64,000 nucleotides of DNA from Lingula anatina (lineage: Eukaryota; Animalia; Brachiopoda), in assembly GCA_051362555.1 (NCBI GenBank), contig CM120641.1, positions 35,594,401 to 35,658,400 of the forward strand. Direction: 5' to 3'. Position 1 is the first letter of the stretch; every line of letters begins with the position of its first letter. Below are positions 1 through 64,000 of this stretch, piece by piece. The notes beneath the pieces are model-generated. The model did not search any database. It was not told where the DNA came from and was given only the letters and a program-made list of their open reading frames with translations. The position numbers and the translations under genes were made by a program.

Positions 1-611
1 TTAATTTAGCAAATAGGAATAATAATAATAAATAAATAAACTAATTTTGTGCATGGGACATGAGGATTAAATGAAATATTCATAAAAAATTAACCGATTT
101 TGAACTTTTTATTTTTTGTTAATGGTAAACTAGTGTGGAATTTTTGCCAATGTGGTTTTCAGATTGATGAACCGAACAAAATGAGCTAGCTGTTCGAACC
201 TGTTCACATTGCTACTGAATGTTATAAGTGCAAGGAGATGTACCTCCTCAGTTACGTGCCGTTACTACTTAGTTACACCAGGGAATTATATCCGATATAA
301 TTCGCTGGTTATACTGTTATAATGTATACCCCCCCCCCCCCCTCCCCAAGTGTTAAAGGTCTCACATTGTCTCTTTTCCCTAGTAAGATCAGACAAGCTA
401 CATTACTATATTTGGTATCAATAATCATATTCCTAACGCAGAAGAATATGATGGCAACCTCTCTTCTATTAAAAACACAGCATCAAAATGACCCACCTAA
501 CAGGAAAAACAAACAGTGCAGTACAATCCTGTGTGAATGAAGTTTCACACAGACGGCCATAATTTCTTGACCTATATTTAGAAATGTAGGTTATCAGTTA
601 CCTTCACTGTG

Positions 612-720
612 ATTGGTCCGATGGATCTGTCGAGGACAAGCACCAATCAAAGTAGCCGAGACATTTTTATCAATTATTAATTTAGCTAGCACGTTTATTG
701 GATACCGGTGCATATACTAA
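612..720 (+). promoter_or_regulatory. Candidate ELOVL promoter: CCAAT boxes and a TATA-like element
   Basis: ATTGG 612-616, CCAAT 643-647, ATTGG 697-701 and CATATACTAA 711-720, all just upstream of the ATG at 777. Confidence 0.4.
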
Positions 721-776
721 AGGGGGAGGCAAGAAACTGGGACTCTGTTACAACGAGTAGACAGTCACCACCGAAA

Positions 777-1580
777 ATGACACTGAATTACTCTGTCGTG
801 TTCGAATTTGAACGTCAGTATGACGACCATACCTTTTGGGAATGGATGAAGGAGAACTGGACACTCTGTTATGTGTACTCAGCGGTGTACGTGGTGCTAA
901 TTTTCGGTGGAAAATGGGTGATGGCCCGTCGACCGCGCTATGACTTGCGACCCTACTTGGCTCTCTGGAGCGCAATGCTAGCCATATTTAGTATATGCGG
1001 CACTTTGAGAATGTGGACTGAGTTGATTTATTCCGTCACCAATTACAGTTTGCAATATGCCATGTGTGTGCCCAGCTATTACACAAGGGAAGTAGCAGGC
1101 TTCTGGTCCTTCTTGTTTGTTGTCTCCAAGGTGGTGGAACTAGGCGACACTGTGTTTATTGTGCTAAGGAAGACCCCCCTAATCTTCTTGCATTGGTACC
1201 ATCATATCACTGTCCTCATCTACGTGTGGGCAACTTACACTGAGCATGCTGCTTCTGGAAGAATGTTCTGTACCATGAATTACACAGTTCACTCCTTCAT
1301 GTACACCTACTATGCTCTGCGTGCCTTGCGCTACAACATTCCAAAGTGGGTGAATATCATGATAACCTTGATGCAGTTACTGCAGATGGTGATTGGTGTT
1401 GTGATTAACATTTGGGTATACCAGATCAAGTCCCGCGGTGAACCATGTCAACAGAGCTGGGATAACTTGAAGTACGCATTTCTAATGTATTTCAGTTACT
1501 TTGTGCTCTTCGCAAACTTCTTTTACAATGCCTATCTGAAGAAGCCTTTGCATCACCATGAACAGAAGAAGCAGCATTGA
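777..1580 (+). CDS. ELOVL6: Very-long-chain fatty acid elongase, ELOVL3/6 family, intronless CDS, 267 aa
   Basis: ELO motifs SKVVELGDT, FLHWYHH (HxxHH), MNYTVHSFMYTYY and LQMVIG; several hydrophobic segments; C-terminal KKQH dilysine ER signal. The track ORF starts at a GTG (708); the first in-frame ATG is at 777 (aaaATGa). Confidence 0.95.
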   Translation: MTLNYSVVFEFERQYDDHTFWEWMKENWTLCYVYSAVYVVLIFGGKWVMARRPRYDLRPYLALWSAMLAIFSICGTLRMWTELIYSVTNYSLQYAMCVPSYYTREVAGFWSFLFVVSKVVELGDTVFIVLRKTPLIFLHWYHHITVLIYVWATYTEHAASGRMFCTMNYTVHSFMYTYYALRALRYNIPKWVNIMITLMQLLQMVIGVVINIWVYQIKSRGEPCQQSWDNLKYAFLMYFSYFVLFANFFYNAYLKKPLHHHEQKKQH

Positions 1581-2506
1581 GGACAGTGGAGGTTTAGAGC
1601 ACTAGGATTCTTGACTTCATCATATTATCTTTGCCACTGTTACTGAAGCTGTGATTAGATGGTCTGCAGAAGCCAATTATGTTTAGTTGAGATACATTGA
1701 CACAAGTGTAATCAGGGAGACCAATCATGACCTCTTTTCTTTTGCTAATATTGGTTTTCTGACCTTATTTGCAAAGAATACTATATAAACTCGCCATTCT
1801 TCACTTTCATTATGCAAATTCAATTGTTTTTTTTTTTTTTTTCACATACACTGATTAGTTGTATATGGCAATATTTTTTTTTGCTATGGCAAGTCAGCTA
1901 TTCAGCAAAAGCATATTTATAAAAAAAGGCCCAGTGGGGTCATTTAGTAAACACATTCCATCTTTCAGTCATTTGACTTCTTAATCCTTCATAGCAAAAG
2001 TTATTTGAAAAAAAAAAATGCTAATTACAACACTAAAATACTGAATGCCTGACCTGATGTAGCCCTATGACCTTAGGTATATCACTAAAGCCATTATAGT
2101 CTGTTTAGCACTAACATGTACTAGTACAATTTAGACATGCTCTAATTATTGTCCTGAGTATAAGAATGACATTAGTATGAATTAATGGTTAACAGTGACT
2201 TGTTTAAAATTCCTTTAGTTGGATTTTCTTTTGTTAAAATTAGGGTTTCTGTAAAAGAAGGGATTGGCAACCATGCTGTTATTGAAGGCAAGTTTGCATG
2301 TTCCATATAATTTTCCATCTAAGTTATTGAAATGTGGATAAATTTGACATTGCTGAATTTTTATTCAAATCTGTTTACATATATATGTCCTACCAACTTA
2401 GGGGTGTGTGTGAACAGGTGGGTGTAGTGGACCAGAGAATGTATAATAACATTAATCCTGTGTGGCCGAAGGCACCTAATATTGTTGTCAGCCTTGTGGC
2501 TTATTT

Positions 2507-2673
2507 CAGGGGCGGATTTAGGCCGTCTTCTGGGTCTTCCGGAAGACGGTCAGATTTTCAAGTTTACATTGACGGGTATCTATTTTTTCTGTCGGAAGAC
2601 GGTCAAAAATGGAGGTTGGATCAACAAAGATAATTTGGAAGACTGTCAGAAAATATCTCTGGATCCGCCCCTG
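2507..2673. mobile_element. 167-bp MITE with CAGGGGCGGAT termini and 5-bp TSD (hAT/hAT5-like)
   Basis: Starts CAGGGGCGGATTTAG and ends CTGGATCCGCCCCTG. TATTT is directly repeated on both sides (2502-2506, 2674-2678). Internal GGAAGAC(G/T)GTCA repeats. Confidence 0.85.
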
Positions 2674-2899
2674 TATTTACTGGCTATGGTCTTGTAGTTG
2701 TGGATATGAAGTCAGTGTGTTGATGCACACAGTTCTGATGGATCCTGACAATACCTACCTACCTACCTACTGTCAACCTCCCCTTTCTCTGCCATTCCAC
2801 TTAGCCTAGCACCTTCTGCTCAGATGCTAGTAGATACATATTATTCTTTGATAACCATACATGCTGCTGGGTTTTTAAATTAGAATTTTATTTATTTTG

Positions 2900-2901
<2 letters not shown>

Positions 2902-2948
<47 letters not shown>

Positions 2949-2966
2949 TTATTTATTTATTTATTT
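2902..2966. repeat. (TTA)n/(TTTA)n microsatellite
   Basis: Read directly. Confidence 0.9.
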
Positions 2967-5900
2967 TGGGAGGGGGGTTATGTTACCGGAAAGGCTCCAT
3001 TATATTCACTTATTTATGAATGTAAAGATCAATAGCAAGTGCAATTGATCTAATTTGGTGAAATTAAGTCCTGGAATCCTGTGTATACTAGTAGATTAAT
3101 ACAAAGCAGGTTAAGCTGGTTTACTTAACATTGCTCAACAAATAGTTATTCTGTAATTTATGGTTCTTGGCAATGGAAATAATATAATATATTATTGTTA
3201 TTAAAGCTAGATGTGCAATGTATGAACCTTTATGTATGAACCTTTAACTATGCCTTTATATTCGTACAGATTGCAAATTTCTACCTTTTCAAGGATCTTC
3301 CTTATTTTGGAATTATACCAACTTAATAGATGTAGCACAGCTGTATGTGGTCAAACTGTGTTTATGTTTTTGGTTATTTTAAACCACACAGATGCCTGAT
3401 TTTTTTAGCCCAAAAATTTTCAACTGAATTATCTAAACATGTAATTTCTGGAAGTTAAGAATCCCAATGGGATGTTTCAGGCAAATAATGCAGCAGCTGC
3501 TCCCAGAGCATTGATTTTTAAAAACTCCATCTGCAACACAGTCTCTGAAGTTATTGGTTATGCATGTGTATTGATTATATCAGAGGATGGGTAGATGGGT
3601 CTCACTACCAATTAGTGTATATTTACTTATGCATATTACCCCCAGTGGTGTATAATTCGCCTATTAGTTCCCCAAGTCTGTCCCAATTAAGATATATACC
3701 GGTACCTTAAGTCATACTTAAAATCAGTAGTCATAAGTGTAAAGCAGTTTTACAGAGGTCTGGTTAAAATTGCATTACAGGCAGCAATTATTTATCCTTT
3801 TAAAACTAATTTTACCTGTCAGTGAATTGCTATTTTGTCTTTGAGTTTAAAAATAATTGTCTCTGGGGTGATCCCTTTCATATTTTTATTACAGTGGACA
3901 TTTCATCTCTGATGGCATTTCTGGTTGTGCAAAGCTTCTCCCATTCTATAATCAAATTGGCTTCAGTTTTAAAGGTAGTATGAGGTTATAAACAGCATTC
4001 AGTGCTTTGTGTATTTTTTAAACTTTTTGACAGATCGATACATTGCATTTGAGATTTTCTACTTTACTGATACAGACCCCACTTCAACAGATATCTATAG
4101 TGTTGGCCATTGGGTGTCTGAAAACCTGCTTTTGTTCTGTTTCTCCTGAGGAACCACCAAATTCTAGGTTTTGAAGCAGTGCCATTATGCTCCAAAATCC
4201 CTGTGTAGATTTTTTGGGATGGATCCTGCACCTTTTACATGGTTTAAAAGTTTTCAGGATTATGTTTGATTTCAGGATTTTCAGTCTTCATTATGATGTT
4301 TATTTATTTATTTATTTATTTTTATTTTGTCATATGGCCTACATGCGCTGCAAAATTGCAAGCTACCCTTTCAGGATTTTCAGTTTCGACAACTGTCTTT
4401 CATGCTTTTATTGTTAACATATGAATATTCTATAACTGGAACAACTGCTGTTTAATTTGGACTTAATGGGTTGCCCAAGGTCAAAGATCTACCTCCTACT
4501 TGATTTGTTGGTGCAGGGGAAGTGTGCAAAACTGATGACACAATATGGGTTCAGAAGGGCTGTGGGCATTAGATAGTGACAAAAGTCTACTATAGCCCAC
4601 CTTTAGAATGTACAACTATAATTGATAAGATCAGAAGCTTTACTTTAGGACCTCAGGTGATTTTTGCACTAAATGCGTGCTGATGTACTTAAATAGATAA
4701 GTGTTCTTGTCTGTTTGCAGTTTATCTGAATGTGAAGGTAATGTCTATAAATGGTAGCAGGCCATATTTCAAATAACTCTTTCAGAAAAATGGCCTAAGT
4801 CCATTAATGTCCATCTTTCATGATTACTTAATGTTATTAGATAGTCTTTTAAGTTACTTTAAATTTGAAATGACACTGGTTTGTTGGAGGTTAACTTTGT
4901 TTAAACCTTATGCTGTAATATTGGCCCAACTTTTAATTTTGCACCAATCTTCATTTCAAGTCACACAAGCCCCTTTCTGTAATTGGTGTTTACTTGCTTC
5001 ATTGATTACTAGATGACGGCTTTTTCATCAGTATCAAGAGGTTGTCTGCTCAGTTGAGAAATAAATTATTTGTTTTTTTATTGCTGGCTTTGGTTGCCAC
5101 TGCATATCTATCAATAGGCCTCCAATCCATTCCAAGCTTATGACTGCTGTTTAAGTGCTGGTCTCTCAAATCTGCAGCGTGGGGCTTTTCTTAATTTGTT
5201 AATATTACGGTAGTAACACATGTCACAGTGACATTTTATTCTTTTAGTAACAAGGCAGCTGTTGAAATTTATTGCTATCAGCAGCACGTTATATAAGTTG
5301 CTTTGTTGACCTGAAGTTACCATCTCCCACCATCATGTGCATTGACATTACCTTTAAGTTGTTATTTATAAATGGGCCTCGTGTTAAATAAAAAACAGCT
5401 ATGTGTCGCCTATGTAAATCGTTTAATAGTATTTGGAAAGATATTTGAAAACATTGATTGCTTGTGCAGTTCAAATCAATATAATCATGTGGAAAATCTG
5501 CTTCGTACTAAAATAGCATATATGCACTATTTAAAAGCTCAGAGATTATGTCATTATTTCTTAGTAAATTGAGTGTTTTGATCTGGATTGGATTAATGAA
5601 TCCCTTGGTTTAAAAGAAAGCTTTGTGTAAACTGGCAATGTAGCTTCATGTTTCCATGTTACAATTGAATATTGGAGGTTTGCTCTCAACCAGGTAAAAC
5701 AACTTCAAGAGCAGTGCAATGATTTTCAGTTAGTCAAAACTTCAAGAAGTTCGAAATGTGGATAATGAGATGCTTTTTGGCATGAAATTTGTCAGTTCAT
5801 GTTAGGTGTAACCTTATAAACAGTATAATATAATAAGAGAAATGATGGTATGTCAGTGAAAAAAATATAAAATGATGAACTGTGTTTAATGAGACACAGA

Positions 5901-6531
5901 GTTTGTTAAACATGATTATCATGAGTGTGACACTTAATTAATGAATTGCTATGTAACAACCACATCATTCAAGTTGTGGCATTGCCAGACTATTGACTAG
6001 AGGCATCTTTAACACAAATGCAGTATGTATTGGATCTTTTACATATCCAAGAGGATTAATATTGTGTTTTTGTTCAAGTTAAAAGTTTGAGTTTTACATA
6101 GACGTGCAATCTTTTGATCTATTCACATTCTGAGTCTATCACTTTGCCTTGGAAATGACTAGGCACACAGCTACACACACACATGAACACACATAACTGG
6201 AGAAATGTGCTTTTCATGAAAATGATGTGTAGAATAGTCAATACTATGTGATGCCATTTACTATATTATAATCAGTGTGCATTGTAGTCTGTGCCATTTT
6301 GTGTTAAGAACTAGTTTTCATTTGTTTTGAATTTTGGAAAATTTATGCCTTTTTGGCAAATATTATAAAGGGAACCAAATGGCTGATGATAATAACCATT
6401 TCACACCAATTCATTTTATTAAATATGTTGAAATAAAATAGAGATAAGAATTGTTGTTTTCTGTGCAATTTATGTGATTTGTTGCATTTCATAATTCTTA
6501 GTTGGTGGGTTTTCCTCTCTGATGTAATTTC

Positions 6532-7180
6532 TGTGACCAAAGTTGCCTTCAGGGTTATGAGGGTCCAAGCTTAGGGCCACTGTCAGGGTTAGCCAAAAAC
6601 TTATAATTTACTGCCTTACATACAATTTCTTGGATAATAGATAAATCTTCAGTGCTCCCTGCGACTTACTTTCTTAGCATTTACACAAATGACATCATAC
6701 CAACGACTTTATTTTGGGGTAAAAATTTAAAAATCTGTTTCTCCAATTTCTGCTTTACCTGATCACCTTCAAATGCTGTTCCAATACCAATTAAATGACA
6801 GCAGTTAATACTTCAAAACCCTGCCAGTGATTTTTTCTTAAATGCCTTAGTTCAGATTTTATCATTCATGTGACCCACAGGTTGCCTCCAGGGTTACGAG
6901 GTTGCAAATTTAGGGGCACTGTCAGGATTAGCCAAAAACTTTTTATTCATTATTACTGCCTACAGACAATTTCTTGGATAATAGATAAATCTTCAGTGCT
7001 TCCCAACTTCCTTAGCATTTACACAAATGACATCATACTGATGACTTTATTTTTGGGTAAAAATTAAAGAATCTGTTTCTCATATTTCCCGGTTACCTGA
7101 GCCAATTTAATGACGGCAGTTAGTACTCAAAACCCTGCCAGTGACTTTTTTTAATGCCTAAGTTTAGATTTTATCATTTA
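6532..7180. repeat. Diverged tandem duplication, two copies of about 310-340 bp
   Basis: About 6532-6868 and 6869-7180 share blocks such as TTTCTTGGATAATAGATAAATCTTCAGTGCT, CTTAGCATTTACACAAATGACATCATAC and CAAAACCCTGCCAGTGA. Confidence 0.9.
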
Positions 7181-7298
7181 TCAAGCAAATAGTGCCTTTG
7201 CTTAATGAAAATATGTAATAAGAAGCCCAAATCTCCATAACAAAAACTTTAAACCAAAGTGATGGCACAGGATTGAAGCCCATACATTAGCCATCCCC

Positions 7299-7538
7299 TG
7301 TATCAATTTTCATAATAAGATCTTGTTCAGGGGTGGAGTTGTGCCCCATGCCATCTCACCTCAAAAGAGAAAGGTGTTGAATTGGTGATAAACGCTATGA
7401 GGTGCCTATGCTTAGCAATGTATCAATTTTCATAATAAGATCTTGTTCAGGGGTGGAGTTGTGCCCCATGCCATCTCACCTCAAAAGAGAAAGGTGTTGA
7501 ATTGGTGATAAACGCTATGAGGTGCCTATGCTTAGCAA
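7299..7538. repeat. Perfect 120-bp tandem duplication
   Basis: 7299-7418 is identical to 7419-7538. Confidence 0.95.
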
Positions 7539-8831
7539 CGAGAAATATAAATGCCTTTATATTTCTAAGGGGCTTTATTTATTGTTTTAAATCAGGAAAA
7601 AAAGGTAGATGCATTATTGAATAATAAGATTTGTGAAAAGAAATCATTTTCAGTGTTTTGATGATAATAAACCCTGGTGTAAGTACACTTTCAAGGACAG
7701 ATTAATCACTCTAACATCCAAGTGTCCAATTGTTCTAACCTCATCTCTCAAGACTGCGTATACAGTATATCAAACTGCAGATTGTACAACTGAGTGACCT
7801 TTTTCATTTAACCAGAGTTTAAATGATCCCCACTTTCAAGGCTGGCCCCATCTCTCTACCGACCTGCACAACCTTACTATGTCTTATATCCCAGACTTTA
7901 TCACAAATGACAACCATTTTGACAGGAGGACAGATATGAAAACCACATTTTGGACAGAGTAAGCACTTTCAAGTAGGACAAATTCTTATTTAGGGTGCAT
8001 TCACTATGAAACTATCATACTATGTAGTTCAAAGTAACTCTGAGGGGACTCTCGCTGAATGCAGATTAACACGTCTGGCATTGAGTAGAATACAGAAAAA
8101 CTGGTGATTATGCCAGTATGTTAGAAATGAGACGGCACGTTTATTTGTTCATCTTGTGCTCTTGATGCCATTGCTCTGTGATTATTGATTTCAAATTGGC
8201 TGTAATGCCCACAAATTAAAGCTTAGTTATTAAGGATTATTTACTGTTATATACAGTACATACAGAGTACATAATTAAAAAAATTGCATATGTATTTTCT
8301 TAGTGCATTTATACATGCAATTTGTACATGGATGAAAAAGCAGCACCAGCCCTAAGCCAATGGTGTCACAAGTAAAGGCATCAGCATGACATATTCTAAT
8401 TACTTTTAAGGGCCTGTACAATATGTTGATGAAAAATTATCGAAATACATGTGTTGGACAGAAGTAAATTGCTTCAAAATAATCAGTTTATGATTATTTC
8501 AAGTTTACTTTTTAAAGTGATGTCAAACAAGTAAGAGAGGTACCCAGGGGCAATTTCCCCATTGAGGTGAAAGTGGATAGTCTGTAGTCTACTTTCAGGA
8601 CATAGCAATATCAATATGACAGGTTATGACAGGTAAACTGAAACAGGAATTATTTTGCAGAAAAAAAAAAAAACTTACTCCATTGAAATTGCATACACAT
8701 ATTGTTGATGTCATGATTAGATGGAACTATCTCCAGTTGATAATTGGTATATTAAAAAATTAGAATAAGGCAGCAACGCTGTCAAATGTACAGACAAAAA
8801 GTAAGAAACAAAGAACAAAGATGCAAAAAAT

Positions 8832-9143
8832 AGGTTATTTTGTCAATTTTGATGCAATATTTCATATTGCTTGACAACAAAATCAACACCAATTTTAAAT
8901 AATGCACAACAGGTAACATGGATATTGAGAATATGTAACTTGCATAAGGCTTCAGGCCCATGAGAGATCAAGTTCAGACTTTCAAAATGCCAGAAAGAGA
9001 AAAATGAAAATTTCCCCAAAATTTCCGTAGATCTAAGAAATAATGATGCACAAAACAGGTTATTTTGTCAATAATGATGCAATAATGATGCATTGTGCTT
9101 AACAGCAAAATCAGCACCAACTTTTAATTTAGCACAACAGGTA
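8832..9143. repeat. Degenerate ~85-bp direct repeat, possibly inside a decayed Helentron/HINE-type element
   Basis: AGGTTATTTTGTCAAT...AAAATCA(A/G)CACCAA...GCACAACAGGTA at about 8832-8914 and 9057-9143. Element class is inference only. Confidence 0.5.
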
Positions 9144-10417
9144 TGTATCATGTTGTCACTGAAAGTGCACAGCGATGATGACAACGGCAATGACAGATGG
9201 TGATGGCTATATGTAGTCTTTACATAAAAAGACACAACACAAAGGAAGTTTGACATTTTCTGACCAGTAATGTTACATACCTTTATTAAAACCATTATTT
9301 GATGACATCATTTGTCCCAACCGAGTCATCATCAATATCAAACATACAAAAAAGTTCAAAAGCTCCATATTCAAACCACGTAAAATTCAATTCTACCTAT
9401 CAGTAATACTAATTAATAAATTCCACCCTCACAACCCCTCACAAATGCTAATGATAAAAAATACCATTTCATTCCAATGGCTCAATTTTAGATGTCGCAG
9501 TCTATTGTAAACTGGATTTGTTCTTATAAAGTTTGTAGTGCTCACCTTATACTTTGTAACAGTAAGAACTTTTCAATTGCAACTAAAAAAGCTAAAAAAG
9601 CTGGAGCTACCTTGGGAGCTTGATATCCCCCTCCCACACCAATGAATTCCCAATGATGGGCACGCTGGGCACATGATGTGTCAACTTATACAATCTGTCA
9701 GCAGTGGAATTGTCCAGACCCACAAGTAAGGTCAACTACCAGTAACATTTGTAAATGCTGTACCGTAGTATATAAACAACTACGTTTATTCCTCTTCTGA
9801 AAATACTGTGTACTGTGGATACAACAGAATACTGCACATTGTGAACACTGTAAAATATCTTGAATACTAGTAAAATATATAGTGCACTGAATTTATAACA
9901 GTGGATATTCAATAAGTGAAAGTTATAAGCTTTCTCTTGGGCTGACTAACTATCACTGATTATCATACACTCAACTGACTACACTTACGCCCCAACAGCT
10001 GTTCGCATGACTCTGGTCACTCACATGAGAACTACTCAATGAATGCAGTACCAGCAGTCATTTATTTCTAATGATTTAAAAATAGAACAGGAATGTTTTA
10101 AGTAACTTCAATTGTTTATCTTTTTTAACCATCCCTTTATATGCTATTATCTTTAAAATACACAAAAAAAGCATTGCTGGGCAGACTAAACATTTTTTTC
10201 TGTGCGATTTTAAGGTCTCCCTGGTGGAAGAACAACTTATAATAGTGCCACAAATAACACAGTATCTAGCATATCTTTCCTTCCCAACAACGATAGGGAT
10301 GCAGTCACTGCACATGCACAGACATTCAAAGTGCCAGTGATGACTGAAACTCATCTCCCCATTTAGTAAAGAATGGCTGGTTGTTGGGGAACTGTCTCAA
10401 GCACAGCAATGCCCTTG

Positions 10418-13400
10418 CTAACATCTTCTTAAACACCTACATATACAAACCAATGTCCAAAACACCAGCAACACATTTATTATCACAAGATATCCTTTGA
10501 GCTGGATGAGCCTGCTTGGAAGCCACAGAGTTGTGTAAAAAGCTTTTCCTGGGCGTTCTGGAAAGAAAGGTGGTGGGTAAAATAAGAAACAAGTATGTCC
10601 TACATAAAATTCGTAGGATAAAGAAAAATATCCAGCAAAAGAACAAAATTTTGGACTTCAATCATCCATCATCCATAAATGGACTCTCTTTTGTATGATC
10701 TTAATTTTAGTCAACTATCTTACTTAAAATGTCTTAAAACAGTTTCGATCCCAATTGCAGTCAATTCTATAAATATTTACATACTAGTAAGCATCATTAT
10801 CTCCACCAAGAATTCTGCACAATTACTTGTACCTGAACTAGTCATGAAAAGGTCATATGATCAATCCTGTTTAATTTATTTAACAGCCATAGAAAAGCAT
10901 CATAAAATAAGGCACTCACCAAGCACTAATACACCATACCCCATATCTGGGACCCCCATTCTATAGCTACATGAAGGAACAACAATCTCATACAGTATAT
11001 CCTCCTTCAAATCAAGTGTCACAAAGTCTGTAAAATGATCAATATCCTGAGATCTCCAGTTATTTGATGGAATCTTTTGACAGTTGTCACAAATATAAAG
11101 TTTTAGCTGAAATGAGAAAAAGCAAGTATTATAGTTTTATATTTATATATATTTACATATATTTATATTTATCAAAAAAATATATATATATTTGAAATGC
11201 AGACAAACTAAAACAGTCTTTAATTATTTGGTCAAATACAAATGAAAAATAACTTAATCTTGAAACTTTTTCTTAATCTTCATTAAGGTATTTCTTACTC
11301 CTACTGTTTCTTTATAGTGTTAAATAATTTAGTTACTACCTATTTTTAGGAAAAATCACCATATTTAGAATATTACTGTATACACATTATGTGGAAGAAC
11401 AGTGATCTGATTGAGATAGAACAGAAGGCATACTGATACAGTCACTTCTCACCTTATGTGTGTCCCCTGACAGAATCAAGTCAGGCTTCAAAAGAGATAT
11501 TGCCTGAAAAGCAAACATTATTGATATATTAAAATAACCAAACAAGCAAAAGTAAGTTGTCTTACATTTCTATCAGGCCTACCCAACTTCCAGACTCGGC
11601 ACTGAATGATCCTGAATTCACCGGTAGATCAGACCACACTACACGTTTTCAAGGTGTGTGTCAGTACGCATTTCACAGTATCATACCCTGGAACAAATTT
11701 TGAGATGAGATGCACTACTTTCCAACCCTGCTCAGAATCATTGCTATCACATCACATACTAGGCAAGAGAGGTGTCGTGTCTTTCAAAGCACGTACTGAC
11801 ACACACCTTGAAAATGGGTAGTGTGGTCTGATCTACCCTTGAATTCAGTATCATTCTGTGCCGAGTCTGGTAGTTGGGTAGGCCTGTCTATATTCTATAC
11901 CATTTCCCCCAATTCAAAGACAGTTCTGTTCTATAATCACAGTCTGGTGTGCTTTGAAAGATTGAAAGTTTAATGCCTTGCTCTCACATATAAAGAGCGT
12001 TACCTGAGTGGCCAATCAATTAAATTACCTAAACAGCAGACTATTGATCTTGTGGAGAATTTGTGAAAGTGAGTCAAGTCCCCATAGCATAAAAACAAAG
12101 TAACTCCTCTCAAAGTACTAGTATAACGCTAGATGTAAAAAAGAACTTGCATGCAATGAACATGGTATAACAGAATGTAAAAGCTCACCGACTGAGTGTT
12201 ACTTGATATAACATTCTGATGATTAGCAACCACAGTCAAGACATGGTCACTAGGGTCTAGCTGGCCAAGTAACTTTTTAAATTCTTTCGCCTTCTCTCCA
12301 CTTAGAGTGTCACCTGAATAATATGCTGGCTAAAAATGAAATAAAAAATATGTCAGTATACAATACAAACTCATCAAATTTGACTATATATAACAACATA
12401 CTATAAATGTGCATCTAAAATCCCTTCTGAAAAGAAACAATACAGCAACAATATGCAACATCCTAAATGCAAAGTATATCCAATGAGCTATGAAACTCAC
12501 AGGTATGTCTAAGTGTATTAAATTTGTCAAAACTGTTTTAAGTTTAAGAGGATTTTAAAGGTAGTTTTACAATGAAATTATTGTATTAGTTAGAGACATT
12601 CATAGGGACTCTCACTGAATGCAATCAGATAAACTGAATGACACACCTCCCCAAGCAGCTAGGGGGTGACTTACTTTTGTGTGCAGTCAGTGACACTCGA
12701 AACCAGGACTTATAAACAGATTAGGCGTTTACTAATACCCACAGATCTTTTAGCATTAAACCAAGAATTAACCAACACACCATAAAATTATTTAGCACCA
12801 ACAAAGCACTAACATTCATCCGCTCTGGAAGTGCTTGTTAATTTGTGGGTTATGTGTGTGTGCTAAAAAATCTGCAGGTAATGTAAGTAAATGCCTAATC
12901 CATTTATAAGGCCTGAAAACGAAGTGAAGAAGCCTCCAGAAGTTGAGCACACACACAAAAGTTATCATCTTCAAGCTGTTCAAGGATGTGTGTCATTTAT
13001 TTAGTCTGATTGCATTCAGCAAGAGTCCCTCAGAGTTGGATGGCTCTCAGTGATTTTTATGATAGTTTGTAAATGCACCTAACTGATGGTTTAAACTGTG
13101 GCAGTGTGCACAGTTGGGTGCAGTTGTGATAACTAAAAACACTTCAACCATCAGACAAAGCTCAAGCTACTTACTTTAACAACTTGTACAAATTTGATCC
13201 TGTGAACATCACTGGTTTTTCCAAAGAACTCTTCGAAGCGTTCTATTTTCCATGGAAGTTTAGCATCAAATTCTCCACCAATATCATTATCACCAGCGAC
13301 TGGGATCATCTGAAATTTGTATTAAATAATAGAAAGAAAATCTGATTATGACAACAACCAACGGCACTCAAATCTAAAATTCAAAAAGCAAAATAGCAAA

Positions 13401-16400
13401 ACAAAATGGACACTTTAATTATGGTTTCATCTATAATAAGGTATATCTTTGTATGGACAGCTTCTCACAATGTCTGCAATGGTTTACAACTTACGTACCT
13501 CTACTTTTGCAGTTTTCCCATACCCAGTCACCTTTTCCTTCTGAAAAATATCCATAAACCTTTGGAATGTTCTCCTGTATTCATCGGTAGTGGTTTCAGG
13601 TTCATTTCCTTCATCAAACAAATCCCCAAGAAAGAGGATGGCATCTGGTTTCACATAATCATACGCAAGGTCAAAGGTTTTCTTCAAGTACCTGTATGAT
13701 AGTGACAGTATCTAAATTTAGTGATAGGTTACAATTAGCAGCATTTAAAAGCATAAGTTTGAGATCTGCCTTAAGGGAAAAGTGCCTTAATTACATACTT
13801 GTAGTAGGCTTGTTAAGGACCAAAAAATGGCCAAACGCTGCATTTTGTAGTACAAATGTCTAACTTGGCATAAATGTTCCTTGGGCCAAAAGAAAATTTT
13901 TTATCCAAAGAGACGCCCTCTATCGATACATTAATTAGCATAAATTATGCAAATTATGTGCCAAAATATATAATATTTCATATTTCCATTAATTTTTGGC
14001 CTAGAAACATGTATAGATTATCAAAACTGACTAAATTAGGGACAAGGAACCCATTTTTGATCATTTGGAAGCAATTGGTGGCCATTTTGTGCCTCAAATC
14101 CAAGATGGCCGCCACCCGCCATTTTGAAAGTGGACATAATTTTGCTATTTTATGTTGAAATTTGAAGCGTTTGGTCTATATATACTTGATATATATATCG
14201 ATTCCTACTATATTGGGGGTGAAAAAGTCATTTTTGATATTGTTTTGGTGATAGTAGGTGATTTGAATGGACAAAGAGGGTGTTTTTAGTGCCTACCAAG
14301 ATATGTGTGAATGCTGCAAAACCATGGATATTGATAACCCGTATTCAAATATATCTCAATGCGATTTTTTGTTATATATCATCGCTACTGGACTATATTA
14401 TGAGCAAAAAAAAAACAAATTTTTATCATTATGGAGGCTATTGGTGGCCGTTTTATCCCTCAAATCCAAGATGGCCGCCAAAAACCATTTTGAACTTGAG
14501 CATAATTCGCTATTTTGAAACTACATGTATTACATCTTTGTAAATGAGTAATACGTCGTTTTATATTATTTTCTGGTGCAGAATACATTATTTGTTTCAT
14601 AAAATGTGAGTACAAACTATTTTATTCTCCAAAACGAATATGCATGTAGGCTCAAGTCGTCAAATAGACTTACATGTGCCATGTAGTCTAATTAGTACAA
14701 AATGTTTTATAAAATCATAAAGAGCTTGAAACAAGTGTAAGAGACCAAAATGGCTTAATTAAAGGTAAAGAACACATACTTGGTGCTTTGGAGACAATTG
14801 GAAGCCATTTTGATCCTCAAATCCAAAATGGCCGCCAGTCACAATTTTGAAATACGGATAAGGCATAACTCATCAATTTGAAGCTATTGTTCTTACACTA
14901 GCATGTTATACATCGTTTCTTATCATTTGGGTTGTAGAAGTCATGTGTCTTATCTCTTCTGAGATATAATACAAAAAGAAAATATTAAAAGGCTCCAACA
15001 CCAATACAGGCTTACGTCTTCACCTTCGCTTGTATACGTCTTGAAGTCAAATTTGTGCAAAAATATGTTATATAACAATTTTAAAATGGTTTTGCCAGAC
15101 ACAGATTAAGTGCAAGAGAACAGCATGGTGGATTCAACTTAATGGTGACTACTGTTAGCTATTCTGTTGTTCATATCGAAGAGCCTGTCTCTATTTTAAA
15201 ATTATGGCATAATTTATCTTTTTTGAGCTATTGGACTTACATATGATCGTAATACATCAATTTTGGAAGTACATAATAATTTCTGGTGTTACTCTGGTGA
15301 CAGAGGATAATAAAAAAGGCATAAGGTGTTTTAAGATGATTCCAAGATGAATATTCCTGTAGTTGTCATATACTGTAGATGTTTTGTGCTTGTTCGTCCA
15401 TTGGAAACAATGAGAACTATGTGGTCGCCTTATGGATTTCTATTGGTAGTGAGATGACTTGTCTGGCCAAATCATGCTAGGAATGATCACTGGCACTGTC
15501 AACTAGGAAAAGAGGCTGCTTCCTCGACTTCTTTGCTTTATCCCTCTTACCTTCCTGCGCAGCTGCTGCTTTCTAGTTGGTTTTGCAGATTCATTCTTTT
15601 GTGTAAAGATACCACTTTCCTCTGATGCGCCATGTTCTCATGCATTAATGTTTCTCTGGAAACTGGATTTTATTATATTGTTTGGCTGTTTCTCATAGGA
15701 CACTGACAAAACCTCAATTCTTACTAGCTGTTGTCTTATTGGCCTACCAGACCTGATCATGCATGTTTCTTTTTGCTGTGCTGCTGGATGATTTTGCAGA
15801 CAAGATCTGGAGCTATTTCAAAGCAAAGTCCATTTGCTTGTCTTTCACGGACATTTACGCATCAACACAACTAACCAAGTTCCATAGTATTATAAGACGA
15901 CACATTTTTCACCCTTCAAATCTTCTGGGCTATATTTAACATGCGAATGAAGCCCCAGTGACTGGGACATAAATGTGCATGTGGCTTTTTGGTTCACATT
16001 GACCAGTAAAAGATTAATAATATAATACCACTATGTATATATATTTATTGCTTTCCTTTGAGTATTCAGTATCTTTTAGTGGATGGTCACTTAAGATAAA
16101 TCTAGATGATATATTTGAGCATGTGGTTTGGGTTCCACATTTTTGTAACAGACTCAACGAAACTCATCTTGGAATTTATTTTACAACCTTATATTACCTT
16201 TTTATTATCTTCTGTCACCAAATTAGCACTGGAAAATTACTTTTGAGCCCCAAGAATAGTGCCATTTTACCTAATACAAGCGAATGAGGGTCCCACAGTT
16301 CAAAGATTATAAATAACACCAAATTATTAAAATAGCGGCATGCAACCATCACTTGGTTTTGATCAAAATAATGGCTAACAATTTTCCTCATGCGGTCAAA

Positions 16401-18436
16401 GATGTATTCTTTTGCTTTAATTCAGCCATTTTGTTTGCTGACACTTGTTTTATAGATCGGCAAAAGCATTTTTGTACTAATTGGATTACTCATTGTACAT
16501 ATAAACTGCAGGCCCATGTAGCAACTGAATCCTATATTTATTTGGAGGCTTATTAAAGTTTCTATTTACATTTTATGAAACCGAAAATGCATTCTGCTCC
16601 AGGAAATAATAAAAAATGTCGTATGGCACGCTTATGAAGGTGTAATAGTTTCAAAATGGTGAAAAATGTTCAATTTGAAAATGGCGTATGAGGGCCATCT
16701 TGGATTTCAGGCACAAATTTTCAGAAACAAATAATGTATTCTGCACCAGAAAATAATATAAAACGACGTATTACTCATTTACAAAGATGTAGTACATGTA
16801 GTTTCAAAATAGCGAATTATGCTCATGTTCAAAATGGTTTTGGCGGCCATCTTGGATTTGAGGGATAAAACGGCCACCAATGGCCTCCATAATGGTAAAA
16901 ATGTGGGTTTTTTTTTGCTCATAATATAGTCCAATAGCAATGGTATATAACAAAAAATTGCATTGAGATATATTTGAATACGGGTTATCAATATCCATGG
17001 TTTTGCAGCATTCACACATATGTGGTAGGCACTTAAAACACCCTCTTTGTCCATTCAAATCACCTACTATCACCAAAACAATATCAAAAATGACTTTTTC
17101 ACCCCCAAAATAGTAGGAATCGATATTTATATCAAATATATATAGACCAAACGCTTCAAAATTCAACATAAAATAGCAAAATTATGTCCACTTTCAAAAT
17201 GGCGGGTGTGGGCCATCTTGGATTTGAGGCACAAAATGGCCACCAATTGCTTCCAAATGATCAAAAATGGGTTCCTTGTCCCTAATTTAGTCAGTTTTGA
17301 TAATCTATACATGTTTCTAGGCCAAAAATTAATGGAAATATGAAATATTATATATTTTGGCACCTAATTTGCATAATTAATGCTAATTAATGTATCGATA
17401 GAGGGCGTCTCTTTGGATAAAAAATTTTCTTTTGGCCCAAGGAACATTTATGCCAAGTTAGACATTTGTACTATAAAATGCAGCGTTTGACCTCTTAACA
17501 AGCCTACTAGAATCTTGTACGTGTTGTGTCCAAAATACTGCTAAATATGATCTAGAAAGTACAACACAAAAGAATAAGCTAAACACAAAAAGCTGAAAAA
17601 AATCAATCTTTCCATTTATTATCACTTGCCTGTCACAATCCCATCTTGTAATAATATTTTCTCTGCGATACCCAAGCAGCTGAGGATCAGCTACCAACAG
17701 GAATAATGTCTGTTTTTCTGGGAACCAAAACCTAAAACCAAAAGAGCAAGCATACACATATTTGTGTTATCTGTTGCTGGAAATGAAAATGCCATTATTA
17801 GTTTCAAGAATTTCTCATTCATCATAGCAGCTATCAATACAATTCTAACAGGTTTGTGAAGCTACAGCAAAAGACTGTACAATGCTGTCCAATCTTTCTT
17901 CAAAGGTGACAATCAGTCATTTTTAGCCAACACAACTTTAAGTTAGTAAGTCCAACCACAGCAGGGTTTATAAATATAATGATGGTCTGCTTAACCCAGG
18001 TAGAAAAGCTTAACCACCTGTTGACCATGCACCACGACTGATGCTGAGGCAAGTCAGTTGCCAACAGATCAGATTCCTTTAGTGAGCTGCATGTCCAAAA
18101 GAAGTAGTAGATTGGTCTTTTTTCTTTCCAGAAAAATATTTGTTTGGTGTGGCAGCTCTGAAAAGGATTTGGTCTGATAGAATCAGTCAAGTTATGACAG
18201 AAGTCTCGAATGAGAAAGCGTAGAAGACAAGGCTGTGATTTTTCTAAAATACCCAGTTTGGGTTGGTCCATTTAAAAGGTTTACCTCGCACTTTCTAAGT
18301 CGATCCATCTCTTATACTGTGCATAATACAGGCCATACTCATTGATGAACACAGTTAGTATTACAATGAGGGCAGTGCCTAACTCCAGTGGATGAGACCT
18401 CACCCTTCTCTTGCAGTGGTACAGCCATGAGACCAT
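10418..18436 (-). CDS. Cdc1/MPPE1-like metallophosphoesterase (GDND subgroup), about 366 aa, N- and C-terminal TM segments
   Basis: Phase-consistent exons: 18436-18285 (MVSWLY...FINEYGLYY), 17731-17630 (LLVADPQLLG...RWDCDR), 13691-13499 (PDAILFLGDLFDEG), 13309-13175 (GDNDIGGE), 12329-12189, 11503-11453 (LILSGDTH), 11106-10920 (VPSCSYRMG), 10557-10418 (LWLPSR...CRCLRRC*). Intron 17629-13692 is GC-AG. Confidence 0.88.
11574..11886. mobile_element. 313-bp MITE with ~95-bp TIRs (CAGGCCTACCCAACT) and 5-bp TSD
   Basis: CAGGCCTACCCAACTTCCAGACTCGGCAC... pairs with ...GTGCCGAGTCTGGTAGTTGGGTAGGCCTG. TCTAT flanks both ends (11569-11573, 11887-11891). Confidence 0.9.
12604..13030. mobile_element. Older MITE with ~80-bp degenerate TIRs, carrying a nested MITE
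   Basis: AGGGACTCTCACTGAATGCAATCAGA pairs with TCTGATTGCATTCAGCAAGAGTCCCT, and weaker pairing continues inward. A solo copy of the same end lies at about 8036-8063. Confidence 0.75.
12704..12915. mobile_element. Nested 212-bp MITE with CAGG(A/C)CTTATAAA termini
   Basis: CAGGACTTATAAACAGATTAGGCGTTTACT pairs with AGTAAATGCCTAATCCATTTATAAGGCCTG. Flanks GAAAC / AAAAC form a 5-bp TSD with one mismatch. Confidence 0.75.
13802..17509. mobile_element. 3.7-kb non-autonomous foldback DNA transposon with ~800-bp TIRs (possibly Academ-like)
   Basis: 13802-14598 is a near-identical reverse complement of 16724-17509, and the mirrored track ORFs confirm this. Both ends read TAGTAGGCTTGTTAAG. The arms are built of ~360-bp units carrying CAA(G/A)ATGGCCGCC. 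No intact transposase. Superfamily is inference. Confidence 0.9.
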
Positions 18437-19546
18437 GTCATTTCATGGGTGGCAACAGGTAAAGGCACTAGAAAATAGCAAAAAATAAAACTCGTGCAAA
18501 ATAAAATTCCTACACTGTTACCGATTTAAATAGACTTCCATGATAATGCAGTGCAGTTATTAATATACATGCCATTAAATGAATCAATCATTTTAGAACA
18601 ATTAATGATCTTTGCTAAAATGTGTTATTGTGGGCACAATTCAAAATTTATTATCACAGACATAACTTACAGGTGTCACTATCTATTCTCCCTTCTTTGT
18701 CACCTTCAACTGAGGCACACAGCTGAAAGCAAATTAAAGAAAAGTAAAGGTTTTTACCACCAAATATGACAAGTTTGCATGAAATCCATTCACACCTAAT
18801 AACAATATCATCAAGGTCTATCTATCAATCCCACTGACAAATTTCACTTTCAATTTTGGATGGTCAGTCATTCATTACTGAGTACTGAATCATTATATTA
18901 TAAATCGAATGAAATATCGAATGCAAGCGCAGGGAAAATGATTTGTTAGAAGGAGAAAATTGCTCCTTCCCCATAGAAAATTTATTTTGGCGGGTAAATC
19001 CCTACCTAAAAGGGCGCCTTATATGTTTAAGACCTTCAACTAAGCGACAGACTTGAAGCGTCATGAATAGCAGAATGCCGCTACAGTGTTAGGTGGCACA
19101 GGCACTATAAATGTCTATGAAACTGTCCACTACTCCTTACCACCTAATTTTTTTTAACAAATTTCAATCTTCTCCGCTATAATGATTCTGGTGAATGTCG
19201 TCCTTCATGATATAGTAACAGCTCAACAACTCTGACCATTTTCTGAACTGCAGCAACTGACGTCGAATGTAATTATCCAAGAAAAGCCCATCCAAAATTT
19301 GAGAAATTACTCATGACAAAGAACAAGCAAAACACGTGTACTTTTGTTTGGAAAATACTTAGGGATTACAGTGTTCTTATCCAAATTGTTCTTCACGGTA
19401 ACCAATTATGATAAAAATTACATCAAAATATAACAAATACTACATTTACACTGATTTGGCGACTCTTCATTTCAAAATCAGTAGAGACAAATGTTAAAGC
19501 AAGCAATGTTTGAATTTGTAAAACAAAACCAATGTTTTTTTTAAAG

Positions 19547-19552
19547 TTTATT
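19547..19552 (-). terminator. Candidate polyadenylation signal of calcineurin A (~2.4-kb 3' UTR)
   Basis: AATAAA on the minus strand followed by U/GU-rich sequence, just before the likely 5' end of the MPPE-like gene (minus-strand donor GTAAGG at 19140). Confidence 0.35.
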
Positions 19553-21981
19553 GATCAACACAAAGTGTACATTAATAAACACATGCATCATTTACAACAA
19601 TAACATGACAACTGACAAAATAAGTACTATGGGAAGTGAGAGCATTGAAAAAGTTGGGTCTAGATAATGGGAAGTCCTATAATCCAAACTAAAGAGTATG
19701 AACAATGAGCTCAGAATCAATTTAAACATACAGATTAAGTTAAAATTCATAATTTTTCCTCTGTGGACATTCCAGCAAAATTTTCATCGTTTTATATTTC
19801 AGTAAACTGTCTCTTCTAGCAGTGTGATATTGACAAATACCTTGCCAGATATCTCACAATGAACCTAAAGCTGTATATAAATGGACTGAAATAATTACAA
19901 GGGCCTGTTAAATAAACTAGCTTACAAGACCTGTATTACCATAAACCCAGTATTTGAAAAATGGTCACTGACCTGGATTACCATATACCCAGCATTCAAT
20001 GGTAAAAAGTTATAGCAACGTTTAAAAAAACTCAGTATGCAACATACCAGCTGCAGTAGAACCCATGTTGAAGTAGCACAAATAAAAAACCACAATTGTG
20101 ATCTCTTAAAATGCCTTCCTACCAAGCAACTGCAGTTGATATGGAATACTGTATCACAACATATTAATAATAATAATAATAGTAATAACTGTAAATTTAC
20201 AACACTAATAATTGCTTTAAAATTTTTTTGGGGAAAAAAAGACCTGTTAGCACTTCACAATTACAATTAAGAAGCATTTTCAAATCGCTCAAAAGTAATA
20301 GGATGGGGACTCGAGTTTAAATTGTCCTCTATGAATGGTCTCCTTCTAGTGGGCAAAGAAAAATATGAAGTCTCCTATGGCGAGAATCATACCAGTTATA
20401 TACTTAAAATTTAGAAGCAATGTTACTATTTGTCAGTTTCCTTTTCTCCCTTCTGCAAATTCACTGATGTGTTGTTGTGTTGTCAAGAAATAAGCTGCCT
20501 CTTTTGCCCTTTGTTTTATTCAGACTTTGCTGTATAATCCGAGCAGAGGAATAATATTGCACCTTGGTCATCTACTGGTCAGCACAACACCAACTGATCA
20601 GCACAGATTGTCCATTTATCTGCCCACACAACTCTTTCAGTCTGCCCACACATTACAGACCACAAAATCAAGTTTATGTTGGCTTTAACTGGTGGCATGT
20701 TTTTGACCACCTCCAAACTGCCATCTTGCAAACATATTGACATGTACAAAGGATACTGCCATGAAAGTCTCAACTGTTTTAACCTGTTTAAATGCATAGG
20801 TGAAAAAAGATTCTATATTCAAATGGCAAGACACAGTACAAAATGAAACATTCCATGAAAACCACAATAATCTACATCAATGCCATAAGAAAAAAGTTAG
20901 ACACCAGAACAAGTAGGCTTGATTTTAATCAGCAGGTCACAATGACCTTTTCTAACCAAGGTCAACATGAGCTAGGTTTATTAGGTCAAGTCACCTGGAG
21001 AAAAGTGTATCATAATGGCCTGAATTGACACTTGAAACAGTTTGCGGTTTTGTTCTTCTATCCCCCTCAACTCTCAAGCTCTATTTTGTGCCTTACTGAC
21101 ACAGTAATAGAGCAAAAACATTTACATAGCATGCAAAGAAAATAAAGAGGATCTGTTTCAAAAATACACTTAGGAGCTTGCAAAGACCTGGCAATAAATA
21201 TGCCAGTCTCAAATGATACTGTTACTAAGCTCATATTGGCTAATGTACATTCCTTTGTTAATACATCTTTAACAATGTAGAAAAAAAAATTTATGGAAAC
21301 ATGGAATAGAAATAATAAGCTCTCTTAATGCCATACTGCTTTGATCAGTTGATACCCAGTTCCTTTTGGCTACCCTTATACTACCCTCTACTGGTATGTT
21401 ATTCAATACAGTTTAGTTATGTACAAGACTGTACAGATTTCTACTGTTGGCCGCAATACAATGTTCTACACCAAAGCTAATGAAAAATTAATGATCATTT
21501 TCTTAGAACAATGAAAATAACAGCATAAATCTTTAAGAACCACCATTAACGATAAAACGGCAGAAACGTTTGACCTCAGTAATAAGAATGTTATTATCCA
21601 AACAACTCAAAATGTCTGTTACCACAGTTAAAGCTGAAATCGAAGCTATCAAAATCATCAGCACTGTGGCAAGCTCTTACTCCACAGCCTGTCCTCTGGA
21701 TATCAGCACTGTACCATGCATGCCCCACAGGTGACAGCACTGCTCCCATGGGTGTATATGGCACTGGGACGTGTGCAACTGAACACCTATGACAATAGCG
21801 ATTGTTCCTTCTGCTGTTCTATTTCATATCTGCTATCCTTGGTGCAGAGTTCACACTTCAAATGTGACTAGAACAACCCATGGAGAAAGTGAAAATTGAG
21901 AGATTGGAAGAGAGATAGCAATGGGGGGTTGGCTAAGAGAACAGGGCAGCAGCAGTAGCAGCACTGATAGTCTACTATAGC

Positions 21982-35447
<13,466 letters not shown>

Positions 35448-35549
35448 GGTAAAGCTGTTTGAATGGAATTTCCACTATTTTTTTCAGATGATGGTCAACA
35501 GGCAGCTTGATTTTGGAGGATAGCAACTAAACCTTCCACAGTAGTTCCC

Positions 35550-35559
35550 AAGATGGCGT
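35550..35559. promoter_or_regulatory. YY1-type motif (CAAGATGGCG) in the CpG-rich 5' region of calcineurin A
   Basis: Lies about 100 bp upstream of the ATG in a CpG-enriched stretch. Confidence 0.4.
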
Positions 35560-37546
35560 AAACAAAAATTCATTTGCATAGATTTTCCACTGCGCAGAAG
35601 CGAAGCGCATCCAAGAACTTACTAAAACGTAGATTTCACTCCTTCCGAAACGCGGAAAGATTTTTTAAAGAGGAAAGCGGCAGAAGTAAGATAATTGCAA
35701 ATAAATTAGTAAACACAAAAATAACTCAAGTAGGAACGCTGTACCAAGTCAGCCAACGGCTGAGTCATTAGCCTGAACAATGCCCGACATCTTGAGGGAT
35801 TTAAGAGTAAAGATGGACTTTTTAAACACTTTTTGCGTACATCAAAAATGTAGTTTTTAAGCAGAACACAGCAAAAGATGTCGTAATACAACTGAAATGG
35901 AAAAATGGGAAATTTCATTGCGTTTTTGTACTAAATTCTGATTTTAAAAAGAGTCTAAATTACTGATGATTTAACAGCAATAACTTATTATGGTTAAAAA
36001 AAATAATAAAAAAACAGGTGAAAAAGACGTAGGCCTGACACATGTTCTTCATTGGATAAACAGACAAAATATTGTTTATCTTGTTGGATAAACAATATTA
36101 TATAACAAACGTAACCCGATATACAACAAGAAAAAGGGAAATAATTTACAATTTTTATACTCATAAGGGTAGCAAAAAAAGATGATTGGGTAAAAACACG
36201 ATTTGATTACGTAAGACTTGACTGGTTATAACCTAATCACTGAAATGCTTAGTCCACCTCTCTAGTACATCCTAGTACCTACATCATCTGCGACTGTTGT
36301 CTCAGTGAATTTCAAATATTACAAAATTAATACGACGTATATTAACATAAACGCCATGAGATGCACGAAAAGAAATAAAAGGAATAAGCACATGCAACAA
36401 CCATGCACCCTTTTCTACCTCGCTCCCTCCCCTTCTCTCTAACGTCCTTACGAAATGACACCAGTATCACCACAGAATGTCTCTGTATATATGGGACATT
36501 GTACTATTGGCCCTTCAGCGGCCCATTCCCGTTTCGCACCAGTTTTCTGTGTCGCGCCAGTTTGCAGTTCGGGAAAATGACAGGTTTTAAATAGACTGAT
36601 TATTACGCAAGAGAGGTGCAGTGAGTTACACGTGGAAATACCCTTGACAATGGATGGCAAACCGCGAAACAAGCGAAAGAAATCCTCTAAAAGGAGGTCC
36701 AAAACATTGGCCGCTTTTGTTACAGTCCCTACATTATTAATTTATCCCTGTTCAAAGTATAGGCTCTGCAATTTAATTACATTTCAAAGTGAAAACTTTA
36801 ATTCACCTTAAGTTAAAATATTTTGTGAAACGGGCCCCTGACAGTTATTTTACGATCTTTACTCAAGAAGAACCAATCTTCACTCCTTGTGTGCCTTTTG
36901 GTTGGCTTCCTATGTTTTTTTACGCAGCCAGTTGCGATAGGCCCCTAATGCATCCAGTACTTGACAAGAAATGCGCGATGTGATTACTAGGGAAAGGGAA
37001 AAAAGCACTTGGACATGTGTTATAAAGGCTATTTCAATTTTTTTCGGGGGCTTTTGGAAGAAAAAAAGTTTGTCCCTGTCCCTTATCCTAATTCTTGATA
37101 ACCCCTCCACACACACGCACGCGCACACACACATAGGCCTACGCGCCCACATACACTGTAGGCTACACATACACACACACACACGTCAGCCCTTTTTTTA
37201 AGAAGGTAAATCAAAAGCACCTGGAAGCACGGATAAGGGGAATCTTTAAAAAAAATCGCGACTCATCGTCCCTATTTTCTTGTGATGACTGGTAGGCCTA
37301 CTGGGGTAAGGCGCACTCTGGTTTGTGAGGATGATAATCCCAGAAAGTTGACGCAACGATCTTATTTAGCCAAATCGATGATTTATTTTAATGTGTATAT
37401 TTGTTTCTGTCTTGCTTCTGGGTTTTCCATTTTTTTAACGTAATTTCGAAAGAGGCTGCACCTTTACAAGGTTTACAGACCGTATTTATAGGTCCAAGCA
37501 TTAAGGGACCCATTCCCGATTTTTGTTTAACCCCATTCTGTGCAAC

Positions 37547-40500
37547 ATGGCGGCCCCCATAGAAGGCCGAGCGCGAAGTTCAAAAAGTAGGTCTTTTCCT
37601 TTGTACACGGTAGATGCTTTTACCAACAAACCGTTCGCGGGTAACCCTGCAGCAGTGTGCCTGGTAAAACATGATCAGGTAAGATTTTGAGCATTGCAAA
37701 CTCGTTTTATTGGACAACATCTGGACCGGAGAATTGAATGACAAGTGCATGTCACTGTTTATCACTGTTATTATTAAAGGTACATACGAACGTGGATTCC
37801 CATTTACACATATTCCCACTTCTACTAGCTTCTTATACGACTCAAATAAATTCGACATGCGAAGGGATAAACTGAATAGATCACTTGATCAGCCGTAAAA
37901 GAGCTTTAGACTGCTCCATGGGGCATAACTTCATCCCTGAAGAAGACAGAGTATTTGGGCTACAATCTTGTGCCATCATTTTGGTTAAAATATTTTTGTT
38001 TTGGAGATTTTCATTAAACACAGGCAGTATTTTGCTTTATCAATGATGTAATCTGAACTAAGAATTTTAAGAAAAATTGCTGGCAGCATTTTGGAGCACT
38101 AAATGGTGTCTTTTAGTTTAAATTGGTGTTAAAATGGTGTTTGTGGGTGCTCAGTTAAAGGAAAAATTAAAGGAAAAAGTTTTTATCCTGAAATTGCAAT
38201 TATCACCTGTAAGATGACGTGTGTAAATGTTAATTAAATATAGTCACTGAACATGGAAGATTTATCTATTACCCCAAAGAATGTATTTAAGGCAGTAAAT
38301 AAGGAGTTTTGAGTAAAGGGTGAAAATATCCTCAACAGTGTTAATTCTTACAGTCTGGCTGACAACGCACATCCTAGTAATTGGCAAGTCCACCAGAAAT
38401 GGGGTAAAACAACTAAAAATACATGGTGGATTACATATACTTCTACGTTAAAGTTGTCATAATTTATTCGATGATATCACACTTCTCAGTGCTTGACCGC
38501 TTGTGTCAGGGAGGATGAGCTATTTATCTGGTTGATTTCCCTTGTCGGCCTTCGTAATTAACTGCTGCACACCTTGTTAAGAGATAAAATCTATCTAACT
38601 GCCAATCGTTATCTGTGATCAGGAATCTTACAGCAGTAGATTGCAAAGACTCATTTGCTTACCTGGATGAGCATAATATTCACATCTCCTCAAAGAGAAA
38701 GTCCTCAGGAAGCAACTGATTTTATCAAAGAAGGTGTCAATTGTACTTAAAATGTTGACGTTGCATTGTTGGCAAAGTGAGGGGAAAACTTTAGCTGGAT
38801 TATACTGTTACTGTTTTTCTCTGAGTCGCTCATACACCAGTGATGCAGGTACAGATTAAAGCAAAATGGTGAAAGCTTGCTGTGTACCAGGCTGCACTGC
38901 CAACACATTTTTAAAATCTGATAGGAATTTTTTTTTTCTTTTAATTTCCAAAGATGAACAGAGGAGGGAGCAACAGTTACAGGCTATAGGTCATGCACAT
39001 GTGACAAAAGATGGTGTTGTTGATCAAAACAAGATTTGGTCTCCTACTACTCCTACTACAAGATTTGGGTATGCATTTTGTAAAAGCTGTAAATATATCT
39101 ATCTAAATCAATTAGCTAAGGAGTAAAATCGGGGAAAAAAGTTGACATAAATTAGGAGACCTTTACTTGTCAAATAACATAACTTTATTACTGTTTGTTA
39201 TTCAATTAAAAAAAAAATGTGTTTTGAAACTTAAAGGTTTTGTCTTCCAGGCTATTTCAACAACTTTCGTACCAGAAAATTGCACATTAAAATTGTATTT
39301 AATATCAAGCGTAGCTGCAAATATAAATACTGGAAATACCAATGTCTTCTCTTTGAAAAGGTTGGCAAGCTAGTTTTTATGCTGTCCTCCCAGGCTTGCA
39401 TTAATACATGTATACAGGCCAAAAGTAGCCATGGGACTGAAGCCAAAGCCTTGATAACATGCTCCCACCCCATTCCCTCTGGCTTTACCAGCACCAGGTG
39501 ATTTAATCACAATTTGTGTTAATCTTATAATAATGACAATTATTCTACTAGTAATTACTTCTCAGTGCTGCACATTTTTCAAGCTTCCAAATGTTCTGCA
39601 TTTGAAAAAATGCCATTTTATTTCGGTAATGACACATACTATTAGGGTTGACACTTGGGTATGCAGTTTAGGTCCCTTTTATGCCGTATACCCAGTAACT
39701 TGGCTGCATTTATGAGGACCCTGTTGGAAGATTTTCAGTCGGGTCACTATATGATAGTCACAGCTAATGCAAGTTTAGAATTAGTATATGTATGTTATGA
39801 ATAATTTAGGAAGTGACATTTTTTCTTCAAAGTTAATGGTTGCTTTGAATGAGATATTGTTTTACCAGCAGTAGCAATAATGTTCTGCATTTGAAAAAAA
39901 TGGCATTTTATTTTACCACCACATGTACTATTAGGGTTGACACTTGCTTATGCAGTTAAGGCTGGTCTTATCCCATAACCAGTAACACAGTAGCTAATTA
40001 CCAAGGCCTTTACTGATTTTGAAGAATGTATATCTACTATCTGAATGATATAAGTAAAAATAACAGTAAAATTATGTTTAGCGAGCATGTTTCTCTCAAT
40101 TCAGGCTCTTTAATACTTTGCTTTCTTCAAAGCTCTCCCAGCATGCCTGTTTACCCAATTAATAGATCTCCCAAAGACCAATTAGTCTTCATTTCTGACT
40201 GAATGTCTATTTTCCTTTTTTGTTTGTCACAAACTGATAAAGATGGGTCTCTTGTAAAGCTTTGCTTTATTCATTGTAGATTTTGCCATTTATGTACATG
40301 TATGTATTTTTTAATCAAAGCATTAGATACATAAAGTCTTAAGTACAACTAATAGAATTATAAAATCTTGACAAATCGTTGAACAGAGCTACTTTGTTTA
40401 AATGTTTATTATAGTTTTTTTTTTTTTCCATACAGGTTCTTGATGATGAAACCATGCAGAAGCTAGCAACTGAAATGAACTTATCTGAAACAGCATTTGT

Positions 40501-41244
40501 AAGGACCCTTTCTGCAACAGAAGATTTTCAGTCAGGTCACTATATGATAGTCACAGCTAATGCAAGTTAAGATTTAGTATATGTATGTTATGAATTATGC
40601 AGTGACACATTTTTTCCCTGAAAGTAAATGATTGCTTTGCAATGAGATGTTGTTTTGCCGTCAGTAATGATATATTTATTTTTACAAGCAACACAGTCAA
40701 GCAGGTCTACAGGTTGTAGATGTAATCTCCTTTTAGCATTTTGAAAACTCGGAGATCATTTCTGCCACTTGTTTTGCTTGGTCTGGACCTTAAGCATATT
40801 ATTTGGGAGACATTTTTACTATTACTCAGCTAGACAATTTTTTAAGATAAATCAGTTGTTTCTTTGCATTTAACTAGGTAGCAGATTTGGTCTTCGCTGG
40901 ATGACACCTACCAATGAAGTGGCTCTGTGTGGGCATGCTACACTTGCCTCTGCAGCAGTGTTGTTTTTCTGTTTAAGTAAGTGACTTGTTCATCAGTGTA
41001 TTGCATAGCATAATTCTACGCAATATCTGTCCTCAGTTTCAGAATTAACACGTCATTTTTTTTTTAATTTTCAAAATTTTCACTTGCTACTATTGCAGTA
41101 GTCAGGGTCTAATAAGTGTGAATGTATGTAGATTTGATTATGAAAAAAAACTGTCACATGACTCTTAATGTAGGATGTTTTGTCCACTTTTACAACTTTT
41201 TCCATTTATTATATTTATTTTTTTTAGTTATTCATTTATTTATT

Positions 41245-41280
<36 letters not shown>

Positions 41281-41680
41281 TTGAGTTGCATTGTGTAATC
41301 TGACATCAGATATTTCAGGCATATTGAAAAAAGAGGGAAAAAAAAGAAATGCTGGTGGAGCACAAAATTGATTTCATATGTGTTTGTTTACTTTCAATGC
41401 ATCATCAGCCTATACTGGCTTCTACAATCCTTATCTATTACAGTGATCTAGTTAACAATGTTAATTAACCCCAAAAAGATCCAATGCATTAACCAAGAGA
41501 AATCCAATGATATTATATTGAATTTCTATAGAATATCGTATTGGAGTCCTATACGAATTTTTTTTATGGGCTCCCTACAGTAGTCGTACAGGTAATTCGC
41601 CCAAGTTCCAGTAGGACTCCTGAATGAATCCCTTCATATTTCTGATAGGACAGTCGGTTTTCTTAATGAAATTTCTGTGG

Positions 41681-41712
<32 letters not shown>

Positions 41713-44700
41713 GAAAATTTATTAGGAAAACTTATCAGCAGCTGAAGTTGTCAGCATAGGAACTGAAAGCCACTGGTTAAATTTGAAGACTAGTATCAAC
41801 ATTTAAATGTTAAGTCTAGTGTGTAATTTTCTCTCAAAATAACCCTTCCTGAGTTGACCTGTTTGACCTTGAATATTATTTTTTTCAGATAATCCTTCTC
41901 CTGAGTTGACCTTTGTGACCTTGAGTGGTGAGTTGAAGGCCAGAAGATGTCATCCATTTGTCAGCCTTGACCTTCCTCTCAACAGTTGTGAACCTGAGGT
42001 ATACGAAAACTGGAACTGTCTCTCCATTAAAATTGTATGGAATAAGAAAAAGAAGTCAAAATAATTAATTTGTTGATACATGCATGGTCTGCTTACACTC
42101 TTGCCAGTTAATTGGGCTTATCTTTTGACGTGACTCTTCAGAGCCACATACAGCCACATAACCAAATGTAATTTGACCAACAAGCCACTTAATGTTAACA
42201 TATGAAAGAAAGCAAGGTTTAAATAGAGATGGTTTTATAGAAATCCTGGTGAAAAGGTGTGATTAAACATGTGACCTTTGATCTTTTTCTGCACCTACCT
42301 TGCACTACTGACTGGTTTCTGTCTTTTCATATATGAGAAGCTTGTTGACTAAGTTACACTGAGCTAAATGACCTTATGTGCCCTTGAACAGCCATGTAGA
42401 AAGATAAAGCCCAAGTTTAACTGTCATCTGCATCAGTTGTAGGAATAATGATGCGAGTTAGATTTGTCCTTTTTACTTACTTATTTGCTTCTTTTTGTGT
42501 ATATTTACACAGTACAAAGCAGGTAGACCTAATGACACAGAACACATGGCTTAATAGTAGTAGAAATACTTTTTTGTCGCAAACTAATTACAAAATTTAA
42601 TCACTTACATGAAATATTTTGATGGTCCAACAGCCTTGTTCATTAAAGAGTACTTCTACTAGACTACTGCTATCATCCACCAAACTGATAAAAAATTTTA
42701 AACATTGTCTGGCTTTATAAAGTCCAAGAGTTACCTTTGGAAAAGAAAACTATATTTGGTTAAATTCATCAGGTTGAAGGGATGGATTAATCCTTTCTCT
42801 TATTTTCAGGCTGTGAATGATGCAGAGGAATTGATCAAGGTATGCCGTTTGTTTAACTTTAGTTCTTTATTTTCTGAGTTGAAATGGGGAAGTTGAATTT
42901 AAATTTAATGCATAAAGTTGTTTGTGAAGTGTGACTGAAAGGACTACACTCACATGGCTTTTTATATTCAGGTTAAGATGTGGTATTCAGGCATTTGTGG
43001 GCTACAATTCTGTAAATAAATTACATATACATATTTATAAAGCAAGTATACAGGTATAGTTCTTCATAATCTCAGAGTTGCCTATAGGATAGAAGATAGT
43101 CATCAAATGCATAGACTAGAAGTTTTTATACTTTCAACTAAGTAACATTACCTGAAAATCAAAGGAAGTAATGTATAGAATTTGCCACCTTGTTACAGCT
43201 TGTTAAGTTGCCTACCAGATGCCCAAATGATCTGTTAATATGATGGTGCTGGATATGACAATGTGGTAGTTGTGACAGTGACAGAAAATAACTTTGATGT
43301 TGCAGTTAACAGTGAATTCTCTACCAGTCAAGGAAGTGCAGTATTCAAGTACTACAAAGAAACTTTTGGTGTGCCTTGAAAACGGCGTCAGCAGGTAATT
43401 GTGTTACTGTCACACCTATCATGTGGCCACATCTAACGCACTTACATATAGCTCACTTGAGTATCACCATCTGTCATAAAACAGGCTACAGTGGCAAACC
43501 TGTAGAACATCTGAAGCAGTGGTATTCTCCTTTGTTCACATTAGCATATTTTACAGCCAAGTGAATTGTAAGTCTGACAATGAACTTGGCCTGTTGCTTA
43601 TGTGACCCCAACACCCTTTGACATTAACAGCTAAAGGGTTGCCCTATTAACTAACACGGCAGATCTGAACCCCAAATCACAAAAGGTTTCTAGATTTTCT
43701 AATCCCCCTATGTTGTTTTCAGTTAACGATAGGTGGTTTTGCTGTGAAAGAACTTCAGCACTGTGCTCATACTAAGGATTTGTTGATACTCTTAGAAGAA
43801 AATGTAACAAGGTATTCTTCTGCTGGGAACACATATGTATCTGTCAGCAGAATTTAACACAGTGTCTCAGCTAACACATCAAGGTATCATTTCATCAGTT
43901 ACAGATATATTTTCCCCACATTTCTATACTGAAAAAAGCAGTACTAAATGATTGCAACCACCACAGTTTTTCCTTAAATTTGCCAAAATGTGGAATTACA
44001 TGCAGTAACATAGAAATATGTTACAGTTTGCAAGATCCACAACTTCATAGGCTAGACATTTTGTCTTTTCAGACTACAGCTAGAGAGCATGCAGCCACAT
44101 GTAGATCAAATGATTGCCACCCACAATACAGGACGTATAAAAGGAGTGATTGTAACACTAGGAGGTTCTGAAGGCAATGGTTGTGTGGACTCAAATGGAA
44201 AAGTGTATGATTTTGTGTCTCGCTATTTTGCACCCTGGAATGGGATAAAGGAAGACCCTGTCACAGGTAATCTCCAGCTAAAAAAAAAACACTAATAAAT
44301 CAGCCTAAATAAAGCTTTAACACAGCACATTCTTCAAATTTCTGGCCATAAACTTGACCAACTTATCCCTCCCTCCAGTTCATAAGTCTGTCAAATGAGA
44401 AAGTAATGTATGATGCCTAACTGCAACACGAACGATAGCATGATTATTCAAATGACTGAGGGTTAGCAGAAAATATTTGTTCAAATATCATTTTTTTTCA
44501 GGAAATGTGAAACAATACCCTTTGGTATTTCTTTAAGCAGGGCTTTTTGAAACTATGTGGGGGCATTTGGTCAGGTTTTGTAGTAAAGGTTTGACACGTC
44601 AACTCACTTCAAATGCACCTTTAAAGCACATATACATTAAAATGCTGTAAATTTTGTAAATGCAGCTAATGAAATGCCTCATGTTTTTAATATCATGAGA

Positions 44701-45906
44701 GGTGAAGTAATGTCATCAGGTGTTATTCACATGTTATATATTCATCTTTGGTCTTCCTAGGGTCAGCACACACTGTCCTGTCCAGCTACTGGTCAAAGAA
44801 GTTGGGGAAGAAAGCACTTTACGGTTAGTACACCAACTTATTTGTGCAAAAGAGAGTCAGATACTTTGCAAGCCCATTTATGTAATATACTACCCAGTAT
44901 ATAGCATAACTATATACTAGCAATTCCATTAGTAACTCTGAGCCTTACTTACCATCATATTACTGACACTTTGCTCATCTCACAAACTGGACCATGCTGA
45001 ACAATTTTATGCTATCTCATCTAATGGTTACTTCATAGCATTTCCCTCCTCCATAACTTCTTTCCCACTCTGTCATTTTTCAATCTCTTCCTATTCCATG
45101 AGACTGGAAGACAAAAAGCAGTCATACCTCATACATGTATCTGCACTACTAATTTAGGTTTTCTTATGTCTCACCATAAACCTTATAAACTGCCGACACA
45201 AATGCACATAAGAAGTCCTTGTTTTACTAGCATTATGTTTGAACAAATTCAGATTAGCCAAAGATTAGCCATTTGCAAACTGAAGCCTCAGATTTGTGAG
45301 CACGAATGCCCAAATTAACAACTGGAGGCTTGATTTCATAGCACAAATGTAAAATTAGCATTTGATTTTAGTTTCAACATTAGTTTTCTTGTTATTGCAT
45401 CTACATACATCTACAACTTATTTCAAACTCTTACAAAAAGGGCTGCTTTTTTGTGTTTGCATTGACACTAATGCTCCACTTGACCGTAAAAAGGCCTCTG
45501 TAATGAGTTTTGCAAGGAATTTTTGCCAATTGTAGTTGTAAAATAGAGAAAAAAATGCCATCCCTTGTTAAACTAGATTTTATTGCATATACTTGACTTA
45601 ATCTGCAATTATACCAGTCCTTGACTTGCGACATGAAATGCATTTACCTTTCATACTTGCAAGCATGATATTATAAAGAATTGATGGTCATAATTAAATT
45701 TCAAATCACACCTAACACATTGTAATTGGTTTCACTTGTTGACACGATTATTACATTAAGTATATCTGAAACTGCTTTAATTTTTAATTACAGCACGCCA
45801 GTGTTCACCAAGAGGAGGTGACCTCAAAATTCAAGTAAGAGATGACGGTAGAGTTGACATTGCAGGAGAAGCTGCCATAGTCTTGAGTGGGAACATCTTT
45901 ATCTAG
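37547..45906 (+). CDS. PBLD: Phenazine biosynthesis-like (PhzF/PBLD) domain protein, about 309 aa
   Basis: Exons 37547-37678 ([16 protein letters not shown]), 40436-40535 (EMNLSETAF), 40878-40976 ([19 protein letters not shown]), 41889-41998, 42810-42839, 43306-43394 (or 43723-43811), 44073-44266 ([21 protein letters not shown]), 44761-44823 (SAHTVL), 45794-45906 (QCSPRGG...*). Phase-consistent GT-AG. Confidence 0.95.
38866..39075 (+). pseudogene. Degenerate THAP-domain ORF, remnant of a DNA transposon, in PBLD intron 1
   Basis: [13 protein letters not shown]...[14 protein letters not shown]...WSP matches the THAP N-terminus (C-x4-C, KD..RR...AI, W.P), but the conserved W and the closing C..HF are lost. 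Confidence 0.6.
39590..40668 (+). repeat. Decayed tandem duplication spanning the 3' end of PBLD exon 2
   Basis: Block A at 39590-39699 and 39879-39986. Block B (GAAGATTTTCAGTC(G/A)GGTCACTATATGATAGTCACAGCTAATGCAAG...) at 39715-39878 and 40502-40668. Confidence 0.85.
43723..43811 (+). CDS. PBLD: PBLD alternative exon 6b, mutually exclusive paralogue of exon 6a (43306-43394)
   Basis: 89 nt, phase 0 to 2, acceptor ttgttttcag, donor AG|gtattc. Translates [30 protein letters not shown] versus 6a [30 protein letters not shown]. Confidence 0.85.
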
Positions 45907-46243
45907 TCAACATTTGTGGACTATCAGCATTATTAGACATGTTGTTCATCAATCACAAATAATAAAAACTGAAAACAAAGCTATGAAAAAAAAAAGAAAA
46001 TTGACAGTCAAAGAAGCATTTCTACTTTTAAAATATATGTTGTTCATAGAATTGAAAAGAAAACCCTGTAAAAAGAAGAGATGTATTAGTTAGTTACTGC
46101 ATAATTGACAAACCTGCATAGGAAAAGATTAGATTCTACAAACAAGGAATACTTGTATCGCTTTAAAGTAGACAAAAATGAAAATTGGTATAAGTTTGAG
46201 TTCGGGAGAAAACTTTTTATCCCAAGTGTTCTTATGATTCAGT

Positions 46244-46282
<39 letters not shown>
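46244..46282. repeat. (TA)n(GA)n compound microsatellite
   Basis: Read directly. Confidence 0.9.
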
Positions 46283-46911
46283 CGTAATTCCTTTCTGAAA
46301 CAATTTTGGTGCTAGATAAGGGATAGTAATTTGTATAAAAACAAAATCTGCGGTGCAGTTGTTTTAAAGCTGCAGTAACAGTCTTCTAATTTCATTCAAA
46401 CACAGCATTTGATAAGTACAGGTATTTCAAAACTGTTAATGTTTCATATACAACTTCAGCCAAGTGGGTTGCAATTTTACTATTAAAAATTGTAGTTGCC
46501 AAATTATTCTATTTTTCTATGCTGCAATCAATCTACTGTGTTACTGTAATGTACAATGCTAAGGATTTAATTGTAAAAGACGGTGATATTTATACTGAGA
46601 GTATATAATAATGAAAAATAATTTTACTGTTTTAAATCCAATAGGTTTTTTTAAAAGTGAAATTCCATATTTGTTCAGGAGTGTAATAAGAAGAGATTTT
46701 TAAACAGTACATAATAAATCTGTTGCTTAAAAGAATGGTTTATTAATTCTAATTCTAATGTTTACATCCCTTTGTTTAAGGTGTATAGATGCTAAATGCA
46801 ATGTCGAAATGATCATAGGCCTATGGCTATTTACATAGGGAAATGCTGTGAATAATTTTCCAGAAATACAGATTTTATGCTGCATGTAACAAATAAATGC
46901 AGAACATTGAT

Positions 46912-47130
46912 AAACTAAAAAACCACCTAGAGAGCACAGACCTCCACCAAAGCAGCTTAATTCTCAATTAATTGATCAATGGATCACCATCAAAATCTAC
47001 TTGATTCTAAGTCGGCCCATTACTGACCTATCCTGAAAGTTGTATCAAATATTCGTTCATAACTTTTTGAGTAAGGGTGTTAAGTAACAAACCAAGTCAA
47101 AAATATAACCTCCATGGTGGAGGCTATTAA
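46912..47130. mobile_element. Non-autonomous Helentron/HINE (DINE-like) element
   Basis: Begins AAACTAAAAAACCACCTAGAGAGCACAGACCTCCACCA. Subterminal ACCTCCACCA (46940-46949) is inverted relative to the end hairpin ACCTCCATGGTGGAGG (47108-47123). A-rich flanks and no TSD. Confidence 0.6.
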
Positions 47131-48774
47131 AAAGGGGTGACTTGGACCTAAGGGACAACAATACTTTCAATAAATATATTCTTGGCTAGCGTGTAAAAAA
47201 AAACAAAAAAAACAACATCAAACTGGCAGCAGGTCCGTTAGTTCACAATCAAGCCGCCAGACGGCAGCACATTGAAGTGCAGCGTCCACACCTGTGCCTA
47301 ATGCGTTGCTTAATGGTCCACGATGAATTGTGCGGCTAAACATGACTAAGATTAAAGTTCCATTAATTGACAGAGCCCTCCCTAAACACCTGGCTTCTGA
47401 ATAGATCCTGCTAGGAACACCTGGGCGCACGCTGTCGTTGTGTTATTACATTGCTATTTGCATTTCAATTCCTATTAAAGGATCCAAGGAAGCCTTATAT
47501 GTTGCCTATATAACTGATATAATACGGCAGGTGCGAGGAATCGCCACTATGGCCATGTCGCGAGGGACAAAAGGGGGCCTTATGTTTGTTGACTTGAGGA
47601 AATGGATATATAAATCATGATCAACTCAATATAATTATGTCACATCAAAAGTTACAGCATTATCTTGCTCCCAAGCACAGCGCATTTTCAGAACTGGCAG
47701 AGAAATGCCAGCAGCAAGAGAGTGCGCTTCTTTATTACGAAGGTTTGCTATGTGTGCGAGAGACAGTTCGACAGAAAAGAGAGACCTGTAACTGACAAAC
47801 AAACAAAATTCTCGATATTCTTTTTTCATATCCGTATTTGCAACAAAAATATGTTAACTAATAAGAACTTTGTACATGCCATAGTTTGGCACAACCTAGC
47901 TTAGAGCGTTACCTTCACATAATTTGTGTACCGTTAGTTGCATTTGCTAACAACGTATTGTGCATGGTGAGAAAGATAGGTAGAGTGCATATACCTTCTA
48001 TTGTTAGCTTTTTATTTTCAATCATATGATGTATATTCAACTTGAGCACCATGCGCATACTTAATAATTAAATTTTAGTAGACAGGGAAACAAAAATTTG
48101 TGTTTATGGAAACATATGGGCGCTGGATATTTTACGGCCATATTGATAGGAATATCGATGCCGAAAAGCTTGCGTATTAATCTTTGAGTAAATTTTTGTT
48201 TTCATTGGCTCTCTCTGAGGCATAAAGTTCCTCTCACATGGAAAATTATTCTGTATTAACCCACTATTCATACTTATAGCAAATAACTGAGGGATTCTGC
48301 ACTCGACAAATTAAGTTGAACCCCCCTTACTTTGAAGCCGACGTTTTTACCTTCTGCTCGCGAAATCGTTTTTCTTCCACGTTACACTTGTTTACTTCTG
48401 GAAGTGTGCTGGGCTGTGGTTGTTTCCCCAAGCCTGATTCCAGGGATGAAGTCAGTGCAGTTTGCAAAAAGGGCTCTGAAGAGAGCATAGAGCACAAATG
48501 AGCCGTCAAATTTTGTTTCTCATAAATCCAAAATACTTGGGTGTCATATCCATGATATTGCGCCAAGTTACACGTGTTTGTCGTGGAATTATGTCTTAAA
48601 TATTTCTATTAACGTTTTAACATTTTTAATAACCCCGTACCTTTTATTGCCTTTAATCGTGTCGTATAGATATGGTACACCCCTTTGCAGTTATGAAATA
48701 GTACCCTGTTCAAAAATTTCACTTTTTACACAAAATTAATTTATGAGGCAAGTAAAGAGTTTTACAAGCGTACT

Positions 48775-48777
<3 letters not shown>

Positions 48778-48851
<74 letters not shown>
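48778..48851. repeat. (AT)n microsatellite, about 37 units
   Basis: Read directly. Confidence 0.95.
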
Positions 48852-48853
<2 letters not shown>

Positions 48854-49631
48854 CATATTAATCACCACAGATTTGTTTGTGTGTGTGTGATATAATTAAA
48901 AATACCTGACCCTCCCCCACCTCCAGCTGACCAAAAACACTTTCATTTTATGGATAATATTTTAATATTAGTTTAAAGTTTTGTTAACAAGTATTATTTA
49001 TCGTATGAAATGTTCAAAACAACAGCAAAAATTAGAACAGAGTAAATATCGTGACCTAGTGCATCAGTGATAATTTATTATGGCATGATAAAAAGTGAAG
49101 ATCAATAAACCTGAAGCTCGTACACAGTAGGAGCATATGATGATGTGGCTGGCCGGGTTCAAACTGGAAGCACCCTGTATATCAATGGACGCAGAACATG
49201 TCAATTATACATCTATTTGGCATATCTAATTCAAGTCGGCTAAAGTCAAGGTTCACTTATATCAAGCTGCTATCAACCCCAATGTGTATACTGTACATAC
49301 AACACAAATCTTTGTTCTACATTATCTTTGGCATTTTACTATTGCAGCTGAAAGTGAGACAGGGGCCCGCTCAGGCTGATGTGCACGGGGAGAGAAGATG
49401 CCAACGAATTTCTTGTGAACTGAAGGACTTATAGCCTACTCAGTACAAGGTCTGTTCTGTTCCAAACGTTTCTCTTGCAAGTAAGTCTACTGCGTCGTCG
49501 TTGTCCATCTCTGGTCACTTAGTGGTACTCTCTCCTGTTTTCCCTGCCAGTACTTTTTTTTATTCCCGCCATATCACTTTTGTGTGAACCAAAAGAGCAG
49601 ACGACACTTCGCAAAAGGTACATAGGTTGCA

Positions 49632-49662
49632 GCAGGTGTCAGACCCACCTGCTCTGTGGGAA
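49632..49662. promoter_or_regulatory. Proneural E-box pair plus Su(H)/CSL site, candidate enhancer 3' of ATOH8/net
   Basis: GCAGGTG 49632-49638, CACCTGC 49646-49652, TGTGGGAA 49655-49662. Confidence 0.4.
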
Positions 49663-50509
49663 AAGCTGCCGTGACAACGTAAAAAGAACGCATGATATTA
49701 GTGTTAATTAAAAGCAAATCGCGGTTACTCCTCTTTCAGGGTTTTAATTTGTGTATGGATATATACCGAATAGATAAGTAGGTTTGTTTGGATTTTTTTC
49801 CGTTCAGATTCTGCTAAGTGAATTAAATTCTGGAAAAGTTGTTACGTTTCTCAGACGACACCTGATGCGCGCCCCGTCAGCACTAGAACAGGTGTTCAAC
49901 TGTTTTCTTATGAGCATTTCCCTGAGAGCGACAACAAAACTTGTTTTTTTCTAAGCCCTCTCACACATTTTTGTCGTTCGTTGAGTGCACCGGCGTCCTT
50001 GATGTCCCTGCGTCTCGTAGCAGTGGCGCCAGCACCGCTGTTAACCGGAGCTAATTGGAAATCAGATCCTACGTCAGGCAGTGGAGCGTGTTGGACCAGA
50101 TGGCCCCGGCAGCTGCTACCCGCTTCATACACGACTCGCGTTACACCGGGGATGACCCCAGCCGGGTGGCGCGAATAACTTATCTTCACTTTAGGCGCCA
50201 GTCTTACGCAGACGCATCAATTTCCAACAAAACAAATCCACATTTCCGTTTGTTCTGTAAGCCACCTGTCCGCTTTGGCCTGACCTTTGCGGTGTAACCC
50301 CGCATAGTGCCTATCACGGGGAAGGAGGCGCGATAAGAATATGGGTAAGAAATGTGTGAAATTACCAACGCCTTGAAGATCCTTGAACATAAATCCGGTA
50401 TCAACCAACAGTACAACATATTTTTAATTCGTGAAGCGTCCTTTTTTCAAGAAAAAAAGTAGTGCAGTAAAATAATGGTTTCCAATTTTTGTTCTTATTA
50501 ATATCAGCA

Positions 50510-51490
50510 TCAATGCCGTCGTCTCGCTCTCCCCTCTGCATTGATAGTTTTCGTACACAGTTCTACACATTCCTGAAAGTTCAATCCTTTTTGGTCTTCG
50601 CTGTAATCCATATCGGCCAAGCGGGCCAGAGACAAGATATAACTACAAGCTATTCGCAAAATTGCTAGTTTTGAAAGTTTTTGGTTATTGGAATACGACG
50701 GCACAGCTCTGCGTAGTCTCTCAAATGCTGCGCTTATCGTGTGTACGCGCGTGCGTTCGCGGGCATTGGCCTCCACGCGCCTCTCTCGCGTCATATTTTT
50801 GTAATTTTTCCGTCGTCTTGAGCCGTGTTTTAACCCTAAGTCGTCGTCATAATCTTCAGCCTCGTCATCTTCACCGGCGTCTGCTGCAGGATACGTAGTC
50901 CTTGCCGTCTCCACCGCAGCTGAATTGGAAGCGCTAGACGTCGACTGCGACCGTCCCGTAGCACGCGACGACTCGCCCTCAGCACTTTTATCGTTTGGAG
51001 GTGCTATGCTCCTTTGGAATAGATTCATTGTAGAAAGAAGTGCAGGGTGGGGGTATCCGTACATGCCAGCATACTGCGGCGGAAGATAAAACTGGAACGG
51101 CCATCCCCCGGGATACGGAGGTACCCGACCGAGAGAATCTGGACTTAACGATCCGGGGTGACTTGGGGGCGTAGGGCCTGAGTGTGCTGGTGAGGGTATG
51201 GTTGCTTGTCCAACATGGCCCCCAGGGACTACCGTGCCTTTAACAGTCTCCCCCGCACGTGAAATAATCGTCGCCCTCTGCTCATACCCTGGGCTGGCTC
51301 TGGCTGGGCTTGGTGGGCTTTGACATAACCTCTTTACGCTAAAGTCAGTTGTGCGTCTCCGAGGCTCCTGTAGCTTACGCTTGTTTTTCCTAGAATCTTC
51401 TGTCGCCTCGGAGGATTCGGACACGGTCCGGGATTTAGTGGACAGGTCTAGAGCTTGAGGCTCTGGGTCGAACTTCGTCGCACTTGCCAT
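50510..51490 (-). CDS. ATOH8: Atonal-superfamily bHLH transcription factor, ATOH8/Net family, intronless, 326 aa
   Basis: bHLH YKNMTRERRVEANARERTRVHTISAAFERLRRAVPSYSNNQKLSKLAILRIACSYILSLARLADMDYS is diagnostic of Net/ATOH8. N-terminal ALDLS is CtBP-motif-like. Pro-rich linker. Confidence 0.95.
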   Translation of the reverse strand: MASATKFDPEPQALDLSTKSRTVSESSEATEDSRKNKRKLQEPRRRTTDFSVKRLCQSPPSPARASPGYEQRATIISRAGETVKGTVVPGGHVGQATIPSPAHSGPTPPSHPGSLSPDSLGRVPPYPGGWPFQFYLPPQYAGMYGYPHPALLSTMNLFQRSIAPPNDKSAEGESSRATGRSQSTSSASNSAAVETARTTYPAADAGEDDEAEDYDDDLGLKHGSRRRKNYKNMTRERRVEANARERTRVHTISAAFERLRRAVPSYSNNQKLSKLAILRIACSYILSLARLADMDYSEDQKGLNFQECVELCTKTINAEGRARRRH

Positions 51491-51508
51491 TGTTTGGCAT
51501 GCGAGTGA

Positions 51509-51566
51509 AAGTGATGTCTGAGTTTCAGCTGCCGTTACTTATACTGCCCAGCTTAACGTGACGTAG
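51509..51566 (-). promoter_or_regulatory. Candidate core promoter of ATOH8/net
   Basis: TATAAG on the minus strand at 51538-51543, Inr-like TCACTT about 30 nt downstream, CRE-like TGACGT at about 51559-51564. Confidence 0.45.
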
Positions 51567-53167
51567 ACTCACTCACAAGGCGGGGAATTTTAAGTGTTCC
51601 TCATTCCTACATGACTGACTGACCGCTGGCTACTCAATAAGAAAATTGGTCAGTGGTCAGGACACCTGTTGGTCACGGTGCATTATCTCTCACAGCTTAA
51701 TGTTTACACCTGAATGTGTGTGCGGTAAGATTCAGGGGGAGCGGGTGTGTGTGGCCGTCGACGTGCTGTGTACACTCCTTTCAGTAAGGTGTCCGAGGTT
51801 TAAGTGAGGCCGCCTGTCAAAGGCAGCCGTGAAAATAACCTCACTTCACTTGCTGTACGTCCGTGTAATGGGTCACGTGCGACCAGACACACTCTCGTAA
51901 CGTATGTTCAGCGTGACGACTGACTGACGCTCCAGGTAGAAAGGATACTAGCTCCGCGGCCAGTGATTTATGCTACTACCTGAAGAGAGAGAGAGAGAAC
52001 GATCTGCATTCCACAGTGCACTAGTCTGCGTTATAAGATGCAGCAAACATCTGGCGCTCAACAAGCCAATTAATAATAACAGATTGTGTTTACAACCGCA
52101 CTGGGCCAGTCACCGGGTCGATAAAACTACAGTCCTCGCTCACTTATATTAGAACCCTTCAAATCGGCCTTCCGAGCCTCTTACACAGAATGAGATGTAC
52201 ATGAAGCCTCCTACACAGACATATCTTTTCTTTTTTGCTTAAACCATAACTCGTTTGATTTCAAGTCGTAAGATATTTACCATTTCAGAGGGATGTTATA
52301 AAGTTTCCTTTACAAATTCAATGAGAATGTATTTTGGACATAAATGTGAAATATAAATTCGAAAAACGTCAATGAAACTTTATTGTCTAATGAAAGAAAC
52401 CATAGTTCACTGCATGAAAGAGAAAAACATTTCTTGGCGTTTAGGATTTTTTAAAGTATAAAACAGCTCGAAGAACTGCGGAGGAGGGTACTGAAAACGC
52501 AGAACAGTCTTTAGGAGTTCCAAGAGCGTCTTGTCAGAGTAAGATATTGTTTGAAGCAAGACGGCTTTAATTAAAGGCACCGGAAGAATAAGTTATTCGC
52601 GCACAAAAGCAGTTGTGTACCAGCTGGAAAGTAGACACCCTGTCTCTAGTGTTAAGCATGACGAACAACATGAAAAAATAACAAAACTGGCTACATAATA
52701 ATTAATGATATCATTTGTACTCAATATTAGTGACATACAATTTGTCTTTTATCGCTTAATGGGCCTAATGGCATTGGTTTATGTTGGGGAAAACACTGAT
52801 ATCGATTAGTAGGGTTTACGCGTAACAGCCAAAGATGGAATTTTGGATGAAAGATTTCTACATTTATATATTTTTGATAAGAATATTTGTATTGTGAAGC
52901 CTTCTATATTTCGAAATGCACGCACCAGGTGTATGTGCAGTGTAAACTGAATACCAACTACATTAATGTATTACTAAGAACCTAATGTGCTTGATCTGGC
53001 TGTCGGCTAAATTTTTTTAAAATTCCACTTAAATGTCAATGCATCAGTAAATAGATAGATTATTACAATATATAGTACACATATGTGACAAATATCCCAC
53101 TAGAGCTGTTACTAAATTATTGTATCAGAAAGACTATATAATACCATTGGGGTAACTGATTTTAACT

Positions 53168-53208
53168 GGGGGGGGGGGGGGGAGATAGAGAGAGAGAGAG
53201 AGAGAGAG
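53168..53208. repeat. Poly-G plus (GA)n microsatellite
   Basis: Read directly. Confidence 0.9.
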
Positions 53209-54883
53209 GGTATAAAAACTAGATTAAATTACTTTACAGTGATTTAGTGATTTATTACAGTGGCGCGATAGGTGAGGGAAAATTTCATTTGCGACCCTGA
53301 ACCTAGCATGTTCCGTGGTGATAGCAGCGTTTAAGTGCTGTGTCAACAATTTCCCATATTGTACAGGGGTTCCCACCTGGCAAAGGCAAACATCGCACAG
53401 CGTGCACGTGTTAACAAGCTCACAACTTTAAAGCAATTCTGTCCCAATTAATCCCTCAATGTGTGCGCCGAGTCAACACCGGCCATTCACACGCACACGC
53501 ATGTAACTTTACATGATCGATCCCTCCCAGCGTTTCCCAGATTCTACTGCACACAGCGAAAACTAATCTTTTCAATTTCTTTTCTGCCACCTGTGCGGTT
53601 TAGATTGAATGAATACAGGTAAAGACGGCTAGGAATCGATATTACTGTGGGTGAATAGGGGACAGGTGGTGAGCTTTCACAGCAGACGACCATTAGATTG
53701 AGCGAAAACAATACTTTGGTACCGGAAACTGTGTTACCTTGGCAACCAATACAAGTCTCACCTGTCACTCTATAGTCTGTTGATTCTCTGCGTTAATAAG
53801 GGCGTGCACCGTATTGAAAGCATATGAACCGTTATTATTTTTTTTTTATCAAAAAAGAACAGCAACAAAGGCAATCCTTCTCGACACGAATATCCTTTTT
53901 TCAACCCAGGTGTGTTAACTGAAGTTCGACCCCACCCATCAACCCAAGTGAAGAAAAACGAGCTAACGCCCAACGTCATCATTACATAAAGGGACATTAA
54001 TTAAAATTTAATAAATTATAGTTAATAACATACGAATGGTTATTTGTACGTAGAAGTTTGAGAACCGAGCACCATATTTTGGCGGCAAATGTGACATTTT
54101 CAAAATAAGTATCAGTAAAATTACTATCTGACGGCAGGGTCCGCCAGTAGTCTGTTACTAAATTATTGTATCAGAAAAACTATAATTTCGTTTGCTATTT
54201 TAGAGACCCTCTGTGATATCAGACGGTCCAGTAAAATGTAGACACTGCTTTTAGTAGGCAAGTTGTACGCCGGTGCGACTTTCGTTTCTACATCAATTAA
54301 ACACGCGCACATTACTGATAGGGGGATATTCCTATAAAAGTAAACATTTTTTCCAGTAAAAGCCGACATTTCTTTCAAAAATTGTGACGGTAGTCATTCA
54401 TAAATGGCAACTGCTGTAAAAAAACGTCAGACAATAGTGTCTACGTTGACAATTGCATCAGCACAACGAGATTTACTTTTCAGTTGTTTTTATTGAACAC
54501 AGAACAACATCGAGGCAGACGTTATATGCAACTGAAACATATATTTACGTTAATTTTTTCATCTATTTTTCCTTCTTTGACAAAATAGCAACAGCGAGCT
54601 CCAGTGTGAAATGTGTTAGGTGTGACAATACAAGTTGAGAAAGAACGTGTTGTCGTTGCGTTATCGTTATAATCACAATTTCTGTTTAAACAATTTCGAC
54701 CATGATAGCATATCTCAATATCAATAACTGAATAAATAAAAAAAAGTTATGATATAGCGCAATATAGCATGTGCGTTTGGGGTAATATTCATACTGAAAT
54801 GATGCCAACATTGATCAATGTAAACAAAAGCATAGCAGGACACAAACTCTGAATCTTCCTGTATCGTGGAAGACTACACTCTG

Positions 54884-57800
54884 TTACAGCACATGACGAC
54901 ACACTGGACATGTCCCAGACTGAAAAGACAAAAAAAAAAAAAAAAAAAAAAAAATTCATAATTAGGATAGTGTAAGGAATAACCAAGTGTTGCATTCTAA
55001 ACATATCAGCGCATTATATTCAGGGCATTTTAAGCATGTTTTGGTGCAATGCATAATGTGTTTGAAAAGTGTGCTGCAGAACTACCGGTATAACTGTGGT
55101 AGTGTGCATTTTTGTAAGACTAAATGGTTTTGTTTGATATCTGCACAAAAGACAAGTTATACACTTGTGTAAGGTATGCTGGAGTACTTGTCTTATTACA
55201 GATGTGTGAGCATGTCTGTGCATGCATGAACATGCATGCGCGTATGTGTACATGCCTGTTGGATGGTATTTTGATTTACCTTGATCAACCAGGCTTGAAT
55301 ACAAAGAGGATGGAAGATATGCAAGCAAGGGAGCTGGGAGGCCTTTTCCCTATAGTTGTAATTGTTTAAACAAATGGGACACTGTGACTCATTCTCTGTA
55401 ATGGAAAAAACGTCATACACATAAAGCAGTAAATCTTTACTTAAAGGAAAATTTTAAAAATAATCTTACTTTTTATTAAATTAAATGAAGGAGCATGACA
55501 ACTGACATGGCAGTTTAATTAAGAAAATATAACACCCCTATCAGAGAGTTTATTTTTTTACAAAGAGACAAACTAAATGGTAAGAATGTCCGATAGGACT
55601 ATAAAGTGTAAATCAGTCAGTTGCATAGATGACTTAAATAAATATATATTTTGACGATGGTGTACCAGTCTTTTCAAAAGAGACATCGAGGTTCTTTTTT
55701 CTATTTACATAATAAATACAGCTTGGGGAATAAGTTATCTAGTACTTTTACAGTTGTGTGAGTAACTTTACCTATGAGATCCTGGCCTATATCTACTTGA
55801 GGTAGATTATTAATGGCCTGCTGATCTGCTGGAGGTGGTGCTGTGTTATTCATAAGATCTGGGTGAACAGACAACATCTGCAGGATTACATTCTGAAAAA
55901 AATGACAGCTTACATTGAAACTGATCTGACATCTTCGATACAGCTTTTTAGGGCACTGTGGTGGTGCATTTAAAATTTTTCTGGGATCTTAAAGTCATAA
56001 TAACTCTTCATTTTGGCCAAAAATTGGATTTTCCTGGAGTAAACGGCAATTTTCCCGTACTTACCAATGGTCAGCGACCCCATTCCTGCATTCAAAGTTA
56101 ATCCAGGGTTTTTTTCCTAAACGTACGGTTTTTTGTTAAAATCTCTTAAGAGCTCTCTCTGACATCGCATAGTCACTGTTGACCTACTTAAAACCGCGGG
56201 AAAAGCAGACAACAACAACACTATATAAGATTCATGAGATATATTCGTCTTTTTGTTAAAAATGCATTAATATCCACAATGTGTGCCGTTCTGGGCTTTT
56301 TGTTATCCGACGCACTGTACAAAAACTCGCAACTTACGTCTGCGTCCGCATTAATGCGTTTGGCGCCATATGTTATTTTGGTCTCGAATGAACGCGAGAA
56401 TCCGCGTGACACCATTACGTCATTAGCAACGAATGCCTTGATGAAAGCTTTGAAAGCCCTATTGACAAGCACAGATTTTAGTTTTACTACAATAACGGCC
56501 GTTTTAGTGGTAAAATACAATAGAATATATTTCCATGCGTTGTTTACAATGTATTTCATGCGGAATTTTGAATCTCAAAGGAAGAGTTATTATTGCTTTA
56601 ATGACATTTTAAAAGGTCTAGAGAATGCCTTGGCTTGGTCTTACGGACGACACATGTAACTATGACGACACCATGACAACTTAACTCTGATGCCTTCATG
56701 ATGTCTTCCAAGGGTACTGTGATGCTGGATGAAATCAGGATGTCTTCTATATGTCTTAATGAAGTTTCTCATATAACTGGAGAACATCCTGATATCAGGC
56801 TTGCTTAGTCTTTACATCAAGATGGTCTCCAGATATCTTAAAGACACAATCATTTTGTAAAGCCTCTAAGAGGGGCAATAAGAACATCTTCCATGCCAGA
56901 AGTGTTCATGACCTAGACCAGTGGTTGACCGGTCAGTATTGTGCAGGATGTCCAACAATGAGTGAGTTGTGTCAGTGTGTGTATTGCATTACCTGGAACA
57001 TTGCCTCCAGGATATCTCTGCGTACTGTCTGACCAAACAGAAGCCACTCCAAAGGACTAGGCATTTCAACTGGAATTCCAGGATCAAGTGCATCTCTGCA
57101 ATAAAAAAAAATATATATATATCAATACTAAATGCATCTTATAAAAAAAACTGAGCTGAAAAAAGAAAGAATGAGTATAGTTATTGCAGGCATTCACATC
57201 AAACTTGTCAGACCCTACACAAAAGAAGAGCAGTCTAATCCATTGATGGTCTCCCTGCCTCCATTAAAAGGATTAAAGCATGGCTCTGAAGTTTAATTGC
57301 TAGATCCCTGCAAAGACGGCACATATGAAGGTGGGGAGACCATCGGTGGATTAGTTGGATCTTCTTTCATGTAGGGTCCACCATTTTTGATCTGCGAATC
57401 AGTAGATCCCAGGATCATCTGTTGTGAATGTGTGTCTGTCATACAATAATATATCTTTTTTGAAAGTAAGGAGCATAACTTGATTCTAACTTCTATCAGT
57501 GTCACAATCAAACAATCCACTTATACTAACATCAACAAAATATTAAGATAATCTGTTTAAACCATGAAAAAAAAAAGGTTAGACAGTGAGGAAAAGACTG
57601 TATTTGAAATGTCTTCACTTAGCTATCTTAAACGGGGACTTACTCCAAATCTGTTCCTCTTGCTTCTGCCAAGATATTCCATCTGTATTCATCTTCAGTT
57701 TCATCTTCAACTGTCAACCACTGTCTATCTAAAATTCAATAAAACTGGCTTGTGACTGTCTTTACTTTGGAAATGGGTATGTACTCAGTTCTTTTATTTC

Positions 57801-60800
57801 AATTGTCATGTTACTTTAACATAGTTGTATGCGCAAGTCGGCAATGACAGTGCCATTTTATGATATAAAATTTACCTCTGTGTGTTCTAGAAAATCTACA
57901 TGAGGCACAATCACACTCAAACTCATCATCAGCATCATTTTCAGTGCTATCACTGCTGGTGCTGTCCTCTATTGGAGGGTTATACAAACTAGCCGCACTA
58001 AATGTTGACTGTTCTAGATCTGTGGAACTCTGAAAAAAACAAAAGACATTGTATGGGATAAAAAGGTAAATTTTTCACCAACAACTGGGAAATAAAACAT
58101 AAATATATATATATAATACTGACAATTTGTCAAAAACCAATCAAATATGCATAGCATAAAATAGGACACATCTACCAGACAATGGCAGTTTATTAGAAAT
58201 TATATATCAACATAATAAATGACAATACTGTCCAGATCAGTAATTTACAAAAATATAATGCACTGACTTCAATATGTCAGTAAGTTGATGCACTCCTCCC
58301 CCCAACATACACAAACCTTTGCCCTTTGATATCCTGTTAATCCCTATACCAGGTTAAGCCATCATCTAAAAAAGGGGGCTATAAAGGAAATTGCATGTGG
58401 GGAATGCATCAAGCATCTGCTTCTTGAAAGGAAGTGTTTTTGCCCCTTTTTTTTAAAATCTGATCTGAATGCAGTTTATTTAGTACATTACATGTAGGTA
58501 TGAAACTTTGAGTGTCTTAGGTATGATACTAACGCTGTCTGAAATGACTAGAGGCGGTGGGGAAATCCTGCCTGACAAGTTGCCATGTTGGTTTAAACTG
58601 ACATCACTGGAACACTGAGCGTGTGTGGATGTAATGTCGCTTTCATAGCTGTGATCTGTCAACGCTGGCATACTGCAAGCTGAAGAACTACTCACACTTC
58701 CAACTTCTGATGAGATATCTATCAATTCTGGGACTAAAAATGGATAAAAATATTGACAATATCAAGACCTTATTCAAAACAGCTATGGGCTTACAACTGA
58801 AATATTGAAGAATTTTTTTCTTATTTACAATAAACAACACAAACACACAGAACAGCTCTAAAATATTTAGGTTGGTCAACCATTCCAAAAGCAAATGTAT
58901 TAATTTTCATATAAAATTATTTTAAAGCTGACACTGTCTTAAGCTGCACCAAAACATAACAATTTGTTAATAGCATAACTGTAGATTGGTATAAAATATC
59001 AACTCTAACCTCCTCTCTCACTGGATGCGGACGTTGAACTGTCTGACATTAGGGGAGGCACATCATCAAGGCACCAATCTTGATACAAAGTGTCCACCCA
59101 GGGGTTGCTATGAATGTTGCTAGGATAGTTGCCAAGTTGATTGCTAGTTGCATGACTACTGGGGCCAGGCCTCCAATTTGGATTGTTTAGGGAAAATTCC
59201 CCATTTCTGGAATGACACTTTGGCATCACCTTGTCTTGGAGATAATTTGTTTTCATTTTGCTGCTTGTCTTTTTCACCTTAGAAGAAAGCAAAGCAGTAT
59301 TTTCATAGTCATTGTGTCTACCATCACTTTCACTGGAACTAACCAAAACATCAGGTCCACAGAGAGAAGACACTTGGTTCAGATCTACAGGTGGCTCTTT
59401 GTGCCTTTTGTTAAAAGTTTGGGAAATTCCTTTTTCTAAATGTTTCAGTGGTTTCTTCTTTTTTCTCTGAGTCTTGGAATGTTGTAACGCAGGCTCCTTT
59501 TCTACTGGAAAAGTTAGAACTTCTGAACCAGAATGCAAATTAGGAGTAACATTATAACTCCTACTAGCACCTACATTTGGAATAAAAGAACTTTTACAAG
59601 GAGCAACATGCTGTTTTGTAGTAGCACCCATCGAACTGGTAACTGGAGCCTCATGAGCAGTTTTTAAAGATGGGGAAAAATGATTTTCATTGTTTTTCTT
59701 TTGCACATGTTTTGGCACTCTTGGAAGTTTGTTTTTCTTTGCATGTAGCAGCTTGTGATTCTTTTCTACTAATTTTTCTCTGTCAATATCTGAACTTTCA
59801 CTGGAGCGATCTAAGTTTCCCACCAAACCATCTACAGATGGAGGAATTTTTAATATGCTACTTTCTGACTTACTGCCTTTTGGCATTGACTTTTTGCTCT
59901 TATGCTGTCTTTTAACTGCTGTGCTTGGCCAATTGGCATCTCTATTTTCCTCATCTGAATGCACCAGGCTGTCTGATGTCCTACCCTCACTTGAACCTTG
60001 ACTTGTTTTGGCCCGCACTAAAGCGAGAGCATTTTTTACTGTAAACTGCCCATTTTTGCCATCTGGTGGTGATTCCCTAGTCCTTTCCCTAACTTTCTGT
60101 AAAACTTTGGCTGCAGTAGCATTTTTCAAAACAGGGAATCTGGCCATAGCACCATTAACTGAAGACTTTTCCTCAATCTTTCTTGGCTCAGAAGCTAGAC
60201 TATCTTGTAGCATCAAATTCATGGGGTCTTCCTCCTTTTCTCTATCATCCAAACTGTTTTTACTGTTTGACATTTTCATCCCGACTTGATTTAAAACATC
60301 TTTAAGAACAGCTCCAGCCTCACGCCATTTCTTAAGTTTGGTCCTTTCATCAGTTGTGTCAGACTCTTCATCCTCATTAATACTAGGAGCTTTTTGAAAA
60401 TCCCCATTAAAATGGGTTAGATGAGGCAGGGAGACATTATTGTCTTCTGTCACATTCTGTGGCAGTTTTGGCCTAGCACCCCTATGGACATATTCTAGGT
60501 GTGCTTGGGAATACTCCTTTACATTAGGTGGAAGACATCCATCACATTCCTGACCTGATAAAGGCAAGGTATTGGGCACGTCTTCATCGAATGTATTTTC
60601 ATTCAGCTCTGTCATTCTCTTTGGACCTTGTAAACTCTGTGCAAGGTGTGGCATAGAATTTGCCTCGCCTCCATTCAATGTTTGAAAGTGTTTGACAAGC
60701 GCTTTGTTGGACCTGTTTTTGGAACTGCATGAGGCATCCTTCACACAATTTTCATCTGATGCGGTTACTGTTACTGGGTCACTTTCCTCTGATGTCACTG

Positions 60801-60891
60801 GGACTGTGTCACTTTCTTCTGGTGTTAATGTGAGTGGGTCACTTTCATCCGATGTAGCTTTTTCAGCATTGGCACTTGAGGTGGTTCCCAT
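54884..60891 (-). CDS. PJA2: Praja-like RING-H2 E3 ubiquitin ligase with a long disordered N-terminus
   Basis: Exons 60891-59010, 58733-58534, 58029-57876, 57728-57644, 57095-56993, 55892-55772 (PPPADQQAINNLP), 55395-55280 (CPIC...LPCLHIFHPLCIQAWLIK), 54919-54884 (SGTCPVCRHVL*). Phase-consistent. The C-terminus matches the Praja/RNF126 group; SGTCPVCR and the giant first coding exon favour Praja. Confidence 0.8.
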
Positions 60892-61926
60892 GATGCAACT
60901 GGACAAGTATGTCCTTATCTAAAATGTAAAACAATAAATCATACATCAAACAAAATACTACTAGATCAGTAAGCATCTGTCATAAACAATGCATCTTTAA
61001 AAACTAAAGGTATACTGCAGTCATGACAATGTCTAATTTATGTTTCCCTTGGTTGCAAAGTTTCTTTTATCATATGTACATATTCATAAGCAAGAAAACC
61101 TAAACTTAACTTGACAGAGCAATCTTGACAGAGCTATCAGAGCAATCTCACCAACAAAAGCTTTGAGAGAAACTTCGGGGTCCAGACATGAAACACTGTT
61201 TTAGATCTGTATATCTGAACATGTATAATGGGATAAAACACTTAATCTTGACCCTTGAGAATTGAATTAACAATCTCAGAATTCTGTGATTCTGCACAAA
61301 AAGCTAATGTTGGTTGTAATGTCTGGGGCCTTTGAGTGCAAAAGGGTTCAAACTCTACATGCGCCTTGAACCAGATTACATCTCTGCTCTGAGGTTTAAT
61401 TGCTAGGCCCCTGCAGCTAGCGACGGCGCATGTGGAGGCAGGGAGCATCAGGAATAAGCGGCATCCCTTTTGACCTATGGTTGGCCATATTTTGTTGAAG
61501 GATCAGTAAGCACAAGGATCATCCATTCTGAATGGGGCCTAACAGGTTTAAATCAGAATACCTCGTCCTGGCATCTAGGCATGGAATTTGGCATAAGGAA
61601 CTGTAACTGTTAGTCACGCTCGGCTGTCACCTTGATTGGATAGTAAACGGTTGTCGTAAAATCGCTAAATGATATTAAAACCCGGTGCATAAACTTGAAA
61701 ACCACCTAGGACAACCTTTCACTGCCACATTAATCCAATACAATGCAAAAATAAACTATAACAAGTGGTTAAAGCCTTCAAACCGAATGTCGTAAAGTCC
61801 CCATATACCTCCATAGAGACAATAAAATAGAGTCAGCTTGTGAAACAAGAAGCCACAATTTTAAACATAATAATCGAAATAAAATACTGCCGGGCATCGG
61901 AGCGGCCTAAAACTTGGCACGCTTAC

Positions 61927-62110
61927 CGCAAATACTGCAGGCTACATCATCCTGTCGCTCGTTTGTAAATTCCGTGCATCAATCAAACCGTAAATCAAAA
62001 TTCCACCTCTGATGTTTATATTGATCCTCTCTAACCTACCATTTCGAAAAAGAAGCTATGCCATTGGACAATGCGACCTCTGCGGTTACGTCATTTCCTG
62101 AATTGGATTG
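61927..62110 (-). promoter_or_regulatory. Putative non-coding first exon and core promoter of the Praja-like gene
   Basis: Minus-strand donor GCG|GTAAGC at 61926. CpG-rich. TTACGTCA (CRE-like) next to TTTCCTG (ETS-like) at about 62086-62100, with ATTGG boxes on either side. Confidence 0.5.
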
Positions 62111-62177
62111 TAGAGAGGACCGATATAAACATCAGAGGTGGAATTTTGATTTACGGTTTGATTGATGAAATAGTCAA

Positions 62178-62322
62178 TAGTCCGAAGGTTCATTGGTCCG
62201 AATATTCACTATAGAACCTTCGGACCAATGAACCCTTGATTAAAAAATCGATGAAAATGTTACCACTTTTCGGACCAATGAACCTTCGGACCTTCGGACC
62301 AATGAACCTATCGAGACGCCCC
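62178..62322. mobile_element. Fragment of a MITE-like element built of TTCGGACCAATGAAC subrepeats
   Basis: Three direct copies of TTCGGACCAATGAAC plus one inverted copy (GTTCATTGGTCCGAA), ending ...TCGAGACGCCCC. Confidence 0.55.
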
Positions 62323-63644
62323 TGGATTAATGTGGCAGTGTAAGGTTGTCCTAGGTGGTTTTCAAGTTTATGCACCGGGTTTTAATATCATTTAGCGATT
62401 TTACGACAACCGTTTACAATCCAATCAAGGTGACAGCCGAGCTTGCTGTTAGTGTTAGGATACACAGAGCTTAATGTTTTTCTTGCAATATGAGGAATTG
62501 ACCTTGTTTGATGCCTACTTCAACAGCATAAATATATTATGTCTATTTCATACTTATCATACAAAGGTATCTTTTCATTTACAGAAAGTAAGGTTTAGTC
62601 TAAGGTCCTAAAAAGAGTAAGTCACAAAATTCAGGTTGTGGTTTTTTAAACTATACACAATTGATATTTAAAAACCTTATTAATTAAGGATTGTAGCAAA
62701 ACAGTATTGAAATACTTGCCCTTCAATTTTTCATTAATTTAAATATCGTTCTTGCATCGAAATTATCTTGCCAGGGTAGCACCTTCTTTTTGTCGAGTTA
62801 CCAATATATTTTCATGTAGTTTCGAACTTTTATGTTTTGTACGTATAGGCTGTTTATTATGTTCAATCCATATAAAAAGCATGTTTATAAAAATAATTGT
62901 TATAAAGCTGTTTGTATAAAAACCATAAGCCGAAATAATTGCATACCCTAATTCTAAACTAAATCTGTTTAAGAAAGTGACTCTGCTTAATTTGTTGTAG
63001 CTGCGAAGACAACACGAGTGGTGTGATGTTACAAGTAATCAAAACATGAGTTCTAATTGTTATATGGAATAGTTACTAACATCCAGGTAGGTGTTATCTT
63101 GTCGAAATGACACATTGTATTAGTATAATTAATAGGATAGACCACGACCGACAGTCAAGGAGCATTTTAGTAGATTATCAAAATGTCAATACTGCACGTA
63201 CAGTGTACGTAGCAGTGGCAACCATTTCTCGCACTGCCACTGCCATTGCATTGGAACCTTTAGACTCGGCCAGGAAATTTCAACATCCTTTCGTTAAAAT
63301 GGAAATATCAGCAGCATGGCAAGGCTTTCTACATTTATATCTTGCTGCTTGAAGGGCAATTTGTAACTTGAGGGCATTGGCATTATTGATCGAATATGTG
63401 GAACAGTATAGTATTCCTAGTTATTAAAAGTAAAGGCCATAAATTGTGGCATGGACTCAGAACCTTTCTCAATAAACCTGACATCTCATATCTCATAGTC
63501 AAGCATGATTAATATCACTACAGCTTGAGTTATATTATTTTACCTTTCAGCATGTTTCACTATCCTGAATCCATTCAAGGGACAGAAATGTGAGTCTGTG
63601 TTCAACATCTCTACAGCTTGAGTAATATTCTTTTACCTTTCAGA

Positions 63645-63806
63645 ATGTTTCGCTCTCCTGATCCATTTAAGGGACAGAAATATGAGTCTATAAAGAAGGA
63701 TTGTATAAAGAGGGGACAGCCATTTGTAGATCCAGAGTTTCAACCCAACAACAAGTCATTATTTTACAGTAAAGTGGACAGTGACATTGAATGGAAAAGA
63801 CCTGGT
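63645..63806 (+). CDS. CAPN5: First coding exon of a calpain (calpain-5/TRA-3-like); the gene continues beyond the window
   Basis: MFRSPDPFKGQKYESIKKDCIKRGQPFVDPEFQPNNKSLFYSKVDSDIEWKRPG is the start of the CysPc domain (F.DP.F...SL...W.RP). The very short N-terminus resembles CAPN5. Acceptor ttacctttcag at 63643, donor GTAAGT at 63807. Confidence 0.8.
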
Positions 63807-64000
63807 GTAAGTAATGTTCACAAACTTATGTCTTCTTTTTTTTGTATATAAAATGTATTCTCTGAGCACTGTATGTAACTTACTTGTATTTGATGGTAAG
63901 TATAAGATTGTAACTATTGAGGTTTATTTTCTGGTACAGAAATAACAGTTGTAATAAAATGTGCAATGCAGTGCAATACACACACGCACACACACACACA

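What the first reader, a model, noticed from the sequence alone, without database searches (positions are those of the whole stretch)
43306..43811. Mutually exclusive duplicated exon pair (6a/6b) in the PhzF/PBLD gene
Seen: two 89-nt exons, 43306-43394 and 43723-43811, each with a good acceptor and donor, the same 0-to-2 phase and no stops. They align without gaps ([30 protein letters not shown] / [30 protein letters not shown]), with 12 of 30 residues identical and many conservative changes, while the flanking introns show no evident similarity. Inference: including both or neither shifts the frame, so they must be mutually exclusive. Retention of frame and splice sites despite deep divergence implies selection on both. 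This would give two versions of part of a diaminopimelate-epimerase-fold enzyme whose animal substrate is unclear (e.g. TKKLL versus TKDLL). I know of no such switch described for PBLD.
Basis: partly seen in the sequence, partly recalled or inferred. Interest (0 to 1): 0.8.

Follow-up and report, generated by a model that had tools for sequence, protein, structure and literature searches.

The report
Recurrent exon switch in orphan enzyme
A lamp-shell gene for an enzyme of unknown substrate (PBLD) splices in one of two duplicated exons, and mussel, amphioxus and starfish isoforms swap the same segment, each time replacing a lysine predicted to line the active site, so one gene likely makes two enzymes with different pockets.

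Summary
Confirmed, and wider than first read. The window is Lingula PBLD. Exons 6a (43306-43394) and 6b (43723-43811) are 89 nt each. Across 8 RNA runs, 42 junction reads use 6a and 117 use 6b; no both-in or skip joint was listed, and either would stop early. RefSeq already holds both isoforms.

New here: RefSeq isoform pairs of Mytilus, two Branchiostoma species and Acanthaster differ only in this block. One copy always keeps the animal-consensus K176; the other has D, N, D or E, plus S171 to C/T. Coral and hemichordate gene duplicates show K versus N or T. K176 aligns, through one intermediate protein, to PhzF His155, reported near the ligand. D is the majority state in close bacterial relatives (53 of 79). 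Exon trees favour separate duplications, but one origin is not rejected (AU p 0.35 and 0.11). A predicted intronic stem clamps exon 6a (0 of 500 shuffles as stable). No substrate or activity was tested. It works like the coq-2 substrate switch; my searches found no paper on it.

The parts
37547..45906 (+). PBLD / PhzF-family gene: 9 exon slots, 309 aa with either exon 6 (e1 37547-37678, e2 40436-40535, e3 40878-40976, e4 41889-41998, e5 42810-42839, e7 44073-44266, e8 44761-44823, e9 45794-45906)
   Evidence: Pfam PF02567 at 188.5 and 193.3 bits against a cut-off of 27. The e1-e2 joint was not listed and rests on the RefSeq protein match
42810..42839 (+). exon 5 (30 nt), common upstream exon
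   Evidence: junction reads
43306..43394 (+). exon 6a, animal-consensus copy (S171, K176); minor form, 42 of 159 junction reads; RefSeq isoform X2
43360..43362 (+). codon for K176 (aligned to PhzF His155)
   Evidence: sequence
43723..43811 (+). exon 6b, derived copy (C171, D176); major form, 117 of 159 junction reads; RefSeq isoform X1
43777..43779 (+). codon for D176
   Evidence: sequence
43261..43286 (+). upstream arm of the predicted pre-mRNA stem, 45 to 20 nt before the 6a acceptor
   Evidence: prediction only
43399..43424 (+). downstream arm of the predicted stem, starting at +5 of the 6a donor; 24 pairs, 4 of them G-U
   Evidence: prediction only
44073..44266 (+). exon 7, common downstream exon; a second AG precedes 44080, with no listed use

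Best explanation
Lingula PBLD mRNA carries either exon 6a or exon 6b, and the swap is predicted to change one wall of the active-site cleft (K176 to D, S171 to C), so the gene likely makes two enzymes with the same catalytic residues but different substrate preference. Shown: both forms are spliced; both keep E62, H97, D248 and S253; isoform pairs in mussel, amphioxus and starfish differ only in this block and always pair K with D, N or E. Predicted: the exon encodes a beta-hairpin (strands 165-171 and 176-181) and residue 176 sits where PhzF His155 sits. Inferred: a basic wall suits an acidic substrate group, and an acidic or neutral wall suits a basic or neutral one. Inferred: the duplication arose separately in several lineages, and corals and hemichordates reached the same pair of states by whole-gene duplication. 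Inferred for splicing: an intronic stem loops out 6a so that 6b is the default, and both-in or neither-in messages are removed by nonsense-mediated decay.
For: Junction reads 42 versus 117 in 8 runs. Isoform pairs with 16-20 differences inside the block and 0 outside: Lingula, M. californianus, B. floridae, B. lanceolatum, A. planci. K176 in 44 of 45 unpaired rows of my 91-row invertebrate-weighted alignment; A copies KKKKK, B copies DNDEE; position 171 SSSSS versus CCCTT. In B copies of four lineages, 16 of 20 conserved cells at the hairpin tip (170-176) are changed against 2 of 24 further along the strand. Without column 176, which defines B, it is 12 of 16 (Fisher p 2e-5); A copies change 2 of 16 there. 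K176 aligns to a His of a Streptomyces homologue, which aligns to PhzF His155; PMC4586147 lists His155 near the ligand and loop 150-153 around the active site (passages). D is the commonest residue there in close bacterial relatives (53 of 79; N 7, K 5) and in the two nearest solved structures, 1s7j and 4dun. Gene duplicates pair K with N (Oculina, Pocillopora, Porites) or T (three hemichordates). Both isoform models have mean pLDDT about 90 and the same hairpin. Stem: duplex -46.6 against -29.5 kcal/mol shuffled, 0 of 500; none of the 7 other internal exons stands out; z -2.99 on the sense strand, -1.58 on the antisense strand.
Against: No activity or substrate was measured, and no solved PBLD structure came up. 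The His155 match is a two-step sequence alignment at low identity; I had no coordinates to measure. Position 176 is not fixed in apparently single-copy vertebrate genes: N in ten bird entries, and Q, G or Y in three others, among 216 rows. B residues differ (D, N, E), which also fits loss of constraint. One shared origin of the B exons is not rejected (AU p 0.351; 0.114 with columns 171 and 176 dropped), and 28-30 columns resolve little. The 6a share does not differ significantly among runs (chi-square p 0.10), so regulation is not shown. I did not see the tandem exons in other genomes; they are inferred from annotated isoforms. The stem is untested for conservation, 7 of 1809 window-wide pairs are as stable, and a competing partner that would exclude 6b is weak (5 of 100 shuffles).
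Confidence: 0.6

Rival explanations
1. The exon pair is real, but the B copy gives a folded, catalytically weak or dead isoform that sets enzyme dose or serves non-enzymatic scaffold roles.
For: B changes concentrate on residues conserved in A and differ by lineage (D, N, E). Coral N-type paralogues also change the catalytic E62 to D. Human PBLD has signalling roles such as STING stabilisation (PMC12822414, abstract start and passages).
Against: 6b is the major form in Lingula (117 of 159 reads). B isoforms keep E62, H97, D248 and S253. D matches the bacterial majority state. Sea-star and sea-cucumber B exons remain 20 of 31 identical, more alike than their A exons at 9.
Confidence: 0.2
2. Same switch, but one ancient origin: the exon was duplicated once in an early bilaterian and one copy was lost in vertebrates, most molluscs, nemerteans and chelicerates.
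For: The same exon limits and the same two positions change in four phyla. AU tests do not reject one B clade. B exons of amphioxus and echinoderms share one extra residue.
Against: The free tree needs 4 changes, and 0% of 200 bootstrap trees have 1. Mytilus B sits inside a starred clade with scallop, oyster and mussel A-type exons (98/96; 99/95). Lingula B is closest to Lingula A (14 of 30, against 7-9 for other B exons). No swap was seen in the oyster, scallop, gastropod, Lineus or horseshoe-crab entries listed, though missing annotation is not absence.
Confidence: 0.3
3. Neutral redundancy: a short, frame-compatible exon duplicates easily, and both copies drift while giving equivalent proteins.
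For: No significant difference in usage among runs. Position 176 varies in some vertebrate genes. 6b carries an H/Y difference at residue 170 between sample sets (43759 C>T).
Against: Both copies stay open at dS about 2. Change is one-sided, with A keeping the consensus tip and B remodelling it in all four lineages (12 of 16 versus 2 of 16, p 0.001). Both echinoderm types persist across sea stars and a sea cucumber.
Confidence: 0.15

Closest known systems
coq-2 exons a/e, the ubiquinone/rhodoquinone switch (PMC7434440; abstract start and passages)
   Same: Mutually exclusive exons in a metabolic enzyme; one copy keeps the consensus and the other changes two residues near the substrate; found in several invertebrate phyla, with single versus repeated origin unresolved.
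   Different: Different fold and phyla (here brachiopod, mussel, amphioxus, echinoderm). The coq-2 substrate change is tested; the PBLD one is not. Here gene duplicates in corals and hemichordates parallel the switch.
Tandem duplicated exon substitutions / homologous MXEs (PMC9741552, PMC7954323; passages)
   Same: Homologous, frame-equal, exclusive exons; fold kept; variable residues near functional sites; frequent convergence between phyla.
   Different: PBLD and 'phenazine' occur 0 times in the main text of either paper (supplements not searched). The cases described there are mostly channels and membrane or structural proteins of model species.
PhzF / diaminopimelate-epimerase-fold family (PF02567; 1s7j Z 34.0, rmsd 1.7, 260 aligned; PhzF 1u1w Z 29.1, rmsd 2.7, 262 aligned)
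   Same: Two-domain fold; E62, H97, D248 and S253 match PhzF E45, H74, D208 and S213 by motif.
   Different: PhzF has His at the switched site and a known substrate. Animal PBLD has K or D/N/E/T, and I found no substrate for it in the papers searched.
RNA-structure-controlled MXEs, docking/selector and bidirectional pairing (PMC6071210; abstract and outline only)
   Same: Intronic complementarity flanking an alternative exon.
   Different: Only one strong stem (around 6a) was found; a competing selector is not established.

Membership tests
Tandem duplicated mutually exclusive exons | Two adjacent homologous exons of equal frame | tested here: met
   89 nt each, 13 of 29 residues, 0 of 100,000 shuffles
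Tandem duplicated mutually exclusive exons | Each exon is spliced to both common neighbours | tested here: met
   18, 39, 24 and 78 junction reads in 8 runs
Tandem duplicated mutually exclusive exons | Neither both-in nor both-out in mature mRNA | tested here: met
   No such joint listed at a threshold of 3 reads from 2 starts; both forms stop early via the used acceptor
Tandem duplicated mutually exclusive exons | Tissue- or condition-regulated choice | tested here: inconclusive
   6a share from 1 of 24 to 6 of 14 by run; chi-square p 0.10; tissues not given
PhzF/PBLD family (PF02567) | Pfam score above cut-off over the whole domain | tested here: met
   188.5 and 193.3 bits against 27
PhzF/PBLD family (PF02567) | DAP-epimerase-like fold with Glu/His/Asp/Ser active-site set | tested here: met
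   Model matches 1s7j at Z 34.0, rmsd 1.7, 260 aligned; E62, H97, D248, S253 present
coq-2-like substrate-switch MXE | Swapped residues line the active site | tested here: inconclusive
   Two-step alignment to PhzF His155 plus literature; no coordinates measured
coq-2-like substrate-switch MXE | Isoforms differ in substrate or product | not testable with these tools
   Needs enzyme assays
Competing-RNA-structure MXE (docking/selector) | One docking site with two competing partners | tested here: inconclusive
   Strong stem around 6a (0 of 100 shuffles); second partner at 43980-44020 is -23.5 kcal/mol, 5 of 100 shuffles
Competing-RNA-structure MXE (docking/selector) | Conservation and covariation across species | not testable with these tools
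   No related animal genomic DNA was available

The most novel reading that the evidence does not exclude
Animal PBLD has two distinct catalytic jobs set by one cleft residue, and evolution has rebuilt the pair at least six times: by exon duplication in brachiopods, mussels, amphioxus and echinoderms, and by gene duplication in corals and hemichordates. The isoform pairs are natural matched mutants that point straight at the specificity residue and at the still-unassigned substrate of human PBLD.
Probability: 0.35. Interest if true: 0.82.

Novelty: new member of a known kind. Interest (0 to 1): 0.63.

Why it matters
Human PBLD is studied as a tumour suppressor and antiviral regulator and is called an isomerase (PMC12822414, passages), yet my searches found no substrate for it. 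Here one gene yields two proteins identical except for about 30 residues, and the same residue flips in four phyla. That gives a ready comparison for substrate screens (K form against D/E/N form, with bacterial D-type relatives as a bridge). It also adds a cross-phylum case of splicing retuning a metabolic active site, which the coq-2 authors call rare.

Tried and rejected
No whole genome is held for the window. No indexed RNA holder was listed; raw-read runs were added by species label. The metagenome scan, meant to find animal genomic copies, kept 80 loci that look prokaryotic (uninterrupted matches at 37-44% identity) and read 2 of 64 parts. Steric exclusion rejected: the 6a-6b intron is 328 nt and branch-like sites lie 24-99 nt before 6b. 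Assembly artefact or pseudo-exon rejected: reads support both exons, and both RefSeq loci carry both isoforms. Tandem gene copies rejected for the five pairs with 0 differences outside the block. The Apostichopus pair is weaker: it comes from two annotations with 31 differing columns outside the block. Isoform sets without this swap: Lineus, Limulus, Tachypleus X1/X2, Argopecten, Ptychodera. AU tests rejected none of the tested groupings (p 0.351, 0.114, 0.122, 0.452). One search's first frame test used wrong exon limits and was redone. Literature searches: PBLD + mutually exclusive + exon (10 papers, listing only, none on this by title or abstract start); (20 of 75 listed); PBLD + epimerase (5); 1; 15 of 676 listed, none holding 'phenazine biosynthesis-like'; 15 of 442 listed, none holding PBLD. 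PMC8142540 held none of my terms. Supplements were not searched and could list PBLD. Earlier scan findings: none returned. That PhzF His155 equals DapF His159 is recalled, not tested; PMC3581254 lists His159 as catalytic and PMC8225329 lists Asn157 as substrate-binding (passages). A link to rhodoquinone through 3-hydroxyanthranilate, which PhzF binds (PMC5524880, passages), was considered and left as speculation.

Full report
Identity. Exon 7 matches Lingula anatina PBLD (RefSeq XP_013415993) at 100% over 64 aa. The window differs from that record at a few residues elsewhere, so it is another individual or assembly. The gene runs 37547-45906 and gives 309 aa with either exon 6. Both isoforms score far above the PF02567 cut-off.

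Observation. Exons 6a (43306-43394) and 6b (43723-43811) are 89 nt, bounded by AG and GT, and share 47 of 89 nt and 13 of 29 residues; 0 of 100,000 shuffles do as well. Flanking introns show no similarity above shuffles, and dS is about 2.1 with dN 0.61, so the duplication is old.

Splicing. I laid 8 of 9 listed RNA runs, reading 6-30% of each. Junction reads: e5>6a 18, e5>6b 39, 6a>e7 24, 6b>e7 78, so 6a is 42 of 159. No 6a>6b or e5>e7 joint reached the listing threshold. Both-in stops at 43724 and neither-in at 44169, 345 and 161 nt before the last junction; by established knowledge these are decay targets. A second AG before 44080 would keep a skip-both form in frame, but no such joint was listed. 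Usage ranges from 1 of 24 (X8) to 6 of 14 (X7); the spread is not significant (p 0.10) and reads are not independent. RefSeq has X1 (6b) and X2 (6a) at both of its two Lingula loci.

Which copy is derived. Against 121 homologues, 6a carries the consensus Y170, S171 and K176 (83, 85 and 81%), while 6b has H, C and D (1, 8 and 3%). The derived copy is the major one.

Other phyla. Of 25 clusters opened and the hits of two searches, isoform pairs of M. californianus, B. floridae, B. lanceolatum and A. planci differ at 18-20 columns inside the same block and at 0 outside. A Branchiostoma hybrid shows the same pair, and Apostichopus shows both types in two annotations (31 outside differences). In every pair one copy has S171/K176 and the other has C or T at 171 and D, N or E at 176. 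K176 holds in 44 of 45 unpaired rows. Isoform sets of Lineus, Limulus, Tachypleus, Argopecten and Ptychodera do not show the swap. Separately, duplicated genes pair K with N in three corals and K with T in three hemichordates; the coral N genes also have D for the catalytic E62. Against this, ten bird entries have N and three other entries Q, G or Y at 176. I could not view these other genomes, so the tandem exons there are inferred from annotation.

Where the change falls. AlphaFold models of both isoforms (pLDDT 90.2 and 90.3) give the same hairpin, strands 165-171 and 176-181. The 6b model matches PhzF-family structures (1s7j Z 34.0, rmsd 1.7; PhzF Z 29.1, rmsd 2.7). K176 aligns to the His of a Streptomyces homologue, which aligns to PhzF His155 (numbering counted from the printed alignment). 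PMC4586147 (passages) lists His155 among residues near the ligand, and loop 150-153 around the active site. B copies remodel the tip of this hairpin (12 of 16 conserved cells without column 176) and spare the rest of the strand (2 of 24); A copies change 2 of 16 at the tip. In 79 of 80 metagenome loci that yielded an ORF, the site is D in 53, N in 7 and K in 5, and it is D in 1s7j and 4dun but K in YddE. So both states exist in bacterial relatives. That the swap changes specificity is inference; no assay exists here.

Origin. Trees of the 28-30 exon columns (57-58 rows picked from 91; near-duplicates left out) need 4 changes for the B label. Mytilus B nests in a starred clade with scallop, oyster and mussel A-type exons; sea-star and sea-cucumber B form one clade (100/98); amphioxus B groups with amphioxus D-type paralogues; Lingula B is nearest Lingula A. 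AU tests do not reject a single B clade (p 0.351, 0.114). I put repeated origin at about two in three.

Splicing mechanism. The longest of 32 inverted repeats between exons 5 and 7 flanks 6a. It folds as a 24-pair core, 43261-43286 with 43399-43424, at pair probability 0.99. The duplex is -46.6 kcal/mol against -29.5 for shuffles (0 of 500), and none of the other 7 internal exons stands out; 7 of 1809 window-wide pairs are as stable. It folds better as pre-mRNA than as antisense (z -2.99 versus -1.58), and the 6b region has z 0.11. The arms cover the usual branch-point zone and donor position +5 of 6a. The 6a acceptor is also pyrimidine-poor (0.40 versus 0.75). Both fit 6a being minor. What excludes 6b when 6a is chosen is not settled: the candidate partner at 43980-44020 is marginal (5 of 100 shuffles) and lies where 4 reads of X8 show about ten substitutions.

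Comparison and verdict. It is a member of the tandem duplicated MXE class by the three sequence and splicing tests. It works like the coq-2 a/e switch (PMC7434440, passages), but the defining assay is missing. The isoforms are in RefSeq as automatic models; my searches found no paper describing the event or its recurrence, within a library limited to open-licence papers and without supplements. New member of a known kind; interest 0.63.

Noticed in passing
window 39706-39873 and 40493-40666; 39590-39699 and 39879-39986: A 178-column, 83% identical copy of the 3' end of PBLD exon 2 with its donor and downstream intron lies in intron 1, beside a second local duplication (80%). No joint using it was listed.
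   Followed up: partly
window 42810-42839 (exon 5) and homologues P0056, P0230, P0186, P0166: The 10-residue exon before the switch is skipped in annotated isoforms of Limulus, Tachypleus, Argopecten and Mytilus; no skip joint was listed in Lingula.
   Followed up: no
proteins P0018, P0037, P0032 (corals); P0184 (Ptychodera X3): Coral paralogues with N176 all have D in place of the catalytic E62; one Ptychodera T176 isoform record does too.
   Followed up: partly
window 43759, 43316, 43384: Coding differences in reads: 43759 C>T (H170Y in 6b, back to consensus; all covering reads of X8 and X9), 43316 A>C and 43384 G>A in 6a. Strain differences, not shown to be editing.
   Followed up: partly
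proteins P0036, P0038 (B. floridae X3, X9): A third, short replacement of the same block gives 280-aa isoforms lacking the hairpin.
   Followed up: no
proteins P0065, P0066, P0071, P0073, P0074, P0083, P0117, P0121, P0122, P0128: Ten bird PBLD entries have N instead of K at the switched position.
   Followed up: no
window 37816-37917 and 38039-38310: Intron 1 holds a highly transcribed repeat fragment (reads on both strands running on into unlike sequence), with a related inverted copy near 6596-7282.
   Followed up: no
window 690-1580 (+), 50510-51538 (-), 59005-60918 (-): Other long open frames: a fatty-acid-elongase-like protein, a bHLH (atonal-type) protein and a 637-aa low-complexity frame; the labels are my recognition, not from a call.
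   Followed up: no
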